From: a virus
Length of the DNA stretch: 64,000 bases
Direction: 5' to 3' (one strand)
IMG/VR virus record: IMGVR_UViG_3300004369_000008
Span: 1 to 64,000 of that record
The translations under genes were made by a program, and so were the position numbers. Shown piece after piece: positions 1-64,000 of this stretch (positions within the stretch are counted from its first letter, which is position 1; each line of letters starts with the position of its first letter). The notes beneath the pieces were generated by a model. The model was not told where the DNA came from. It worked only from the letters and a program-made list of their open reading frames with translations, and searched no databases.

Positions 1-2931
1 ATTTACAATCCATCAATCACTGGTGGAGTAGTTCTTGCTGGAAGTGCAAATTTTGGATTAGACCTTGATGAAGTTGGTGCTGGTGGTGTGGTAATTGCTG
101 GCACGACGACCTTCAAATCTGATGAAGTTGGTGCTGGTGGAGTTCTTGCTGGTGGAGTTGCTAATCAGAACTTCGTCTTCAATATCACTTCAACTGGTGG
201 AGCAGTTCTTAGCGGAACGACAACATTCACTTCTGATGATGTTGGATCAGGCGGCGTGGTTGTTTCTGGCCTCGCAACCAACAGACAGTTAAGTTCCGAT
301 TCAGCTTCGGGCGGTGTGGTTGTTTCCGGTGATGCAGATGAGAGCTTCATCTTCTTTAACGCCGCTTCGGGTGGTGCGGTTGCCGCTGGCCTAGCAAACA
401 TCTATGCAACATACAACCCTGACTTCGCTGGTTATGGAGCGGTTGCTGGTGGCGATTCAACGAGTCAATTCACAGGAAGCCAAGATGCAACAGGCGGCGT
501 AGTCACTGCTGGATCAGGTGAAGTTCAGGCCATTTACTTCATCACTTCCACTGGTGGTGGAGTTCTTGGTGGCACATCTGGCATTGGTTCAACAACTGGT
601 GATATCGATTCTACGGGCGGCGTAGTAATCGGTGGATCAGCAGACGAGTATGTCGTTTACAATCCATCAATCACTGGTGGAGCGGTTCTTGCCGGTACGA
701 CCACATTCAAAGTTGATGAGGTTGGTTCAGGTGGCGTGGTTCTTGCTGGTAATGCAGATGAAAGTTTCATCTTCTTTAACACCGCTTCTGGTGGTGCGGT
801 TGCTGCTGGTCTAGCAAACATCTATGCAACATACAATCCTGAATTCACTGGCTACGGCGTGGTTGTTGGCGGAACGGGCGAGGAGGAATTTACAGGCGAG
901 GAAGACGCAACTGGCGGTGTGATTGTTGCCGGAACAGGCACAGTTCAAGGCACTTATTTCATCACATCAACTGGTGGAGCGGTTGTCGGTGGCATTGGCC
1001 AAATTTCTGGTGAGGTTGACGAATTTGGATCAGGTGGTGTAATTGTTGGAGGAACAACAGCTACAATCTTCGTCTTCAACATCGAAGGATCAAGTGGTGT
1101 AATTGTCGGCGGCGATTCGACAACACAGTTTACAGGTAATGAAGATGCTACAAGTGGTGTAGTTATCGGCGGCGATTCGACAACACAGTTTACAGGTAAT
1201 GAAGATGCTACAAGTGGTGTAGTTATCGGCGGCGATTCAACTGTAAATGCGACATATAACATCTCCACAACTGGCGGCGTAGTCATTGCTGGCACAGGCG
1301 AGGAAGAGTTTACAGGTGAAGAAGACGCCACTGGCGGTATAGTTGGTGGTGGAACAGGAACAGCCCAAGGCATTTACTTCATCGCCTCAATTGGTGGAAC
1401 GATCCTTGGTGGTGACTCAACGAGCCAATTCACAGGAAGCCAAGACGCAACTGGTGGAGTGGTTGTTGGTGAATCGGGAGTAGAGCAGGCCATTTACAAC
1501 ATTGTTGCGAGTGGTGGAGCAGTTACAGGCGGAAGTGTATCGGCTGGGTCTGAAACAGACATCGATTCTACGGGCGGCGTGGTAATCAGTGGTACGTCTA
1601 CCAACGTCAAGATTTATCCTGAAGATGCTACAGGTGGTGTGGTTGGCGGTGGAGAAACATCTGCTGTTTACGACGAAACATCCACAGGTGGTGTAGTTGC
1701 TGGAGAAACAGCAAGCACATTCTTTGTCTTCAACATTGATGGATCGAGTGGCGTGGTTGTTGGCGGCAATGCTACTGCCAATCTGGTTGGCGGCGGATTC
1801 ATTATTGAAGGTGGGGTTGTTGTCGCTGGCGACTCTTCAACACAAGCAACTTACAACATTGACGCAACAGGCGGTGTGGTTGCAGGTGGAGACTCAACTG
1901 CATCCAAATCTTCTACAGATGATGCTACAGGCGGTGTGGTTGTAGATGGAACTGCCGTCGCAGAAAAAGCCACGGTTATTTTGGCTCTTGGAGGCGTGGT
2001 TGTCGGTGGCGATAGTCTCGATTCAATAGAAGTAAGTGAATCTGGATCAGGCGGTGTGGTTGTAAGCGGTGCTGGAAATGTAACCACCTCATCGGGTGGA
2101 GTGATTATCGATGGAACTGCTTCTTCGCAAGCAACCTATGAAATCGGAACATCGGGTGGAGTAGTTCTTGGTGGGCAAAACCAAGGCGATCTGACAGATT
2201 ACGAGTACACAGCAGAAGGAGGGATTGTTGTTTCTGGAGACGCCAAAGTCACAGGCATCAAAATGTTTGTGTATGAAGGCAGTGGCGAAATCTTCACAGG
2301 AGGAACAGCCGAAGATAAAACTGGACCAAGCCACATTGCTACGGGAGGAATCACCGTCGAAGGCGATGCAAACCTCACAGGAACAAAAGATTACATCGTT
2401 TCTGGTAAGGGTGGGATCAAGATGGGAACCAATACAACAATTGTATTCGTGCCATTTGCCACAGGCGGCATCAAAGCAGGCGGCTCGGCCTTGGTCAACT
2501 ACCTAGACTTGAGATATGAGGCCACTGGTGGAATTGTTGTATCTGGTGAAGTTGAAACACATGAGGTTTACCACTACACATGCACTCCAAAGGGATTAGT
2601 AATCATTGGTGGAACAACTGGAACGAAACACAACAGATACACTTACGAAGCATCTGGTGGTATCAAAGTCAGAGGTTCTGCTGACTTCCTCGGAGTGTTC
2701 TTTGACAGAGATTGTAAATTCGTTCATGGATTCAATTGCATTGTCAAAACACCCAATAAATACAGAGATTGCGTATTCCCATTGTACTTCTATGGAGAGT
2801 GTGCGGTATTGGATAGTTGTGAATCTGGAGTGCGTGGAGCAGTTCTTAGTGCAATTACAGCTTGTAGGCAGAAAGGACTGTTGCCAAACGTCAGAAAGAA
2901 ACCAAACAGAAAACCAGTGAGAAAAACTTAA
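1..2931 (+). CDS. Very large Gly/Thr/Val-rich repeat virion protein (fibre/whisker-like); 5' end lies outside the window
   Basis: Frame is open from base 1 (IYNPSITGGVVLAG...). Dozens of ~19-21-aa repeats built on GG[VAI]V[IVL]xG; Cys-rich, basic C-terminus. Confidence 0.75.
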   Translation: MYNPSITGGVVLAGSANFGLDLDEVGAGGVVIAGTTTFKSDEVGAGGVLAGGVANQNFVFNITSTGGAVLSGTTTFTSDDVGSGGVVVSGLATNRQLSSDSASGGVVVSGDADESFIFFNAASGGAVAAGLANIYATYNPDFAGYGAVAGGDSTSQFTGSQDATGGVVTAGSGEVQAIYFITSTGGGVLGGTSGIGSTTGDIDSTGGVVIGGSADEYVVYNPSITGGAVLAGTTTFKVDEVGSGGVVLAGNADESFIFFNTASGGAVAAGLANIYATYNPEFTGYGVVVGGTGEEEFTGEEDATGGVIVAGTGTVQGTYFITSTGGAVVGGIGQISGEVDEFGSGGVIVGGTTATIFVFNIEGSSGVIVGGDSTTQFTGNEDATSGVVIGGDSTTQFTGNEDATSGVVIGGDSTVNATYNISTTGGVVIAGTGEEEFTGEEDATGGIVGGGTGTAQGIYFIASIGGTILGGDSTSQFTGSQDATGGVVVGESGVEQAIYNIVASGGAVTGGSVSAGSETDIDSTGGVVISGTSTNVKIYPEDATGGVVGGGETSAVYDETSTGGVVAGETASTFFVFNIDGSSGVVVGGNATANLVGGGFIIEGGVVVAGDSSTQATYNIDATGGVVAGGDSTASKSSTDDATGGVVVDGTAVAEKATVILALGGVVVGGDSLDSIEVSESGSGGVVVSGAGNVTTSSGGVIIDGTASSQATYEIGTSGGVVLGGQNQGDLTDYEYTAEGGIVVSGDAKVTGIKMFVYEGSGEIFTGGTAEDKTGPSHIATGGITVEGDANLTGTKDYIVSGKGGIKMGTNTTIVFVPFATGGIKAGGSALVNYLDLRYEATGGIVVSGEVETHEVYHYTCTPKGLVIIGGTTGTKHNRYTYEASGGIKVRGSADFLGVFFDRDCKFVHGFNCIVKTPNKYRDCVFPLYFYGECAVLDSCESGVRGAVLSAITACRQKGLLPNVRKKPNRKPVRKT
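1108..1238 (+). repeat. Perfect 60-bp tandem duplication inside the fibre gene
   Basis: ggcggcgattcgacaacacagtttacaggtaatgaagatgctacaagtggtgtagttatc occurs twice in tandem, plus a partial third copy. Confidence 0.95.
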
Positions 2932-3009
2932 TGACTGATACAAACAAAGAATTTCTTGCTGGCATTTGGGACAACCCTTCCGACAGCGAATACGCTGCTT
3001 ATGAAGAAT

Positions 3010-3333
3010 TTAGGGATTGTAAACAACTCGCACTTGGGCAGTATCCTTTGAAAGTTCTTTGTAATTGATATTGTGGATGATCCTGCTAATTGTCGAAAAT
3101 GTTACACCGAACTCTTCTGCAAGTTCTTTTAGAGTGGCTCCTTCGGATCGCTTTTGTCTTATTTCGTGGGCCTTGTTCGCATCGAGCTTATTGCAGCCCA
3201 TGTTATTCTTTCGTTCAAGAATACCGTAATACTGCATCCATCTGGAAACAGTGCGTTCTGATACCTTGTATTTTTCGGCAGCCATTTGGCGGTCATTGAC
3301 GAAAGGTTCGAGTTTTTCTTTAGGTGGTCTCAT
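3010..3333 (-). CDS. Double helix-turn-helix DNA-binding protein (paralog of 34107..34460)
   Basis: HTH-like segments AAEKYKVSERTVSRW and ELAEEFGVTFSTISRII; likely start ATG 3333 (MRPPKEK), 6 nt after a TATACT box. Confidence 0.75.
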   Translation of the reverse strand: MRPPKEKLEPFVNDRQMAAEKYKVSERTVSRWMQYYGILERKNNMGCNKLDANKAHEIRQKRSEGATLKELAEEFGVTFSTISRIIHNINYKELSKDTAQVRVVYNP

Positions 3334-3413
3334 GTCTAAAGTATAATAGATGTCAAAAATAAAATTCTCGTGCATAACTAAAAAGAACCCCATTTCTTAA
3401 GAGAGGTATTTAC

Positions 3414-3836
3414 ATGGCACTTGTAGTCCCAAATTTAGGTGAGCTTGAACTGTTGGATAAAATGCTTAAAGATGCTCTGTCAGTTGACGAGGATTACATC
3501 TTGAAGCTTTTCCACACAAACGTCACTCCAGATGAAAACTCTGCTGCTTCATCTTTCGTTGAAGCAACATTTACGAACTATGCAGCACAAACCCTTACTC
3601 GTACACTTTGGAACACAGCCGTCACAAACGGTTCAAACAAAGCTGAATCGTCTTACGGTTCTTCCGCTTTGTCTTGGACATGTGGCGCAACTGGCGACAC
3701 AATTTACGGTTACTGGGTTATCGGCGCAACTTCATCCACATGTCTATGGGCAGAAGCTTTTGCAACAGCCCGTGTACTTGCTTCTAGTGATGTTTTGAAC
3801 CTTACACCCAAGTTCACATTAAATTCGGAAAATTAA
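3414..3836 (+). CDS. Small virion structural protein (paralog of 34539..34940)
   Basis: RBS GAGAGG; L.L(F/Y).N..TP...E....YA...L....W....YGY.V......LW.E.F pattern shared with 34539..34940; late-type CATAACTA motif upstream. Confidence 0.65.
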   Translation: MALVVPNLGELELLDKMLKDALSVDEDYILKLFHTNVTPDENSAASSFVEATFTNYAAQTLTRTLWNTAVTNGSNKAESSYGSSALSWTCGATGDTIYGYWVIGATSSTCLWAEAFATARVLASSDVLNLTPKFTLNSEN

Positions 3837-3855
3837 AGTATTTTTCGGAGTTGAA

Positions 3856-3903
3856 AGAAAAGTCCTCTTTTGTTACTCTAGTAGTATCAAGGAGGATTTT
3901 TCT
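3856..3903 (+). promoter_or_regulatory. RBS-sequestering hairpin upstream of HNH gene
   Basis: AGAAAAAGTCCTCTTTG pairs with CAAGGAGGATTTTTCT, which contains the RBS and abuts the ATG. Confidence 0.7.
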
Positions 3904-4761
3904 ATGCGCATTAAAGAATGCAAAAATTGCAAAATGGAGTTTGCTCCAAATGGAAATCAAGTTCATTGTTCTGTCGAGTGTCGAACTGAATTTTTCAGAA
4001 AGCGAGAAAAAGAGCAGAAGGCTAAGAAGGCGTCTGAAGCCAGAACATCAAGTCTCAAGACCTGTGAGTATTGTAACAGCGAGTTCATCTCCAGATTTTA
4101 CAATACAAACAGACAAAGATTCTGCTCTCAACAATGCAAATCAGATTTCCACAAAGACAACAAGACAAAAAGTTTGAAGGGTGAAGCTGATCTTTCACCT
4201 CGGAAATGCCAACATTGTGACAAAGAATTTATACCCAAATTTAACTCAAATCATCAACGACAATTGTTCTGCAAATCTCTCTGCAAAAAGGAATTTCATA
4301 AAGAGCAGACGAGAATTAAGACAGAAGAAGAGCGTGCCAATACAATCAAGATGTGCCCCATCTGTGACAAAGAGTTTTCACCCAAGAAAACGATGAAGCA
4401 AATCTACTGTACGAGGAAGTGTGCCAACTCAATTCAAAAAAGAGTTTACGGCATGATGAGAAACTGTTACAATCTCACCAATTCCACTAAGGCCGATCAT
4501 GCACATGAGGTATTAGGTTATTCTCCGAGTGATTTACTGGAGTATCTGGAGAAGTTCCCTCAGTGGAAGAGCTTAAGAAACCAGAAGTGGCATCTCGACC
4601 ACAAGTTCCCGATCATTGCTTTTGTGCGTAAAGGGATCGCTGATATCTCATTGATCTGTAGATTGGACAACTTGCAGCCATTGGCGGGAAGTGTGAACTG
4701 CAAGAAGAGTGACATATACGACGAAGAGTTGTTTGAGGAGTGGCTCAATAGCGAAAACTAA
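3904..4761 (+). CDS. Free-standing HNH homing endonuclease with N-terminal Zn-ribbon repeats
   Basis: Four CxxCxxxF...(F/Y/H)CxxxC repeats; WHLDHKFP...RLDNLQPL...N.KK HNH core. Confidence 0.85.
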   Translation: MRIKECKNCKMEFAPNGNQVHCSVECRTEFFRKREKEQKAKKASEARTSSLKTCEYCNSEFISRFYNTNRQRFCSQQCKSDFHKDNKTKSLKGEADLSPRKCQHCDKEFIPKFNSNHQRQLFCKSLCKKEFHKEQTRIKTEEERANTIKMCPICDKEFSPKKTMKQIYCTRKCANSIQKRVYGMMRNCYNLTNSTKADHAHEVLGYSPSDLLEYLEKFPQWKSLRNQKWHLDHKFPIIAFVRKGIADISLICRLDNLQPLAGSVNCKKSDIYDEELFEEWLNSEN

Positions 4762-4847
4762 TCTGTGATTTTTCACTAGATTGCGATATAATAAGTCTTG
4801 ATTGGGCAAACCAATCAAGGCTTATTTCGTTTCATGGAGGAATACAG

Positions 4848-5717
4848 ATGAAATTAAGACCCTTCCTCGTTGCTGCCACTGTGTTTTTGACAGGATTCAT
4901 GTGTTTCACCATCTGGTATAAGATTGTAAATGTTGGCGAGCCTCCGGTGTCAAAGATTGACGAGAAGATACATGTGCAAACCGAACCAATTGAGACACAA
5001 CCCAAACCAGTCGTTCCCGAATTGGTTCTAAAGCTGAACCAGAAGAACTCTCAAATCCATTCTTTAAGATGCGAAAACATGGATGTCAAGGTTTGGCAAG
5101 ATGGTATGCGTGTTCATCTTTCAGGCGAAGTGTATTACGAGAAACCCTTAAAGTTTCGGATGTTTATTAGTTCTATTTTTGGAAAAGAACTTGATCTAGG
5201 CGCAAATGAAGAGGTGTTTTGGTATTGGTCTCGGCGAAATAAACGAGAGGGGCTGTTCTATGCCAGATATGAGGATTTCTTCAATACTCGTCTGAAAACT
5301 CCCTTTGGCCCTGTGTTTTTGCGTGCATCCTTTGGGGTTGACGAGCTTCCCACAGAGAATGCAAAATTTGTAGAGGACGAAAAGGGTGTCTTGGTCGTGG
5401 TTCAAAGTAAGAACTCGATGGGAAAATCAGTCAACAAATACACATTCATCAATAAGCAGACCGAACTTATCGAAGGATATCTGATTTCTTATGAGGATGG
5501 TAAGAAATCTGCGTCAGCCGAGATTATGGAACATGAGAATGGACTACCCAAGAAAATTCTGTTCACATACTACGAAGAAGACCAGATCATGCAACTTGAG
5601 TTAAGCAACATTCAAATGAATGCGTCAATTGACGGGAAGATGTGGCAAATACCTTCAATCCAACCTCAGATCAATATGGGCGAACAAGCTGGTGCGGCAG
5701 TTCAATATGATGAATGA
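4848..5717 (+). CDS. Membrane-anchored periplasmic protein, possibly LolA-like fold
   Basis: N-terminal hydrophobic helix; beta-rich body with ELDLGANEEVFWYWS; RBS GGAGG. Confidence 0.45.
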   Translation: MKLRPFLVAATVFLTGFMCFTIWYKIVNVGEPPVSKIDEKIHVQTEPIETQPKPVVPELVLKLNQKNSQIHSLRCENMDVKVWQDGMRVHLSGEVYYEKPLKFRMFISSIFGKELDLGANEEVFWYWSRRNKREGLFYARYEDFFNTRLKTPFGPVFLRASFGVDELPTENAKFVEDEKGVLVVVQSKNSMGKSVNKYTFINKQTELIEGYLISYEDGKKSASAEIMEHENGLPKKILFTYYEEDQIMQLELSNIQMNASIDGKMWQIPSIQPQINMGEQAGAAVQYDE

Positions 5718-5734
5718 ATTCCATAGATAAAGGC

Positions 5735-7864
5735 ATGAGATTCAGAGACTTCCTAGAAACACGTCAGGAATTGGCGACTGCTTTCAAAAATAAACTGCAT
5801 GGAGTGCCACAAGACCCACACCATCATCCAGAAGGTGATGTGTTGATTCACACACGCCTTGTGAGAAAAGCTGTTCCAAAAGCCATCCAAGAGTTGAAAG
5901 CCGTACAAGCCGGTGAACTGAGAGATGTATTGGCCAACATAGATTTCTCACTCTCTACTGAAGAAGAGAAGATCATTGCCATGGCTACATGGGTACATGA
6001 CATTGGCAAACAAACAGCAACAACAATTGGCGGAAATCCATGGCGAGGTGGCGGCGATGGAAAAATACAAGCCATCGGCCATCAGGATCAGAAGCACTAC
6101 TTGCCTCAGTTGCGGGATTTGGAAGGACTTGCGCCAGATGAAACCAAGCAGCTTTACCATCAGAATGCCGATCTCATCAACTGGTTGATAGAACATCACA
6201 TGGATTTCGCTTCTGGACAGGGTTTCTCAAAGCGATTTGTGGCCGAAAACTTCGATGGTGGAGTTATCAAGCCCAGTCATCGCATGAAGCTCTTGCTGAT
6301 TCTCATGTGGTCCGATAAAATGGGCCGCAGACCAGAAGAGACTATCGCCCAATCCGTTCAGAAGAATGCAAGAAACCTTCGTCAATCTTCTGAGACAGGA
6401 CAGAAGAGGGCTGCGAACATTTCTCGCCAGTCTGTGTCCTTTGAAGGTGGGCCAGAGCAATTTGCCCAGTTGCTTAAGAACCGTAGTATGGCTGCGAATC
6501 AGAGATTCAAGGCTTTACAAGGCAAGTTCCCACACTTGTCAGATGATGAAATTAGAGGTCTGACCGAGAGTGCTGAAGTGAATCCAACAATTGTAAAATC
6601 CGAAATTCACATTCCAGAGGAATGCAGCATCGTTGCCCGTGCCCTAACTCAAAGCGGGGGAGCGGAGGTCTATGCTGTGGGCGGATCGGTACGAGATCAC
6701 TTGTTTGGGAAAGAACCCAAGGACTTCGATCTTACCTGCAATCTTTCCGAGCAGGAAATTGTTGATCGCCTGCGCAAAGCTGGATTGAAAGTGGCTGAAA
6801 AGGAATCAGATACCTTCGGTGTGGTTTTTGTTCACGTCACAGATGGACAAGAACCCATCGAGGTAGCTCCTTTCCGTACCGATGTTGGCGTAGCTGACGG
6901 TCGAAGACCTGATGAAGTTAAGTTTGGTGTTCCTATTGAACAAGATGCGCTCCGTCGTGACTTCACGATGAATAGTCTTTACTACGACTTCGGCTTTGGT
7001 CGCTTCGGCGATGGATCGATCATTGATTTCAACCCCGGTGGGCAAGGTGTAAAAGACATCAAAGATGGAGTGGTACGTCCCGTAGGCGATCCCAATGACC
7101 GCTTTCGTGAAGACCGCTTTCGCATCTTGCGTTTGATGCGATTTTTCGCACGATACAACGCCGGTGACATCACTCAGTTTCTCGACGAGCAAACCAAACA
7201 GGCCATCCAGAAATATGGTGATCTCAGAAGTCCCATGGAAGGACTGGAACCTATCAGTGATGAGCGTATTGAGAGTGAATTTGTTGCTGGTTTGAAGCAA
7301 TCACAAAACACTTCCGAATTCCTGAAGAACTATGTTCGTCTGGGATTATTGGAGACGGTGTTTCCACGTCTCCATGTGGACATTCAAGGAATTGACCGAT
7401 TGGACAATAGCAAGAATGTCAATGTGATTTTGGCGTGGTTGCTTCGTCAGAATGGCAACGTTGGCGCTGCATTGAACAAATTGAAATACCCCAACGAAAT
7501 CAGTGATCCTGTTCAGTTCTTGGTCGAGTCGTTGAAGTTCGGTGCGGACAATGTGTTTGCAATGGTCAAGAGACGTGATCGCAATGCAGAAATGTCTGCT
7601 GGTCTCAAACGTGACCTACAGGAATTTGCACGAGTGGCCGGTGATCCAGAATTGACATCCCGCCTCACACACTTGTCACAATACGACATGCCAGTTGTCA
7701 GCGGTCAAGAATTGATGGCCAAAGGTCTCAAGGGAAAAGAGATTGGCGACGAACAACGTCGTCAAGCAACCGATCATTACAGCAGTTCATTCACTGACTT
7801 TTTGAAAGGTCAAAATGATCCGCTTAGTCCAAATGATCCAAAACAAAAAACCTCCGGTGTTTGA
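5735..7864 (+). CDS. cca: HD-phosphohydrolase fused N-terminally to a class II CCA-adding tRNA nucleotidyltransferase
   Basis: HD motifs QDPHHHPEGDVLIHT, HDIGK, GH, HH; NTase motifs VGGSVRD, DFD, DGRRP, RRDFTMN, EDRFR. Confidence 0.85.
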   Translation: MRFRDFLETRQELATAFKNKLHGVPQDPHHHPEGDVLIHTRLVRKAVPKAIQELKAVQAGELRDVLANIDFSLSTEEEKIIAMATWVHDIGKQTATTIGGNPWRGGGDGKIQAIGHQDQKHYLPQLRDLEGLAPDETKQLYHQNADLINWLIEHHMDFASGQGFSKRFVAENFDGGVIKPSHRMKLLLILMWSDKMGRRPEETIAQSVQKNARNLRQSSETGQKRAANISRQSVSFEGGPEQFAQLLKNRSMAANQRFKALQGKFPHLSDDEIRGLTESAEVNPTIVKSEIHIPEECSIVARALTQSGGAEVYAVGGSVRDHLFGKEPKDFDLTCNLSEQEIVDRLRKAGLKVAEKESDTFGVVFVHVTDGQEPIEVAPFRTDVGVADGRRPDEVKFGVPIEQDALRRDFTMNSLYYDFGFGRFGDGSIIDFNPGGQGVKDIKDGVVRPVGDPNDRFREDRFRILRLMRFFARYNAGDITQFLDEQTKQAIQKYGDLRSPMEGLEPISDERIESEFVAGLKQSQNTSEFLKNYVRLGLLETVFPRLHVDIQGIDRLDNSKNVNVILAWLLRQNGNVGAALNKLKYPNEISDPVQFLVESLKFGADNVFAMVKRRDRNAEMSAGLKRDLQEFARVAGDPELTSRLTHLSQYDMPVVSGQELMAKGLKGKEIGDEQRRQATDHYSSSFTDFLKGQNDPLSPNDPKQKTSGV

Positions 7865-7877
7865 CACGGAGGTTTTT
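7845..7877. terminator. Bidirectional intrinsic terminator
   Basis: AAAAAACCTCCGGTGT-TTG-ACACGGAGGTTTTT between convergent genes. Confidence 0.8.
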
Positions 7878-7890
7878 CATACGTTGAGTT

Positions 7891-8124
7891 TTACTTACCC
7901 AGTCGCCTCTTGATTGCATCTCTTCTGAGTTTTTCGATTCGACGACGATCTTCGTCGAGTCTTTTGGGCGCTGCTGCGCCCGTTGTCTGTTGAACTCCTA
8001 AAGCCCGAAGTTGTGCTGGAGTGGCACCGGCAGCACTCTGTCCCACAATCGATCTTGGGCCAACAGATGGTCTCAATTCCCTTCTACGAGGCATTGAGCT
8101 TCTTCTTCCTCCACATCCACACAT
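7891..8124 (-). CDS. Small basic protein (MCGCGG N-terminus)
   Basis: RBS AAGGAGG; GATATATA late-type motif upstream; Arg-rich. Confidence 0.65.
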   Translation of the reverse strand: MCGCGGRRSSMPRRRELRPSVGPRSIVGQSAAGATPAQLRALGVQQTTGAAAPKRLDEDRRRIEKLRRDAIKRRLGK

Positions 8125-8213
8125 AAACGGTCCTCCCTTAAACTCTGGACTCTCTTATATATCCTGAATTGATTTGATTTATCCGACACTAATTTATGTG
8201 GAAGGAGTATCAA

Positions 8214-9779
8214 ATGACAACAGAATTGATAGAAGAATTGCCCAAAGAGGAAATGACCGTCGAAAGGGCGCAAAAAATCATCGATGATGGCTTGGATGCC
8301 GCTTCGGAACGAATTTCTTCCATGCCAATGATTGCAGAAATCATCTGCAAACAAATCTTAAAGTGTGACCCTGAGTGCATTAAAGCATATCAGCTTCTCG
8401 GCCTCGCTAAGCACGGAATGGGACGACACGCAGAAGCCGTAGAAATTTTCCAAGTGGTATTGGAATTTGAACCAGACAATGCCGACGCCCACAACAACAT
8501 TGCGCTTGCTTACGGTTGTCTCGACATCTTTGATAGAGGTATTGAGCATTTGGAGATAAGTAACAAATTGAGACCAAATTGCTATTTGTTCATGAATAAT
8601 CTGGCTCTTCAATACAGGCAAGTTGGAAGATACAACGACGCTATTGATCTTCTTAAAGCAGCTTGCAAAGTACATTGCGAACCAGAAATGCTTTGCAATC
8701 TGGGTGGAATTTTTGCAGAATTGTTGGATTATGAAGGCTCAATGAAGTTTTACAAAACTGCCATTGAACTTGATCCAGATAACTCCACAGCACATGTCGA
8801 TATGGCCTGCACAAATTTCCTCCTTGGAAACATGAAAGAAGGCTTTGATCTTTACGAATGGAGATTCAAGCATTACAACCAATTGAACTTTTACAAAAAA
8901 GCATACGATCAATCCAAACTTTGGAATGGAGAAGATAGTCTTGAAGGCAAGCGAGTTCTGGTTTATGCAGAACAGGGAATGGGCGACTGCATTCAATTCT
9001 GTCGATGGCTTCCAGAGCTTAAAGAAAGAGGGGCGTATGTGATGCTCCATTGCTCTGAAATTCTTTCCACCGTCATGAAGAGAATACCCGGAGTGGATGA
9101 AATTGTCATTCGTGACATTGTGAATAACAAAGGTGAAGAATTTCCTGAATACGATTACCAATGTTGCACAATGAGCCTTCCGCATCTCCTCAAGTCTTAC
9201 GAGTTTAATGGCAAGCCTTACATTGAACCTCTGACGGACAAATTCAAGAAGTTCATTAAAGGCGAGAATTCCAGCACATGCAATGTTGGCATTTCATGGG
9301 CTGGAAATCCTGCTCACCCAAATGACAGACTACGATCTATACCCCTGAAAGAATTCTGGCCTCTGCATAATACCGAAGGTGTCAAGCTAATGAACCTTCA
9401 GGTTGATATGAGAAAGAGAAGTTACAGAACAGCTAATGGAATTATTGATCTAACAGAACAGTGTGAAAACATGAATCTGGTGGACATGACAAGCATGATC
9501 CAAACACTTGAGGACACATGCACAATTTTATCTGGTCTCGATTTAGTTGTCACATGTGACACTGCCTTGGCTCACTTAGCTGGAGCAATGGGCGTTCCAT
9601 GCTGGATAGCATTGCCATACAATCCTGACTGGAGATGGCTCAAAGAGGGCAGCGAGTCGAAGTGGTATGATAGTATCAAACTATTCCGACAGCCCAGTCG
9701 TGGGGATTGGACAAGTGTATTTGAAGAAATGCAGGGAGAGCTAGAAGAATATGCTAAGGTTGTATTACAGAATAAGTGA
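8214..9779 (+). CDS. TPR-repeat glycosyltransferase (GT-B, GT9-like C-terminus)
   Basis: TPR repeats; YEWR, EQGMGDCIQF, WAGNP, DLVVTCDTALAHLAGAMG, DWRW, LFRQ motifs. Confidence 0.85.
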   Translation: MTTELIEELPKEEMTVERAQKIIDDGLDAASERISSMPMIAEIICKQILKCDPECIKAYQLLGLAKHGMGRHAEAVEIFQVVLEFEPDNADAHNNIALAYGCLDIFDRGIEHLEISNKLRPNCYLFMNNLALQYRQVGRYNDAIDLLKAACKVHCEPEMLCNLGGIFAELLDYEGSMKFYKTAIELDPDNSTAHVDMACTNFLLGNMKEGFDLYEWRFKHYNQLNFYKKAYDQSKLWNGEDSLEGKRVLVYAEQGMGDCIQFCRWLPELKERGAYVMLHCSEILSTVMKRIPGVDEIVIRDIVNNKGEEFPEYDYQCCTMSLPHLLKSYEFNGKPYIEPLTDKFKKFIKGENSSTCNVGISWAGNPAHPNDRLRSIPLKEFWPLHNTEGVKLMNLQVDMRKRSYRTANGIIDLTEQCENMNLVDMTSMIQTLEDTCTILSGLDLVVTCDTALAHLAGAMGVPCWIALPYNPDWRWLKEGSESKWYDSIKLFRQPSRGDWTSVFEEMQGELEEYAKVVLQNK

Positions 9780-10596
9780 CAAGGGTTATCCCAAAGCAAA
9801 ATTACCGGGATCAGACAAGGAAGTCTGTCTGATGAATTTCTGCAAGGCATTCGCCAATGACATCTTCTCAGAGATGACAAACAACGTTACGCCCATGAGA
9901 ATCATTGCTGACAATTGTGAACGGAAGACAGTCAAAATGTTGATGTCTACTGGAATACCCACATCTGTTACTTCTCTTGGAAATGCTGGTTCTTTAAGGC
10001 AAACTCTCGAAATAGCCCTTGATGAAGGGGATGAAGAAGATGTCGTTTATTTCTGTGAGGATGACTACCTCCATCTTGGCAGTGCGTCATTCATTCTCAA
10101 AGAGGGTGTTACAATCTCAGATTATGTAACGCTCTACGATCACCCAGATAAATACACAAGAACCTATGGTGGTGGAGAAATTTCTCGGGTGATGAGAACG
10201 AGATCATCTCACTGGAGATTCACACAAAGTACATGTATGACTTTTGGATGCAAAGTTAAAACCTTAAGAGAAGACAAGCTCATCTGGGACAAATGGACTG
10301 AAGGAGACCACCCACACGACCATAAAGTTTTCACAGAGCTTGGTGAGAAGGGACGACGTTTGGCAGTATCTATTCCGGGTGCTGCTTGTCACACCGATCT
10401 CACATTCTCAGGTGCAGTCAACAATGTGATGATTGACACATGGGCTATTGATCTCATGATCGAGCAACTTGAATACAACCTCGGAGAAAAAGGTGAGATG
10501 TATCAATTGTTGGTTGGCAACAAAATCGGTTGGAACAAGCTGGTTGCTTTAGATGCTCTGTTATTTGATAAACGAGAAAGGCGAACTGAGAATTAA
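9751..10596 (+). CDS. GT-A fold glycosyltransferase-like protein
   Basis: GNAGS, YFCEDDYLH, LYDHPDKY, STCMTF motifs. Confidence 0.65.
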   Translation: MLRLYYRISDKGYPKAKLPGSDKEVCLMNFCKAFANDIFSEMTNNVTPMRIIADNCERKTVKMLMSTGIPTSVTSLGNAGSLRQTLEIALDEGDEEDVVYFCEDDYLHLGSASFILKEGVTISDYVTLYDHPDKYTRTYGGGEISRVMRTRSSHWRFTQSTCMTFGCKVKTLREDKLIWDKWTEGDHPHDHKVFTELGEKGRRLAVSIPGAACHTDLTFSGAVNNVMIDTWAIDLMIEQLEYNLGEKGEMYQLLVGNKIGWNKLVALDALLFDKRERRTEN

Positions 10597-10632
10597 CTCA
10601 GTTCGCCTTTCTCTTCGTCGTGCCCATCAATG

Positions 10633-10944
10633 TTAATTGGTGGGTGTGGCTGTCGTCTTTTTGGAAGACGTTTTGGTTGCGGTTGCAGCCTTGGTCGTCT
10701 TGTTCTTGACGGACTTCTTTGCTGCTTTCCTCTGTGGTTCCGAGAACTCGACATCGAGTTTCAATCTTTGTCCCAATGCTCGTGCCACGCTGCTTAGCGA
10801 GCCACGGGTTGGGAAAGATGTGGAACCATCCTTCTTTGCCAGACGAGTAGCGTTCGTGCCGGGAACGGTCACACGACCCTCCCAATTCGCTTCGCCAGTC
10901 TTGCTGGTCTTTTGCCTTACTTCAACTGTTAGTTGCTTGCTCAT
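10633..10944 (-). CDS. Small basic protein with Lys/Ala/Thr tail (histone-like DNA-binding candidate)
   Basis: RBS AAGGAG; tail KAAKKSVKNKTTKAATATKTSSKK; TTGACG-17-TACAAA upstream. Confidence 0.55.
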   Translation of the reverse strand: MSKQLTVEVRQKTSKTGEANWEGRVTVPGTNATRLAKKDGSTSFPTRGSLSSVARALGQRLKLDVEFSEPQRKAAKKSVKNKTTKAATATKTSSKKTTATPTN

Positions 10945-11033
10945 TGTTCAACTCCTTTTGTTAGTGAATCGAGCTTCCTGCATCGATAATCGCAGCGTTC
11001 CTTTGTAATCGTTCGGAATTTTTACGTCAACCC

Positions 11034-11729
11034 CTATTTCAACAAAAGTTTTGGCTGGATGAAAGTTCTGGTCTTCTCAAAGAAGTCCACTTGATCCTTT
11101 TGCCAGTGATGACACATGGTCGGTATCAACATCCTCTTATCTTTCGGTCGTTGCCTCTTTTCATAAAAAGCGTCAAGTGCCTTAGTGTATTTGCCCCAAT
11201 ACTCATCTTTAGCATGAGTGGTGAGAAACTTGTCAACTTCGAACACATCGAAGATGGAGTGAATCACAGACTTCACTTCTTTGAATGGCGCTTTTCTATT
11301 GTGGTTGCCAATCTTGTTGAAGTCTGCAAACCACAAGAATGTATGTGGATCATAGATGAGAACTGGGCTGGATAAACCAGCATAAGCGTGTTGGTGAACA
11401 TAGTCTTTGATCTGTGTGAACCACAGTTTTTTGACAGCTTGTTGATCGATATAAAACTTGTAATAGTAGTAACCGATGATCCCACGGAAAGAAAACGTCA
11501 AGATATTCTTGCTTGTCTTGTGATGGAAGTTGTTCCTTAAGCAAAAGGGACAGTAGAATTTTCCGCCACCAATTTTAATACAAGAACTGAAGTTACCTGA
11601 GTCTATTTGAACGAGTTTCTCACAAAATTGACAATTCTTGAAGAAAGTGTCAGAAAGTTGCTTGCCTTCGCAACTTTGGACTTTTGTGAGTTTCACTTCC
11701 TTTACTTGCATTTCCAGCATCCTCTTCAT
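11034..11729 (-). CDS. Hypothetical protein with CxxC...CxxC Zn finger
   Basis: CQFC and CPFC. Confidence 0.65.
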   Translation of the reverse strand: MKRMLEMQVKEVKLTKVQSCEGKQLSDTFFKNCQFCEKLVQIDSGNFSSCIKIGGGKFYCPFCLRNNFHHKTSKNILTFSFRGIIGYYYYKFYIDQQAVKKLWFTQIKDYVHQHAYAGLSSPVLIYDPHTFLWFADFNKIGNHNRKAPFKEVKSVIHSIFDVFEVDKFLTTHAKDEYWGKYTKALDAFYEKRQRPKDKRMLIPTMCHHWQKDQVDFFEKTRTFIQPKLLLK

Positions 11730-11814
11730 TTATTCTAATAGCATGGGAGAAAAAAATCAATCCATGACCTATATACTTCACAGGTTAGGCATAGCCAAAT
11801 TGTGAGGGAATATC

Positions 11815-12039
11815 ATGGTTACAGATTTTATCAAGTGGTGCAACGGCAATAGTCTTCCGCTTCCAAGCGTGTCTGAAAACACGAAACGTGCCGGTTTGAG
11901 TCAAGAGTATCCTTCGGGATACGTTCGCAGTCAGTATCCTGATGCGTACTTTGCTCCAGTCGTCGCTACATCCTACCTCGATCTTAAGAATGCAAAAAAG
12001 GTCAAGGATAGGAAGGATGCAGGCAACACGCCGCTCTAA
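11815..12039 (+). CDS. Small late protein (possible internal head protein)
   Basis: CTATATA motif, RBS GAGGG, N-terminal DFIKW motif, downstream terminator. Confidence 0.55.
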   Translation: MVTDFIKWCNGNSLPLPSVSENTKRAGLSQEYPSGYVRSQYPDAYFAPVVATSYLDLKNAKKVKDRKDAGNTPL

Positions 12040-12060
12040 TTCTCCTCCGAGAATACACAC

Positions 12061-12099
12061 AAAAGCCCCCGTCGCCCTTCTTTGGGTTACGGGGGCTTT
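12061..12099. terminator. Intrinsic terminator between convergent genes
   Basis: AAAAGCCCCCGT...ACGGGGGCTTT. Confidence 0.7.
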
Positions 12100-12108
12100 G
12101 CGTTTCGT

Positions 12109-12585
12109 TCATACATCCAAAGCCCAATCTTTAGATGTGCATTCACTGCATCCATCATTCGGGCCACAAGTGCATTTCTTCATTTGGTGCAAATCGGCAA
12201 TTGCTGATTCTGCCTCATCATCTGAATATCCAGACAGATCAAGAAAATGAACATCAGCACCTAGATGTTTTCCGATGCGGTTGTCTTTGTCTTTTGTTGA
12301 CAGGTCTCTGTTGTCATTTTTGAGCATGTCTGGGACACGTTCCCAGTAACCCCAATGGGCATCGTTCTTTGGATGTGGGAAGATGAGGGGTGGAGTGCAG
12401 TTTACATACTTGTCAATGATCTCTTCGACAGTCTCTTGGGGAAGCCCTGATGCTTTAACAATTGCGCCTGTACTTCTCCAGTCATATTTGGGATGGCGTG
12501 CCAAAGCTTTGAAGAATTTTGATTCAACATCTCCACGCTTTGTTCCATGAGGATACACCTCTGTCCATTTCTTGGGCTTGTTCAT
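12109..12585 (-). CDS. Hypothetical protein (wHTH-like N-terminus)
   Basis: RBS GGAGG; near-consensus sigma70 promoter upstream. Confidence 0.65.
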   Translation of the reverse strand: MNKPKKWTEVYPHGTKRGDVESKFFKALARHPKYDWRSTGAIVKASGLPQETVEEIIDKYVNCTPPLIFPHPKNDAHWGYWERVPDMLKNDNRDLSTKDKDNRIGKHLGADVHFLDLSGYSDDEAESAIADLHQMKKCTCGPNDGCSECTSKDWALDV

Positions 12586-12618
12586 TTTTGTCCTCCGAAA
12601 TTTAATAGCCGGGCCACT

Positions 12619-12647
12619 ATTATACAGAGGTAGTTTAGTTAAGTCAA
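12619..12647 (-). promoter_or_regulatory. sigma70-type promoter TTGACT-17-TATAAT
   Basis: Near-consensus hexamers with a 17-nt spacer upstream of the 12585 gene. Confidence 0.75.
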
Positions 12648-12660
12648 AGGGAGAAATCCA

Positions 12661-13146
12661 ATGAAATATCGTAAGTTAAACAAATACGAAGCAAAAGAAG
12701 AGAAAGGGCGGCACCTCGCAGAAGTGATGGGTGGTAGCGGTCTGTATCTCTACAGAAACAGCACTGACTCAGATATGACTCTTCCACGTCCAACGAAGAG
12801 TGGTTTAAGAGCAGTGGGTCCGAAAGGAACGTTTCAAGGTGACAACTATTACATGCAGATGGTGCGAAGCGGTTTGCTCCGTCTTGTAGAAGTATTGCAG
12901 ACACCTGAACAACAAGCTGCTGTGGCAAGAGCCGAAGCAGCACAACTCAACGAGGGTAACATTATGACTGAAGACAGATTGATTCTCGACCAGCCGGATA
13001 TGATTACAGAACACGGCAAAGTCGAACATGTTGTCGGCACATCTCCTCAACAGAAATTGAACGAGAAGTGCGGCGAACAGGGCGAAGATGTCCTTCTGAA
13101 TGAAGGTCCATGCGACGACGGATTCGTCATCATCGATGACAAGTAA
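12661..13146 (+). CDS. Hypothetical protein
   Basis: RBS GGGAG; 161-aa ORF. Confidence 0.7.
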   Translation: MKYRKLNKYEAKEEKGRHLAEVMGGSGLYLYRNSTDSDMTLPRPTKSGLRAVGPKGTFQGDNYYMQMVRSGLLRLVEVLQTPEQQAAVARAEAAQLNEGNIMTEDRLILDQPDMITEHGKVEHVVGTSPQQKLNEKCGEQGEDVLLNEGPCDDGFVIIDDK

Positions 13147-13185
13147 CAAGTTCGTGGTTTTTTGAGAAATTTCTCACCCAGTCGC

Positions 13186-13214
13186 TTTACAATCCAAAAA
13201 TTGCACCGTAAAAT
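13186..13214 (+). promoter_or_regulatory. Putative early promoter TTTACA-17-(CG)TAAAAT
   Basis: Motif recurs at 18776, 22566 and 57230. Confidence 0.65.
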
Positions 13215-13267
13215 ACTCCCATGCGTAGAGGTTTCCAAACCATCAAACACATGGGAGTATTTTCGTC

Positions 13268-14569
13268 ATGGCAACTGCCAAGCGACCGAAGCTGCCTTCT
13301 CACCAGAAGAACGATGATGGGATGACTGATCCATACATCGTCTTCACGCTTGTTCGTCAGAATTCCCAACGTACCAATGATGAAACTGTTGGCCGTCAGG
13401 TCGATGAGATCATGAGTGGTACGTTGGCAGGCGACCGTGCCATGTGGGAAGTCGATGATATCGAGAAGCACGCTCCCACGCAACAAGGCGAATACTGGTA
13501 CTTCCGGTACGTCGTGACCATCACTCGAAAGAAGGGCCGCAAGCAGAACAATGCTCTCTCCTTGTCGAGTGAGAAGCATCATATCATGGACGTGTTGAAG
13601 CAGAAGTGCGGCGTCTCCAAATTCGGCAAGTATCCGTGGGAAGTCACGGATCATGCTGTCTCATGGGAAGAGACACCTAACATCACTGGCGACAGCATCG
13701 AAGAATTCTCCATCAACGATGTCGTTGACTTCAACCAAGCTAAGACTTGGGATGACATCGAAATCCCCGAAGTGCTGCTCAAGGGCACAGATTCCGAAAT
13801 CGAACGCCACCCGGCCTTCAAGGGTATCTTCGGTCGTGCTGCGCATATCCGTGTTATCTTCTCATCAATCAAGACGATGGTAGATACGAAGGGAATGCGC
13901 CGCAATCACTGTCTTCTCTGGGGATTGCCTGCATGTGCGAAGTCTCATCTCATGCTTGGCGTACAAGAAGTGCTGGGAAAGGGCGGATACCTCGCCATCA
14001 ATGGCAACTCCGCTACCAAGGCTGGCATCGAGCGAATCTTCCTTGATCGACTGAAGCAGACAGGGACTCCCCCGGTTGTGTTCATCGAAGAGATCGAGAA
14101 GACCCTCGAAGCCATTCTTACTGTCTGGCTTTCCATCCTCGATGATCGGGCTGAAGTCCGCAAGATCACTCACCACGATCAGCACAAAGCTGAGGCTCGT
14201 GTGCTGGTGATTGGTACGGCCAATGACAAGGTTCTGTTCGACCGGCTCATGGGTGGTCGTCCCCGTCATCCCGGTGCAATCTCCAGTCGCTTCACCAAGA
14301 AACTGTATGTTCCTCGTCCTGACGAGCAGATCATGCGGAAGATTCTGTCTCGGGACATCAAGTTATACGGAGGCGATATGGTGTGGGTTGATTCCTGCAT
14401 CGATATCATGCGAGAACTGGGCACGAACGACCCTCGTACTGTGCTGTCGCTTCTGGATGGTCAGGATCGTCTCTTGACTGGAGAGTACAAGAAGGATATC
14501 CTTGCAATACATCAATTGGAGCAGACAGATCGTGCTGCTGACGAAGAAGAATTTGAAGTCCCTGAATAA
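13268..14569 (+). CDS. AAA+ ATPase with variant Walker A
   Basis: GLPACAKS, VFIEEIEK (Walker B), GTAN (sensor 1), ISSRF (Arg finger). Confidence 0.75.
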   Translation: MATAKRPKLPSHQKNDDGMTDPYIVFTLVRQNSQRTNDETVGRQVDEIMSGTLAGDRAMWEVDDIEKHAPTQQGEYWYFRYVVTITRKKGRKQNNALSLSSEKHHIMDVLKQKCGVSKFGKYPWEVTDHAVSWEETPNITGDSIEEFSINDVVDFNQAKTWDDIEIPEVLLKGTDSEIERHPAFKGIFGRAAHIRVIFSSIKTMVDTKGMRRNHCLLWGLPACAKSHLMLGVQEVLGKGGYLAINGNSATKAGIERIFLDRLKQTGTPPVVFIEEIEKTLEAILTVWLSILDDRAEVRKITHHDQHKAEARVLVIGTANDKVLFDRLMGGRPRHPGAISSRFTKKLYVPRPDEQIMRKILSRDIKLYGGDMVWVDSCIDIMRELGTNDPRTVLSLLDGQDRLLTGEYKKDILAIHQLEQTDRAADEEEFEVPE

Positions 14570-14583
14570 CACGGAGGAACATC

Positions 14584-15099
14584 ATGTCATACGCAGTCGT
14601 TGAAAACGGCGCTTGTCTTCATATCAGTGAAGATGCGGCCTCAGCGGTTAAAACTTTCGAGTCGAAACCCAATTCCAAGTTAGTACGAGTTGCCAACTTG
14701 GAAGAACTCCAAGTTGCAGTCGAAGCAAGCAAGAACGTCGAATCGTGCAATGTCGAAGACGATGACATCTCCAATGTTCTTCGTCAACTCCTCGACAAAC
14801 TGGACGAAAATGGTATCAATGCTGAGAACGCCGAAGAGCTTCGCAAGAAACTCCAGTCCGGTGGGGAACAGCTTGTCGCTGAAGTGAGAAGTCTCGGAAT
14901 CCGTGGAATGCGTGTTGTTGGGGATGGTCTGGCGGCACTTGGAGACTTTATGCGAATCGCCTCGGAAGAGAACGACGTGCAGGCACAATCAACTGACGAG
15001 GGTAGCTGCTGGGTTCCACGTCGCCCGTGTGTGACCGGGGGGCCGGATGACTGCTGTGGTGGTAGCAACTCGTGTGAACACAAACACAAACAAGAATAG
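14584..15099 (+). CDS. Hypothetical protein with Cys/His-rich C-terminus
   Basis: RBS GGAGG; ORF. Confidence 0.65.
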   Translation: MSYAVVENGACLHISEDAASAVKTFESKPNSKLVRVANLEELQVAVEASKNVESCNVEDDDISNVLRQLLDKLDENGINAENAEELRKKLQSGGEQLVAEVRSLGIRGMRVVGDGLAALGDFMRIASEENDVQAQSTDEGSCWVPRRPCVTGGPDDCCGGSNSCEHKHKQE

Positions 15100-15174
15100 G
15101 GGCTTTGGCCCTCTAAGTTAATCGTCCTCATGGATTGAGGGTGATACAATTTTTGCAAGGAAGCGAGGACAAGG

Positions 15175-16317
15175 ATGTCCAGTCTAATCGTAGAAGTATG
15201 CGCAGTAGAAGAAGTTGCGCCTCATTCAAATGCTGATCGCCTAGAGCGAGTCCGAGTTAAAGGCTGGTGGTGCATTGCGCCAATTGGCCAACTCCATGTT
15301 GGGGACAAGTGCGTCTATATCCCACCTGATGCTGTTCTCTCCGAAGAACTGGCAGACAGGTGGGGCATCTCCAAATACTGTGGTGAACTCGCCAAGCTGC
15401 CCAATGGCGAACGACCACCGGGCAAACGTGTCCGTGCTTGTCGTTTTCGGGGCGAAAGTTCGTTTGGTACATTGCAACCTCTCGACGACCCAACATGGGA
15501 AGTTGGCAGGGATGTCCGAGAACATTTCGGCATCACCAAGTACGAACCACCTATCAAATCCAACGAAGGCGACTCTGCGCCAGAAATTCCTGAATTTCAT
15601 CGATACACAGGCATTGAGAATCTCGCCAACTTTCCTACCATTTTTTCAGAAGGAGAGGAAGTTGTTGTCACAGAAAAGATTCACGGAACGAACTGCCGCA
15701 TTGGTCTGGCCTTTATTCCAGATCGAGACGGACATCGTGCATGGGCTTTTGTAGCTGGCTCTCATAGCATTCGTCGTTACGAATACAGTCAATCAGAATC
15801 AGGGAAACGACATAGAAGTCGTTACTGGTTTCCATTGCCCGAAGGCGAGGACAAATATGATTCACCACTCGCCAATCTCATCGAAGACGTTTTGTTTAAC
15901 GAAAAAGCAGAAAGCTCTGTCATTGTCTTCGGCGAAATCTTCGGTGCTGGTGTTCAAGATATGCAGTATGGACAGAAAGGTATGTCCTTCCGTATCTTCG
16001 ATATTAGTGTCGATGGAAAATACATTGACCCAGATTCACTTCTGAAATACTGTGAGCGGTTTGAGGTCGAAACTGTGCCTGCACTTTACCGTGGTCCTTT
16101 CTCATTGGCTAAGATGGACGAACTGGTTGATGGACCTACTACAATCTGCGATCCGAGTGAGATCAAAGAACCGTTCAAAGGAAGAGAAGGAATCGTAATA
16201 CGTCCAGTCAATGAAAGGTACAACTTTGACTTGGGCGGTGATGGCCGGGTAATCCTCAAATACATCAGTGCGGACTACCATGAGCGCCGTAACAAAAATT
16301 GTACCGAAGACCATTAA
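15175..16317 (+). CDS. RNA ligase, DRB0094/Rnl5 family
   Basis: N-terminal PHSNADRLE OB-like domain; EKIHGTN (motif I), GEIFG, FRIFDI, REGIV, LKY. Confidence 0.9.
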   Translation: MSSLIVEVCAVEEVAPHSNADRLERVRVKGWWCIAPIGQLHVGDKCVYIPPDAVLSEELADRWGISKYCGELAKLPNGERPPGKRVRACRFRGESSFGTLQPLDDPTWEVGRDVREHFGITKYEPPIKSNEGDSAPEIPEFHRYTGIENLANFPTIFSEGEEVVVTEKIHGTNCRIGLAFIPDRDGHRAWAFVAGSHSIRRYEYSQSESGKRHRSRYWFPLPEGEDKYDSPLANLIEDVLFNEKAESSVIVFGEIFGAGVQDMQYGQKGMSFRIFDISVDGKYIDPDSLLKYCERFEVETVPALYRGPFSLAKMDELVDGPTTICDPSEIKEPFKGREGIVIRPVNERYNFDLGGDGRVILKYISADYHERRNKNCTEDH

Positions 16318-16326
16318 GGAGAAGAA

Positions 16327-16782
16327 ATGATTTGGGTAATCCTCACGCTATCAGCAATTGTGGCCATAGTTTTGGTCATTGTATTGGGATCAAGAAACAC
16401 CTGTGAAGAGTGTTGTGACGAAGGAGGTTGCACACCACCCCTAGTGATATTTGATCCAACGCCATCTCCAGAAGTTCCTGATCCAGTGATCGTAGAACTG
16501 CCACCAGAACCAGTGGAGCCGGTAGAAGAACCAGAGCCGGTAGAAGAACTACCAGAGCCAGAATCAGTGGAGACAGTAGAAGAACCTCCGTCTCCACCAG
16601 AATTGCCAGAGCCAGTTGTTGAAGAAATAACTGATGTTCCGGCAGAAGTTGACGAAGACGCCTTCAAAAACTTTCCAGTTCCCGACCCGGAGCCGGATCG
16701 ATTTGGTGGCGGTGGTGATTCTTTCGGAGGAGATAGTTCCGACAGTGGTGGGAGCGACTTCGGAAGCGGATTAGATGACTAA
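16327..16782 (+). CDS. Membrane-anchored Pro/Glu-rich low-complexity protein
   Basis: N-terminal TM segment, EPVEEPEP repeats, Gly/Ser/Asp tail. Confidence 0.65.
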   Translation: MIWVILTLSAIVAIVLVIVLGSRNTCEECCDEGGCTPPLVIFDPTPSPEVPDPVIVELPPEPVEPVEEPEPVEELPEPESVETVEEPPSPPELPEPVVEEITDVPAEVDEDAFKNFPVPDPEPDRFGGGGDSFGGDSSDSGGSDFGSGLDD

Positions 16783-17992
16783 GGACACAATGATGAAGAA
16801 CATGATGTTTGCCATAGTGATGTTGTTCGCTGCAACCCCTGCGTTCGCACAGATCAGCGACACTCAAAAATTGAACGAGCTTGTCTTGATTCGAGAGAAT
16901 ATCGAGATGATGGACACGCTCAACGCCCGAGGGATCACAATTGATCCATCTGAGATCAAAGAACAACTTGTCACGGCAGGTAAGCTACTGGACAAGGATG
17001 GACCGATTACCTATGAAGAATTGAAAGCAGCCACGGGGTCTTTGACACCACCGCCAACACCGTGGAAGAAGTTCACAGGCTTCTTCTCTTTCGTCAATAT
17101 CGTAATGATATTAGCTGCTCTCATGCTCACACTTGCTATTGTGTGGCTATTCGGTTTCTATTTCCTTGGATTGATTCTCGTTGTACCGCCGAAAGTATGG
17201 GAGGTCATTTCCTACATCGGATGTTTTGGTCTGATTGCATTTGGGTCAAAAGCTGAACCAGACTTGCAGATGCTATGGGTTCTCCCCGGATGTTTTGGAT
17301 TGATCGGCGCACTTACGCTCAACAAATTCAATTGGTGGCGTGGAGAAAGAGGCAGATACAGCCGATATAGGTACGAGGAATACTTCACTCACTTTGCAAC
17401 ATTTGTATTGGCTGTCGCTTGGGGAATCACAGCCGTTTACTTTCAAAGTCAAATTGTTGGGTTTATGGCAGTTGGAGCAACTCTTAGTTTCCTTGGGTTC
17501 ATGTGTGGTGTCATTCCCGGCGTTGTGTACATTGGATTCACAGATGATGCAGTAGTTCTCAGATCAACCTTTGCTGCATTTTGTATGGGGGCAATCTACA
17601 CAGCCATGCACGCAACCGGAAAATCAAATGCTGTTTTTGAAACATTCAGCGTGGGTCTCTCTTGGTGGGGATTCTTTGTCTTCTATCTTGGAATGCTCAT
17701 CATGTCGAGCAAATGGTACAGCTATGATGGTCTTGGAAAGTACCTCTTGATGCAGATTCTCACCATCGTTGCTGGTGCAGCCGCATTGTATCTAGGGAAT
17801 GTCTACCAAATTGGTTTGCTGGCTGGTATTGGCGGAACATTCTTCGGCCTTTACTTAATCGAGAAATGGTATGAAGTTCCATGGAAAGGCGCTGGTTGGG
17901 CTTGGTCACTACTGGGCCTGTCCGTGTTCCTCTACTATTTTGTAGGATTCGCCAAGCTGCATCCAGAATACTTTCTGTTTGTGGTAAACTAA
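16775..17992 (+). CDS. Polytopic membrane protein with signal peptide
   Basis: AFA signal-cleavage motif; about ten hydrophobic segments. Confidence 0.75.
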   Translation: MTKDTMMKNMMFAIVMLFAATPAFAQISDTQKLNELVLIRENIEMMDTLNARGITIDPSEIKEQLVTAGKLLDKDGPITYEELKAATGSLTPPPTPWKKFTGFFSFVNIVMILAALMLTLAIVWLFGFYFLGLILVVPPKVWEVISYIGCFGLIAFGSKAEPDLQMLWVLPGCFGLIGALTLNKFNWWRGERGRYSRYRYEEYFTHFATFVLAVAWGITAVYFQSQIVGFMAVGATLSFLGFMCGVIPGVVYIGFTDDAVVLRSTFAAFCMGAIYTAMHATGKSNAVFETFSVGLSWWGFFVFYLGMLIMSSKWYSYDGLGKYLLMQILTIVAGAAALYLGNVYQIGLLAGIGGTFFGLYLIEKWYEVPWKGAGWAWSLLGLSVFLYYFVGFAKLHPEYFLFVVN

Positions 17993-18044
17993 ACGAACCA
18001 AAGGGACACTCCATGTGTCCCTTGTTTTCATGGAGGAATAGGAA

Positions 18045-18122
18045 ATGGATAAAACAGCCCTTGGAGACCGCATGAAGTGGTTCTTCGGAGAAGACCCGGT
18101 GTTGAAAGAAGACGACGAGTAA
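18045..18122 (+). pseudogene. 25-codon remnant resembling the N-terminus of a Thg1-like tRNA(His) guanylyltransferase
   Basis: Strong RBS GGAGG; MDKTALGDRMK matches the LGDRMK start of bacterial/phage Thg1-like proteins, then ends abruptly. Confidence 0.45.
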
Positions 18123-18125
18123 CCT

Positions 18126-18160
18126 AAAATGCCACATCCTTGCGAATGTGGCATTTTTTT
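18126..18160 (+). terminator. Intrinsic terminator
   Basis: AAAATGCCACAT...ATGTGGCATTTTTTT. Confidence 0.8.
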
Positions 18161-18172
18161 TGGAGTCTAGGG

Positions 18173-18754
18173 ATGCGTCAATCAGAAGCACTACAAATTT
18201 TGGAACAGAAAATTTCCAAATGCACACTTTGTGCAGACCTGTCTCAATATCGATCTGACAATGAGTACCTGACTGTTCCCGGTGAGGGACGACCCAACGC
18301 CCAAGTTATGATCGTTGGAGAAGCTCCCGGTCAAAATGAGGCCAAACAAGGTAGTCCATTTGTAGGGAAAGCTGGCAAGTTGTTAGATGGTATCATTGAG
18401 GCATGTGGCTGGACTCGTTCAGAAGTATTTATCGCCAACATTCTGAAATGCCGACCGCCCGGAAATCGTGACCCGCTCCCTGAAGAAGCCACAAATTGCC
18501 GTACTTATCTAAACATGCAAATCAAGATCATCAATCCTAAATGGATACTTTGCTTCGGCAAGGTGGCATCGATCAATCTTCTGGGAAGAACCCCAGATAC
18601 GCCCATGAGAGCCTTGAGAGGTGATGTTTACGAACACGAAGGTCGAAAGGTGATTTGCACTTATCATCCTTCATATCTGCTGAGAAATCCTGCTGCCAAG
18701 AAAGATGTGTGGGAGGATTTACAGCCTTGTCTTCGGGATTTGTCCTCCAAGTGA
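18173..18754 (+). CDS. Uracil-DNA glycosylase family 4 (Fe-S)
   Basis: CTLC...GEAPG..E...PFVG..G, NILKCRPP.NR.P, TYHPS. Confidence 0.93.
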   Translation: MRQSEALQILEQKISKCTLCADLSQYRSDNEYLTVPGEGRPNAQVMIVGEAPGQNEAKQGSPFVGKAGKLLDGIIEACGWTRSEVFIANILKCRPPGNRDPLPEEATNCRTYLNMQIKIINPKWILCFGKVASINLLGRTPDTPMRALRGDVYEHEGRKVICTYHPSYLLRNPAAKKDVWEDLQPCLRDLSSK

Positions 18755-18775
18755 CATATTTTTGATCCGATTTGC

Positions 18776-18803
18776 TTTACAGCCCAAAAGTCGTTCGTAA
18801 AAT
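18776..18803 (+). promoter_or_regulatory. Putative early promoter TTTACA-16-(CG)TAAAAT
   Basis: Repeated motif; heads the NAD cluster. Confidence 0.65.
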
Positions 18804-18854
18804 AGTTTCGTCAAGGGAATTTACCCAGAACGTCACAACAACAAGGACCAAATC

Positions 18855-19742
18855 ATGCGAATTGACCTGTTCATCGTTGACGGTCTCAATGATTTTTGTG
18901 CCACCGGCAATGAGTCGTGGAATCTTGAGAAGCGTCGTGGTGCATTATTCGTCGATAACGCCGACACAGAGGCTCAACTCTGTGCCGACATGATCGAACG
19001 ACTTACACCCTCGGACCAACCATCAAAGCTCGCCAAAATTCACAAATTCTGCGACGAGCATCACAAGAACGACATCGCTCATCCGGGTTTCTGGAAAAAA
19101 CCGGACGGCTCTCATCCCGGCCCATTCACTGGCCCTGTTACGCTCGCCGATGTGGAGAGCCATCGTCTGACTCCTGTTCTCGACGGTTGGCGACCACGAG
19201 TTCTGGCCTATATCAAGGCTCTGGATAAGCGAAGCCGCAATCCTCTCATCATCTGGCCGGAACACTGCCTGTTCAAGTCGTGGGGCGCTTGCGTCTACAA
19301 GCCCATCGCAGATGCTCTCAATCTGTGGTGTGAACGAACTGGCGGATGGGTCAACTTCATCGACAAAGGCCGTTTCCCGCTGACCGAACACTACGGCGGA
19401 TTCGAGGCGGATGTGCCGGATGACGACCATCAGGACACCAAGTTCAATACAAAACTTGTGCCAGACTTGGAAGCCGCTGACAAGGTGGCGTGGATTGGTT
19501 GGGCTGGTTCGCACTGTCTTAAATGGACGGCAAGCGACGGGATCAACTACTTCACCGATCCCAACGATGGCTCAAATGCGCTCGTGAAGAAGTCCATCTT
19601 TTTCGAAGACGGTTCTGCCCCGGTCGTATCTCCTGATCCTCAGCAAACGGCCATGTTCGCCCAGTGGCGTCGGGACTTCCTCGACGAAATGGACAAACGT
19701 GGTGCTACGATCACGAAGACGACAGAGTTTCTCAAAGCATAA
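18855..19742 (+). CDS. pncA: Nicotinamidase (isochorismatase superfamily)
   Basis: IVDGLNDFC, GALFV, DEH, IWPEHC, KG, GWAGSHC; adjacent to pncB/nadE. Confidence 0.75.
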   Translation: MRIDLFIVDGLNDFCATGNESWNLEKRRGALFVDNADTEAQLCADMIERLTPSDQPSKLAKIHKFCDEHHKNDIAHPGFWKKPDGSHPGPFTGPVTLADVESHRLTPVLDGWRPRVLAYIKALDKRSRNPLIIWPEHCLFKSWGACVYKPIADALNLWCERTGGWVNFIDKGRFPLTEHYGGFEADVPDDDHQDTKFNTKLVPDLEAADKVAWIGWAGSHCLKWTASDGINYFTDPNDGSNALVKKSIFFEDGSAPVVSPDPQQTAMFAQWRRDFLDEMDKRGATITKTTEFLKA

Positions 19743-19758
19743 GAGAAAGGACCGACTC

Positions 19759-20022
19759 GTGAATCAAATTCACACTGCTCTCTGCAAGGCACACGCCGTT
19801 CTCAAGTGGTTTGCTTTTGGAGAGGCTGTCCGGTTGGCAGATCAAGTCTACAACATTTGTATTGCCTACCCGGATAAGAAAGATGACGAGTCGGCCCAAA
19901 AACAATTGTTGGAGATTGCTCAGAAAACCCAAAACTTCTTGCAATCTCACAACGGTCCCCCAACTCATGACGAGTCCTACAAGGAACTCTCGGCAGCGCT
20001 TCTCAAACACCAGATAGGATGA
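19759..20022 (+). CDS. Hypothetical protein
   Basis: GTG start after GAAAGGA; operon-packed. Confidence 0.5.
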   Translation: MNQIHTALCKAHAVLKWFAFGEAVRLADQVYNICIAYPDKKDDESAQKQLLEIAQKTQNFLQSHNGPPTHDESYKELSAALLKHQIG

Positions 20023-20813
20023 AACCAATGTCAACCACTTTGAAACCTGATTTCCAATCATTCATGTTGCCCACAGGGGGCAACTTCACCGGACTGAAGA
20101 TCGGCCATGAAGACATGACCTCTGAGAATACGGTTGCGACCGGATTGCTCGATGAGTCCGGTTCGACCAATTCCTTCGCACGAGACATGGAGTTGGCAGT
20201 CGGGGAGATCATCAAATCTCTTCGTGATTCGTCACGAGCAGAACACATCATGTATCGTCATTGTCACTTCGGCACTGGCTTTCGTGAACACCACGGTTAT
20301 ACACCGTTGTCGAAGCTGAATCCCGGCGATTACGACGGTTGTTACCAGCCGGGTGGTGCAACCCATTTGTACGACAGTTGTGTGAATGTCATCGAAGCCA
20401 CGCAGGTCTACGGTGAAGAGATAACGAATAAGAAGTACCTGTGCAATGGGTTCATCTACATCATCACGGACGGCGCAGACTACGGCTCGACGTTGACCAT
20501 CCCTGATGTTCGTGATGCTCTTGCCAAAGCCATTGCCAGTGAAGATTTGGAATCGCTGATGACCGTTCTCATCGGCGTCAACGTCGGATCGTACAAGGCC
20601 GGACTGGAGAAGTTCAAAAACGATGCCGGTCTCACCCAGTTTATCACTCTGGAAAATACCAGTGCCAAGGCACTGGCGAAATTGTCCGGGTTCATCGTCT
20701 CGTCCATGATGGCTCAATCGCAACACCTCGGATTGGGTGGACCTTCACAACCCCTCGACCCGAACACAGGAAAGCCGGTTGCTGCCGGAAGCACAGGGTC
20801 GCTGACGTTTTAA
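20019..20813 (+). CDS. vWA (MIDAS) domain protein, TerY-like
   Basis: LLDESGS, GGATHLYD, IITDG.D. Confidence 0.75.
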   Translation: MKPMSTTLKPDFQSFMLPTGGNFTGLKIGHEDMTSENTVATGLLDESGSTNSFARDMELAVGEIIKSLRDSSRAEHIMYRHCHFGTGFREHHGYTPLSKLNPGDYDGCYQPGGATHLYDSCVNVIEATQVYGEEITNKKYLCNGFIYIITDGADYGSTLTIPDVRDALAKAIASEDLESLMTVLIGVNVGSYKAGLEKFKNDAGLTQFITLENTSAKALAKLSGFIVSSMMAQSQHLGLGGPSQPLDPNTGKPVAAGSTGSLTF

Positions 20814-20872
20814 CCGTTAATCATCAAAGAAATCATCAAAGAGGGAGAAAAGGCTCATTGGTGGGAAGAGAA

Positions 20873-21418
20873 ATGATTTTCATTAACGAACTCGATGTCA
20901 TGCAAGATGGTTTCCGGTTGGCAAAACCGCAACTGTGCGACATGGTTAATTTTGTTGCACAAGGCGGGAGATTCAATCACGAATCGTTGTTGCAGCACAA
21001 CCCTCAGAGAACATCTCTGGTGGCTGTGGTCGAGTTCGAAGATGGCCGCAGATTCATCCGAGATGGGTTTCACAGAGCGGCAGTGATCCTTTTTGCCCGA
21101 GACGTGCCGTGCATATTTGATGATGAATACGTCATTGAGAATATGACGTATGACATGTATCTCGAACCGAACATTGAAAATCAATGGTACACGCCATTTG
21201 ATCCACGCATCGAAGTCAGACGGTCTGACTTCTTTAATTTCAAAGATGAAGTTTTATCTCGCATCGATCAAGATGGTGTGATTGATTTCATCAAACAAAA
21301 CAAGGATCGTTACGCTATACCTCGAAATAGCAGTCACAAACTCGTGACTCATGCCGAGAAACTATGGCCAATTTGGAATCAAGATCATGCCGATCATCAA
21401 GTCAATGCTAGACAATGA
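20873..21418 (+). CDS. ParB/Srx-like domain protein
   Basis: IRDGFHRA motif. Confidence 0.55.
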   Translation: MIFINELDVMQDGFRLAKPQLCDMVNFVAQGGRFNHESLLQHNPQRTSLVAVVEFEDGRRFIRDGFHRAAVILFARDVPCIFDDEYVIENMTYDMYLEPNIENQWYTPFDPRIEVRRSDFFNFKDEVLSRIDQDGVIDFIKQNKDRYAIPRNSSHKLVTHAEKLWPIWNQDHADHQVNARQ

Positions 21419-22559
21419 TTTGTATAAATACTCGATGCAAGCGGCGGTGTTGGAATACCGCCAGCATGTACCTGTCAAATATGTCTTCAAGAACCGCCGA
21501 CCAGAAGGCAAGTTCAATAAGGCATTCATGACTGGACTCAACCAAGAGTTGGAATCCATGTCAGAGGTCGCTGCAAAAGATGAAGAACTGCAATGGTTCC
21601 AAGATACTTGTCCATTCATGACGGATCAGTACATGGAGTATCTTAGGAACTACCGATACAACCCAGCAGACATCAGTGCAAAACTCGTGGACGGCGATCT
21701 TCAATTAGAAATCAACGGCTCTTGGGATCGCACCATTCTCTGGGAAGTCCCTCTCATGAGCGTGATCTCAGAGTTGTATTTCACTCATTGCGACACCAAC
21801 TGGGCACATGACGAAATTGCTCAAGCCAATGCTTTGATTGAAAAGGGGAATCGACTCAAAGATTGTAGTCTGGCTGACTTTGGAACTCGCCGTCGTCGCA
21901 GCCATAACATGCAAGATTTGGTGGTGAGAACCCTCAAGCAATTCCCTAAATTTGCGGGAACGAGCAATGTACATTTGGCGCACAAATATGGCGTCAAACC
22001 AATCGGCACGATGGCCCACGAATGGATCATGGGAATCAGTGCCCTTGAAGGTTTGAGATTCGCCAACCGACAAGCTCTGAACATCTGGAGCAAAGTCTTC
22101 CGTGGTCGTCTGGGAGTGGCCCTGACGGATACATTTGGAACAGGTGCGTTCTTTGAAGATTTCGACGACTACCTCGCCCGTCTGTTTGATGGTGTGCGAC
22201 ATGATAGCGGTGATGCCTTGGTGTTTGCACGCAAAGTAATTAGTCATTACAAAAAACTTGGGATCGATCCGAAAACAAAAACCATTGTCTTCAGTGATGG
22301 ACTTGATGTGGACACGGCCCTACAAATCCAGAAGGAGTTGGATGGTCTGGTTCGGATCAGCTTCGGCATCGGAACGCACTTAACCAATGACTATGCAGGA
22401 TCGAAGGCTCTAAACATGGTCATCAAACTGTGGTCTTGTAATGGCGTTACTGTGGTCAAGCTGAGCGACGTTGCTGCTAGTAAACAAATCGGTGACAAAG
22501 ACGCTTTGCGTGTCGCCAACTGGACTTTCTTCAACACTCCATTGGATTCAGTTGTATAA
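21387..22559 (+). CDS. pncB: Nicotinate phosphoribosyltransferase
   Basis: LDNDLYKYSM, ADFGTRRR, GTSN, IGTMAHEW, LTDTFGT, GVRHDSGD, FSDGL, FGIGT, KLSD. Confidence 0.95.
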   Translation: MPIIKSMLDNDLYKYSMQAAVLEYRQHVPVKYVFKNRRPEGKFNKAFMTGLNQELESMSEVAAKDEELQWFQDTCPFMTDQYMEYLRNYRYNPADISAKLVDGDLQLEINGSWDRTILWEVPLMSVISELYFTHCDTNWAHDEIAQANALIEKGNRLKDCSLADFGTRRRRSHNMQDLVVRTLKQFPKFAGTSNVHLAHKYGVKPIGTMAHEWIMGISALEGLRFANRQALNIWSKVFRGRLGVALTDTFGTGAFFEDFDDYLARLFDGVRHDSGDALVFARKVISHYKKLGIDPKTKTIVFSDGLDVDTALQIQKELDGLVRISFGIGTHLTNDYAGSKALNMVIKLWSCNGVTVVKLSDVAASKQIGDKDALRVANWTFFNTPLDSVV

Positions 22560-22565
22560 AGTTGG

Positions 22566-22593
22566 TTTACAAGCCAAAAACGTGTCGTAGAAT
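22566..22593 (+). promoter_or_regulatory. Putative early promoter TTTACA-16-(CG)TAGAAT
   Basis: Repeated motif. Confidence 0.65.
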
Positions 22594-22737
22594 AGAAGTA
22601 GGAGGAAGCAGTGGAAGATCGAATCCAAACATTGGAACGGATTTCAGGGCTTCAGGTCTCACACCGAATGGAGAAGGAACAACATGTCTTTACATTCGGC
22701 GTTGGTCCTCGTAACAAACCTGCGGAAAGGAACTTGA

Positions 22738-23214
22738 ATGCCAACCCCAATCGTAAAAGCTGGACTTGGCATTCTTGTCATCAAAGACTCTAAGGTTCTC
22801 ACTGGCATTCGCAAAGGAAGCCATGGAGAAGGCAGGAGAGCGTTTCCGGGTGGTCATATCGATTCAGAAGACGAATCTCTCGTCCATGCCAGTTGTCGTG
22901 AATTGTCAGAAGAGTGTGGTATTCAAGTTCAACACCGATTGATCCGGGGTGGTTGGGACTTGTTTACAACATTCGACATTCTCAGCGAAGACGGACAGAA
23001 ACGGTATGTGACCATTTACATGGTTGCCGACTATATTTCTGGTGGCGAGTGGATCGACGATCACACTCTGAAAGGACTAGAACCGGATAAGTGCGAGAAG
23101 TGGGAGTTTCATTCACTTGAAACTTTGGCCAAGTTAATCAAAGCCGAAGGAGATCAAGTGTGGATTCCCATTGATCGAATCCAACTTCAACAGGAGACCT
23201 TGAATGAACGGTAG
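22738..23214 (+). CDS. Nudix hydrolase
   Basis: RKGSHG, FPGGH...E......RELSEECG, EPDKCEKW. Confidence 0.88.
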   Translation: MPTPIVKAGLGILVIKDSKVLTGIRKGSHGEGRRAFPGGHIDSEDESLVHASCRELSEECGIQVQHRLIRGGWDLFTTFDILSEDGQKRYVTIYMVADYISGGEWIDDHTLKGLEPDKCEKWEFHSLETLAKLIKAEGDQVWIPIDRIQLQQETLNER

Positions 23215-23758
23215 CATTCCTCCTTTTCTGATGCCTTTCATGCAGCAGGATGACGGACGACGCAGCCCTGCGGACGACGCTTTTGTTCCCCCTCGCATCA
23301 ACAAGGCCATTGAGTTCCTTGAACTCATGGCTCTGAAGCGTCGGAGACAAGCGGCTGCATCCGATCATCAAATGGAGGTTATCGAACCTGACAATCTCTG
23401 TGCTGAGGAAGAAGCAGCACGAGATTCAGCACTCCAATGTCTTGCCAAATACTTTGATGGCAAGCTGGAAAACAACGTCTGGGAAGAGCTTCGCCTACAA
23501 TCCATCAAGCAGAAGGTGGAACACGAAGGGCAATGCGGACATGGCGTCAGCGGTGGCGTAGGTCGTATGATGAGTTGTCCGGCTTGCCACCAAAGTCCTC
23601 AACCCGATCCAAATTGCTCTCTGTGTGAAGGCTGTGGCCACTTGATGGTTCAGCCTGCTACGCCAGAGAATGTTCCACACCCCATTATGACGATCATGGA
23701 ACAAATCTTCAAAGCTCGTCCTCAACGGGGAGACGAAAAAGATGGAGACGCAGAATGA
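23204..23758 (+). CDS. Hypothetical protein with DnaJ-like CxxC...CxxCxGxG
   Basis: CPAC...CSLCEGCG. Confidence 0.6.
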   Translation: MNGSIPPFLMPFMQQDDGRRSPADDAFVPPRINKAIEFLELMALKRRRQAAASDHQMEVIEPDNLCAEEEAARDSALQCLAKYFDGKLENNVWEELRLQSIKQKVEHEGQCGHGVSGGVGRMMSCPACHQSPQPDPNCSLCEGCGHLMVQPATPENVPHPIMTIMEQIFKARPQRGDEKDGDAE

Positions 23759-25887
23759 ACGAGTTCGGTTTTGTCCGCATTACCGCTGTATCGCCGGTAC
23801 TCAAGGTCGGCGATCCCGATTTTAACACCACCAAAACGTTACAAGTTTTGGAACAGGTGCAAGACTCAGACATCGTAGTGTTTCCAGAACTCGGCATCAC
23901 TGGCTACACCTGCGGTGATCTGTTCCGTCAAGACACCCTCTACTACTCGATCTTCGAGCAGTTGGTCCGGCTCTGCGACTACAGCAAGAACCGACCACAC
24001 CAGTTGATCTTCGTAGGTGCGCCTTTCCGACTCGACAACAGCCTCTACAACTGTGCCTTCGCCATCAACAATGGTCGTGTAGTTGGGATCGTCCCCAAAC
24101 AGAACATCCCCAACTACAACGAGTTCTACGAAGGACGGTGGTTCCGCCGAGCAACTGGACAAGAACGCCAGAATGTTGCGTTGCTCTCTGGGCCACTCGC
24201 TGCGAGGAACATTGGGTTTGTCAACAGATGCCCGGTCTTATTCTTCGAGGCGTCCTTCAAATGGGTCCAAATATGCAATTCCCATGTGCCTTTCGGAACC
24301 AATCTGATCTTCTGGCACAAAGATGTGGGGATCATGGCTGAAATCTGCGAGGACTTGTGGATGCCCATTCCACCAAGTTCCTACGCCGCCCTCGCTGGGG
24401 CGCACATTATGGTCAACTTGTCGGCCAGTAATGAAACAGTCGCCAAGTGCGAATACCGACGTGCCCTCGTTGCCCAACAGTCTGGCCGCTGCATGTCGGC
24501 CTACATCTATGCTTCGTCTGGGCCGAAAGAATCAACCAGTGATGTTGTCTTTGGTGGGCATTGCCTCATCGCTGAGAACAGTCACATGTTGATTGAATCG
24601 GAACGAGTCGGCGATGGCAAGTTGCATACGGGCGGCTCTGTCTTCATCACAGCGGACGTGGACGTTCAGAAGTTGCAAGCCGAACGTCGCTGCACAACCA
24701 GCTTTGGCGATGCCTCCAACAACACCAACCAATTCCAGCCTGTTCGGATTGAGTTGCTCGAAGAAGAAACTCCGAAACCGTTGATCCAGAAACGGAATGG
24801 GCGTCCGTTCGTTCCTCAAAACGAAACCACGCTTCACAATCGGTGTGCCGAAATCTTCGGGATTCAGGTCGCTGGACTTTCCAAGAGAATTGAACGTCTC
24901 GGCGGACAACCTGCGTTGCAAATCGGAATCTCTGGTGGCTTGGACTCCACTCTGGCTGCATTGGTGGCTGCCAAGGCGTGTAAGATAACCGGCTTCAAGT
25001 CAAGCATCATCAAGGCAATCACAATGCCGGGGTTTGGGACAACGCCCAAGACCAAGACAAACGCCTTGGCTCTCATGGAACATCTGGGATTCGAGTCGGA
25101 CACCATCGACATTCGACCGGCGTGTCTCCAGACATTTCGGGACATCAAACACAGCCCTTTCGGAATTGACTTGGGACAAGCTGGAGAAGCCGGATCGCTA
25201 GGAGTTGAAGGCTTAACAGGCACGCTTGCTGGACTTAATCCAGAAGTCCTCGCCCAAGGCGATCTCAAGTTCGAGAACATTCAGGCTCGCCAACGGACCT
25301 ATCTGCTCATGAGCCGGGGGTTCGTGTTGGGGACGGGTGATCTCTCTGAGTTGGCCTTGGGGTGGTGTACCTACAATGGCGATCACATGAGCATGTACAA
25401 CGTAAACTGCTCGATCCCCAAGACGCTCGTGAAGTTTCTCGTCAATTACGTTGCGATGCACGAGTATGACGATGGGCCGGTGCGACAAACGTTGTTGGAC
25501 ATCGTTGGCACAAAGATTTCCCCAGAACTTTTGCCGCACAATCAGGGCGAAATCGTACAATCCACTGAGGATGTCCTTGGACCATACGAGTTGCACGACT
25601 TCTACCTCTTCTACCTCATGAGAAACGGATTCTCGCCGAAGAAAATATGGTATCTCACCAACAATACCATATTCACTCAGAACTACAGCCCAGAACTCAA
25701 GCTGAAGACGCTGCGAACGTTCATTGCACGCTTCTTCTCTCAGCAATTCAAACGGAATTGTGTTCCTGATGGTCCAAAAGTTGGTTCTGTCAGTTTGTCA
25801 CCTCGTGGTGATTGGCGTATGCCATCCGACGCCGACGCAACTCTGTGGCTCAAGGAAGTAGACGATATTGAATGGAGCTTGCGATGA
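23755..25887 (+). CDS. nadE: Glutamine-dependent NAD+ synthetase
   Basis: Nitrilase domain FPELGITGY, PK..IPNY.EFYE, EICEDLW; synthetase GISGGLDS, ENIQARQR, GTGDLSE, KISPEL, QFKR. Confidence 0.96.
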   Translation: MNEFGFVRITAVSPVLKVGDPDFNTTKTLQVLEQVQDSDIVVFPELGITGYTCGDLFRQDTLYYSIFEQLVRLCDYSKNRPHQLIFVGAPFRLDNSLYNCAFAINNGRVVGIVPKQNIPNYNEFYEGRWFRRATGQERQNVALLSGPLAARNIGFVNRCPVLFFEASFKWVQICNSHVPFGTNLIFWHKDVGIMAEICEDLWMPIPPSSYAALAGAHIMVNLSASNETVAKCEYRRALVAQQSGRCMSAYIYASSGPKESTSDVVFGGHCLIAENSHMLIESERVGDGKLHTGGSVFITADVDVQKLQAERRCTTSFGDASNNTNQFQPVRIELLEEETPKPLIQKRNGRPFVPQNETTLHNRCAEIFGIQVAGLSKRIERLGGQPALQIGISGGLDSTLAALVAAKACKITGFKSSIIKAITMPGFGTTPKTKTNALALMEHLGFESDTIDIRPACLQTFRDIKHSPFGIDLGQAGEAGSLGVEGLTGTLAGLNPEVLAQGDLKFENIQARQRTYLLMSRGFVLGTGDLSELALGWCTYNGDHMSMYNVNCSIPKTLVKFLVNYVAMHEYDDGPVRQTLLDIVGTKISPELLPHNQGEIVQSTEDVLGPYELHDFYLFYLMRNGFSPKKIWYLTNNTIFTQNYSPELKLKTLRTFIARFFSQQFKRNCVPDGPKVGSVSLSPRGDWRMPSDADATLWLKEVDDIEWSLR

Positions 25888-26021
25888 ATACAGGATCATA
25901 CTTCAAGATTGGTAGCACACACGTCGTTTGTGAAGATTATGCAATTCACACAGATGACGCCGTGGTTGTTTCTGATGGCTGTTCAAATGGTGGTGGACCA
26001 TTGATGACCCTGAAATCGTAG
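25884..26021 (+). pseudogene. Truncated PP2C-type phosphatase (N-terminal 45 codons)
   Basis: ATGA overlap with nadE; IGSTHVVCEDYA...VVSDGCS are PP2C motifs 1-2, followed by a premature stop. Confidence 0.65.
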
Positions 26022-26146
26022 CCGACATGAGGTTGTGTCATGCGTCGAATCAGGTACAATTCGCCCGAGCAGACAAATTGTTTGTTCTGAAGGTAAAATG
26101 ACCACTTACTGAATGGACTTAGGATGAAAACTCCAGATGGTTGGGG

Positions 26147-26178
26147 AAGGGCTGGGCCGAAAGGCTCAGCCCTTTTTT
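26147..26178 (+). terminator. Intrinsic terminator
   Basis: AAGGGCTGGGCC-GAAA-GGCTCAGCCCTTTTTT. Confidence 0.85.
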
Positions 26179-26972
26179 GTTGCGCTCTTGCGATATTCAA
26201 CCTCTTCAGGCGTGCAAATTCTATCGTGAATCTCACACGCCTCATCGTAGTTTTCAATCCATTCATGTAGAGGTTGCTCTCTAAGTTTTCTGGATTTTGG
26301 TCGGAGTGAACCCATTCGGAATACCCCTAAGAAATCCAAAATTCGATTGGTTTGATTGTCCCAATCATCAAGGAAATCTTCGTAGAAAACCTCAAGAGTA
26401 TCTAATCCTTGAGTCTCTCTTTTGATTTTTTCAACATAATTCTGATCCCATGTGTACCATCCTCGAAAATGATCTTCAGTAACATGAATTTTAATGACAT
26501 CCGCAGGACCATCATTTCGTTCGGTTCCATCTGGAAGTTCAGTGAATCTTTGCCAAAGATCAGTCTTGATAGCCACGGATTGAGACGTGTATTGTTCCAT
26601 CCTGTTTCTGCGGAAGGGAATAATGATCTTGTAACCTTGTTCTCGGATGTAATCTCGAACATCAGTGAGTTCTCCAAGAGGATCGGGATGCTCATGTGTG
26701 CGTGCTTGATAGCCTTGGAGCTTAAACCCGACAGCTAAATGCTCAGGCTTGACATTCTCCGATAAAATCTTTTCAAGATAGCTCTTAGCTGTTGCGTGTT
26801 CTGAGTAGCATGTCTTGAACTGATGATATCCGATTTGATCTGGATACTTGTGATATCTTTGGTGAAAAAGTTCAGCTAGACATAGAACTTGGGGATGATG
26901 TCCCAGAACTCCCCACAGCATGGTCGAGCCTGTTCTTGGCTGATGACAGATAGCAAATTTAATGATCGACAT
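26166..26972 (-). CDS. Sulfotransferase (Stf0-like)
   Basis: 5'-PSB loop QPRTGSTML, ELF, GFK, RRN...QYTS (3'-PB), YED. Confidence 0.8.
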   Translation of the reverse strand: MSIIKFAICHQPRTGSTMLWGVLGHHPQVLCLAELFHQRYHKYPDQIGYHQFKTCYSEHATAKSYLEKILSENVKPEHLAVGFKLQGYQARTHEHPDPLGELTDVRDYIREQGYKIIIPFRRNRMEQYTSQSVAIKTDLWQRFTELPDGTERNDGPADVIKIHVTEDHFRGWYTWDQNYVEKIKRETQGLDTLEVFYEDFLDDWDNQTNRILDFLGVFRMGSLRPKSRKLREQPLHEWIENYDEACEIHDRICTPEEVEYRKSATKKG

Positions 26973-27441
26973 TTCTTATCCTAACCCACTCGGTGAACGA
27001 GGATGACATTTTGCGACGTATTGAATTCAGATAACGTGGCAACGTGTCTTTGAGTTTAGGATGAAGTTTTGTTTGTTTCATCTCGGAGAATGATACCCAT
27101 TTCCAATCAGTGTGTTCATCACTCAAGTTTTTCACGTCGAACTGGTCCTGAACTCGATAGAGAAATGTCGTGAAGGTCTTGCGACCGTCCTTGCTAACCA
27201 GTGTTTCAAATCTTCGACCGGGAATACTTTCGAGACCAGTTTCCTCTTTGGTCTCCCTGATGGCTGTTCCAATTTTTGTTTCACCATCTTTGGCACCACC
27301 GCCCGGCAAACACCAAGTTTCTCCATTGTCAGAATCGCCTGATCTTTTCAACAGAAGAACCGATTCGCCATCGGTGAATAGTATTCCAGCAGCCTGCTTG
27401 TTATTTACTTTAGTGCCGCCCTTGCCAAATCTGTGAAACAT
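26959..27441 (-). CDS. Nudix hydrolase
   Basis: WCLPGGG...GE.....AIRETKEETG; EHTDWKW. Confidence 0.9.
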   Translation of the reverse strand: MFHRFGKGGTKVNNKQAAGILFTDGESVLLLKRSGDSDNGETWCLPGGGAKDGETKIGTAIRETKEETGLESIPGRRFETLVSKDGRKTFTTFLYRVQDQFDVKNLSDEHTDWKWVSFSEMKQTKLHPKLKDTLPRYLNSIRRKMSSSFTEWVRIRNVDH

Positions 27442-27911
27442 TACTTAGGCCCTCTTTTCAGAGGGACTCGCTTCAAATTTTCGATATGACGATCTGGCTT
27501 ATCTTTGAGATCGTGCATGATGCTACGAACCTTTTGTGCAATTTCAGAAGCGTTCTCTGAATCTGTAGAAGCCGTGGATTGGACAGAGACAGTCTTGCGG
27601 TCTTTGTTGTAGAACCCCTTGGAGATATAGAACTTCTTCTCCTTGGGATTCCAGCTAACCACACATGACCACTCTCCATCATCCCAGTTTCTTGCAGAAA
27701 CAAGGATGCGAATGGGTTGTTCTTCGAACACATGCTTGACATGCAGATCATATTTCTTGAGCGCAGCCGAGACATAACCGAGGCAAATCTTAGCGTAACT
27801 GTCCAGAATCTCATCGATTTTGGTGCGGAAGTTGACTTCCACGCTGTAACGTGAATCTGCTTCGGCGAGTGTGCTTTGGTCTTTCAACCAGCTAATGAAA
27901 GTTCTGCTCAT
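27441..27911 (-). CDS. Hypothetical protein (possible internal head protein)
   Basis: N-terminal TFISWL...LAE; CTATATA motif 4 nt upstream. Confidence 0.65.
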   Translation of the reverse strand: MSRTFISWLKDQSTLAEADSRYSVEVNFRTKIDEILDSYAKICLGYVSAALKKYDLHVKHVFEEQPIRILVSARNWDDGEWSCVVSWNPKEKKFYISKGFYNKDRKTVSVQSTASTDSENASEIAQKVRSIMHDLKDKPDRHIENLKRVPLKRGPK

Positions 27912-27914
27912 GTC

Positions 27915-28691
27915 TTATATAGCCTTTTTGCTCAACCATTTCTCAAAGGCTTCTTCATCGTATTTAGCATGTTTAACATTGTTTGCAACCTGAGTGACTG
28001 GCCTGAGATTATCTAAACGATTGATTAAGGTGATATCATCAATTCCATGATCCACAAATACCTTAATTGGCCAGATATGGTCTATGTGCCAATTGCCATC
28101 TTTCACCTTCTCCCAGTTGGGGTGTTGAGTGATATGTTCTTGAAGTTCCTTCGGGCCATAACCAAGCATGTCGCTAGTGCGACCCACCTTATCTTTGCCT
28201 ACAGCTTTGAGAGAAGAATTGAGAGCCTTGTAACATCGTTTGCGGAAGAGATCATTGAGCCGTTTCTGCTTTCGATCTTCTATCCATCCATGGTTGCCTG
28301 ATACTGTGTTCTTCTGGCGACCACACTCAAAACAGTATTGGCCTTGGTGATGAAACCCAGCAAAGGTGATCTTTGACTCACTGCCGCATTTGCAAATGTA
28401 GCGATGTTTATGATGAATGCCCATGAACTCATCATCAAGAAACTCGCACCCACGATCCTTGAATATCTGCTTCACTTGTTTGAGTGATCGCTTTTTAGAC
28501 TGGCCGTGCTTAGTGCAATTGCCACATCGTTTTCCCTTGGTGAAATTGTTCCAAGTGGTTGTTCCATAACATCCGCAACTACATTTGTAATCCATTGGCA
28601 ACATACATCCAACGTATTCATCAAGTAGCTCACATCCTTGTTCCTTGAAGTATTGAGCCGCCTCTTCTGTTGTTCTTTTAAGCTTTCCCAT
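27915..28691 (-). CDS. Free-standing HNH homing endonuclease (related to 3904..4761)
   Basis: CxCG...CxxC repeats; LGY.P.EL..H, WHIDHIWP, RLDNLRP...N..K, YDEE.FE.WL. Confidence 0.85.
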   Translation of the reverse strand: MGKLKRTTEEAAQYFKEQGCELLDEYVGCMLPMDYKCSCGCYGTTTWNNFTKGKRCGNCTKHGQSKKRSLKQVKQIFKDRGCEFLDDEFMGIHHKHRYICKCGSESKITFAGFHHQGQYCFECGRQKNTVSGNHGWIEDRKQKRLNDLFRKRCYKALNSSLKAVGKDKVGRTSDMLGYGPKELQEHITQHPNWEKVKDGNWHIDHIWPIKVFVDHGIDDITLINRLDNLRPVTQVANNVKHAKYDEEAFEKWLSKKAI

Positions 28692-28733
28692 AACAAAGCC
28701 TCCTTACACATATAGTAGTAAGGAGGCTTTGTT
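28692..28733 (-). promoter_or_regulatory. Perfect 16-bp hairpin sequestering the HNH RBS
   Basis: AACAAAGCCTCCTTAC-TACTATATGT-GTAAGGAGGCTTTGTT-ATG. Confidence 0.85.
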
Positions 28734-28768
28734 TTCAATCCAGAGTGATTGAATGTTTTCAATCCAAT

Positions 28769-29689
28769 CTAATCCATGGTGATGGGAGGTATGTCGCCGT
28801 ACCTTGTCAACAATTCTTCTTGCCACTGTTGTTTAAGTTCCCAACCTTTTGTCTTAAAGTATTCTCCATCCAATTGCATACCACCACCGGGACCGGGAGG
28901 AGAAGCATATTTACCTCGGATGTGACCCAGCATAATCATTGCGTGAGCCAGAGCGCCTTCCTGCATAGCTTGCGTCACTTCCTTCCAGTCCTTGCATTTC
29001 TGCAAGTAGTGAACAATGACTTTCTGGTGGCCACAAGGCGTTGGATAGAGCTTAATGTACCCGAGATCAGATACCCATTCCCATCCACCGAGGTTTGAGC
29101 TAACTCGTGAAAACATCTGCTCGTATTGTTTATAGAGAACCCATTCTCCCATTCTGCCCCAGATGGGCTGGATTGGATCGATCAAACCACCTTGGATCGA
29201 CGAATATGCACCACCCGGATAAAAGTATTCAAGAGGTATGGCTCCGTCGAGATCGCTCGCCTGAAAAGCAAATGATCCTTGTTCTTTGTAGAACACATTT
29301 CTGACCATGCCCACATCATCTGGCATCTTATAGACACTCTTGCCGGGCGTGCTACGGAAAGTGTAATAATCGAAGTATTCTCGACCAGCGTAATCCTCAA
29401 AAATCTTGAGCGATTGATCGACAGCCAAATCAAGTTGCTGTTGATCCAATTCGATCTTTACAACAGGTGCGCCCAGCATGAGCAAGACATAATCTCTGAT
29501 GTCTTCCCGAACCTTCTCTCTGTTCTTTCTTGGTGTGAGTTTTCTATCATGTGGTGCTACTGGAGCATTACATGCAGTGCCTCCGCAGCCAGAAGAGCCG
29601 GTTTTTGTGCCAGCAACTCCACAGCTTAAATCTTGATATTGTTGAGCAGATGGCCTGTTAACAGCCAGCGGTCCTTTAGAACATCCCAT
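28769..29689 (-). CDS. Neck / head-tail adaptor protein, T4 gp13-like
   Basis: YVLLMLGAPVVKIELDQQQLDLAVD; LG.IRGKY...PGPGG..QLDG. Confidence 0.8.
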   Translation of the reverse strand: MGCSKGPLAVNRPSAQQYQDLSCGVAGTKTGSSGCGGTACNAPVAPHDRKLTPRKNREKVREDIRDYVLLMLGAPVVKIELDQQQLDLAVDQSLKIFEDYAGREYFDYYTFRSTPGKSVYKMPDDVGMVRNVFYKEQGSFAFQASDLDGAIPLEYFYPGGAYSSIQGGLIDPIQPIWGRMGEWVLYKQYEQMFSRVSSNLGGWEWVSDLGYIKLYPTPCGHQKVIVHYLQKCKDWKEVTQAMQEGALAHAMIMLGHIRGKYASPPGPGGGMQLDGEYFKTKGWELKQQWQEELLTRYGDIPPITMD

Positions 29690-29734
29690 TATGCAACTCC
29701 CGTATAAGTTGTTGATCCTGTGTCTATATACGTT

Positions 29735-32700
29735 ATGGAATCAGAGAAACGGGGTTTTAACGTGAAGACATCTTTCAGAAAGTTCATCGTAAACACCAGT
29801 CGGAACAATCCCACATGGTCAGAAATGGCGATGGGAACCCGTCTGGACACAAAATGGGGTGGTTTACCCACGAATCAAGGTTTGTGCAATGTTGTCAGCC
29901 TAGCAGCAAATTCGGATTCTGACAGAGCTTTACTTTTCAAATGGCTACTCAATGATGGTTTGTATCAAGCTGTTCAAGCCAGAAACAATCTTACAGAATG
30001 GGCCATTGAACAACTGGACTATGAAGTACCAATTCATACTCAAGGACTTCCAGAACCAGCCGTTGGCGGTCTGAGAAAAGCTGTAGGGGAATCTGTGCAA
30101 TATAAGGAAGCTTTAAGATCAAGCGAAGAACCTGCACCACCTCGAATTCACAAATACGAAGATCAGATTATCAACCCACTCGACCTCTTTTCTCCAACGA
30201 TGAGAAAAAAGATACCAGAGTTGGGCCAGCACGCTGACGAGATTGATGCCAAATGGAAGACAGACTTTGAAGATAAGTTGGCCATTCCAATCTTCAGAAA
30301 TGGCAAGGCGAAAGGTTCGATACAGTTAGCCAACTTGAATGCCATCTTAGAATCCAAAGGCTACGAAGGGTTTCATTATGGACCACACATCACAAGCTCT
30401 GGAAAGTGGTCTGGCGGTTATCTTCAGAGTGTAGAAAAAGGTGATTGGCTTCAGCCGGGGCAACAGGCACATTGGTCCGATAAAGGTCAACGACATGGAC
30501 CAGACCTAAGCCAAGCCGAAATGGTAGAGGATGATAAAGGCAGAGCATTCTATGTGTTTGATAATATGGCCACGCCACAGGATGAGTACGCACTTCGACG
30601 AAAAGCCGCAGTGATGAAGCAAAGGTTTGTAAACCTTGTCAAAGATGTAGGACAAGGAAAGTCAGACATTTCTGACATGCACCAGCAGATCGCCCAAAGA
30701 GTGAAAGCTGGAGACTTTGAAAAAATGCAATGGACTCCGAGCAAGCCTAATCAATATGCCAAGGATAAGTTTGGTGTAGATGCTCGCACTGCGCAATCTG
30801 AAGCTGTTTATCCAACAGAGGTCATCAAAGATATAATCCCCTTGGTTCAAGCGGGATTAAAAGGTCCATTCAAAGTTGCCAATCTTGAAGATAAACTAGC
30901 TGGGGTTCCACCAGAAATTGTATCAGACATGATTATCAAGCGTGAAGGTGACAACTTCTGGATGAGTGACAAGTTCCAGAAAATGGCTTTTGATTTCATT
31001 TTCCAGCATGTTGACATAAATGATCTGGATTCGCAAGAAGAATGGCAGTTGATGCCCAAGAACAAGTGGAAGTCATTCTTGGACAAGTCTGGTACATTCA
31101 ATAAAGAAAAAAAATGGACATCGCCTTGGACTGATTTGTTCTTCACGTTGTCTTCTACGATTTCCAATGGCACTCAAAGTCACCCAGAGCTAATGACGCC
31201 TGCTATCAATTTTTCAATCAGGAAAGGTGTATTGCCAATTGAAGATATCGCCAAGCAAAACGAACTTGAACACAGAGAACTTACACCACAAGGTTTGGCA
31301 GGCTTGGTGAATCAAGGATACAGAATCAATGGTCAGTCAATTCCAAACGATATTCAAGAAATTATGTCTATGCTTGACTCCCATGGCCACAGTAAGTTGT
31401 TGGCCAAAAAGGGAGATCACGTTGTTGAATTAAGGAAAGAGAAAGATGGGAAATACTATGCAGTCTTCCAATCTTCGGGCGACAATCCATTTGGCGATCT
31501 CGGAGAACCAGATGGACACATGGCAGCCGGTCTTCAAATGCCCGTTTCAATGGGCCAAGGAAGAATGGGAATTTTTCCAACCGGAACATCAGAAGAACAA
31601 GATGACTTCGAAGAAAAACTCATGCGTGGAGATTTTGGTGAAGGTGATGCTGTAGGAAATGTCACAGAACTCCAATGTGTAAAAACTGCTGTCGGCGCTG
31701 CTATCAAACAATACAAGAACAGCGGACATCAAAGAGGAACTGTCTCTGACGCCAAGGGCAATAAATCCAGAGGTGCTGCAAGCGAAGCAGACATTGACGA
31801 TATCTTTGGTGGGTTCAATGGAATACTGGGCATGGGTGCTGAAGCACTAAAGGCTCTTGGCGGACACTATGCAATGAAGTACGGTTTCATCACAGATGAG
31901 CAGTACAAACAAAATACCAAATTCGATGCCGCTGATGAATTGAATAAGATTGATGGTGGCAGGACATTCTCAGCCAACCTCGAAGAAACAATGGACAGAG
32001 TTGGTGTTGACATCGATGATGTTGCACCAATTGTTGATAGAGTTTGGAAGACAATCCAAAGAGGAGATGGACCTAAGCCAGAAGACTTTAGAGATTACAT
32101 TGAGCAATTTGGAAAGAATTTCTGGGCAGCAGTAAAGCACGCATTGAACTCAAATGCCAAAGCCGGTCGAACACGCCTTATTAAGAATTACATCTTCAAC
32201 AAAATGGAGAAGATGAAGCAATCCCAAGTTAATCAAGGTGGAGTTAATGCTCTAAATGTTGTAGATGATGCCGAAGGACGTGGAGATGCTTTGGGAGGTG
32301 GAAAAACCTTCAAGTCTGTCGATCCGTTTGGCGGAAGAGTAATGTTGTTGGATGATGATAACTTCGTATTTCTCAAGAAATTCGGAGCAAAGCTTTATGG
32401 CAAAGAACCACTTCCAGAAAGTCTTGATGAACTAAAGGCATTGATTGATGCTGATGCTAATGGAACAGTTTCAGTTAGTTCGGTCATTCAAATGAAACCA
32501 GAAGAGTTGAAAAATTACTTGAAAGACAAATCTGATATTGAACATCTTTCAAAACTTTCCGGTATTAAATTCAAGCTGTATCTCTACAAAGGTCTTAGAG
32601 AAAAAGATGTTGTGAGTTACATCGATCAAGAGACAACAGAAGAAGCTTACTTGATGAAAGCAACTCGTCCAGATGATCTCGGAAAAGGTCAGGATCAGAG

Positions 32701-33160
32701 AAAAGTTGATCTGAAAACAGGATTTGCTAAACCGGATGATTTTGGAAAAAGAGTAAAAGACTTCAAAGCCGGAACTGGCGTGGGTGGTCCTGATGTTAAG
32801 CCAGCGACCAAGCCAGCAACCGCTGCATCACAGCCACAAGCACCATCAACTTGGGCTGCTCCTAAGATAAAGCCAAGTGCGGAAGTTCCGGCTCAGACGC
32901 CGCAGCCTCAGCAGGGCGTTTGGTCTGCTCCTAAGATAAAGAAGTTTGGAGAGGCTACTCTTCCAAGTTACAAAATTTGGAAAGAGACATCAGTGGTTTA
33001 TGATCCAAAGATGAAGAACCCAAAGAAGGGTTCAGGATTCAATTGGTGGGGAACTCCCGGCAATGCAGGAGGCACTGAAATTGGCGGCGAAGTCGAAACC
33101 ATGAAGAATGATCCAGATGGAACGAAAGGAGTCAAGAGTGGCAAACGTAAAAGAGGCTAA
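29735..33160 (+). CDS. Large hypothetical protein, probably virion-internal
   Basis: ~1140 aa; SFRKF motif near the N-terminus; CTATATA motif 4 nt before the ATG. Confidence 0.7.
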   Translation: MESEKRGFNVKTSFRKFIVNTSRNNPTWSEMAMGTRLDTKWGGLPTNQGLCNVVSLAANSDSDRALLFKWLLNDGLYQAVQARNNLTEWAIEQLDYEVPIHTQGLPEPAVGGLRKAVGESVQYKEALRSSEEPAPPRIHKYEDQIINPLDLFSPTMRKKIPELGQHADEIDAKWKTDFEDKLAIPIFRNGKAKGSIQLANLNAILESKGYEGFHYGPHITSSGKWSGGYLQSVEKGDWLQPGQQAHWSDKGQRHGPDLSQAEMVEDDKGRAFYVFDNMATPQDEYALRRKAAVMKQRFVNLVKDVGQGKSDISDMHQQIAQRVKAGDFEKMQWTPSKPNQYAKDKFGVDARTAQSEAVYPTEVIKDIIPLVQAGLKGPFKVANLEDKLAGVPPEIVSDMIIKREGDNFWMSDKFQKMAFDFIFQHVDINDLDSQEEWQLMPKNKWKSFLDKSGTFNKEKKWTSPWTDLFFTLSSTISNGTQSHPELMTPAINFSIRKGVLPIEDIAKQNELEHRELTPQGLAGLVNQGYRINGQSIPNDIQEIMSMLDSHGHSKLLAKKGDHVVELRKEKDGKYYAVFQSSGDNPFGDLGEPDGHMAAGLQMPVSMGQGRMGIFPTGTSEEQDDFEEKLMRGDFGEGDAVGNVTELQCVKTAVGAAIKQYKNSGHQRGTVSDAKGNKSRGAASEADIDDIFGGFNGILGMGAEALKALGGHYAMKYGFITDEQYKQNTKFDAADELNKIDGGRTFSANLEETMDRVGVDIDDVAPIVDRVWKTIQRGDGPKPEDFRDYIEQFGKNFWAAVKHALNSNAKAGRTRLIKNYIFNKMEKMKQSQVNQGGVNALNVVDDAEGRGDALGGGKTFKSVDPFGGRVMLLDDDNFVFLKKFGAKLYGKEPLPESLDELKALIDADANGTVSVSSVIQMKPEELKNYLKDKSDIEHLSKLSGIKFKLYLYKGLREKDVVSYIDQETTEEAYLMKATRPDDLGKGQDQRKVDLKTGFAKPDDFGKRVKDFKAGTGVGGPDVKPATKPATAASQPQAPSTWAAPKIKPSAEVPAQTPQPQQGVWSAPKIKKFGEATLPSYKIWKETSVVYDPKMKNPKKGSGFNWWGTPGNAGGTEIGGEVETMKNDPDGTKGVKSGKRKRG

Positions 33161-33425
33161 AGAGAAGCTTGTTCAATACATGAACAATCCAAAGGCATTC
33201 ACTTTGAAAAGGTGGTTCCTTGAGTTGCTCAAAGAGAGATATGCAAAACACGATCCGATTGTTGAGCGAGTCGCATTGTCTTTGTCCACAGATGCCGACC
33301 TTAAAGATTTTGGAGCTTTAGTTGCAGAAATCTTTGAGGCCGGTTATTTCAAAGCTGTGAATGATTACAAAGAACAAGCAGAAAAAGCTGGGATGCAAGT
33401 CAAAATAGTTTCGCCCAAATCTTAA
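33138..33425 (+). CDS. Hypothetical protein
   Basis: GTG start after AAGGAG. Confidence 0.6.
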   Translation: MANVKEAKEKLVQYMNNPKAFTLKRWFLELLKERYAKHDPIVERVALSLSTDADLKDFGALVAEIFEAGYFKAVNDYKEQAEKAGMQVKIVSPKS

Positions 33426-34120
33426 CTAAAATCAGGGTTGACATCAGACGGGAGTGCTTTCACTAGGAAGCCTCCCGTTTTTGGTTCAATCTCTTCAACT
33501 CGCCACCATCGACTCTCTTTTCTGCGTGGCATGATAACAGAACCTTTGGTCATTGTTTTCACACACCAGAAGACAATCTCTAGGTCGTTTTCATCGACAA
33601 CGACAGCATCAAAAACAAACTTGTCTCCGTATCTGTTCATCTTATATTCTGTTCCATACAGATCATCCTTCATTGTAATCTGTACGACTGGGGCACAATG
33701 AAACTCCATGCCTCGCTCACTAAAAATACGAGCCACTTGAGAACTGACATTGAACTCTTTGACTTCTTCCTTTGGTAGCAACATTGGTGCGCTTGTCTCA
33801 AATTCATCAATCACTGGTGACTCTTCTTCAACAACAGCGATTTCAGTCAATGGCTTGGAAGACTTGAGTTCATTCACGAACTCAAAAGGTGGAATCCATT
33901 CAGCATTGGGACGAAGATCAAGTTCTTCAGCGATATCAATTTGTGGATGCTCTTTCTTAAACTTCTCTTCGGGAGAAACTGGGTCTTTAGCAATCTCAGA
34001 ATCCCATGAGAAATTATGCAGGACCAGTTTGGATTTATCCCAATCCAGAGCTTGGTCGTTCATCAAAGGATTTGGTCCTCTGAGCTTGTAGACCTTTCCT
34101 TGTTTATCACGAATTGGCAT
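33422..34120 (-). CDS. Hypothetical protein; N-terminus resembles 35769..36341
   Basis: MPIRDKQGKVYKLRG vs MGIKNQDGTPYNVTG. Confidence 0.6.
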   Translation of the reverse strand: MPIRDKQGKVYKLRGPNPLMNDQALDWDKSKLVLHNFSWDSEIAKDPVSPEEKFKKEHPQIDIAEELDLRPNAEWIPPFEFVNELKSSKPLTEIAVVEEESPVIDEFETSAPMLLPKEEVKEFNVSSQVARIFSERGMEFHCAPVVQITMKDDLYGTEYKMNRYGDKFVFDAVVVDENDLEIVFWCVKTMTKGSVIMPRRKESRWWRVEEIEPKTGGFLVKALPSDVNPDFS

Positions 34121-34460
34121 GTTTGTATCCTAACTTCACATCTGCTTCACCGCCAATTACAAAACTTGTAATGTTTCGGTGAATGCTATTGTTGACAATT
34201 TTGCTGATGAGTGACTGACTCACTTGGTATTTATCCGCCAGTTCAGTTTGCGTGTATTCTTTCGTTTGATACAAGGTGCGTATCTCGCCCACTTGTAGGC
34301 TTTCCAATCTATCCAAACCGAAGTTTGTGAGTCCATTAGCTTTCAAAACTCGATTGAGAGTTCTTCTACTAATATGGAACTGTTCGCAGACTTCTTGTCG
34401 TGATTTCTCAGAAACTAATAGCTTGAGGTCGTTTATGTTCAAATCTCTTATTTTGGCCAT
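34107..34460 (-). CDS. Double HTH DNA-binding protein (paralog of 3010..3333)
   Basis: EVCEQFHISRRTLNRVL; TQTELADKYQVSQSLISKIVNN. Confidence 0.8.
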   Translation of the reverse strand: MAKIRDLNINDLKLLVSEKSRQEVCEQFHISRRTLNRVLKANGLTNFGLDRLESLQVGEIRTLYQTKEYTQTELADKYQVSQSLISKIVNNSIHRNITSFVIGGEADVKLGYKHANS

Positions 34461-34538
34461 TTGTAATACACCTGAAATTATTCAAATGAGACACCATATA
34501 TAAGAGTCCAAGGATTCAATTCCCGAAAGAGGTAAAAT

Positions 34539-34940
34539 ATGGCACTTGTATGTCCCGATGTTAAAGGTGAGATTCTTCTCCTGCAATACATTGTTGGTAT
34601 GGTAAATGCTGACAATCCCGTTCTCCATTTGTATGGTAACGACATAACTCCATCTGATTCTACAGTCATTGGCGATTTGACCGAGGTTGCTGGTGCAACT
34701 GGGTATGCGTCAGTTACTCTGCTGTCAGCAAACTGGACAACTACTCAATCTGCTGGTGTGACCACGGCTGTTTACTCTGAGCAGACATTCACATTCACGA
34801 CAGATGCGACTTCTTATGGATACTACGTTACAGACGAGAGTAACAACTTGCTGTGGCTTGAGAGATTCAGCGGCGCACCGTTTGATATACCTGATGGTGG
34901 AGGTACGATCAGTATTACGGCTAAGCTGACGCTTAGCTAA
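34539..34940 (+). CDS. Small virion structural protein (paralog of 3414..3836)
   Basis: MALVCP..GE..LL; LHLYGNDITP; GYA...L....W; YGYYV; LWLERF; CATATATA upstream. Confidence 0.65.
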   Translation: MALVCPDVKGEILLLQYIVGMVNADNPVLHLYGNDITPSDSTVIGDLTEVAGATGYASVTLLSANWTTTQSAGVTTAVYSEQTFTFTTDATSYGYYVTDESNNLLWLERFSGAPFDIPDGGGTISITAKLTLS

Positions 34941-34968
34941 GCTTATACTGAAATTATGCAAGCGCAAC

Positions 34969-35004
34969 AAAAAAGCCCAGTCATTTCTGACTGGGCTTTT
35001 TTTT
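34969..35004. terminator. Bidirectional intrinsic terminator
   Basis: AAAAAAGCCCAGTCA-TTTC-TGACTGGGCTTTTTTTT. Confidence 0.9.
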
Positions 35005-35008
35005 GTTG

Positions 35009-35485
35009 TTACTTAGGAAGAACGCTACCAACGTTTCCCATGGCAGTCCACTGAGCAGTAAGCTCAGGTACGGTCTTCTTTCTCCAATCACCGTTGCGAT
35101 ATTTGTCAACAATCCAGTCGATGGATGGTGATATCAAGTCGTTGATGACGTAGTTCTTGATTGCGCCCGCAAATGGCTTGAGATAAATTGGCAAAGCCTC
35201 TGCGATGACATAATCATAAAGACGTGATACAGCATCCAGAACTGTAGCCTTCTTATCTGGGCCATTGTCAAGAGCTTCATCGACGTATGCAATCAGATCA
35301 TCGAGACCTGCAAGCAAAAACGTTGTGACTCTTGTTAGGCTAATCTTCTTCCAAAATTTCCACCAAGGAGACGTTTCCTTGGAGGCGTCCCATGAAGCAG
35401 ACATGGCGCTGACGAAATTATCAATGTTCTCATCAACGAAAGCTGTTCCGATTGGGTTTGATTCATCTTTAATGATGGTTTCCAT
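35009..35485 (-). CDS. Hypothetical helical protein
   Basis: RBS AAGGAG before METIIKD. Confidence 0.6.
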   Translation of the reverse strand: METIIKDESNPIGTAFVDENIDNFVSAMSASWDASKETSPWWKFWKKISLTRVTTFLLAGLDDLIAYVDEALDNGPDKKATVLDAVSRLYDYVIAEALPIYLKPFAGAIKNYVINDLISPSIDWIVDKYRNGDWRKKTVPELTAQWTAMGNVGSVLPK

Positions 35486-35495
35486 CGTTGCTCCT

Positions 35496-35687
35496 TTAAG
35501 ATTGTGTGTGTGATTCAATCCATTCGTTGAACACTGTGTCAACATGCTTTGTTAGGTACTCATCAATAGCACCAGCGTTGAAGACCTTAATCTTCTCGAC
35601 AAGTTCCTTTATTTCTTCAACCGTGAATGTTTTTTCTTTTTTGCCGAACCACGGCCATCCGAGCAAATCACGTTTTTCATCAGACAT
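35496..35687 (-). CDS. Small hypothetical protein
   Basis: CATAAATA motif and RBS AAGGAGG. Confidence 0.65.
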   Translation of the reverse strand: MSDEKRDLLGWPWFGKKEKTFTVEEIKELVEKIKVFNAGAIDEYLTKHVDTVFNEWIESHTQS

Positions 35688-35768
35688 GATAACCTCCTTG
35701 AAGTTTGTCTATACCATATTTATGCAGCGAGCCTCAATTCGGTCTGACAAAAGGATATATAAGATGCC

Positions 35769-36341
35769 ATGGGAATTAAGAACCAAGACGGAACACCGTA
35801 CAATGTAACAGGATCATTGCAACAATTTGATCCAGAGAATCCCGAGATTGACTTGTTCAATGTCTGGGATCAGGAAGCCATTGAAATTGGTGGTACGCCG
35901 ATCTTGTACTACGAGGTCTTCATCAACATTAGCAGCATTGATGAATTGTACATGGAGTCCCGAGGAAAGATTTGGTCACAGTGTCCAATCTGTCTTTATG
36001 GCTACTACGATCCAATCCCATCTCAGAATTCTATGGGTGCATTTGGCATTGATTCACCCGATGAGATGATGTTCGAGTTCAACTACAGAAGTGTTCTCAA
36101 AACAATGTGTCACGCTCCAAAAATTGGATCGAGACTCTACACGCCACACAAAAGAGAACACTGGGTTGTGATTCAGAGGAACGTTGAAGAATTCAAATTG
36201 TGGGGCGAGCTTCGTCTACAGGTAATGTGCAAGAGATTCCAAGAGTCTCTCACAACTGGGGAAGGCAGAGTCACACAAAGAGAGCCTGATTTCAAAGTCA
36301 ACAGTCTTAAAGATGTTGGTCGGAGTCAGAAAAATTGCTGA
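35769..36341 (+). CDS. Neck / head-closure protein, T4 gp14-like
   Basis: E.IEIGG..I.YY, DELYME, FGIDSPDE, PKIGS.LY; position before gp15/gp18. Confidence 0.7.
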   Translation: MGIKNQDGTPYNVTGSLQQFDPENPEIDLFNVWDQEAIEIGGTPILYYEVFINISSIDELYMESRGKIWSQCPICLYGYYDPIPSQNSMGAFGIDSPDEMMFEFNYRSVLKTMCHAPKIGSRLYTPHKREHWVVIQRNVEEFKLWGELRLQVMCKRFQESLTTGEGRVTQREPDFKVNSLKDVGRSQKNC

Positions 36342-36491
36342 ATTTAATTCTGCGTGGCGGATGAACATTGCTGAAAAAGACCAATGGTGGTTTGACTGGC
36401 TTCAATTTGGATGAGAATTTTACTTTCTTAATCAGCGTCTTTTCATTTTTGATTAGTCGATATGGTTTCATAGATACACCTAGGAGAACAA

Positions 36492-37499
36492 ATGCCAATT
36501 CCAGACTTGAACCCTTGTAATGATCCGGGGAACGTCCTTGATCTTAATGTAGATACACCGCCACCATTTTGTCGTGAGCGGAAAGTCGATTGCAATGGAA
36601 GTCCAATTCTTCAAGGACAGAAGGATGTCACATCAGAGCGTGATCTTGATTGGCTCGTAGAAGAAACATCTCGCACAAAGATGGGTTCGGGAGCATCTGC
36701 CTTGTGTGATCCAATGCAAACGGGTCACATTATCAATGAGCAGGGAATGTCTGAACCAAACAGAAATGTTCTGTATCGTTATGCGAAATCATTAAGAGGA
36801 ACTGACGAAGCTATGGTTGACCTGTTTAGGGACATCATAGTAATCGACGAAGACGGTAAAGCCCTACCAGTTCCTATTATCTGGGCCACGCAAGAAAAGG
36901 CGGTGGCCGCAATCATCCAATCGAACGTTCGAAAGGATGAAAGTCTAGTCGTTGATAGGGTCCGTCTGCCAATGCTGGCAATTCATTCTTCTGGTTACAA
37001 CTTTAATCAAGATCGATATGTCTATCACAAGGCCATTGATTATTTGAGAAAAGAAAGACTTGGATGGGCACCGGGCTTCACAAGAAAAGAGAGATATGAA
37101 AGAGATACTGTGTTTGGAGTGGCGAAGGGACTTCCACTTGATATTAGCTACACACTTTACGGCTGGACGCTGTATAGCGAAGACATGAACCAGATTCTTA
37201 CACAAATCATCACAAAATTTAGCCCTATAGCATACATACGAGTAAGAGGAATCTCATGGGAAATCGGTGTCAAGCTCGATTCAATCGCTAATAACGTTGA
37301 TATTGAGCCGGGCGACCAAAACGAACGAGTTCTCAAATTTGAATTCGGATTCACCGCCGAATCCTTCGTGGCACAGCCAATCGTAAGGAAGAAAGCGGTA
37401 CTGAAGACAAAGATTGACGTTGTGGACGCAATCGAAGACAAGGACATCACAGAGGTTCTATCAAAACTAGAAAGCGCAGTGAAGGAGTTAGAAGAATGA
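36492..37499 (+). CDS. Tail terminator / sheath stabiliser, T4 gp15-like
   Basis: VPIIWATQEK, RLPMLAI, P.DISY.L..W, DMNQIL.QI..KFSP. Confidence 0.8.
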   Translation: MPIPDLNPCNDPGNVLDLNVDTPPPFCRERKVDCNGSPILQGQKDVTSERDLDWLVEETSRTKMGSGASALCDPMQTGHIINEQGMSEPNRNVLYRYAKSLRGTDEAMVDLFRDIIVIDEDGKALPVPIIWATQEKAVAAIIQSNVRKDESLVVDRVRLPMLAIHSSGYNFNQDRYVYHKAIDYLRKERLGWAPGFTRKERYERDTVFGVAKGLPLDISYTLYGWTLYSEDMNQILTQIITKFSPIAYIRVRGISWEIGVKLDSIANNVDIEPGDQNERVLKFEFGFTAESFVAQPIVRKKAVLKTKIDVVDAIEDKDITEVLSKLESAVKELEE

Positions 37500-37720
37500 T
37501 TGAGATTAAGAACAAGAGCAGGAGTCCAGTTCAACTCGTTGTTCGTTCAAGGAAGGCACCAAGGTCGTTCACGACGTTAATTGTCCCCGGCATCGGCAAG
37601 GGCAACAACATCAGGCTAATCGAGGATGAGCTAGTAACGGAATATATTCCACGAGTGGAAAAAATGGGCCTGATTGAGACTAGATATGTACCCAACAGTG
37701 AAGTTGTTAAGGGAGAATAG
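37496..37720 (+). CDS. Small protein between gp15 and sheath
   Basis: Coupled ORF with RBS. Confidence 0.65.
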   Translation: MIEIKNKSRSPVQLVVRSRKAPRSFTTLIVPGIGKGNNIRLIEDELVTEYIPRVEKMGLIETRYVPNSEVVKGE

Positions 37721-37722
37721 AC

Positions 37723-40077
37723 ATGGCTATTTTAAGAGGTTTTCCGCCTTCAAACACGATCTCGCCTTCGGTGCGAATTACCGAAAAAGATTTGAGCTTC
37801 ATCGCTCCTCAGCAGTCATTTCATCGTGCTGGTCTGATTGGGTTCGCCTCTAAAGGTCCAATCAACGTTCCAACACTTGTAAGCACGCAACGTCAGCTAA
37901 CTACTACGTTTGGCTATCCGCACCCAGAGTCCGGTGATCCTTACTTGGTTTATGCGGCTGAACAATACCTGCTGATTGCGAATGAGTTGTACATCGTCCG
38001 AGTGGCCGATGAAGATGAAGTTAGTGATGAAAAGGCAAACACGGCATCGATTGACATTCCATCTGCTGGAGGTCAAATCGAGATCAAAACAGACGAAGTG
38101 GGCGATTACACGTTCACAGTAGATTCCTTCTTCCGCTGGAGACTGAATGGAGTTCTGGCATCTAAGACCTTGGTGGTCTTGGCCGGTACTTACACAGCCG
38201 CTCAGTTGGCAGAAGACTTGAATCTTCAACTTGTTCCAGATATTGACGGCATCGAGTTTTACTCGTTTGACACCGATACAAAAATTGGAGTGAGAACAAC
38301 ATTCTCGTTCGGCCCAGATGCCGAATTGGAAATGGTCTCTGTCCAAGACGCCATTTATGGTGGTGCGGTTGTTGACGGCAATGTTACTGGTCTTGGCCAA
38401 GGTATGACACAAGCTTCCATCACTGGTAGCAAGAGCCAATACCCAGAAGCCTACCAGACGGCTGGAGAATATGATTTCACAGGTCTAACAGACCTCAACA
38501 TTCACATCGTTATCGACGGTACTGATAACGTCAACATCGACAACGTTGTTCAGATCATTGATCTTGGAGACCTTGAAGGTGCAGAATGGACAATCTCTGA
38601 AATTGTCACAGAAATCGAAAGTCAGAAAATTGAAAACGGCGGCACGCTGCCGGGTGGATGGACAGCTTCAGCTACAGGCGACAACCTGACATTCACAACA
38701 GACCATCATGGTCGAGATGCACGACTTCTTATCAAACCCGACAGCACTGCTGAAGGACTCTTTGGTTTGGAGAACGTAACCGTTGAGGGTGCAAGCCCAA
38801 TCGGTACATCTGGTGACGCTGCGATCTATACTTATGGTCGTGTGAATGGTGATGCAAACTCCACTGGAGCCATCTCTCTCACAGTACAAGCTGATTCTCA
38901 GGGTATTGACGGCAACTCGACTCAGATCGTTATTGAAAACAACATTCGTGAAGGTAACTTCGTGATGCAAGTCTACAACCAAGGTGTACAGGTTGAGTCT
39001 TGGGGTGCCCTCATTAAAGATGAGAACTCTCGGTTCTATGTTGAAACGTTCCTCTCACTGGTTTCCAGTTGGGTACGAGCAATTGACAATACAGCAAACC
39101 CAGCGCCACCTCTTGATGGTACTTATACCCTAACTGGCGGTTCAGACGGTATTCCATCTGATCCAGACGAGCAGGACGAGCTTATCATCGGAAATCGAAT
39201 TGGTTTCACAGGCATGTATGCTCTTTCAGAGCCAGAGCAGATCGACATTGACTTGATCGCTGCTCCGGGCCACTCAAGCACGGCAATTGTGACGGCTCTT
39301 CTGGACTTGTGCCAGAACGTCAGAATGGACTGCTTGGCCATCATTGACCCACCATTCGGTTTGACAGTCAATGAGATTGTCGCATGGCAAAACGGTACTC
39401 ACCCATTGAATACAACCAGATTTGACTCCGACTTCGGAGCGCTCTACTGGCCATGGGTGAAGATCAGAGACAACTTCAACAGAGTTGATATTTGGGCACC
39501 ACCTTCGGGATCGGTTATGGCCACTATCGCTCGAAGCGATCAGTTGTCTGCTCCTTGGTTCGCACCTGCTGGTGTTAACCGTGGTACTGTTCCCAACATT
39601 ACAGACGTGTTCTCTCGCCCAACGCTGGACGAAAGAGACTTGATGTACGGCTACCGAAATGCCGTGAACCCAATCGTTCAGTTCGTGGACTTTGAAGGCT
39701 TCGTAATCTGGGGTCAAAAGACACTTCAGAGACGCCCAACTGCTCTCGACCGTGTAAACGTCAGAAGACTGATGTTCTACATCGAGAAGAGAATCAGACG
39801 TGCATCTCGCCAGTTGCTCTTCGATCCTCATGACGACATTCTGCGACAGAAGTTCACCAGAATTTCGACAGCTATTCTTCAAGAAGTTCAGGTCGGACGT
39901 GGTGTCAATGACTTCCGAGTCAAGTGTGACGAAGAGTTGAACACACCAGACGTTATCGACAGAAACGAAATGCGTGCCCGAATCGGCGTTCAGCCTATCC
40001 GAGCCGCAGAGTTCATCTTCATCGAGTTCTCGATCCACAGAACCGGATCGTTCGGTGAGAATGCAGACACGTTCTAA
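37723..40077 (+). CDS. Contractile tail sheath protein (gp18-like)
   Basis: SPSVRITEKD, KGP, LYWPW, PPSG, PWFAPAG..RG, VNPI, WGQKTL, VNVRRL, P.RAAEFI. Confidence 0.96.
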   Translation: MAILRGFPPSNTISPSVRITEKDLSFIAPQQSFHRAGLIGFASKGPINVPTLVSTQRQLTTTFGYPHPESGDPYLVYAAEQYLLIANELYIVRVADEDEVSDEKANTASIDIPSAGGQIEIKTDEVGDYTFTVDSFFRWRLNGVLASKTLVVLAGTYTAAQLAEDLNLQLVPDIDGIEFYSFDTDTKIGVRTTFSFGPDAELEMVSVQDAIYGGAVVDGNVTGLGQGMTQASITGSKSQYPEAYQTAGEYDFTGLTDLNIHIVIDGTDNVNIDNVVQIIDLGDLEGAEWTISEIVTEIESQKIENGGTLPGGWTASATGDNLTFTTDHHGRDARLLIKPDSTAEGLFGLENVTVEGASPIGTSGDAAIYTYGRVNGDANSTGAISLTVQADSQGIDGNSTQIVIENNIREGNFVMQVYNQGVQVESWGALIKDENSRFYVETFLSLVSSWVRAIDNTANPAPPLDGTYTLTGGSDGIPSDPDEQDELIIGNRIGFTGMYALSEPEQIDIDLIAAPGHSSTAIVTALLDLCQNVRMDCLAIIDPPFGLTVNEIVAWQNGTHPLNTTRFDSDFGALYWPWVKIRDNFNRVDIWAPPSGSVMATIARSDQLSAPWFAPAGVNRGTVPNITDVFSRPTLDERDLMYGYRNAVNPIVQFVDFEGFVIWGQKTLQRRPTALDRVNVRRLMFYIEKRIRRASRQLLFDPHDDILRQKFTRISTAILQEVQVGRGVNDFRVKCDEELNTPDVIDRNEMRARIGVQPIRAAEFIFIEFSIHRTGSFGENADTF

Positions 40078-40090
40078 ACAAATGGATTTA

Positions 40091-40120
40091 ACCCCGGCCA
40101 CCTGAATTGGTGGCCGGGGT
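40091..40120 (+). promoter_or_regulatory. 12-bp GC-rich hairpin without a U-tract between sheath and tube genes
   Basis: ACCCCGGCCACC-TGAATT-GGTGGCCGGGGT. Confidence 0.6.
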
Positions 40121-40140
40121 GATTTAGGAAGAGGTAAAGA

Positions 40141-40695
40141 ATGGTAGCAATGGGTATTGGTCGTCTTGGCGCACCAAACGTAATCATTAAGCGAAAGTTC
40201 AGATTCACACTACAGTTTTCAACTCCGTGTGGATTCGTTCCAGAGCATTATGTGAAGTTGGCAGCAAGACCCCAATTAGACATAGAAGAAACAGAACTGA
40301 ACTTCTTGAATGCTGTCACTTGGATTCCCGGCAAAGGCAAGTGGCAACCTTTGAGTGTCACTTATGTTGATGTCGCCACGGCTGAAATGCAAGGACTGTA
40401 TAACTGGGTCGCCACTGTGTATGAGTTCGGCGGTCCACAGGCTCCGATCACTTTGAAACAAAGTGAAAAAGCAGGGTGGAATGGCACTGGCCTTCTCACC
40501 ATGTACGATGGTTGCGGATCACCATTAGAGTATTGGCTTCTTAATTCATGCTGGCCTCAGTCGATCAATTTTGGCGACTTGGATTATGCTGATTCGGAAA
40601 CAGCCACAATTGAACTAACAGTCAGATTTTCTGATGTCCAGTTCTTCGGACAGTGCGGTGTAACAACACCAGTTAGCTGTTGCCGAGGATGTTAA
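40141..40695 (+). CDS. Tail tube protein gp19-like, copy 1
   Basis: KRKFRF, ARPQLDIEE, PGK..W, W, W.L...WP..INFGDLDY. Confidence 0.85.
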   Translation: MVAMGIGRLGAPNVIIKRKFRFTLQFSTPCGFVPEHYVKLAARPQLDIEETELNFLNAVTWIPGKGKWQPLSVTYVDVATAEMQGLYNWVATVYEFGGPQAPITLKQSEKAGWNGTGLLTMYDGCGSPLEYWLLNSCWPQSINFGDLDYADSETATIELTVRFSDVQFFGQCGVTTPVSCCRGC

Positions 40696-40712
40696 ACTAA
40701 AGAGGAACAAAA

Positions 40713-41318
40713 ATGGCAGACAAGAGAAACATGGGTATCGGCGTTATCGGCCAGCCAGATATGGTGTTCAAGCGCAAATTTCGCTACACCTTTGAAATCT
40801 TCGGCTTCTGTGATAACGAGAAGAATGTTGTTCCTGAGCATTTCGTCAAGACAGCTTCTCGACCAAATCTATCCATTGAAGAAACAGAAATCAATCACCT
40901 GAATGCTAAGACGTGGATTCCCGGCAAAGCATCTTGGGAAACAATTACAGTCACTTATGTTGACGTAGCTCACGAAGAGATGAAATCTTTGTGGAACTGG
41001 CTTGCCACAGTCTACAACTTCACTGATCCAATTCGTCTGACGATGGGCAATAAACGTGAATGGGATGCCACAGGCGTTCTTAACATGTATGACGGATGTG
41101 GTATTTTACTAGAAACATGGCAGTTGCAGCACATGTTCCCAACTGCAATTAACTTCGGCGAGCTTGATTATTCGTCTTCTGAGGAAGCGACAATCGAATT
41201 GACTCTGAGATTCTCAGATGTCAAGTACAGATCGTTCTGCCCAGCATTCGATCCATTCGCTTGCTGTGATGGATGTGGAACAACAACCAAGAAGCCACAA
41301 TACGCAGAATTCATCTAA
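40713..41318 (+). CDS. Tail tube protein gp19-like, copy 2
   Basis: Same motifs. Confidence 0.85.
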   Translation: MADKRNMGIGVIGQPDMVFKRKFRYTFEIFGFCDNEKNVVPEHFVKTASRPNLSIEETEINHLNAKTWIPGKASWETITVTYVDVAHEEMKSLWNWLATVYNFTDPIRLTMGNKREWDATGVLNMYDGCGILLETWQLQHMFPTAINFGELDYSSSEEATIELTLRFSDVKYRSFCPAFDPFACCDGCGTTTKKPQYAEFI

Positions 41319-41338
41319 GATAAAGATAGGAGTTAGGA

Positions 41339-41980
41339 ATGGCTGAGAAAATCCCAATGGGAATTGGACATCTAGGTTTCAGAAACCTAGTATTCAAACG
41401 TAAGTTTCGATTTACGTTTGTGCTGGAAGAAATCTGTGGTAGCCAAAGAATTCCCGAACATTTTGTAAAGGTCGCTTCGAGACCGAATCTGTCAATCGAA
41501 GAGACTGAAATTAACTTCCTGAACGCCAAAACTTGGATTCCCGGTAAGGCGTCTTGGGAAACGATGACTGTCACTTATATCGACGTAGCCTCCGCTGAGA
41601 TGGCACCGTTGTTTAACTGGCTGGCATCTGTGTACAACTTCACTGACCCAATCAATTTGGAGCAGGGTTCACAACGTGCAGACTATACTGCTACAGGCAT
41701 CCTTAAACTATGGGATGGTTGTGGTCAGTTATTGGAAATGTGGACAATTAAGGATGTTTGGCCAACCGCCATTAACTTTGGAGATTTGGACTATTCCAAC
41801 TCTGAAGAGGCAACAATCGAATTGACTCTGAGATACTCAGACGTTATGTACGAAAACATCTGCCCCGGTTTCGCAATTAGCCCATGTTGCTCGCCATGTG
41901 GTGGTTCACCAAACCAACCACCTGAAGAAGACCCAGAAGTCATCACGAACCACTCACCTGCTAATTTGCTTGGTTTGTAA
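41339..41980 (+). CDS. Tail tube protein gp19-like, copy 3
   Basis: Same motifs. Confidence 0.85.
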   Translation: MAEKIPMGIGHLGFRNLVFKRKFRFTFVLEEICGSQRIPEHFVKVASRPNLSIEETEINFLNAKTWIPGKASWETMTVTYIDVASAEMAPLFNWLASVYNFTDPINLEQGSQRADYTATGILKLWDGCGQLLEMWTIKDVWPTAINFGDLDYSNSEEATIELTLRYSDVMYENICPGFAISPCCSPCGGSPNQPPEEDPEVITNHSPANLLGL

Positions 41981-42003
41981 TCTTATTCAATCATGACTAA
42001 ATT

Positions 42004-42040
42004 AAAGGGGCCACAGTAAATACTGTGGCCCCTTTTTATT
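42004..42040 (+). terminator. Intrinsic terminator after tube copy 3
   Basis: AAAGGGGCCACAGT-AAAT-ACTGTGGCCCCTTTTT. Confidence 0.85.
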
Positions 42041-42052
42041 GAGGAGATAAAC

Positions 42053-42631
42053 ATGGGAAGACCAATGGGTTTGGACTTTGGCTTGAACGGCGATGGCAAG
42101 TTCTGCAAAAGGAAATTCCGTTATCTATTCAGAATTGATGGTGTGGTTGCAGACAGCCAGAAATCAATGAAGACGCTGCCGCCACTACAAAGCGCACGGC
42201 CAAACTTGAATTTCAAAGAAATGACAGCGAATCATCTAATCGAAGATGTGTTCTATCCATCCAAGCCAGACTGGAAGCCGATCAATTTAGTTCTCTATGA
42301 TCTTAAAATTGATCCACACCCAGTCTGGGAGTGGATCAAAAAATTCTACGATCCACGCCCAGAGAAAGGAATTCTACTTGCCCCTAATGAAAATCCCGGT
42401 CCAACTGAAGGCTTCATTAGAAACGCCATCCTTGATCTGTATGATGGATGTGGAGAACTTGTAGAACAATGGGTCTACGAAGATGCTTGGCCGCAAGCTG
42501 TCAACTTCCAGACTTTGGACATGGGAAGCTCCGAGATTGTAACACTAGACTTGACTATCAGGTATGTGCGAGCGTATGTGCAAGAAGCACCGCCGCCACA
42601 ACTTCAACAACCTTCAGTCGGAAGTGTTTAA
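42053..42631 (+). CDS. Divergent tail tube-like protein, copy 4
   Basis: KRKFRY, ARPNL, YDGCG, W.YEDAWPQAVNF..LD. Confidence 0.8.
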   Translation: MGRPMGLDFGLNGDGKFCKRKFRYLFRIDGVVADSQKSMKTLPPLQSARPNLNFKEMTANHLIEDVFYPSKPDWKPINLVLYDLKIDPHPVWEWIKKFYDPRPEKGILLAPNENPGPTEGFIRNAILDLYDGCGELVEQWVYEDAWPQAVNFQTLDMGSSEIVTLDLTIRYVRAYVQEAPPPQLQQPSVGSV

Positions 42632-42915
42632 TCTTCGTCTTCGGATTCTTCGTCTTCTTCAACATCATCGAAGTCACGTTTAAGCAACTCACGCATCTCA
42701 GTGAGAGCGTCTTCGAGTTGCTTATTCTTCCAATCCATCTTGCGGCAAGTGCTGCTTTTGTTGAGACGACCCTTCTTGGTATAGCATTCAGCCTCATTGT
42801 CCATGAGACAATCTACCAATTCGGTGTATCCGTTTTCTTTGAGCTTCTTGATAATTTCCTGCATCTCGATACCGGATGCAGGGTTAACAGACATAGATTC
42901 GTTATTCATATACAA
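42628..42915 (-). CDS. Small acidic-tailed protein
   Basis: TKKGRLNKS; TTGCAT-17-TAAGAT upstream. Confidence 0.6.
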   Translation of the reverse strand: MYMNNESMSVNPASGIEMQEIIKKLKENGYTELVDCLMDNEAECYTKKGRLNKSSTCRKMDWKNKQLEDALTEMRELLKRDFDDVEEDEESEDED

Positions 42916-42948
42916 CCTATCTTAACTGAGAGTTAGAATTGATGCAAG

Positions 42949-43524
42949 TCAGTTTATTATGCCTCGGGACATACCAACACCGCTCATTGAGATTTCTTTT
43001 CCATTCTTATAGAACACATGATCGAAACGATCCTGCAACCAAGTGTGATATCTCTTCTTTAATTCATTGTAGTTTCTAGCACTACGATATAGCTGGCGAA
43101 AATGGTTCAAAATACATGTTGTCATGTAATTGAAAGCTTTGGCTTTTTGCCCGCTTTTTCCTCGATAGTTTGGATTAAACCTATCGACTTTCTCAAAGCA
43201 AATAAGAACACCTTCTTGAATAGCGTCATCTACGTCAATTCCACTGAATTTGGCGTAATTTGCGATGTTCTCTGATAGAATGTAGAAAGCAACCGCTAAT
43301 CTATCCTGACAAGCCTTGAAGCACATGCTCGCTTCTTTGTGTTGGCTTAAGATTGCTTCCAGTTGCTCTTTCTTGATGTGATCTTTGTATTTAACGAAAC
43401 GTCTGTTGTGAGTTTCTTCAAGATCGGCAATTATGAGTTCGAGTTTCGCTTTCTGTCTCTTGTAGAATTGAAAAGCTTGGATAATAGACTCGAAATCCTT
43501 GTTATTAAGGTACTCGTTAGCCAT
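42949..43524 (-). CDS. Late-transcription sigma factor, T4 gp55-like
   Basis: YLNNKDF, NIANYAKFSG, DDAIQEG...C.EK.DRFNP, AFNYMTT..LNHFRQ. Confidence 0.8.
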   Translation of the reverse strand: MANEYLNNKDFESIIQAFQFYKRQKAKLELIIADLEETHNRRFVKYKDHIKKEQLEAILSQHKEASMCFKACQDRLAVAFYILSENIANYAKFSGIDVDDAIQEGVLICFEKVDRFNPNYRGKSGQKAKAFNYMTTCILNHFRQLYRSARNYNELKKRYHTWLQDRFDHVFYKNGKEISMSGVGMSRGIIN

Positions 43525-43622
43525 GGTCCTCCGGTTCGGATGCTATAAGGGGTATGTAACTATGCAAGCACGGCTAACATTTTGAAAAGAAAATCCTTCT
43601 TCCTTGACTTACTTAACGTAGT

Positions 43623-43826
43623 ATGAATCCAACTAACTTATACGCAGAGTTACAATCAAATCCCAGAAGCCGAGCGGCCTACCGGAAACTTGCTGCCTAT
43701 TACAAAAATTGTAACCAAGACAATATCGCTGAGGCATACCTCTATCTTCTGGAGAAAAAGTTCAATGTATCTGACGACTCAAATCTTGACGAAGAACAAC
43801 GAGAAGACATTACCAGCGACAATTGA
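43623..43826 (+). CDS. Small TPR-like hypothetical protein
   Basis: AYRKLAAYY...AEAY. Confidence 0.45.
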   Translation: MNPTNLYAELQSNPRSRAAYRKLAAYYKNCNQDNIAEAYLYLLEKKFNVSDDSNLDEEQREDITSDN

Positions 43827-44709
43827 GTCTATTTCTCCATTAGTCAATCAAATAGTGGTTGGAGATTTGGGCAGCACAGATCAAACCAAAAACATCTGTA
43901 AGCAACTCGGTGTGATCTGGGAGAACTGTCAAGGAATGAACAGATCAAGAGCAAGAAACTTTCTGTTTGATGCTCACAAAAGCAATTTCCACTTCGCAAT
44001 TGAACCATGGGAAGTTTTAACATCTGGTCATGATCGACTCAGAAAACTCAAGTGCAACACCATGGTCAACATATTCAGCAACGGGTCGCTGAGCAAAGAC
44101 GTGAGAATCTGGAACACAGGAAGATTTCACAATCCGATCTTTGAAAGACTTGATGAAGATGGACTGGACTCCAATTTGGTTCTCTATTCGGCTGGTGGAG
44201 TTCAATTTGAGGACGCTGTGAAGCTGCTGGAGACGTGGAAGGGTGATAACCCGACATCCGCCCGACCATACTACTACCATGCGTGTATGCTGCTCTCAGA
44301 GAGCCGATACGAGGAGTTCTTGAAAATGGCTGACCACTATCTATTCATTGAAAAAGAGAGAAACAGCATGTCGGCCACGATGACCAGATACTATTACGCT
44401 CTAGTACAAATTTTGCACCACAGAAAGGCCCGACCTGCACTCCAGAACTTAAACCTGTGTTTGTGCGTGAATCCTTTAATGGCTGAGTTCTGGTGCTTGA
44501 CAGGGGATGTCTATTACCACATCGTCAAGGACCACGAAAAAGCAAAAGAGTTCTATGAAAATGCGATCATTCTCGGGTCTCGCAGACTTACAAATAGCCC
44601 TTGGCCTATGGAGGTTGCCAAATATAGCGAGTATCCTCAAAGAATGATCGCAAGTTGTGATAAGATCATTGAATCAAGATTCACTTACGGCAGTGTGCCG
44701 AAGAAATGA
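43765..44709 (+). CDS. Degenerate GT2 glycosyltransferase + TPR protein
   Basis: ILTKNNE, DLGSTDQT, SRARN; DxD is replaced by IEPWE; C-terminal TPRs. Confidence 0.7.
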   Translation: MYLTTQILTKNNEKTLPATIESISPLVNQIVVGDLGSTDQTKNICKQLGVIWENCQGMNRSRARNFLFDAHKSNFHFAIEPWEVLTSGHDRLRKLKCNTMVNIFSNGSLSKDVRIWNTGRFHNPIFERLDEDGLDSNLVLYSAGGVQFEDAVKLLETWKGDNPTSARPYYYHACMLLSESRYEEFLKMADHYLFIEKERNSMSATMTRYYYALVQILHHRKARPALQNLNLCLCVNPLMAEFWCLTGDVYYHIVKDHEKAKEFYENAIILGSRRLTNSPWPMEVAKYSEYPQRMIASCDKIIESRFTYGSVPKK

Positions 44710-44710
44710 A

Positions 44711-44842
44711 TCAATGTTCTTTGTCCTTTTTATGTCGTTTCAAGTATGAAACAGACTCATTGTTCTCGTATTTCTTAATGAACTGGCAGTTCATACAAAG
44801 CACTTGGAACCCTTCAGGAAGTCCGTTACGTTTTAGCCAGTA
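44711..44842 (-). pseudogene. Orphan C-terminal fragment of an HNH endonuclease
   Basis: Minus strand reads YWLKRNGLPEGFQVLCMNCQFIK...* with no start codon; same family as 50060..50325. Confidence 0.65.
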
Positions 44843-44844
44843 AC

Positions 44845-45234
44845 TCAATACAATTCTTCAATATGATTGACAACTACTGTTACCTGATCTTCAAACCGAG
44901 CAATGTCCAACTGCTTACGACCAGTTCCCAACTTACGCAACTCATCAGACAGTTCGTAAATCGAACAGTTGATGATCTGCCAGTTATTCTTGGAAAGCAG
45001 TGATGTTTCTTTCTCGACCTCATCTTCCGTAGGCGCTTCTTTCGTTGGAAAGTAATTCGCCAGTTCCTTGCCAGCCTTCAACATGACGTTCCTGTAGACC
45101 GTATGGTTGCATTTACAACCCGGATTCTTCATGAACTTTTGAATGTCATCTTGAAGTTCTTCTGGCAAGTTGTCTCGAAAGCGTTGGTCTAATAAAGCTT
45201 GCTTAACATCGTGGACGGTCACTCGTTTTCTCAT
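44845..45234 (-). CDS. Hypothetical protein
   Basis: RBS AAGGA; NPGCKCN. Confidence 0.65.
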   Translation of the reverse strand: MRKRVTVHDVKQALLDQRFRDNLPEELQDDIQKFMKNPGCKCNHTVYRNVMLKAGKELANYFPTKEAPTEDEVEKETSLLSKNNWQIINCSIYELSDELRKLGTGRKQLDIARFEDQVTVVVNHIEELY

Positions 45235-45670
45235 TGAAATTCCTTTTCCAGTAGGCTTCCATATTAGAGCGTTCGATCTCCACTTCTCTCTTGAGTAGCT
45301 TCAAATCTTCCATCTCTTCTTTATCCAGCAAGCCAGAATTGTTCAACATGTCAAGTTGATTGACCATCTCACATTTCCAGATATCCAGATTAGGCACATC
45401 ATCCATATTGCCATAACTTAGGAATCCATCGGGGTTGACATCTTTGATTTCCAACACTGGAAGAGGTTTGGCCTCGACAGGCTTGGGAGCCGGTTCTGTT
45501 TTAGAAAACCCAACTAGGTTCATCAAAACATCCATAACATCAAGAAAGTTGATGTCATGTTCCTTGATGAATTTACCGAGTCTTTCTTTTTTTGATTTCG
45601 AGCTTCGGATTGAAGGCGGGTTTTTCTGGGAGTAATCCATCTCGGATTCTCTGTTCTCGTTCTCGTTCAT
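45203..45670 (-). CDS. Hypothetical protein
   Basis: Coupled ORF. Confidence 0.5.
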   Translation of the reverse strand: MNENENRESEMDYSQKNPPSIRSSKSKKERLGKFIKEHDINFLDVMDVLMNLVGFSKTEPAPKPVEAKPLPVLEIKDVNPDGFLSYGNMDDVPNLDIWKCEMVNQLDMLNNSGLLDKEEMEDLKLLKREVEIERSNMEAYWKRNFNEKTSDRPRC

Positions 45671-45980
45671 AATTATCCTTTTCTGCTTGGTCTTCACGCT
45701 CTTTAATTGTCTTAGCGTACACCTCTGGCAACACCTTCGATATAACGCCACGCCCACAATGTGGGCATTTGAACGCCTTGTTACGAGGTGTTGATTTTCT
45801 CTCTGTTACCTTTTTTGTGGCCGAGTCTAATCGAGGCGCACCACCGGGAACATCTGCAAGAGGAAGCTCTGTCAAGTCAGCATCAATACCCTCGGTGATG
45901 ATTTTCTTAAAGCTGCAAGGCTCGCAGAAAATCATCCACCGTTTATGTCTGATCTGTGTGTTCTTCTTCTCGTTCTCCAA
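45573..45980 (-). CDS. Zn-ribbon protein
   Basis: CEPC...CPHCG; TTG start after AGGAG. Confidence 0.55.
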   Translation of the reverse strand: MENEKKNTQIRHKRWMIFCEPCSFKKIITEGIDADLTELPLADVPGGAPRLDSATKKVTERKSTPRNKAFKCPHCGRGVISKVLPEVYAKTIKEREDQAEKDNYEREREQRIRDGLLPEKPAFNPKLEIKKRKTR

Positions 45981-46305
45981 CTGGCTCTCCTGTATCGATA
46001 ATAAACTCGATCTTACTATTTGCCCACTCAAACAACAAATTATTCCAAGTGGCCAATAAACCCCCAGCGAAGCCGCAGGCCAGAATAATTGACCAATGAG
46101 ATGAAATAATAAGCCATCCACAAAGGAATCCCGCCCATGTTCCAGTGCATTCGTAGCAATTAAAAAGAGACTCGGACCATTTCCAATAGTGCATCCATTG
46201 ACGGATGCTACGACCACCTATCTTGATAGAATCAAAAATTGTACCATGTACCAAGATGTTGGTCAGGCCAATAGTTGACAGCACAAACAAAATGAATGTT
46301 ATCAT
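45943..46305 (-). CDS. Small membrane protein (DUF1360-like CxxCxGxW)
   Basis: TM segments; CYECTGTWAG. Confidence 0.65.
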   Translation of the reverse strand: MITFILFVLSTIGLTNILVHGTIFDSIKIGGRSIRQWMHYWKWSESLFNCYECTGTWAGFLCGWLIISSHWSIILACGFAGGLLATWNNLLFEWANSKIEFIIDTGEPVGEREEEHTDQT

Positions 46306-46646
46306 TATTTCTCATCCTCATCGTTGTTCTTGTATTTCTTTTCCATGATCTGACGGATCATTAGTTTGTTCTCTTCGTTCTCTCTGATGTCCATATTGCT
46401 AGGAACAAATCTTGGGAAAGGATGATCGAAGTCAACCTTCTCGACTCGACAAGCTTCCTTTGTTGTAGGAACAACTGAAACTAGATAATTGGATTCCTCT
46501 TGTATGTCCTTGATGAACTCTGAGTTCAAGTCTTTGAACATTTCAATCTGTTCTTTGAAAGTCACGCCTTCAATATCAGGGTTGTAGTTCAAGAAGAACA
46601 CAACCACACCCTTCAAATTCTTATTCTCGCTCACTGTTACCTCCAA
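46305..46646 (-). CDS. Hypothetical protein
   Basis: Coupled ORF. Confidence 0.6.
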   Translation of the reverse strand: MEVTVSENKNLKGVVVFFLNYNPDIEGVTFKEQIEMFKDLNSEFIKDIQEESNYLVSVVPTTKEACRVEKVDFDHPFPRFVPSNMDIRENEENKLMIRQIMEKKYKNNDEDEK

Positions 46647-47014
46647 AATGATATGTAGAGCATCTTTTCATCACGCCATGTGCTGTAATAGAAATCGCCT
46701 TCGATCTCACAGAGTTTCTCGCAAATCCCAACTGAATCCTCCAAAGGAACTTCGATGTTCATGGACACACCATAATTGAGTCTTTCTATTACAACTCTTT
46801 CACCGAAATACTCTTCTAGTATTGCAATGTGTTCATCATGCAGGTTGTTCAGGAAGTCCAACATGGCCGACTTGCCAATTTGTCTTAGAAATGGCATCTG
46901 CTTACCCAGCCGCCATTGTTCAAAATAACTGAACATGTGCGGTGGGAGAAGTTTTTGCAACTCCCTATCATGAAAAACCAATTTTTCGACGTTCGAGAAA
47001 TTCAATATGACCAT
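46637..47014 (-). CDS. Hypothetical protein
   Basis: Coupled ORF. Confidence 0.6.
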   Translation of the reverse strand: MVILNFSNVEKLVFHDRELQKLLPPHMFSYFEQWRLGKQMPFLRQIGKSAMLDFLNNLHDEHIAILEEYFGERVVIERLNYGVSMNIEVPLEDSVGICEKLCEIEGDFYYSTWRDEKMLYISFWR

Positions 47015-47068
47015 ACTCTTATACCAACGTAATGGGTTCTAAAAGAACATAGTAACAAGGAGTAAAAT

Positions 47069-48292
47069 ATGGCTGATGATGTATTTCGCCAAAGAAAAAA
47101 GGTTAGCCTCAATGATGCAATCGATGAGGTAAACAACCAACAAGTTCAGGCAACAGATGAAGGAACGCTAATGAGCGAACAAACAGAAGAGGGCGATCCT
47201 CTACACGAAGTTAGGAAAGTGCAGCAGGCAATTGCACAAGCATCGGGAAGGGAAGTCCCGCAACAGATGGCAGCGGGCGCAGATGCTCCGTTCCAAATCG
47301 GCGGTAACATTCCGCCAGAATTTCGAGAAGCACTGGCAAACAAAGGCCAAGCTCCTCACTACGAAGAGGGCGTTGTCAAAGCCAAGCAGCCAAAGCAGAA
47401 GGTTGATGACGATGATGAGTTCTTCAAAACACCAGCCAGCAAAATGGCTCGAAAGAAGATGCCAACTCCAGACAGTCGTGTGAACCTAAGAACACAAGGC
47501 AGTGATAATCTGGAAGGTTTGCTGGATCGCCTCATCGAGAAACATCAATGGGAAGAATTTCAGTTTGCTTCTTTGGGAAAATTCTATGATAACATCCCAC
47601 AGACCATTCACATTCGAGCTATGACTGGTGAGGAAGAGCAAATTTTGGCCACTCCAAGATTTGTAAAGAAGGGCACGGCCATTGACAAAATCTTCCAGCG
47701 TTGTATTCGAGAACCCCTTGATACCAGAGAGTTGTTGTCTGCCGACAGAAATCACTTGCTCATTTACCTGCGTGGTATTTCTTATACCCCAGAGTATGAC
47801 GTGGAAATCAAATGTCCGGCATGTGGAACCAAGTTCTCGACAACCATTGACTTGAACATCTTGGAAATCGATGCTTGTCCACCAGACTTCGGCCCAGAAA
47901 CTTTGAGTGGTGTTCTGCCAGCCAGCGGATTTTCCTATAGCTATCGACTCTCTACGGGTCAAGACGAACAAGCAATCAGCGCCTACAGAGACCGCCGTAT
48001 TCAAATGTGGGGTGACTCATCTGAAGACGACACGTTGCTTTATCGTACTGTGATTCTTATGGAAGAGATTGAAGGCGTTTCAGACAAGAAGGAACTGATG
48101 GTTCTTCTCAAGAGACTGCCGATTGTTGATGTCGCTCACCTTCGAAACGAGGTTAGTGATCCTCCATTCGGAGTTGATACAGAAGTTGAAATCATTTGTC
48201 CTTCATGTGCAGAGGAGTTCCATATTGATCTGCCGCTTGAAACAAATTTTTTCTTCCCAAGGAAGAAGGAGCAGGAAAGAACCCGAGCGTAG
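47069..48292 (+). CDS. Baseplate hub / tail-assembly protein, T4 gp26-like
   Basis: IRAMTGEEEQIL, DRNHLLIYLRGISY, CPACG, CPSC, terminal NFFF. Confidence 0.78.
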   Translation: MADDVFRQRKKVSLNDAIDEVNNQQVQATDEGTLMSEQTEEGDPLHEVRKVQQAIAQASGREVPQQMAAGADAPFQIGGNIPPEFREALANKGQAPHYEEGVVKAKQPKQKVDDDDEFFKTPASKMARKKMPTPDSRVNLRTQGSDNLEGLLDRLIEKHQWEEFQFASLGKFYDNIPQTIHIRAMTGEEEQILATPRFVKKGTAIDKIFQRCIREPLDTRELLSADRNHLLIYLRGISYTPEYDVEIKCPACGTKFSTTIDLNILEIDACPPDFGPETLSGVLPASGFSYSYRLSTGQDEQAISAYRDRRIQMWGDSSEDDTLLYRTVILMEEIEGVSDKKELMVLLKRLPIVDVAHLRNEVSDPPFGVDTEVEIICPSCAEEFHIDLPLETNFFFPRKKEQERTRA

Positions 48293-48309
48293 AACTCTGG
48301 ACAACCCTG

Positions 48310-48468
48310 ATGGAAGAGCTTTTCTTCTTCCAATATCACATGAACATGAGCAAGCAGGATAGCATGACGCTTCCTGTCCATGAAAGAAAGTGGTTGATCC
48401 AGCGTTTTATTGACCAAAAGAAGAGGGAAAATGACGCAATGGAGAAGGCACGAAAGGCTAAGAAGTAA
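48310..48468 (+). CDS. T4 gp51-like hub assembly protein (possibly the -1 frameshift extension of the gp26-like ORF)
   Basis: MEELFFFQYHMNMSKQDSMTLPVHERKWLIQRF...RKAKK*; under 60 aa, so absent from the ORF track. Confidence 0.7.
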   Translation: MEELFFFQYHMNMSKQDSMTLPVHERKWLIQRFIDQKKRENDAMEKARKAKK

Positions 48469-49234
48469 GAAAATGATTGAGATTCCTTATAAAATGATAA
48501 CTTTCTCTCTCTTATAGAACATGAGAGAAAGTTACTCATGCAAAAGGAGTCTCAAATGAACGATAAGAAATTATGTGAATGTGGATGCGGGAAAGAGGTA
48601 AAGGTTTGGAAAAACGGAAGATTCAGCCCTTTCCTCAGAGGACATCACATGCGAAAGAAGGGCTGGACGCCACCTGATCCAAATACAAAACATTATTGTA
48701 AATGTGGATGTAAAACAGAGATCAAGCCATTGAAGAGCGGTCATATCAACAAGTATATTAAAGGTCATCATCTTAAAGGAAAAGAATTAGACCTTAAATA
48801 TAGATTAGAGAGAACAAGGAATCGATGGGATAAAGAGCCTATACTAAGTCCTTATTTAAAAGACACGTTTATTTCATTTAACAAAAATCTTAAGAGATGG
48901 ACGGCTTGTGTAAAATGGGAAAACGGAAAAAACAGAGGTGTAATGCACGCCAACGCTGTTTACAGAGAACACTTTGGAGATATTCCCAAAGGCTATGTGG
49001 TCCACCACAAGAATGGTCGATGTGACAGGATTAAAGATGACAGACCCGAAAATCTTATGTTGCTTATTGATGAGTGGAACTTAAGGTTCTTTCCAGTATT
49101 AGCTAAAGGATTTGGTGTAGAAGAAAAAATCGTGACTGATTGTTACTTAAGAATTCAAGATGAAAATTTAAGTAGAGAAGAATTATTCGCTATGTTATGT
49201 GAGGAATTGGCTTCTTCACGAAAGGCTAAGAAGT
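48449..49234 (+). mobile_element. HNH insertion bounded by an 18-bp direct repeat
   Basis: CACGAAAGGCTAAGAAGT at 48449-48466 and 49217-49234; AT-rich interior. Confidence 0.8.
48498..48534 (+). promoter_or_regulatory. 12-bp hairpin over the HNH translation-initiation region
   Basis: TAACTTTCTCTC...GAGAGAAAGTTA, ending 3 nt before the ATG. Confidence 0.7.
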
Positions 49235-49236
49235 GA
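48538..49236 (+). CDS. HNH homing endonuclease with CxCGC repeats
   Basis: CECGCG..GHH twice; VY..HFGDIPKGYVVHHKNG...DDRPENL. Confidence 0.85.
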   Translation: MQKESQMNDKKLCECGCGKEVKVWKNGRFSPFLRGHHMRKKGWTPPDPNTKHYCKCGCKTEIKPLKSGHINKYIKGHHLKGKELDLKYRLERTRNRWDKEPILSPYLKDTFISFNKNLKRWTACVKWENGKNRGVMHANAVYREHFGDIPKGYVVHHKNGRCDRIKDDRPENLMLLIDEWNLRFFPVLAKGFGVEEKIVTDCYLRIQDENLSREELFAMLCEELASSRKAKK

Positions 49237-49294
49237 TAAGAAAGTACAAAGACCAATTTAGTGACAGCAGCCGATTTTGGAGGAGGCTCAGAGA

Positions 49295-50038
49295 ATGGCA
49301 ATTACAAAAGAACGATACCAAAACCCAACCTACGGGGACACGGTAAACTTGCGGCTGTTTTCATACAACAGCAACAACCTTGCCGATTTTGATTCCATCG
49401 AGAAAGTAGACCTCTACATTCTCGAACCCAGCGAAGCTACAGACATCAACCCAGATGGTCGTCGTTTGGTGGAAACATTCGATGGTAGTGCCGTTACTCT
49501 GGAAGATACAGGAACCCATTTGCTGTCCGTCGATCTTGTCAAAGATTTATACCTCATTGGGAATTACATTGATATATGGACGGTCAATCCTGACTCTGAG
49601 TCTCCATCCCAAACCGTTGAGCAGTGCTTTTCAGTCTATCCGGCACTCTGGTACACAACGCCCACGCCTGTTGTGTACGACTTCTCATTCTTCTTCCAAC
49701 CGAATAAGTTAAGACAAGGATCGAAGCAGTTTATCATTGTGGAAATCAGGCCGAATGTTCCAAGAGGTAGTGATCTTCAAAAATACTACGAGAACTTGGC
49801 CATTGTGTCCGATCTGAAGATTTCGATTGAACAAAGATGCGGAGAGTGTCTGCCTCAAGAGTGTGATCTGAGGCTTATCGTAGACAACGAATCAGTTGAC
49901 TATCGTGAGAAAAGATATGGATATTTCAAGATTGACACAGAAGACTGGGAGTGTGGCATCTATGACGTTTGGTTCCAACTGGATTTTGGAGAAAATCGCT
50001 ACATCAGCGAACGGCAACAACTTCAGATTTATTCGTAA
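49295..50038 (+). CDS. Probable virion structural protein (beta-sandwich)
   Basis: RBS GGAGG; GNYIDIW, GIYDVWF; structural-gene context. Confidence 0.55.
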   Translation: MAITKERYQNPTYGDTVNLRLFSYNSNNLADFDSIEKVDLYILEPSEATDINPDGRRLVETFDGSAVTLEDTGTHLLSVDLVKDLYLIGNYIDIWTVNPDSESPSQTVEQCFSVYPALWYTTPTPVVYDFSFFFQPNKLRQGSKQFIIVEIRPNVPRGSDLQKYYENLAIVSDLKISIEQRCGECLPQECDLRLIVDNESVDYREKRYGYFKIDTEDWECGIYDVWFQLDFGENRYISERQQLQIYS

Positions 50039-50059
50039 ATCAAAGAGTGTTCTATAAAA

Positions 50060-50325
50060 ATGAAAGAAAAGAACAAACAGTTAAGGATGGAAGTGTATGA
50101 AGCATACGGCGGACCTGTTTGTAACTGTTGTGGAGAAACAATAATAGAATTCCTTAGCGTCGATCATGTTAATAATGATGGAGCGACACACAGAAAGAGC
50201 ATAGGAAGAACAAGTGTTTTACAATGGCGTAAAAAAATTGCTACCCAGAAGGGTATCAAGTGTTGTGCTTCAATTGTAACATGGGAAAACAATTCAATGG
50301 GGGAATTTGCCCCCATCACAATTAA
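50060..50325 (+). pseudogene. Frameshifted small HNH endonuclease
   Basis: YGGPVCNCCGE..FLSVDHVNNDG..HR, then in the -1 frame after A7 (50231-50237) NCYPEGYQVLCFNCNMGK...CPH*. Confidence 0.75.
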
Positions 50326-50386
50326 GAGTTTGCTTAGAGTGGAAGACAAGGAGGACGACCACGCAGCATTAAACACAGGAGACATA

Positions 50387-50977
50387 ATGAAAGCGAGTCG
50401 TGTCGAAAGGTGTGACATCTACATCTCAGAACAAAGATTGCAGATCGATCCCAACAAGCCAGTCCATCCATTGAATAAGAGGCCATTGAAAAACAATTTC
50501 ATGTTCGTGCCTAGTCACTGCCCTGAACTTCGGGCACATACTAAATCTGTGGTTTGGGACTGTGTAAACAAAATTCTCACCGTTGAGATTTACGAAACTA
50601 AAGATTTTGCCGCCCACAAATGGTTCGGGACAATCAACAAAAGAAAGCGAGATGCTACCAACAGTCCATTTGTAGACATTGGTAAAGATGCTGTAGCTTT
50701 GATTTTCTTGGACGCCGAAGATGCAGAAGTGGCTAGATTCAAGTTCCTCAACTTAGAACTGATTGAACATGAATGTTCATTGGGTCAAGTTAAATGGGAT
50801 ATCACAGCAATGACATTTGGAGTTGATTCACCAAATGAGCCGGACCCATTGGTTCATGAAATCAAAATCAAATATGAAGACGTTAATGAGTTGATGGTTC
50901 ACAAAGAAGACGAACCATCAAATCCAAACGAGATAGCAGATCAAGAATGGCAGGACGTGAAACCGGAAGAGATTTGA
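50387..50977 (+). CDS. Hypothetical protein, possibly tube-like fold
   Basis: Own RBS AGGAG before MKASRVER. Confidence 0.55.
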   Translation: MKASRVERCDIYISEQRLQIDPNKPVHPLNKRPLKNNFMFVPSHCPELRAHTKSVVWDCVNKILTVEIYETKDFAAHKWFGTINKRKRDATNSPFVDIGKDAVALIFLDAEDAEVARFKFLNLELIEHECSLGQVKWDITAMTFGVDSPNEPDPLVHEIKIKYEDVNELMVHKEDEPSNPNEIADQEWQDVKPEEI

Positions 50978-51747
50978 AATGGGCTGTAGGAATTATAACA
51001 TGTCCTCGAAAAGAGGACTTCCTACAGAAGACTCTGACATCAATCCAAAACGCTGGATGGTCTTATGAGTCAATCACTGTGTTTGCAGAGCCAAATACAG
51101 ATGTGCCTGAAAATTTCGAAGGAATCGTTGTAAGGAGAACAAAGCAGTTCGGTGATTGGACAAACTGGGCCACTGGATTGTTTGAATTACTACTGAGAGA
51201 GCCTGACGCAGACTACTTTCTCATGTCGGAAGACGATGTACTATACAACAGAGACTCGAAACAATACCTAGAAATCTCGTTCCCCCATCTAGGAGACTTT
51301 GGGTCTCTGTCTCTTTACACACCGTCAAGATATCACAAAAAGAAGTTCCATGGTTGGCACAATGAGTGCCGAGGCGTCGAAACATGGTCTACAGTGACGG
51401 TCATCATGTCCAAGGAAAGTGTTATCAGATTCTTCGCTCACGAAGATACGCAGAGGCATCGCTTCCAAGACATTTTTCAAGCACCAGAAGTGCAATGGGG
51501 CGTAACTTGCGATCCTCAAAATTCTGTTAAAGATGCAGTCTTGGGACACTGGGCCAAAAAACACGGTCTGCCTGTGTATTATCACACTCCTGCTTTGGCA
51601 CAACATATTGGAATTACATCAACCATCAGCGACGAAAAAGCGTCAGTGGACAATAGCAGACAGGCGGCTGATTTCGTGGGCGAAGACGCTAGGTTGGATA
51701 TGACAGAAGTTCCAAAGACCCTTAGTTTTTGGCGGATTCCTCTGTAG
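50974..51747 (+). CDS. GT-A glycosyltransferase-like protein
   Basis: MSEDD, P.LAQHIG. Confidence 0.7.
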   Translation: MKWAVGIITCPRKEDFLQKTLTSIQNAGWSYESITVFAEPNTDVPENFEGIVVRRTKQFGDWTNWATGLFELLLREPDADYFLMSEDDVLYNRDSKQYLEISFPHLGDFGSLSLYTPSRYHKKKFHGWHNECRGVETWSTVTVIMSKESVIRFFAHEDTQRHRFQDIFQAPEVQWGVTCDPQNSVKDAVLGHWAKKHGLPVYYHTPALAQHIGITSTISDEKASVDNSRQAADFVGEDARLDMTEVPKTLSFWRIPL

Positions 51748-52222
51748 TGAAGATGTACGCTGGCACTTCGTTAATCCCCAAATGTTTGGCACAACAAGCT
51801 CTGTGACAACCATCAAATCGAAAGTATCTCATTCCAAGATTTGTATTGGAAACATCAGCGACACAAACAGGATGCTTGTCATCAAAACCATTTTCTCTTA
51901 TGTCCTCAAGAAGATCAAGAAATGACTTGGCTCGTTCGTCGGCCAAATCTTCTTCATATCGAGTGTCAAGATACTCAGCGAAGTAAGATTGAGGATTGCC
52001 GTCCAAGAAGGATAGATGCCAACGCTCTACTTCTGATCTATTTTTGGCCAGAACGTCATCGACAAGAATCATCCCTTTCCGACAGGAAGCTAATTCCAAG
52101 TTAGGAATTGAAACAGAAGGCCCCACTCTGGTCCAGCCTCCGTCTTTAGGTCCGCCTGCGCACCAGTCCTCAAGATTCTCCTTAAAGTACCTTTGATGTT
52201 TCTCTTTGATGTAGAAGATCAT
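51722..52222 (-). CDS. ParB/Srx-like domain protein
   Basis: LLEDIRENGF, FDGCHRA. Confidence 0.65.
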   Translation of the reverse strand: MIFYIKEKHQRYFKENLEDWCAGGPKDGGWTRVGPSVSIPNLELASCRKGMILVDDVLAKNRSEVERWHLSFLDGNPQSYFAEYLDTRYEEDLADERAKSFLDLLEDIRENGFDDKHPVCVADVSNTNLGMRYFRFDGCHRACCAKHLGINEVPAYIFTTEESAKN

Positions 52223-53109
52223 AGAATTAGTTTGAAATCCCGGTCATAGTTCAGACACATATTTTGACAACACTTATGCAACTTGGGCTTGTCGCTACAC
52301 CATTCCAATGCACCATTGTCGGCGATCCTGACATCTCTGTAGGGATCGAAAGATCGTAAACAATTCCATCGTTTACGATAGTTCCTGTTGCCATGCCACA
52401 GATGATGAATATGACCTTCTAGGCAGCCCACGCTTCCATCAATGTATTCATGAAAGGGTTTTGCCCATTCAAAATAATGAGCTTGCATGGTGTCATTTAC
52501 CCGATCCATGAATCCATTGCCCCAGTCGCCCCAGATGGCGATAATGAAAGCAATGTCATCACTGCCGGTAATCCAATAGTTGTAAATGCCGTGTTTCTCA
52601 ACAACTTCTCTTTGCACACCCCAAGAAAACCCACTGGCAAACTTCTTGCTCAAATCAAGACAACTGCTGAGTTCTTTGTTCCAAGGCAGTTTGGAATTCT
52701 CCAGTGCAACTTTTGCAACACTCTTCTTCCTCTCTCCGAGCGAACCGTCTCTTTTCAATAGAGTGATTTCAGAGAAGCTCTGGACCATTTTGTGACTGGA
52801 AAGCGATTCATCCATCTTCTCATACCAATCAGGATCGTCGAAGAGAATATCGGCGTCTACCCAAACGGCTTTATCGTACTTGTCGGGAAGGCTCTTGATG
52901 ACATGATTGACAAGTCTGTATTGTTGCCAAAGAACACTCTGACATCTGATCTGTATGGCACCATCGACAGAGAAGGGATCATCACCAAAAGCGGCCTCGA
53001 TGATAAACAAAGGACGATTGCCAATGCCCTCACGAAACCTATTGAAGTTTGCAAGTTTAACTGGATTGTTTGAAGGGTTGTAATAGTTAGTCACTACAGC
53101 CAGAGTCAT
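52219..53109 (-). CDS. GT-A glycosyltransferase-like protein
   Basis: WVDADILF, GSDD, HLWHG. Confidence 0.7.
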   Translation of the reverse strand: MTLAVVTNYYNPSNNPVKLANFNRFREGIGNRPLFIIEAAFGDDPFSVDGAIQIRCQSVLWQQYRLVNHVIKSLPDKYDKAVWVDADILFDDPDWYEKMDESLSSHKMVQSFSEITLLKRDGSLGERKKSVAKVALENSKLPWNKELSSCLDLSKKFASGFSWGVQREVVEKHGIYNYWITGSDDIAFIIAIWGDWGNGFMDRVNDTMQAHYFEWAKPFHEYIDGSVGCLEGHIHHLWHGNRNYRKRWNCLRSFDPYRDVRIADNGALEWCSDKPKLHKCCQNMCLNYDRDFKLIL

Positions 53110-53768
53110 AAACTTACAAAATCCTGAATGCAGGTTCCTGACGAAAAATGAGTCAATTGAGGATTGTGTTTGATGGTTTTGCATTGGTTCTTGATAGACT
53201 TAAAGAACAACTGACAGGTGTTATAGAATACTCCTTCAATTTCAATCTTGTTCATAGAAATCGAAGGAGTCCCAATTTCTTGAAGTCTCCACAAAGTAGG
53301 GCAAACCTCAAATGTGTATTTAGGGTCATCGCTAACTCGACCCATTCCAATCACCAGTCCTTCCATTGACCGCATTTGTGATAACCAATCTTTGCCTTTG
53401 AAGACGCAATCTGGTTCGATGAGAAGAATCTCTTCATAGTTTGTGAATGTCTGAAAGACAAAATCCAACACGTCTCCATGATAAGCCAATCTCTCTACAT
53501 CTTGACCTTTATGGTTCTCAAAAACAACATGCACATCTGAGTATTCTTTAAGAAGTTGAGATTCTTTTTGACACAATGAATTGACATGCGAATCTTGACC
53601 ACAATAGCCACGAGTCTTCCTTACCTTCTGGCCCGGAAGTGGGTTGTTGTCAATTCCAATCAACGTTTCGTGAGGAAAATGCTCTCGGAAAGACCTTAAG
53701 CATCTAGGGGTCCAAATGTAAGTGTAGTGAATTATCAGAACAACAGCCATCTTTGAGAACTTAAACAT
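53106..53768 (-). CDS. Glycosyltransferase-like protein
   Basis: IDNN, YHG, IEPD; cluster context. Confidence 0.55.
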   Translation of the reverse strand: MFKFSKMAVVLIIHYTYIWTPRCLRSFREHFPHETLIGIDNNPLPGQKVRKTRGYCGQDSHVNSLCQKESQLLKEYSDVHVVFENHKGQDVERLAYHGDVLDFVFQTFTNYEEILLIEPDCVFKGKDWLSQMRSMEGLVIGMGRVSDDPKYTFEVCPTLWRLQEIGTPSISMNKIEIEGVFYNTCQLFFKSIKNQCKTIKHNPQLTHFSSGTCIQDFVSL

Positions 53769-54627
53769 CAATCCTCTCTTCGTAATTCTTCCACACAACA
53801 CCGCTTCCCCATGACTTAGGATTTACTGCCACCTTACCTTTGGTGATTTTGTCCAAAGTGATTGATGCGTTAACCTCTTGCATTTTCTTGTAATTTTTGT
53901 TCTTAACGTATTTAACACGTTCATCATCTTTGGTTTCCAACCTGTCTTCTGTGAAGCTTGATTCGTACCTGACGATAGTAAAACCACACATCATGGCTCT
54001 AAACACGAAGTTCATATCGTCATGACCGAATCCATTATCCAAGTCCTCATCGAATCCTGTGAGATATTCGATATCCTTTTTGTAAAGAGCGAAACGACCC
54101 TTCAAATATAGTCTCTTACTGCCTCTGATAAGGAAGTTATCGGGAACTATGAGTATACGATCATCGGCAACAGAAGCACATTCATTAAGTCTGGTTGCGT
54201 AACCTCTATGTGTGAAATTGTCGGAATCAACATTGGCTATCAGATCATTTTTAGCTAATCGAAATGACATATTTCTTGAATGATTGGGCCTAAAGTGTTG
54301 CTGGCCCTTGGTTTGATAAACAACCAGTCTCCCACTGTCCATATAACTCTTCATTTCAGAACTACTGAGTATCCAATTTTTCAAGCCATCATTGCTTGAA
54401 TAATCCAACAGAAGAAATTCAAGATCGTCATAATCAGAATTGTCTTCGAGGTTGCGAGGCAGTGTTTTACGAAGATCGTGAAGCCTATTCATACATGTTG
54501 TGCAAATTGTAATGGACTTCTGGGGTATTCCGTTCATGTTCTTTTCGGGAAACACAGTTCGCTTAATGTACTTCCTTGTATTTCGAAAAAACTCAACGTG
54601 ATTTCTATTCATTTGATAGTACAACAT
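53761..54627 (-). CDS. GT2/GT7-like glycosyltransferase
   Basis: TTCMNRL, LDYSSND, SRN, NVDSD, GFDED...FGHDD. Confidence 0.8.
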   Translation of the reverse strand: MLYYQMNRNHVEFFRNTRKYIKRTVFPEKNMNGIPQKSITICTTCMNRLHDLRKTLPRNLEDNSDYDDLEFLLLDYSSNDGLKNWILSSSEMKSYMDSGRLVVYQTKGQQHFRPNHSRNMSFRLAKNDLIANVDSDNFTHRGYATRLNECASVADDRILIVPDNFLIRGSKRLYLKGRFALYKKDIEYLTGFDEDLDNGFGHDDMNFVFRAMMCGFTIVRYESSFTEDRLETKDDERVKYVKNKNYKKMQEVNASITLDKITKGKVAVNPKSWGSGVVWKNYEERIDV

Positions 54628-55321
54628 TCTTCAATCTCTCGTAAACACAATGAGCAGGATGGTTTCCATCTTTATTTATCGATTCACGACGCCATATTTC
54701 ATTCCAGAGATGGATGGCATGAGAGTCGGGAATTGGCCTGTTTTCAGTTACAATTTTTGGAGCATCGAACCAGTGAATCGGGCAAAATGTACTAGGCGGC
54801 TGACAGTAACGATCTGTGCCTGTCATGATTGATGCCTCATTGATGAGGAGAGGACCAATTTCTCCCCAGACGAGTTTCTCTCGCTCCTTGGAGTAAACGA
54901 CATCAAGACAGTATTTCATAAGATCGCTTTTTCGAGGGCACTTAAAAACACAAGATGCGGTTTGTGCATGTCCTTTTCTTGTCGCTTCACTAGAAAGAAC
55001 GTAGTCTGTGTCGAAATTGAACTCTTTGAGACACACAACATCCGTGTCACACCACCAGCCACCTCTCTCATAAATCAACTTGTATCTAAAGAGATTTGAA
55101 AAAGCAGATACGCTACCTTTGCCTTCGGAAGTTTGGTAGACGAATATCTCGTCTTTAGAAAGGATTTCATTGCCATCTTCCACAACGATACCATTAGGCA
55201 CACCTTCCGCATCTCCATAAGTCCAAAGATGGCACTCGTGGCCAACTTTAAGATGACTACGAAGAGCCAATTTTTCCATAGTTGAAAGTTTTCCGCCGAT
55301 CCACAGACAGTTGGTTATCAT
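54605..55321 (-). CDS. GT32-like (DxD) glycosyltransferase
   Basis: LWIG, FSNLFRY..IYERGGWWCDTD, WGEIGP, HLWNE. Confidence 0.85.
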   Translation of the reverse strand: MITNCLWIGGKLSTMEKLALRSHLKVGHECHLWTYGDAEGVPNGIVVEDGNEILSKDEIFVYQTSEGKGSVSAFSNLFRYKLIYERGGWWCDTDVVCLKEFNFDTDYVLSSEATRKGHAQTASCVFKCPRKSDLMKYCLDVVYSKEREKLVWGEIGPLLINEASIMTGTDRYCQPPSTFCPIHWFDAPKIVTENRPIPDSHAIHLWNEIWRRESINKDGNHPAHCVYERLKNVVLSNE

Positions 55322-56079
55322 ATCATCTTCACTTTCTTGTTTGTGGTCAGTTCCGAAAATGTATGAAGCCACTCTATCAAAGATGAAGCCCACAATGCTT
55401 TCTTGTCAATCGGATGTTTAAGAGGCACAACCCAAGAAGCTAAATTGGAAACATCTTTGCATCTAATCAGACATGTGTAAGAACCAATGTGTTGATTGTA
55501 ACAACTCATTGGCTCTGGGACATAGAGTCTTTTGGCCTCATAAAGTTTCCTCAATAGGTATTTGTGATTTTGAAGCAACAAATGTAACTCATGTTGAGAA
55601 AGTTTCTTAAGAAAGCCTGCTTTGATGCAATGATCGCTAGTGCAATAAATCATCGATCTTTGAAAGCTATCTTGACCCCAATAACTCAAGCTTCTGATAT
55701 TGATGTAAGAATTGCAAATTTGCTGCCATTGTAAAACATCAATTGAGTCGCCCATTTCTGAATTGATGAAGTCAGATATTTCAGGATGCAACCAATCGTC
55801 ATCGTCCATGGGAATGACAATATCGTTGTTGTTTAATTTGTGAACATCTGAGTATTTGCTTATGACTTGAACTGGGCATATTTCCGTTGCCTTTTCTTTA
55901 AGACGATAACGGAATTTTTGCCAACTGTTCTGATATTTTTTATTCCAATCTTCAAGAAGGTTAACCAGAGGTTCTGGCAAGTGATCCGATGAGCCATCTC
56001 CCATGGTAATAGGCTGACGGCACTGGTCAATACTGATGTCCTTCCAGTCTTCTGTTGATCTTAAAAAAACGTATATCAT
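55318..56079 (-). CDS. Glycosyltransferase-like protein
   Basis: PMDDDDW; cluster context. Confidence 0.5.
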   Translation of the reverse strand: MIYVFLRSTEDWKDISIDQCRQPITMGDGSSDHLPEPLVNLLEDWNKKYQNSWQKFRYRLKEKATEICPVQVISKYSDVHKLNNNDIVIPMDDDDWLHPEISDFINSEMGDSIDVLQWQQICNSYINIRSLSYWGQDSFQRSMIYCTSDHCIKAGFLKKLSQHELHLLLQNHKYLLRKLYEAKRLYVPEPMSCYNQHIGSYTCLIRCKDVSNLASWVVPLKHPIDKKALWASSLIEWLHTFSELTTNKKVKMI

Positions 56080-56203
56080 TTGAAAAATAACCCCTATGTA
56101 TCTAATATATTGTGAGCGAAAAAATCCTCGGAGGCGTGACTTAGCCTCCAAAGCAATTTTGCACAGCCCAATTGAGGATGAGGGTGCTAAAAGGAGATAA
56201 GTT

Positions 56204-57148
56204 ATGGTTTATTCCAACAAATTTGTGATGTGTGTCTTGCTCAATGGCAAGCCACTGGAAGAACTGGCCAATGGCCAAGTGAAACTTCCCTTCGGTACTG
56301 AGTATGCTTTAAGACTCCGCAACCGAAACAACCGCCGAGCGGTCGTCAAACTCTACATCGACGGCGAAAACGTCTCTGCTGGCGGATATGTTGTTCCCGC
56401 TAACAACTTCATCGATATCAAGCGTCACCATGACGTGGATCGAGCTTTCAAGTTCGTTTCCCTCGACAGTGAAGATGCTATCGACTTCGGAAAAAATGGT
56501 CCGAACGAAGATAAGGTAAAGGGAACCATTGAGGCTCGCTTCTATCTGGAGAAAGAGCAACCACAGGTGGTCTATCGTGATGTTCACCATCATCACCACC
56601 CAGTGCCACGTCCTCAGCCATGGCCAAATCCTTATCCATTAAGACCATATTACACATGTGGCGGGGAAGGGTTAGAAGGATTGAGAACCACATGTGGTGG
56701 CGGTTCAAGTGGCCAAAGTTATAGCAACTCGCTATCGTTTGAAGGTGGCGGAACTCAAAACTCTGCTGGAGCATCATTCAATGCTGCTCCTGAAACAACA
56801 CTGTCATTCAGTGGTGACGTTGCCCCAGCATCATTCAATGCTGCTCCTCTCAAGGATGGCTGTACGGTTGAAGGATATGTCACCGGCCAGAGTTTCACGT
56901 CAACATGGATTGACACCGAAGAAACCTACACCAGTGTCAAAGTCTTTCTCCAAGGATTTGAGGAAGAAAAGCCAGTTTCCGTCGCAAAGCCCTCTAAGAA
57001 GAAAAGTCGAAACGGGAGCAGAAGACGCCCAACGAACAAAGATGTTCGTCTCGATGATCTTGAGGCAGAGAACGAAGAACTTCGCCGGAAACTTGCTGAA
57101 ATTGAGAACGAAAAACTCAAAGCAAAACTCAAAGAATCTGAGAAGTAA
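56204..57148 (+). CDS. Conserved phage hypothetical protein with His/Pro-rich linker and coiled-coil tail
   Basis: LPFGTEY..RLRN...RRAVV..YIDG; RBS AAGGAG. Confidence 0.7.
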   Translation: MVYSNKFVMCVLLNGKPLEELANGQVKLPFGTEYALRLRNRNNRRAVVKLYIDGENVSAGGYVVPANNFIDIKRHHDVDRAFKFVSLDSEDAIDFGKNGPNEDKVKGTIEARFYLEKEQPQVVYRDVHHHHHPVPRPQPWPNPYPLRPYYTCGGEGLEGLRTTCGGGSSGQSYSNSLSFEGGGTQNSAGASFNAAPETTLSFSGDVAPASFNAAPLKDGCTVEGYVTGQSFTSTWIDTEETYTSVKVFLQGFEEEKPVSVAKPSKKKSRNGSRRRPTNKDVRLDDLEAENEELRRKLAEIENEKLKAKLKESEK

Positions 57149-57170
57149 CGAGAACTGTTCATAGAAGCAG

Positions 57171-57203
57171 AGAAAGCCCACCTCATCGGTGGGCTTTCTT
57201 TTT
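57171..57203 (+). terminator. Intrinsic terminator
   Basis: AGAAAGCCCACC-TCATC-GGTGGGCTTTCTTTT. Confidence 0.85.
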
Positions 57204-57229
57204 GTCCCAAACAAAATTTGCACTTTCGG

Positions 57230-57257
57230 TTTACAGCCAGATTTTGAGTCGTAGAAT
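57230..57257 (+). promoter_or_regulatory. Putative early promoter TTTACA-16-(CG)TAGAAT
   Basis: Repeated motif. Confidence 0.65.
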
Positions 57258-57324
57258 AGTCCTGAACCGACAGCAAGGGAGTCTTGTTGTCAGACTCCGA
57301 AGCGAACTTGAAAGGAATAAACAA

Positions 57325-58818
57325 GTGCCATTAGAAACCGAAGAACGACCTCGTGGGAATGAGGAGATCACAGTCGAGCGCCGAGGCGACAGGATCATCA
57401 TTCCCGAGAACATGGAGTTGGCAGACGCCCAAAGATACCTTCGTGAGAAAGAAGAGGAAGAAGAAACATTCGTCGCCGTGGCGGAAGACATTCCGGCATT
57501 CCCCCTCGATGGAGCGGTGGCGTTCTACAACGTCTTACGCCGTCGTTACGGCTGGACGAATCTGAAGCCCACGCCGGGCATGTTCGGAAGCAAGAATCCT
57601 CCTCAAATGATTGGCGTGGCCATTGGTCACAACGAAACTCAGCAAGTCCCTTGGGGGCGATGTGAAGTCCCCAACATCAGCGGTCATTTGGACACGAGCT
57701 TCAACTTCAACGAAGTGGGACTGCCAATTTTCCGACTGAATGGACAAGTCAAGCGGAAACACGAGAAAGTTGTGGCTGAGATTGCCAAGGATGTCCGAAA
57801 AGAAGTTGCGAAGAGCAGCATCTACAAAGGCAAGGCCATTCGTATCAACTTTCGTGACGCCGAAGGAGATAAGATCACCGACTTCACACCGGCATTCTCT
57901 CCCGTGTTCCTCGATATGGAGAAGCACAGCAAGCAGGTTCTCATCTACTCTGAAGCAACACGCAAGGTTGTCCAGACGAATTTGTTGAACCCTGTGCAGA
58001 ACACGGAGAAGTGTCGCAAAATCGGCATTCCTCTGCGTCGTGGGGTTCTCCTGTCCGGCAGTTACGGAACAGGAAAGACCCTCACTGGCTACCAATTGGC
58101 CTCCGAGTGCATCCAGAACGACTGGACCTTCATCTATCTGGAAGACGTGCGTGATCTCGACATGGCTCTGAGCTTTGCTCGGATGTACATGCCATGCGTT
58201 CTCTTCTCAGAAGACGTGGATCGCTGCGTGGCCGGTCCTCGCACGCCTGAGATGGACAAGATTCTCAACACCCTCGACGGCATCACGTCGAAGGATACTG
58301 AGATCATGGTCGTTCTCACCACAAACCACAAGGACTTCATCAATCCGGCGTTTGTGCGACCGGGGCGAATGGACACAGTGGTTGAAGTCGGCGCACCAGA
58401 TGAATCTGCTGTCCTCAAACTGATACGATCCTACGGAACACAAGAACAAGACTGTGTGATCGAAGCCAGCGACAACGAGATTCTGGAAGCGGTCATTCCG
58501 ATCAAGGGAGCGAACGCCGCCTTCTTCCGAGAAGTCGTCGAACGAGCCAAACTGAGCGCAATCACGCACAGCGATGGTGAGGTCGTCACAATTCGTCCAG
58601 AAGACTTGAACTCGGCAGCGTTGACGCTCAAGGATCACGTCCGAATGCTTCAACCGGAACTCGGAGAGGCGGCTGAAGAGTATCAGCAGATCGATCCGAT
58701 GAAAATGATGATGGACATTGCCACCGACTACTTTGTGTCGGCCTTTGTCCACAAGCTCGCCAACCCCAAGGTCTTGGAGAAGATTCTCTTCAAGAAGGGC
58801 GGCAAGAAGAAGATGTAG
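57325..58818 (+). CDS. Classical-clade AAA ATPase
   Basis: GVLLSGSYGTGKT, FSEDVD, LNTLDG, TTN, RPGRMD; GTG start after AAGGA. Confidence 0.9.
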   Translation: MPLETEERPRGNEEITVERRGDRIIIPENMELADAQRYLREKEEEEETFVAVAEDIPAFPLDGAVAFYNVLRRRYGWTNLKPTPGMFGSKNPPQMIGVAIGHNETQQVPWGRCEVPNISGHLDTSFNFNEVGLPIFRLNGQVKRKHEKVVAEIAKDVRKEVAKSSIYKGKAIRINFRDAEGDKITDFTPAFSPVFLDMEKHSKQVLIYSEATRKVVQTNLLNPVQNTEKCRKIGIPLRRGVLLSGSYGTGKTLTGYQLASECIQNDWTFIYLEDVRDLDMALSFARMYMPCVLFSEDVDRCVAGPRTPEMDKILNTLDGITSKDTEIMVVLTTNHKDFINPAFVRPGRMDTVVEVGAPDESAVLKLIRSYGTQEQDCVIEASDNEILEAVIPIKGANAAFFREVVERAKLSAITHSDGEVVTIRPEDLNSAALTLKDHVRMLQPELGEAAEEYQQIDPMKMMMDIATDYFVSAFVHKLANPKVLEKILFKKGGKKKM

Positions 58819-58847
58819 GAAAGAACTGACGGTCGGTTCGCTTCGGG

Positions 58848-58882
58848 GAAACCCGGCTCAGAAATGAGCCGGGTTTCTTTTT
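58848..58882 (+). terminator. Intrinsic terminator
   Basis: GAAACCCGGCTCA-GAAA-TGAGCCGGGTTTCTTTT. Confidence 0.88.
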
Positions 58883-58996
58883 GCAATTTTTGGAATGACC
58901 GTATATCTTAGACAGACAACATTTGCATCTATGCCAAGAGCGACTTCGGGCCTTTCTTGAAAACGCCCGAGTCGCTCTTTCCAGAGAATGATAAGC

Positions 58997-59179
58997 TTAG
59001 ATTTTTCGCTCATACTCTTTGCCCTTCACCAATGCCTCTTGTGTTTCGCACATGGGGCATTGTTTATTGGGAGCTTCTTGATTGTCACACAAGTCGATCA
59101 CCAATTTGTGGTGACAACTTTTGCATTCGTGCCAATAAGGTGTTGATTTCATTTTTGTTCCTCGACGAAGAGATCGCAT
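58997..59179 (-). CDS. Small Zn-ribbon (FmdB-like) protein
   Basis: HECKSC...QCPMC. Confidence 0.5.
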   Translation of the reverse strand: MRSLRRGTKMKSTPYWHECKSCHHKLVIDLCDNQEAPNKQCPMCETQEALVKGKEYERKI

Positions 59180-59413
59180 TCATTCCTCCACCAGCCAACC
59201 CAGATGGTTGGCTACAAATTTCGCTGGGGCGACACCCGGCAAGTCTGCCTTTTGAGCCAGTTCAGCCCAAGTCACATGCAGCTTCCGCTTTGTGCCTTTC
59301 CTTCTTAGCTCGACCCCGCTTTGCGTCACTGTCACGACGACAGGGCCTTCTTGATTCACTTCGTCCTTCATCGTCACTTCTCGGACGACTGCCTTTGTCA
59401 ATTTCGTGGCCAT
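59180..59413 (-). CDS. Small hypothetical protein
   Basis: RBS GGAG; coupled ORF. Confidence 0.6.
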   Translation of the reverse strand: MATKLTKAVVREVTMKDEVNQEGPVVVTVTQSGVELRRKGTKRKLHVTWAELAQKADLPGVAPAKFVANHLGWLVEE

Positions 59414-59777
59414 GATTTTTCTCCAAATAACTGGCTGCGTTTCTTAAGAATACAGGATTGTCTCGTAAAAGTCCAATCCCTTTGTTGCATTTCGTGCAGA
59501 GAAGGCCACGAACCAACCCGGTTGCATGGTCATGATCTACTGTGAGACACTGCACTTCGTTCGTCGAGTGATGCTTTACAACTTCTGGTTGCTTGCAGAT
59601 GGCACAAACGCCATCTTGCTCATCAAACAACTCGTCATATTGCTCAGGTGTGATTCCGAAGAACTTCTTAAGGTTTTGACGACGATTGAACTGACTTCGC
59701 TCTTCGTCTGTCATATCCCAATACCAACTCTTCTTGAGGCTTATCTTGTTTACACATACAACACCAAGATAAACCAA
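59262..59777 (-). CDS. Endonuclease VII-like HNH protein
   Basis: YDELFDEQDGVCAIC, VDHDHATGLVRGLLCTKCN.GIG. Confidence 0.85.
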   Translation of the reverse strand: MVYLGVVCVNKISLKKSWYWDMTDEERSQFNRRQNLKKFFGITPEQYDELFDEQDGVCAICKQPEVVKHHSTNEVQCLTVDHDHATGLVRGLLCTKCNKGIGLLRDNPVFLRNAASYLEKNHGHEIDKGSRPRSDDEGRSESRRPCRRDSDAKRGRAKKERHKAEAACDLG

Positions 59778-59785
59778 GTTCCTTC

Positions 59786-60058
59786 CTAATCCTCGACCTT
59801 TCCCTCTGCTCCTTCGTTGGCATGTTCTATGACTTCAACCTTTCCATAACATTCAACCCACACCCTCGCTCCGCAGGGCAACGGCTCGTCAGGACTGTAG
59901 ACAACCTTCGCCACCACATTACCCAGAGTATCATAAACTAATGCTTCATGTCCATACCTATTCTCTTTGTAATTTTTACAGGTAATGACAGGTTCTCTTT
60001 CGCCAGTCTTCATATTACGGCGAATTTTGTGTTGATTTACATGTATGATTGTCTTCAT
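59786..60058 (-). CDS. Conserved small phage protein
   Basis: IHVNQHKIR.N...VVYSP..PLPCGARVW. Confidence 0.7.
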   Translation of the reverse strand: MKTIIHVNQHKIRRNMKTGEREPVITCKNYKENRYGHEALVYDTLGNVVAKVVYSPDEPLPCGARVWVECYGKVEVIEHANEGAEGKVED

Positions 60059-60128
60059 ATCCCTCCTTAGCAATCAAGCTTAGTCAAAACCAATCCGCTC
60101 TTTGTAAAGTGATTGACTGGAGTACGAC

Positions 60129-60671
60129 TCATTGCTCCTCCTTGAACCAGAACTTATCATCTGTTTTTTCAAACAGGTCTTCCAACTTAATGATTCTCCA
60201 ATTTTTGTAACGGATCAAAAAATCAAAACCATGATCTAAGAAGTGTTCTGCTTTGACCATGGCAACCCATGGCTTGCGACTTCTTTTCCAACAGATGATT
60301 GGTTTGCGACCACTCTGGCCCTCGTCATTTTCAGACTGTTCGATGAAGGCGTCCAATCTGGAGATGCCATCAAAGATGCCATTCAGATCGATCTCCTTGT
60401 CGTACCCGCCTTTACATTCAATTACCCAGAGAAAGTCTTCTGGGGCACAGATATCACCTACCAGAGTCTTCTTCGCATGTTCTGGCATGTGATGAACCTG
60501 ACTCCAGCGATTACCTGAGCCAACAGATCGTGAAAACTCCTTGCCAAAATGTTTAGTGAGAAGCTTGCACAATTCCAATTCGACTCTATTTCCCTTTTTC
60601 TTACCATTGATCTTCTTCTTTACTGTCTTCTCTTCCAAGATGTCTTCGATAAACAGATCATTTTCATCCAT
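60129..60671 (-). CDS. PD-(D/E)xK Holliday-junction resolvase-like nuclease
   Basis: KGNRVELE, RSVGSG, GDI, IECK. Confidence 0.75.
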   Translation of the reverse strand: MDENDLFIEDILEEKTVKKKINGKKKGNRVELELCKLLTKHFGKEFSRSVGSGNRWSQVHHMPEHAKKTLVGDICAPEDFLWVIECKGGYDKEIDLNGIFDGISRLDAFIEQSENDEGQSGRKPIICWKRSRKPWVAMVKAEHFLDHGFDFLIRYKNWRIIKLEDLFEKTDDKFWFKEEQ

Positions 60672-60678
60672 GTTGCTC

Positions 60679-61995
60679 CTAGTAGCTGTTTAGGCTTCTT
60701 ATCGCCCCCTCCAATTCTTGCTTCACATGTCTGAGAGACTCCAGACCATCTTCATAGTCATTGTCTTTCAGAGAAGCTTCGAGGAAGGAGTTTCCAAGTT
60801 GCGCACCGAAGTCGCTCAAAAGATGATCGATCTCGGTGATAATGTCTTCGTGTTCTGTGCCCTTATATTCTTGACCTTCCCACCCATAAAACTCCCTATA
60901 ATCAGGATCGTCATGTCCATGTCCATGTCCATGTCCACAAGATGCACCTGTGCCATGATAAGGAATTATGTGACCTTGCGGACTATGTGTTGGAGGTCTA
61001 TAGGGCGGCATCCTGTACTTCGTCGAATCGCTCGAAGAAGTTGCTGCTTTATTAGAAGAGTAAATCACTCGATCTTCTTCATCTAATTGTGAAATTATCG
61101 GCAATTGATGTACCGGCTCTTTGATTTGACAGAAATCACCCTTTTCCCAAACAGAACTTGAGTTACTGATGTCGATGTCAAATTTGGCGTAGCTATCCTC
61201 TCCGTAACCCACGCAAGGGTTATCTTTGTCGATCTTAAAGAACCAGACCTGACCTACAGGAATCTCGATCAAAGAATTCATACTTTCACAGGCACTCTTG
61301 AGTGTGTCAGAAGACGCTACGGCACGATACCAAATCTCAGGTGAGGAAAAGAAGAATATCTGGCCTAGCGTATCTCTTACGTCTGCAATCCACAGAGGAC
61401 GGTGCTGGTTCCTAAAAAGGAACAGATATCGTGTGTCTGGATCGACATATTCTCCAAAAGCAACCGCCATCGCTCCTTCGTGAACAAGAGACCAAATATC
61501 TTTCAATCCCTTGAGTCGTGCGGCTGCGCCCGCTTCAATATCCAATTCATCTTCATCTTCTGATCCATGTTCGTACATGCGAAGCAAAACTTCAGAGTCA
61601 GTATCGGATCGAATCTGATACTTCTCTTTTAGAAAGTCTGCTTCACTCACTCTGCCATTGTGGATCATGCCGATACTGTGGTCAGACGACACGAACGGGT
61701 GGTTATTCTTGTTGTTACTGGCATGGCCCACACCGGGCGAGGTGGCCCGAGCGTGCATGAGCAAAAGATTGGGCTTCAGCTTCTCAAGCTTCTTCCAGAT
61801 GTCGAGCTTGATGAAGTTGCTGGAACGACCGGGTTCTTTGTGATAGATAACCCGATTCTTTTTGCCAGCTTCGGTGCCCCAAATTCCAGCGGCGTCTGTG
61901 CCTCTTAACTCTAAATAGTCAAAGAGACAAGACGCCAATTCGTATGTGATTTTTGGCTTTTTGCTCTTACCAATGTATCCTGCAATTCCGCAAAT
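60679..61995 (-). CDS. Class II (Ntn) glutamine amidotransferase; probable ATT start
   Basis: CGIAG, RGTDAAG, HARAT, NNHPF, HNG, TDSEV; RBS GAGAGGTG 4-6 nt before ATT-TGC. Confidence 0.82.
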   Translation of the reverse strand: MCGIAGYIGKSKKPKITYELASCLFDYLELRGTDAAGIWGTEAGKKNRVIYHKEPGRSSNFIKLDIWKKLEKLKPNLLLMHARATSPGVGHASNNKNNHPFVSSDHSIGMIHNGRVSEADFLKEKYQIRSDTDSEVLLRMYEHGSEDEDELDIEAGAAARLKGLKDIWSLVHEGAMAVAFGEYVDPDTRYLFLFRNQHRPLWIADVRDTLGQIFFFSSPEIWYRAVASSDTLKSACESMNSLIEIPVGQVWFFKIDKDNPCVGYGEDSYAKFDIDISNSSSVWEKGDFCQIKEPVHQLPIISQLDEEDRVIYSSNKAATSSSDSTKYRMPPYRPPTHSPQGHIIPYHGTGASCGHGHGHGHDDPDYREFYGWEGQEYKGTEHEDIITEIDHLLSDFGAQLGNSFLEASLKDNDYEDGLESLRHVKQELEGAIRSLNSY

Positions 61996-62009
61996 GGTAC
62001 ACCTCTCTT

Positions 62010-62320
62010 TCAAAGTTCAATCTTTGTCAATCTATTCTTGATTGAACAGGCTTTTCTTCCAAGATTCAAAGCAAGTTCACGACGTGTCATCTCGTGATAA
62101 TTCTCTTTGATAAATTGGTCTTCCTCAAAAGAGAATCGACCTGTTCTGGAACAAAATCAACAAGATGTTGCAAAAGCTTTTGTTTTCTTTCAAGACAGAA
62201 ACTTCCATTTTTATACATGTTATCTCTAAAACAAGCAAGCTCTTCTTTTCTTTCTATGATCCATCTGTAATTCTGTCAACTCGAATTTCACAACCCAATC
62301 CAACACGATTTTTCATCAAT
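62010..62320 (-). pseudogene. Decayed homing-endonuclease-like remnant
   Basis: Frameshift-separated pieces YRWIIERKEELACFRDNMYKNGSFCLERKQK (LAGLIDADG-like tail) and FSFEEDQFIKENY...ELALNLGR...IKNRL (HTH/Myb-like). Confidence 0.45.
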
Positions 62321-62378
62321 ATATTCACCGAGCAAGGTCATAGATACAGAAGAAATCGTAGTTTTTAAGGGGTAAAGC

Positions 62379-63239
62379 ATGAAGTTCACTTTTCTTGATT
62401 GGGTAGACAGAAAACAACCAGAGGACCAAAGTTGGTCTGACGATGGTTCTGTAGACTTCCTTTCAGAACCAGAACTTGCTTACCAGAGCGGCGATTACTG
62501 GGTCATCACCAATTCCGGCAGGTTTCTCAAGGATATCATTAAGATGCCCAAGAGAGGTACAGATGAAAAACCAGAACTCCTTCGAACACATCCTTTGAAG
62601 TACAGCCTCTTCCATGTTGATGGAATCGAAGGCCAAACAGTTAAGATGAGTCGTCCAGAGGACAAGTATGCTGCCATCAGAGATCAGAAAAGGTCATATT
62701 CTGGAGGCGCACAAAGACACACTGAGATCGCCAACTTGGTAGATGTGACCGCATCTTTCAGAATGCTTGGAATCGGAAATGCTGGCGACAATAACAGGTA
62801 CTTTATTGACAAATCAAAGTCAACAATGAACAGAATGAGGCCGCAAGAATTCCAGAGACGACTAGAAGCTTTCATTACTTTGACCAAAGGAAAATCTGCC
62901 TACAATCCCATTCCTCAAACAAGTGATGAGAGAAGCTTGATCCGAAATCTCAAGAAGCTGGATGATTTGATTCGATCTGGTGTTTTGAATACCAATGCAA
63001 ATGCTTTGACAACTCCAGAAGTTGTAGCGATCTTGAATCATCCTAATGCTCAGCCAATGGCACATAAATTTGGACTGACGCATATTTTGCAGTACATGCA
63101 GATGCCTACTCAAGCTGCATCGATTCCCACGCAAACATCGGCTCCGGTTACTCAAGAAAACCGGACTTGGAGAAGTGAACCTCGTCCTGTTTATCTTAAT
63201 GAAGGACGAAAGTTCTTCTCATACTATCCAGAGCGTTAG
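62379..63239 (+). CDS. Hypothetical late protein (possible internal head protein)
   Basis: CATAGATA motif; MKFTFLDW N-terminus; LNE near the C-terminus. Confidence 0.65.
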   Translation: MKFTFLDWVDRKQPEDQSWSDDGSVDFLSEPELAYQSGDYWVITNSGRFLKDIIKMPKRGTDEKPELLRTHPLKYSLFHVDGIEGQTVKMSRPEDKYAAIRDQKRSYSGGAQRHTEIANLVDVTASFRMLGIGNAGDNNRYFIDKSKSTMNRMRPQEFQRRLEAFITLTKGKSAYNPIPQTSDERSLIRNLKKLDDLIRSGVLNTNANALTTPEVVAILNHPNAQPMAHKFGLTHILQYMQMPTQAASIPTQTSAPVTQENRTWRSEPRPVYLNEGRKFFSYYPER

Positions 63240-63409
63240 AGTCCCAATCGTTTGAGAATATCGTAAATTGCCACTGGAAGTAAAGAAAGAAGACTGACCA
63301 CAGCTATGGCCATCCAATGAAGCTTTTCATATCCCTGTTCAATATCTCCAGCAACAAAGACGCTCCACAAAACAAACATGATGATGTATGTGACGAGATA
63401 TTTTAGCAT
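63236..63409 (-). CDS. 57-aa two-TM membrane protein
   Basis: MLKYLVTYIIMFVLWSVFVAG...WMAIAVVSLLSLLPVAIY; abuts the upstream stop. Confidence 0.5.
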   Translation of the reverse strand: MLKYLVTYIIMFVLWSVFVAGDIEQGYEKLHWMAIAVVSLLSLLPVAIYDILKRLGL

Positions 63410-63928
63410 TTACATTGCGGGTGGCTGCATTGGTGGCTGCATTGGTGGCTGCATTGGTGGCTGCATTGGTGGCTGACCAACCTGAGCATTTGGATCAGGC
63501 TGTGGAGGTTGTTGTGAAGGACCGTCTCCTGTAAGCTCAAAATCAGACTGGTCGATATCTTCGCCACCCATTTGTTCAGGTGGAGCTTTGAGATTATTAA
63601 CCTTAACTCCCAGTTGTCCTGAGATGCTTTCAAGTTCTTGAACAGCCGTAGGGAGAATTTGTTTCAAGTCTCCCTTGTATTCAATCGTTTTCTTGATGGC
63701 GACGGCAACACGTTGCAATTTTTGTAAATGCTTCTCAGATTTGCTGCTCCAATGACTGTGCAGTATCTTCCTGATCTGATTGACCACGTTGTTGGCCAAG
63801 CGATTGAGATGCCTTGATCCCATGTTTTCCATGTCTTGCTGAAGCTCTTGCGCAGCAGTTAAGACATCCCCGACCCGGTTGCCGAGGTAGTTTTTCTCTT
63901 CGTTGATTAGAAAATGTTTGAAGCTCAT
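63410..63928 (-). CDS. Hypothetical late protein with (PPMQ)n tail
   Basis: CTAAATA + AGGAG; MSFKHFLINEE; 12-bp tandem repeat at about 63420-63477. Confidence 0.7.
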   Translation of the reverse strand: MSFKHFLINEEKNYLGNRVGDVLTAAQELQQDMENMGSRHLNRLANNVVNQIRKILHSHWSSKSEKHLQKLQRVAVAIKKTIEYKGDLKQILPTAVQELESISGQLGVKVNNLKAPPEQMGGEDIDQSDFELTGDGPSQQPPQPDPNAQVGQPPMQPPMQPPMQPPMQPPAM

Positions 63929-64000
63929 GACTCCTTATTTAGACCATTGGCTGCGGCTTTCACCAAACCATCGAAAAGAGGAGCGGGATTTCCCAAACGG

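Follow-up and report, generated by a model that had tools for sequence, protein, structure and literature searches.

The DNA analyzed here, referred to as the window, is a stretch of 64,000 nucleotides that forms the first 64 kb of an IMG/VR virus record of 73,986 bases. The window encodes a tail sheath, a T4-type baseplate protein, an RNA ligase, NAD salvage enzymes and a CCA-adding enzyme. On account of this gene content, the source phage is a very large T4-like myovirus, known from metagenomes alone. The completeness of the 74-kb record was estimated by CheckV as 15% and, if this value is extrapolated, the source genome possibly reaches several hundred kb. Searches of the GenBank phages with 2.1 kb of the window DNA and with the first of the two small proteins described below (small1) gave no match. 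The features on which the analysis is centered are the following.

1 to 2931, plus strand: 3' part of the gene of a repeat protein (976 aa), cut by the contig end; delimited from the ORF and the repeat register.
3010 to 3333, minus strand: HTH1, a nuclease-free double-HTH protein with the conserved tail ...DTAQVRVVYNP; the start is the probable one, placed at the orthologue start Met, and the longest ORF extends to 3393.
3334 to 3413, no strand: divergent intergenic region between HTH1 and small1, 80 bp.
3414 to 3836, plus strand: small1, a predicted bead-type fibre/whisker subunit of 140 aa, paralogue of small2, with its fold assigned via homology to small2.
3904 to 4761, plus strand: HNH-type endonuclease-like gene with zinc-ribbon repeats, downstream of small1 (phrog_1271, E 9e-14).
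33422 to 34120, minus strand: p33422m, a conserved 232-aa gene of no known family, the constant divergent partner of small2 in relatives.
34107 to 34460, minus strand: HTH2, a nuclease-free double-HTH protein with the tail ...VIGGEADVKLGYKHANS, first gene of a leftward unit; identified from the ORF, Pfam and paralogy.
34461 to 34538, no strand: intergenic region between HTH2 and small2, 78 bp, with a TATATAA box at 34494-34506 and an RBS.
34539 to 34940, plus strand: small2, a predicted bead-type fibre/whisker subunit of 133 aa, from the model and its homologues.

A divergent module composed of an HTH gene and a small gene had been reported to occur twice, and both ORF pairs are confirmed. The HTH1 ORF (3010-3393) and the HTH2 ORF (34107-34460), both on the minus strand, are each divergent from a plus-strand gene that encodes 140 or 133 aa. 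Both partners are paralogous: HTH1 and HTH2 share 30% identity (E 4e-10), and small1 and small2 share 30% identity over their full length (E 4e-11). The HTH gene and the small gene are present in two copies each, and no more, in the 74-kb record. The coding region of HTH1 is probably 3010-3333 rather than 3010-3393, because the orthologues start at a Met matching M21 of the HTH1 ORF. The end of HTH2 overlaps the start of p33422m by 14 nt, and the tail sheath gene is placed three genes downstream of small2. A set of 65 related loci was collected by scans with both small proteins.

Several details of the surroundings may be recorded. The small1 gene and the HNH-type gene downstream (3816-4761) share an LNSEN ending, which is not repeated in the L006 or L009 homologues of the HNH-type gene; the match may be coincidental or specific to the window. 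Homologues of this HNH-type gene are present in L006 and L009 and absent in L005 and L007. Nearly all relatives have p33422m beside small2. The N-terminus of this protein is conserved (G-K-x-Y-x-L-R-G-P-N-P-L-M), and its look-up in the ESM Atlas gave weak leads; the protein is a candidate for the collar or rope that would partner the small2 bead. A strong terminator-like hairpin (34969-35002, 15 pairs and a T run) follows directly after small2. Relatives differ in the length and content of the interval between small2 and p35769, which may be a second variable slot.

The model of small2, obtained with 32 homologues (pLDDT 86), has a strand at residue 4 and a helix spanning residues 10-18 in addition to a beta-sandwich, and conforms to the bead fold (N-terminal strand, helix and incomplete beta-sandwich, in proteins of about 107-171 aa). 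These conserved elements agree with how the whisker protein has been described (PMC12609058). The model resembles GP4 Fiber I (8jou_a; Z 9.0, rmsd 2.8 over 112 residues, 112 of 136 aligned), the Bas63 whisker gp5 (9mt4_K; Z 8.8, rmsd 2.6 over 98 residues), the Sf14 neck protein (9c39_K; Z 8.4) and parts of T4-type baseplate proteins (Z 9.3), with Z values just moderately above the usual background of 7-8. Of the ten top structural matches, nine belong to the tail, neck or fibres of phages. Foldseek returns weak E-values (4e-3 to 2e-2), and predicted structures of tail-collar-fibre and minor-tail proteins in BFVD match small2 with E-values down to 1e-5. As judged from the model, small1 and small2 are best explained as beads of a chain-like fibre or of a neck whisker.

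In phages with chain-like fibres or whiskers, a 'rope' polypeptide runs through the bead dimers (PMC12609058, PMC13730344). The GP4 Fiber I protein gp80 forms beads on a separate rope (PDB 8JOU), and the gp5 whiskers of Bas63 are carried by the rope domain of the collar (PDB 9MT4, PMC12609058), which completes the incomplete sandwiches of the threaded dimers (PMC12609058). In A1002, the two paralogous beads gp40 and gp41 form 11 dimers on one nozzle-rope protein through sheet augmentation (PMC13730344). Following the predicted fold, small1 and small2 are probably virion fibre subunits that assemble on an extended template by beta-strand completion. The preliminary description had proposed a subunit that builds a fibre on a repeat template, and the bead fold supports this kind of assembly (Z 8.4-9.0); the mechanism, believed there to be new, had already been described. 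The Bas63 whisker dimers pair via their first five residues and the N-terminal helices (PMC12609058), and the near-invariant N-terminus of the small-protein family (M-A-L-V-x-P) would fit a role in whisker-type dimer pairing.

A cyanophage relative of small2 is encoded by the Synechococcus phage S-SCSM2R (locus L080, 86122-87129). This protein of 335 aa is annotated as 'tail fiber rope protein' and its first ~140 residues resemble small2. The gene neighbours of this relative encode a tail adaptor, an L-shaped tail fibre and a 'large exoprotein' of more than 3000 aa.

The repeat protein upstream of the first module contains about 46-48 tandem units of ~20 aa, rich in G and V, with the consensus DATGGVVVGGTATTQFTYNI. 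Its residues ~860-976 (2575-2931) form a Cys-rich, basic C-terminal domain distinct from the repeats; a related stand-alone ORF of 164 aa is found directly upstream of the HTH/small1 pair in G001 (200102-200380). No Pfam or PHROG family was found for the repeat protein, and its ESM Atlas model is of low confidence (pLDDT 0.51), with weak leads. The repeat protein ends 483 bp upstream of small1 and abuts the small1 module, as is also the case in one related record. In three of five related records, a related repeat ORF is found no farther than about 2 kb from the small1 orthologue. At least four ORFs of 500-650 aa with the same G/V-rich repeats of ~20 aa occur in G001, the 245-kb record of L005 (L070, L073 and L075 are examples). 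Since these are separate repeat ORFs, the repeat proteins form a multigene family.

The repeat protein is a candidate for a fibre rope or for a self-standing fibre. The docking domain of A1002, which carries 11 dimers, comprises residues 243-468, 3-32 and 96-107 (PMC13730344); the ~20-24 residues per dimer derived from these limits are close to the period of 20 aa observed here. The predicted complex of two small1 chains with residues 402-481 of the repeat protein, run without controls, obtained a score of 0.27, under the mark of 0.32, and weighs neither for nor against the rope reading. The assignment of the repeat protein as the rope of the neighbouring bead is tentative, and we consider it a little less probable than its opposite. 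No rope candidate was identified for small2.

The tails of both HTH proteins had been described as aligning in register with this repeat. The quoted alignments are accurate: the HTH2 tail shares 7 of 12 positions with residues 209-220 of the repeat protein, and the HTH1 tail 6 of 10 with residues 213-222. Both best matches concern a single repeat copy, residues 205-224, out of about 48. With shuffled tails, 6 of 300 trials attain the score of the real HTH1 tail (20 aa) and 46 of 300 that of the HTH2 tail (26 aa). In a position matrix derived from 22 canonical units of 20 aa, true units obtain 28-52 bits, and the tails of HTH1, HTH2 and 13 orthologues -2.6 to -14.8 bits. The background, measured on 25-aa windows of the phage's other proteins, has a mean of -9 and a 95th percentile of 0. 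The matrix scores lie inside this background. The similarity is not above chance, and the resemblance appears to be not more than a chance match between short, G/V/Y-rich, strand-like peptides. The part of the earlier claim that relied on similarity beyond shuffled controls is therefore lost.

The circuit built on these alignments held that the tail imitates the rope repeat, that free bead binds the tail and that transcription is then switched, so that expression is coupled to assembly. Bead folds do complete their incomplete sandwich with extended strands (PMC12609058, PMC13730344), and the tail, which the monomer model leaves unstructured, is conserved and strand-like. On the other hand, the tails score as background on the repeat profile, with a single-copy match within the shuffle range, and 31 kb separate HTH2 and small2 from the repeat protein. 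Two further observations, developed below, count against the circuit: the tail is equally conserved on LAGLIDADG nucleases, where an assembly sensor has no evident use, and most relatives keep the bead gene and its promoter-like region without the HTH gene. Taken with the fact that every tail-bearing HTH found adjoins a bead gene, which would favour it, the assembly-coupled autoregulatory circuit is nevertheless very improbable.

The HTH proteins themselves point in another direction. Pfam HTH families match two separate regions in each of HTH1 and HTH2, and no nuclease family of Pfam matches either protein. In the AF2 model of HTH2, two bundles of three helices precede the tail, which is unstructured (residues 90-117, pLDDT 53-62). 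The tail motif is G-x-A-x-V-K-x-G-Y-K-x-G-N in the HTH2 type and D-T-A-x-V-x-V-V-Y-N in the HTH1-type variant. Loss of the tail in orthologues would have spoken against the proposed circuit, and the tail is in fact conserved in every HTH orthologue; across the 15 orthologues the A is invariant and the V nearly so. In a search of solved structures with the HTH profile, the matches cover the HTH alone, and the tail is present in none. The tail is likewise conserved on the nuclease forms described below, which suggests that it plays a part in DNA binding.

The wider family connects these proteins with homing endonucleases. A profile of the HTH module matches 34,642 proteins, mostly tandem HTH units without the tail, and sampled matches carry GIY-YIG, HNH_3 and NUMOD3. 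The best PHROG matches of the HTH proteins include HNH and homing endonucleases, and 13 of the 16 tblastn matches in GenBank phages lie under annotated HNH endonucleases. Weak matches to the late-activator PHROGs 836 and 532 were also obtained. Word-based searching for fused relatives of greater length gave none with HTH2 and only two proteins with the L033 module. An assignment of HTH1 to the Mor/C-type late activators (PF08765) was rejected: the match reaches 21.0 bits, below the gathering cut-off of 24.9, and covers the HTH alone.

The gene order around small2 is conserved among the related phages: p33108, p33422m on the minus strand, a slot, small2 on the plus strand, p35769, p36492 and the sheath gene. 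The slot is ~75 bp long and empty in most small2 relatives. In the others it contains an HTH-only gene of 72-139 aa, a gene of ~290 aa or an HNH-type gene homologous to that at 3904-4761 (L039, L050). An HTH gene is found upstream of the bead gene in a minority of the 65 related loci, including three of the eight small1 loci. The divergent linkage expected by the preliminary description is thus largely missing, with the HTH gene absent from most small2 loci and from five of the eight small1 loci. The bead gene of locus L008 is preceded, at a distance of 9 nt, by the end of a PhoH-like gene in the same orientation. At locus L081, beside the P0143 HTH gene, the bead gene is present as a 74-aa ORF (2482-2706, minus strand) that matches residues 11-78; the short ORF may reflect a break in the gene or a fault of the assembly.

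The longer slot genes carry the nuclease. Those of L024, L033, L079 and L082, together with protein P0002, encode 287-293 aa and possess the same C-terminal HTH and tail; the LAGLIDADG_2 family matches with E 5e-27 in L024 and E 2e-31 in L033. The 73-aa single-HTH forms are the sisters of the LAGLIDADG forms. In L079 (2986-3858, plus strand), the LAGLIDADG, HTH and tail gene in the bead slot reads LLGGG where the relatives have LLGDG, a change that points to loss of the catalytic Asp as a putative step in degeneration.

The boundaries of the slot are sharp. The ~70 bp that precede the bead gene, which include a TATATAA-type box and an RBS, can be aligned whether the slot is occupied or empty. 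The leftward start codon is that of the inserted gene when the slot is occupied and that of p33422m when it is empty, and the inserted gene overlaps p33422m by 11-44 nt. The best explanation of these alignments is that the bead genes would be expressed from their own conserved promoter-like box, with the HTH gene present or not. Neither direct or inverted repeats nor palindromes were found in 3334-3413 and 34461-34538, and scans for sigma-70-type promoters remained at chance level. The motif YTAWATAAG occurs three times in the window and, with this number of occurrences, was rejected as a general promoter signal.

The optional insert, the homologous flanks and the overlap with p33422m reproduce the pattern of the free-standing homing endonuclease genes of T4-like phages, which are intergenic, lie between conserved genes and often use host promoters (PMC2988022). 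HTH1 and HTH2 are likely, in our assessment, to be nuclease-free members of a homing-endonuclease lineage that occupies one fixed intergenic slot immediately upstream of a fibre-bead gene. Their HTH unit shares homology with the DNA-binding repeats found in homing endonucleases of the GIY-YIG, HNH or LAGLIDADG type, and they occur sporadically, at a single fixed position flanked by conserved genes. Slot-mates in related phages combine the HTH unit with a nuclease domain but HTH1 and HTH2 do not, and for this reason the two proteins are classified as nuclease-free relatives and not as endonucleases. The absence of this domain also weighs against the assignment itself.

Within this lineage, the shared C-terminal unit (one HTH and the tail) would act as the site-specific DNA-binding module. 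The unit appears fused to a LAGLIDADG nuclease in some relatives and to a second HTH in others, as here, and stands alone as a 72-73-aa remnant in further relatives. The most likely DNA target of HTH1 and HTH2 lies at their own insertion site or close to it. Such binding could repress or tune the divergent promoters, in the manner of the DNA-binding domain of I-TevI, or alternatively could shield the site from related nucleases. Without a nuclease domain, HTH1 and HTH2 cannot home alone. The domain exchange may have run in either direction, with the nuclease lost or gained.

The main rival is that the HTH proteins are resident regulators of the divergent bead and p33422m promoters, co-duplicated with the bead gene, and that the LAGLIDADG nuclease captured the module later. 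The paralogy of both module partners is consistent with it, as are the weak late-activator PHROG matches and the location of all tail-bearing HTHs found at bead loci, since an invariable adjacency to the bead gene is expected of a dedicated partner as much as of a site-specific element. The HTH tree is compatible with a split into a small1 side and a small2 side (57% support), and for this reason transfer between the two slots is not argued. No discordance between the HTH and bead gene trees was found in the scan. The split does not contradict co-duplication and would also be expected if a resident gene had been co-duplicated long ago, without repeated invasion, which counts against the homing-lineage origin. 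The distribution of the gene speaks otherwise: it is missing at most related loci, where the promoter-like region is retained, and its presence on the bead tree requires at least five changes, whether gains or losses. The truncated forms of 72-73 aa and the HNH-type occupant of the slot fit the life cycle of an endonuclease better. Likewise, the Mor family match remains below the Pfam cut-off, and a repeat or palindrome is lacking in both intergenic regions. A dedicated resident regulator is consequently regarded as unlikely, although it deserves more weight than any other alternative considered here.

Selection on the HTH genes bears on this rival as well as on the question of whether the genes still function. 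Their pN/pS is 0.22-0.51 at saturated pS, compared with 0.05-0.26 for the bead genes and p35769 and 0.35-0.50 for p33422m, and the HTH-only genes evolve several times faster than the bead genes. Between the HTH genes of L030 and L032, pN is 0.16 and pS 0.75 (saturated). As read from these substitution patterns, HTH1 and HTH2 are kept by purifying selection, which a resident regulator would also show, and the HTH-only genes are not pseudogenes, because pN is far below the saturated pS. The genes could otherwise be functionless, decaying remnants of homing endonuclease genes. The relatives offer a series of degeneration (290 aa, 139 aa, 95 aa and 72 aa), the LLGGG of L079 replaces LLGDG, and the slot is empty in many of them. 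The reading frames are nevertheless intact in many diverged lineages, the residues of the HTH and of the tail are conserved, and pN stays well below pS, so that plain decay is highly unlikely.

A weakened form of the assembly circuit is compatible with a homing-endonuclease lineage. The tail of the HTH module would dock in the open sandwich of the bead as the rope does, and the abundance of bead late in infection would switch off the DNA-binding protein or the homing nuclease. This proposal draws only on the invariable adjacency of HTH and bead genes and on the strand-capturing habit of the beads, and we give it little credence. If true, the docking of the tail on the bead would be a previously undescribed coupling of virion assembly to mobile-element activity. 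As it stands, the circuit in which a regulator mimics a fibre seems to be a false lead, a short chance match laid over an ordinary mobile-element pattern, and three results speak against it: the tail is off the repeat profile, the HTH gene is absent at most loci and the module is also carried by LAGLIDADG nucleases.

Compared with the solved fibres, the small proteins match GP4 gp80, Bas63 gp5 and A1002 gp40/gp41 in bead fold and size (107-171 aa). The presence of two paralogous beads in one phage is shared with A1002. Unlike in the solved bead-rope systems, the two bead genes are 31 kb apart and the host is a very large myovirus. The candidate rope would offer at least 46 sites, whereas the solved cases have 2 to 11. 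Two paralogous bead genes would be added to the recently described beads-on-a-rope fibres and, if the repeat protein is confirmed as a rope of at least 46 repeats, the design would extend to a very large myovirus and to much greater fibre lengths.

The slot genes are comparable to the seg and mob genes of T4-like phages (PMC2988022), which are also optional intergenic genes, patchy among relatives, and modular, with a nuclease and a C-terminal HTH-type DNA-binding region. As with seg and mob, the promoter of the host gene is often used and the next gene is overlapped. In contrast with the GIY-YIG and HNH types of T4, the nuclease of the slot relatives is of the LAGLIDADG type. The copies in the window differ from seg and mob by a second HTH in place of the nuclease, and the module ends in a conserved tail that is absent from the solved structures searched. 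A probable LAGLIDADG/HTH homing-endonuclease lineage tied to one bead-gene slot is documented in very large environmental phages. Precedents exist for endonuclease-type modules that regulate without cutting: the DNA-binding domain of I-TevI is by itself a repressor (PMC2988022), and WhiA is a LAGLIDADG-derived regulator with a C-terminal HTH (PMC3240954). By likeness to these two proteins, the regulatory role of HTH1 and HTH2 is putative. WhiA retains a degenerate LAGLIDADG domain, whereas HTH1 and HTH2 have none, and the selected, nuclease-free double-HTH derivatives would offer a usable case for the recycling of endonuclease DNA-binding modules.

Follow-up and report, generated by a model that had tools for sequence, protein, structure and literature searches.

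Homing endonucleases are, to our knowledge, thought to enter essential genes safely only within introns or inteins and otherwise to lie between genes. The locus described here raises the question of how such an enzyme could settle in the final codons of a conserved gene while the protein keeps its full length. The window, by which we mean the whole 64,000-nucleotide stretch that was analysed, comes from an uncultured giant phage, in which an HNH gene lies within the final codons of a conserved fibre-associated gene, here called the host gene, and both genes end in the same pentapeptide. We conclude that the locus probably represents a free-standing HNH homing-endonuclease cassette (approximately 3819 to 4743, possibly from 3804) that occupies the last codons of the host gene through terminus replacement of the fungal-mitochondrion type. 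The features on which the argument turns are as follows; a stop codon follows each C-terminal peptide quoted below as an end.

3414 to 3836, plus strand: host gene, 140 aa, gp80-like fibre-associated structural protein, ORF full length and uninterrupted
3801 to 3818, plus strand: putative HNH target core, codons L130-T135 (CTT ACA CCC AAG TTC ACA), containing the mosaic breakpoint and the positions that correspond to the relatives' two intron sites
3819 to 3836, plus strand: copy A, TTA AAT TCG GAA AAT TAA (LNSEN and stop), cassette-linked candidate replacement end and the host gene's current working end
3837 to 3903, plus strand: cassette spacer with two hairpins, promoter-like elements and the HNH ribosome-binding site
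3904 to 4761, plus strand: HNH-type endonuclease gene, 285 aa, whose last 6 codons are copy B
4744 to 4761, plus strand: copy B, CTC AAT AGC GAA AAC TAA (LNSEN and stop), probable displaced native-type host terminus, in-frame HNH C-terminus and HNH stop codon
4762 to 4847, plus strand: native-type intergenic region of the host gene, 86 nt, with TTGCGATATAAT, TATAAT (4787-4792), a hairpin and GGAGG
4848 to 5717, plus strand: downstream gene, 289 aa, with an N-terminal membrane helix, the host gene's conserved right-hand neighbour in HNH-less relatives

The host gene and the HNH endonuclease

The host gene has 384 homologues at 56-91% identity, the closest being P0002 (91%), P0003 and P0005, and its relatives, at 26.8 bits, come just under the cutoff (27) of PF23140 'Podophage GP4 fiber I protein gp80'. 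It is preceded by a giant repeat (fibre-like) ORF at 1-2931. Homologues of the downstream gene stand straight after the host gene in L001/L003 and L137 and adjoin the 3' side of the HNH gene in L002, L057, L061, L062, L063 and L064. For the minus-strand HTH ORF at 3010-3393, an origin as the leftover DNA-binding domain of an endonuclease was rejected; it is a resident gene, because its place beside the host gene is conserved in L002 and in L001, which lacks the HNH gene. A blastn search against the phage collection returned zero matches.

The HNH protein consists of four Cys4 zinc-ribbon modules (approximately residues 1-175) and a nuclease domain (approximately residues 195-280) with the motif D232-H233 ... 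N256 ... N265. This catalytic motif is well conserved, W229-H-L-D232-H233, N256 (in NLQP) and N265 being invariant in 29 and 17 homologues. In HNH (beta-beta-alpha-metal) nucleases, a His on strand 1 acts as general base (often within D-H or H-H) and is accompanied by an Asn with a structural role and, on the helix, by an Asn or His that binds the metal; the order found here, D-H ... N ... N, is presumably like that of I-HmuI. The protein matched phrog_1271 'HNH endonuclease' in PHROG (8.9e-14). No Pfam HNH model was found at E up to 0.1, the only matches being NinG and zf-FCS on the zinc ribbons, and the paralogue of this HNH in the window matched HNH_3 and HNH_4 weakly (E 0.15-0.17). AlphaFold models reached pLDDT values of 86.7 and 84.1 (84 for the nuclease-domain model, which contains strands 64-68 and 92-96 plus helices). 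Foldseek matches were weak (all E >= 0.66) and almost all to HNH nucleases, namely the NmeCas9 HNH, Gme HNH, ScoMcrA, BrxU, colicin E9 and I-HmuI, and in VIA-align the BrxU nuclease domain aligned with Z 3.7. Zinc-finger arrays dominated the search with the whole-protein fold.

Two synonymous copies of one gene end

The original prediction held that the two genes end in the same peptide in recoded form, and this proved accurate. Both ORFs (3414-3836 and 3904-4761) end in LNSEN; the peptides are identical, while 6 of 18 nt differ, all synonymously and including a TCG/AGC serine switch. Copy A covers residues L136, N, S, E and N140, and the earlier start at 3816 corresponds to the preceding ACA (T135). 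LNSEN is the most frequent C-terminus in the host-gene family (24/120 homologues). In the HNH family, a conserved ..F-E-x-W-L is followed by hypervariable tails of 2-16 residues, some of which naturally start WLN (WLNTSS.. in L057 and the end WLNSG in P0156), so only SEN plus the stop at this exact spot is fully independent.

Three further HNH homologues also end in host-gene tails, namely KFTLQSQN, QFTLTHT and LTLNSEN: P0138 ends ..WLSEKFTLQSQN, P0158 ..WLQQFTLTHT and P0163 ..WLAELTLNSEN. With the window's enzyme, host tails thus occur in four HNH homologues from four clades at four different junctions. P0138 had no match in the viral contigs collection. The shared end is not a matter of chance, given that the host family ends most often in LNSEN and that host-gene tails recur in three other HNH homologues. 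Pure coincidence could draw on the frequency of W-L-N in the HNH family and on the member ending WLNSG, and yet we regard it as extremely improbable: the chance of SEN plus stop at the exact position in this gene pair would be about 1e-5 (a rough estimate, not a computed statistic), the three other fusions are independent, and the 80-nt block past the junction behaves as native flank. The score of the 3' flank was reached by 1/100 shuffles. Ungapped comparisons of 18-nt host tails with flanks were mostly non-significant per locus, and translated comparisons were significant.

The shared pentapeptide might also be functional or convergent, for example a C-terminal signal for both proteins and not a recombination scar, and in the AlphaFold model the tail does close the final helix (H274-284) of the nuclease domain. 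However, across the family the tails that follow W-L vary greatly in both length and sequence, the motif is lost in the sister L055, and the other fusions join at different residues and copy different host-end variants (QSQN, THT), as in DNA capture; we therefore consider a functional origin very improbable.

The left border of the cassette

In the window, similarity to relatives changes between 3803 and 3819 from mixed or L057-like to purely L055-like: the last informative site shared with L057 lies at 3803, and from 3819 on, 19/19 informative sites agree with L055. Over 3816-3845, the window and L055 agree at 30/30 positions, and over 3792-3854 identity to L002 is approximately 85%, whereas the gene bodies are only about 70-75% identical. 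Copy A itself is identical in L055 and near-identical in L002 despite the diverged gene bodies. Similarity over the target codons is also higher among HNH-bearing alleles (0.75) than among other pairs of similar body identity (0.64-0.65). The HNH element thus lies in mosaic flanks of the co-converted kind. An insertion just inside the 3' end, as had been predicted, is supported by this switch together with the relatives' introns at equivalent codons, and the same figures bear out the idea that the element supplied a synonymous replacement end. The expectation that the host protein would be preserved also held, as the protein has its full length and the family consensus at its end. Judged by this conservation pattern, copy A and the following spacer appear to travel with the HNH gene.

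The spacer is highly structured. In hairpin 1 (3819-3854), copy A pairs with an imperfect inverted copy of itself, the stop codon being in the loop; the inverted match is 13/18, a value reached by 6/300 shuffles. Hairpin 2 (3856-3903) contains the HNH ribosome-binding site AAGGAGGA in its 3' arm. The spacer fold has -29.8 kcal/mol (z -4.1), with 0/200 shuffles as good, and the layout of hairpin and ribosome-binding site also occurs upstream of the HNH gene in L002, L005, L010, L055, L067, L071 and L072. A -35-like TTGAAA (3851-3856) and a -10-like TACTCT (3874-3879) suggest that the cassette spacer may carry a promoter; a consensus scan called none in the spacer. Pseudo-copies of the host-gene end at the left border were found in L058 (ILNLTSKFTLTCEF and stop), L072 and others, and were reached by 0/100 shuffles. 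Some of these target-like copies are inverted, and they differ only synonymously. Upstream of the HNH gene, target-like sequence lies at 3837-3856 in the window and at 2896-2931 in L059.

The right border and the origin of copy B

Beyond copy B, the window continues into what looks like the host gene's own flank. The intergenic region is 86 nt long, against 85 nt in the HNH-less L001, and contains a 16-bp terminator-like hairpin at approximately 4793-4825, followed by the GGAGG ribosome-binding site of the next gene; its fold has -41.5 kcal/mol (z -6.2). The element TGCGATATAATAA with the hairpin is common to the window and L061. A pattern scan for TGCGATATAATAA..TTG gave 44 loci that were rejected as chance matches, because at none of them is the host gene, the HNH gene or the downstream gene encoded. 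The right edge of the cassette falls between TGGCT and C: L057 is 93-100% identical up to this point, with unrelated DNA beyond. Copy B and most of the intergenic region (a block of approximately 80 nt, 4744-4823) are missing after the L057 HNH gene, which reads into other flanking DNA before reaching a stop. The native end and terminator of L057 precede the cassette, which starts with the pseudo-copy TSKFTLNIEKF.

Copy B matches the native end of L057, the nearest host-gene relative, at 16/18 nt and copy A at 13/18 (five informative coding positions); against the GC-rich native end of L001, the values are 16/18 and 11/18 over these 18 nt only. The idea that the original terminus was captured in frame draws support from the closer match of copy B to the L057 end over these few positions, the native-type 86-nt flank and the absence of the block after the L057 HNH gene. 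The proposed test on spelling, by which empty alleles carrying the TTA-AAT-TCG version would speak against the scheme, did not come out clean: among distant empty alleles, AGY serine codons (about 13) agree with it and TCN codons (6), like copy A in L145, L162, L163 and L154, do not. The serine codon was accordingly rejected as a marker of empty versus occupied alleles, both spellings being found among distant empty ones. The predicted empty site, a copy-B-like end followed by the sequence from 4762 onward, was unseen among the HNH-less alleles compared, the nearest of which has 75% protein identity. The HNH-less joint occurred in none of the contigs from public runs, where the stretch is found only in the two likely source runs; two further public runs gave short contigs, none bridging the HNH gene. 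This is no evidence of absence.

The polarity could also be the reverse: copy A would be the resident terminus, the cassette would have inserted just past its stop, and copy B would be left over from a fusion that took place earlier in another phage. The TCN serine of some HNH-less alleles, like that of copy A, fits this arrangement, as does L055, which has a decayed, read-through homologue of copy B at the same junction (TGG CTC AA), showing that copy B can travel with the HNH gene. We nevertheless consider it unlikely. Among HNH-bearing genomes whose gene bodies have diverged, conservation is highest over copy A and the spacer, and the similarity switch falls inside the gene. Copy B is intact in 6/6 codons with only synonymous changes; given the weak constraint on HNH tails, an old relic would not be expected to look like this. 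Copy B is also contiguous with the native-type terminator and intergenic region. For the preferred terminus replacement, the decayed copy B of L055 implies that the fusion predates the window lineage unless homing renews copy B. As the ancestor shared by the window and L055 arrangements already had both copies, 'native' would describe either an earlier event or an end refreshed with every homing.

Presence, absence and introns among relatives

The element is sporadically distributed: 19 alleles of the host gene are HNH-less (L001/L003, L004, L006-L008 and 14 more), and at least 12 bear the HNH gene, which is present at the same site in L002, L005, L055, L057, L058, L059 and L063. The HNH tree disagrees with the context classes. 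In four relatives, the host gene is split by an ORF-less group I intron (RF00028, 70-94 bits):

L060, 2680 to 2907: group I intron
L062, 2642 to 2874: group I intron
L064, 658 to 898: group I intron
L081, 2672 to 2899: group I intron

The intron lies between CT and T ACN in L060, L062 and L081 (window 3802/3803) and between CCT and AAG in L064 (3809/3810), at most 7 nt from the window breakpoint. Introns at these equivalents mark the codons as the target of the HNH family. In all four, the same HNH family is encoded just downstream, after the exon 2 stop codon and outside the intron, which is the arrangement of collaborative homing, a group I intron with an adjacent free-standing endonuclease. 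The window does not share it, as there was no RF00028 signal in 2800-5200 at E up to 5 and hence no intron. In neither the window nor the intron-bearing relatives does the endonuclease ORF lie inside a self-splicing intron.

Descent from an L060/L062-like allele that lost its intron when it recombined with a spliced copy or with an intronless allele, exon-2 sequence being duplicated on the way, would explain why the relatives' introns are at exactly these codons and why exon-2-like copies follow the HNH gene in L060 (TPKLTLI) and possibly L081. Against it, no trace of an intron remains in 2800-5200 at E up to 5, the HNH gene is already outside the intron in the relatives, so that intron loss needs no duplication, and the intron-associated HNHs are scattered across the tree. 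We rate this descent as improbable, somewhat below the reversed polarity.

A proposed route of homing

Taking these results together, we propose the following scheme for terminus replacement. At its left end, the cassette would bring a foreign, synonymously different LNSEN copy that completes the host protein; its own predicted promoter and hairpin and the HNH ORF would follow copy A. As the HNH ORF would have no stop of its own at the right edge (..E-E-W), it would continue into the displaced native terminus, copy B, beyond which the host gene's native terminator and intergenic DNA would resume. In mixed infections, the enzyme may cut or nick HNH-less alleles in the conserved ..LNL TPKFTL.. 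codons, and repair of the break would copy the cassette from the HNH-bearing genome. Because the left crossover would fall inside the gene, copy A would be co-converted, and because the recipient's terminal codons would be retained to the right of the break, copy B would be renewed in each homing event. The occupied allele would escape re-cutting because its target is split and respelled. The ORF-less group I intron at the same spot may be the relatives' solution to the same problem.

A wider scheme is conceivable, and we offer it tentatively. One HNH lineage may alternate at a single target between an ORF-less group I intron (collaborative homing) and an intron-free cassette with a respelled end, both of which would keep the gene alive and the HNH immune; in the cassette form, the endonuclease ORF would end in any recipient DNA found right of the break, the stranded terminus, renewed with each homing, would record the recipient allele, and the target-like copies at the left border would be autorepression operators.

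Comparison with known systems and significance

The analogy with 3'-end-duplicating elements of fungal mitochondria, drawn in the original prediction, is documented (PMC3630166). The mORF 'gene hybrids' described there concern atp6 of Allomyces macrogynus and atp6, atp9, cox2 and nad3 of Glomus sp.; the native piece directly abuts the mORF in atp9 and nad3, and the nad3 mORF is in phase with the gene (PMC3630166). As in these cases, an endonuclease ORF lies within the 3' end of a conserved gene, an in-phase foreign C-terminus with mostly synonymous changes completes the gene, and the native C-terminus is stranded downstream, the fungal copy being nearer to the relatives' native sequence (in the window, 18 nt were compared). 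The window has the mORF-type order of copy A, HNH gene and copy B, with the host ORF completed in phase. The window departs from the fungal cases in having a phage instead of an organelle as host, an HNH enzyme with a zinc-ribbon array instead of LAGLIDADG or GIY-YIG, and a duplication of only 6 codons. Its endonuclease ORF is also unfused: a stop codon, a hairpin and a ribosome-binding site of its own separate it from the host gene, and the enzyme takes both its C-terminus and its stop codon from the stranded end.

Collaborative homing between an ORF-less group I intron and an adjacent free-standing endonuclease has been described for S-PM2 psbA, T3/T7-like phages and the ICP1 terminase (PMC10448857), F-CphI being the endonuclease with cyanophage S-PM2 psbA (PMC6083498). 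L060, L062, L064 and L081 resemble these systems, with an ORF-less intron in the target gene and the HNH family right after exon 2. In contrast, the window has no intron, its target is interrupted and respelled by the cassette's terminus copy, and its enzyme is from a different family than F-CphI. The seg and mob genes of T4 encode free-standing endonucleases that home without introns, mob enzymes being HNH nickases with a separate DNA-binding part (PMC2988022). They share with the window a free-standing gene between conserved genes, variable presence and co-conversion of flanking markers; however, they are intergenic and cut at a distance inside the neighbour gene, and a duplicated, respelled gene end is undescribed there (PMC2988022). 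The predicted folding of the spacer resembles the control of I-TevI, in which a stable hairpin with a promoter-like element inside sequesters the ribosome-binding site on read-through transcripts (PMC2988022). The target-like sequences upstream of the relatives' endonuclease ORFs are comparable to the I-TevI operator (PMC2988022), except that the copies here are often inverted and keep the amino-acid reading.

We found no published case of terminus replacement by an endonuclease in the phage literature. The locus would thus add a phage case to a third route, namely terminus replacement, which is documented for fungal mitochondria. It defines short synthetic substrates with which the protection of the occupied allele can be tested, and it carries a warning for annotation: C-terminal residues of such endonucleases and small intergenic 'pseudo-ends' may be host-gene scars. 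For one enzyme family, at the same codons of one gene, four states are now seen, namely no element, a cassette with a duplicated end, tandem pseudo-ends, and an ORF-less group I intron with an endonuclease. This series within one family allows a direct comparison that bears on the long-standing question of how endonuclease-intron partnerships arise.

Resident genes and the HNH gene

The window belongs to an IMG/VR record of 73,986 nt, and because this length is estimated to represent only ~15% of the genome, the phage carrying it appears to be very large. Homologues of the host gene were found on 150-530 kb contigs and in Planctomycetes assemblies, and its relatives gave a borderline score with Pfam PF23140 ('Podophage GP4 fiber I protein gp80'). 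The relevant features of the window are as follows.

1-2931, giant repeat ORF preceding the host gene
3010-3393, minus strand, double-HTH gene, divergent from the host gene
3414-3836, plus strand, host gene, 140 aa, with hundreds of homologues (56-91% identity)
3838-3861, minus strand, inverted copy of the host-gene end
3904-4761, plus strand, HNH gene, 285 aa, starting 67 nt past the host gene
27915-28691, minus strand, second HNH gene of the same family, 258 aa, ending ..FEKWLSKKAI*
34539-34940, plus strand, host-gene paralogue, 133 aa, ending ..ISITAKLTLS*

We considered whether the HTH gene at 3010-3393 was an endonuclease remnant and rejected this, since the pairing of an HTH gene with a gene of the host type recurs beside the paralogue (34107-34460) and at the relatives' loci L001 and L002; the HTH gene is therefore a conserved resident module. 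The 285-aa HNH protein consists of four Cys4 zinc-ribbon modules followed by a C-terminal nuclease domain, in which the motif W-H-L-D-H ... N-L-Q-P ... N-x-x-K was invariant among aligned homologues. It matched phrog_1271 ('HNH endonuclease') at 8.9e-14, and the fold matches of the nuclease domain were weak, yet nearly all were HNH nucleases. A truncated relative (192 aa, 83% identity across residues 92-275, diverging past ..AYDSDK) occurs at L056 746-1378 in an unrelated context, with the host gene not nearby.

Recurrent host-type tails

The original prediction that both genes end in the same recoded pentapeptide proved exact. The host gene ends TTA AAT TCG GAA AAT TAA (3819-3836, copy A) and the HNH gene CTC AAT AGC GAA AAC TAA (4744-4761, copy B); the two differ at 6 of 18 nt, and that all six differences are synonymous argues that both copies were working gene ends until recently. 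LNSEN is the most frequent C-terminus in the host-gene family (24/120). HNH homologues share ..F-E-x-W-L, followed by tails of 2-16 residues that are free in sequence and length. Because W-L-N arises naturally within the HNH family (L057, P0156), the host-derived part of the tail may be just (N)SEN*, and the position of the junction may have been set by L-N microhomology. What decides the matter is recurrence: further HNH proteins carry host-type tails (P0138, ..WLSEKFTLQSQN*; P0158, ..WLQQFTLTHT*; P0163, ..WLAELTLNSEN*), each a variant of the host-family terminus and each with its junction at another residue. The four fusion proteins, including that of the window, are mutually 37-44% identical and fall into four separate clades of the tree, where their neighbours have no host-type tails. 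Judged from these sequences, the shared LNSEN* exceeds chance, because such tails recur with different junctions in separate clades.

Left and right edges of the cassette

The element had been proposed to insert just inside the 3' end of the host gene and to supply a replacement end, and both proposals were supported on the left side. Against L055 (HNH 72% identical), the gene body showed just 70-77% identity and the copy A region, 3816-3845, was identical (30/30); against L002 (HNH 45% identical), the best-conserved stretch was 3792-3854 (17-18/21 per bin). In a three-way comparison, similarity switched from L057 to L055 within 3803-3819: the last site shared with L057 was 3803, and from 3819 on 19/19 informative sites, 5 of them coding, agreed with L055. 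In the codons ..LNL TPKFTL.., HNH-bearing alleles were 0.75 alike, versus 0.64-0.65 for pairs of similar gene-body identity. These identity peaks, the similarity switch and the target-codon likeness agree in indicating that copy A and the spacer travel together with the HNH gene.

On the right side, the window was compared with L057, its nearest relative in the gene body (~85% nt identity). Window 4344-4743 and the 3' half of the L057 HNH gene are 93-100% identical, and the likeness ends at TGGCT; past this point the window has an 80-nt block, missing from L057, composed of copy B, 16 nt, TTGCGATATAAT and a 16-bp hairpin. L057 has its native end (CTT AAT AGC GAA AAT TAA), together with the terminator, ahead of the cassette, which starts with an extra, target-like copy of the terminal codons (a pseudo-end), ACC TCC AAA TTT ACG CTT AAT ATT GAA AAA TTT (TSKFTLNIEKF). 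Copy B matches this native end at 16/18 nt versus 13/18 for copy A, a comparison of only 18 nt that would fit the proposed in-frame takeover of the original terminus by the HNH gene. Since the L057 HNH runs into the ribosome-binding site of the next gene (..WLNTSSWRIK*) and that of L055 passes through copy B in a decayed form (..WLKNKSMIFNQVAI*), the HNH ORF of the window/L055/L057 clade lacks its own stop codon where the cassette ends on the right, and it ends in whichever DNA follows.

The 5-nt direct repeat ACCTC flanks the L057 cassette (1224-1228 and 2116-2120), and removal of the cassette and one ACCTC leaves a plausible native intergenic region of terminator, TATACCTCTTCATGGAG and then ATG. 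A module swap was also seen within the endonuclease gene (window 3904-4743 versus L057 1303-2115): nt identity is 93-100% in the nuclease half (4344-4733), whereas the zinc-ribbon half, presumed to bind DNA, shows ~50% identity with many gaps.

Empty alleles and introns in relatives

In L001/L003 the host gene ends CTG AAC AGC GAA AAC TAA and is followed, with no HNH, by 85 nt containing a terminator hairpin and then a homologue of window gene 4848-5717; the HNH is missing in 17 further alleles. The nearest of the HNH-less alleles is 75% identical to the window gene in protein sequence. The same HNH family immediately follows the host gene in L002, L005, L055, L057, L058, L059 and L063. At L005 1380-1416 the host protein reads LNLSLNFTLNKE* in place of LNLTPKFTL...; this TPK to SLN change is non-synonymous and lies exactly at the putative target, and the allele is possibly a resistance variant.

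Other relatives carry ORF-less group I introns (Rfam RF00028, 70-94 bits) at two positions of the host gene.

Site 1, after nt 2 of the Leu/Ile codon that precedes TPKF: L060 2680-2907, L062 2642-2874, L081 2672-2899
Site 2, at the boundary of the P and K codons: L064 658-898

In all of these, the intron is followed by exon 2 (the last 8-10 codons), the stop codon and a free-standing HNH of the same family, the layout described for collaborative homing (PMC10448857). HNHs accompanied by introns are scattered over the tree. No group I intron was detected at the window locus (2800-5200), where the sites corresponding to these two, 3802|3803 and 3809|3810, fall on either side of the point at which the breakpoint interval 3803-3819 begins. 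The host gene of relatives is altogether rich in introns (L081 1650-2930, L059 2235-2460, L062 2026-2262 and L060 1926-2115), and at several loci a group I intron follows approximately the first six codons. L081 has three RF00028 matches, two of which are separated by an exon of just ~24 nt (A Q D D V L N L), and a ~190-nt gap between residues 93 and 94 in L081 (2145-2338) and L060 (2385-2572) gave no Rfam match.

Extra host-end copies and expression signals

In L057, L058 (ILNLTSKFTLTCEF*) and L072 (IIPKITLD), a direct pseudo-end separates the HNH gene from the real stop codon, and L060 has a direct copy, TPKLTLI*, past the HNH. As in the window, inverted copies lie between the two genes in relatives.

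L059 2896-2931, minus strand, NITPKFTLECE*
L062 2954-2971, minus strand, TPKFTLISK
L064 ~991, minus strand

For several copies the score was reached by 0/100 shuffles. The L059 and L062 inverted copies differ from the real end only synonymously, in L059 at 7 of the first 8 codons. Such copies may have been left behind by foreign alleles, or they may be retained binding sites for an enzyme that reads non-wobble positions, by analogy with the I-TevI operator (PMC2988022); the inverted ones could be products of fold-back repair.

In the fold predicted for the window, the host stop codon sits in the loop formed by 3819-3854, and 3856-3903 forms a long hairpin (-29.8 kcal/mol, z -4.1) with the HNH ribosome-binding site as its 3' arm. 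The spacer also contains -35-like TTGAAA (3851-3856) and -10-like TACTCT (3874-3879) elements. Transcripts from this putative promoter would begin inside the hairpin and free the ribosome-binding site, whereas in read-through transcripts from the structural gene the hairpin would keep it closed. These promoter and operator readings, which we infer from the sequence, mirror the expression control described for I-TevI (PMC2988022).

Eight relatives have this layout ahead of the HNH, and so does the window ahead of its second HNH. The minus-strand gene upstream of the latter ends ATC ACC ATG GAT TAG, and the spacer (28692-28768) contains the 12-nt sequence TGGATTGAAAAC twice, as an exact direct repeat, and a pseudo-end, ATC ACT CTG GAT TGA (ITLD* versus the real ITMD*), followed by the same TTGAAA and ribosome-binding-site-sequestering hairpin. 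The window paralogue has no HNH after it; its homologues in L010, L071 and L072 are followed by HNHs of the same family, which form a separate clade (support 100/100) and are preceded by pseudo-ends (IIPKITLD, KLSLN*, INSKINLD*).

Relation to known systems

The suggested analogy with 3'-end-duplicating elements of fungal mitochondrial genes is documented: in the mORF 'gene hybrids', a foreign in-phase C-terminus is followed by an endonuclease ORF, with the native C-terminus left stranded (PMC3630166), the same anatomy as that of the window locus. Our literature search found no phage description of such terminus-replacing endonuclease cassettes. Particular to the window locus is that the enzyme takes its terminus and stop codon from the stranded end of six codons, and particular to this HNH family is that host-tail fusion recurs with different junctions. 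Here, intron-based and intron-free solutions coexist within one enzyme family at one site.
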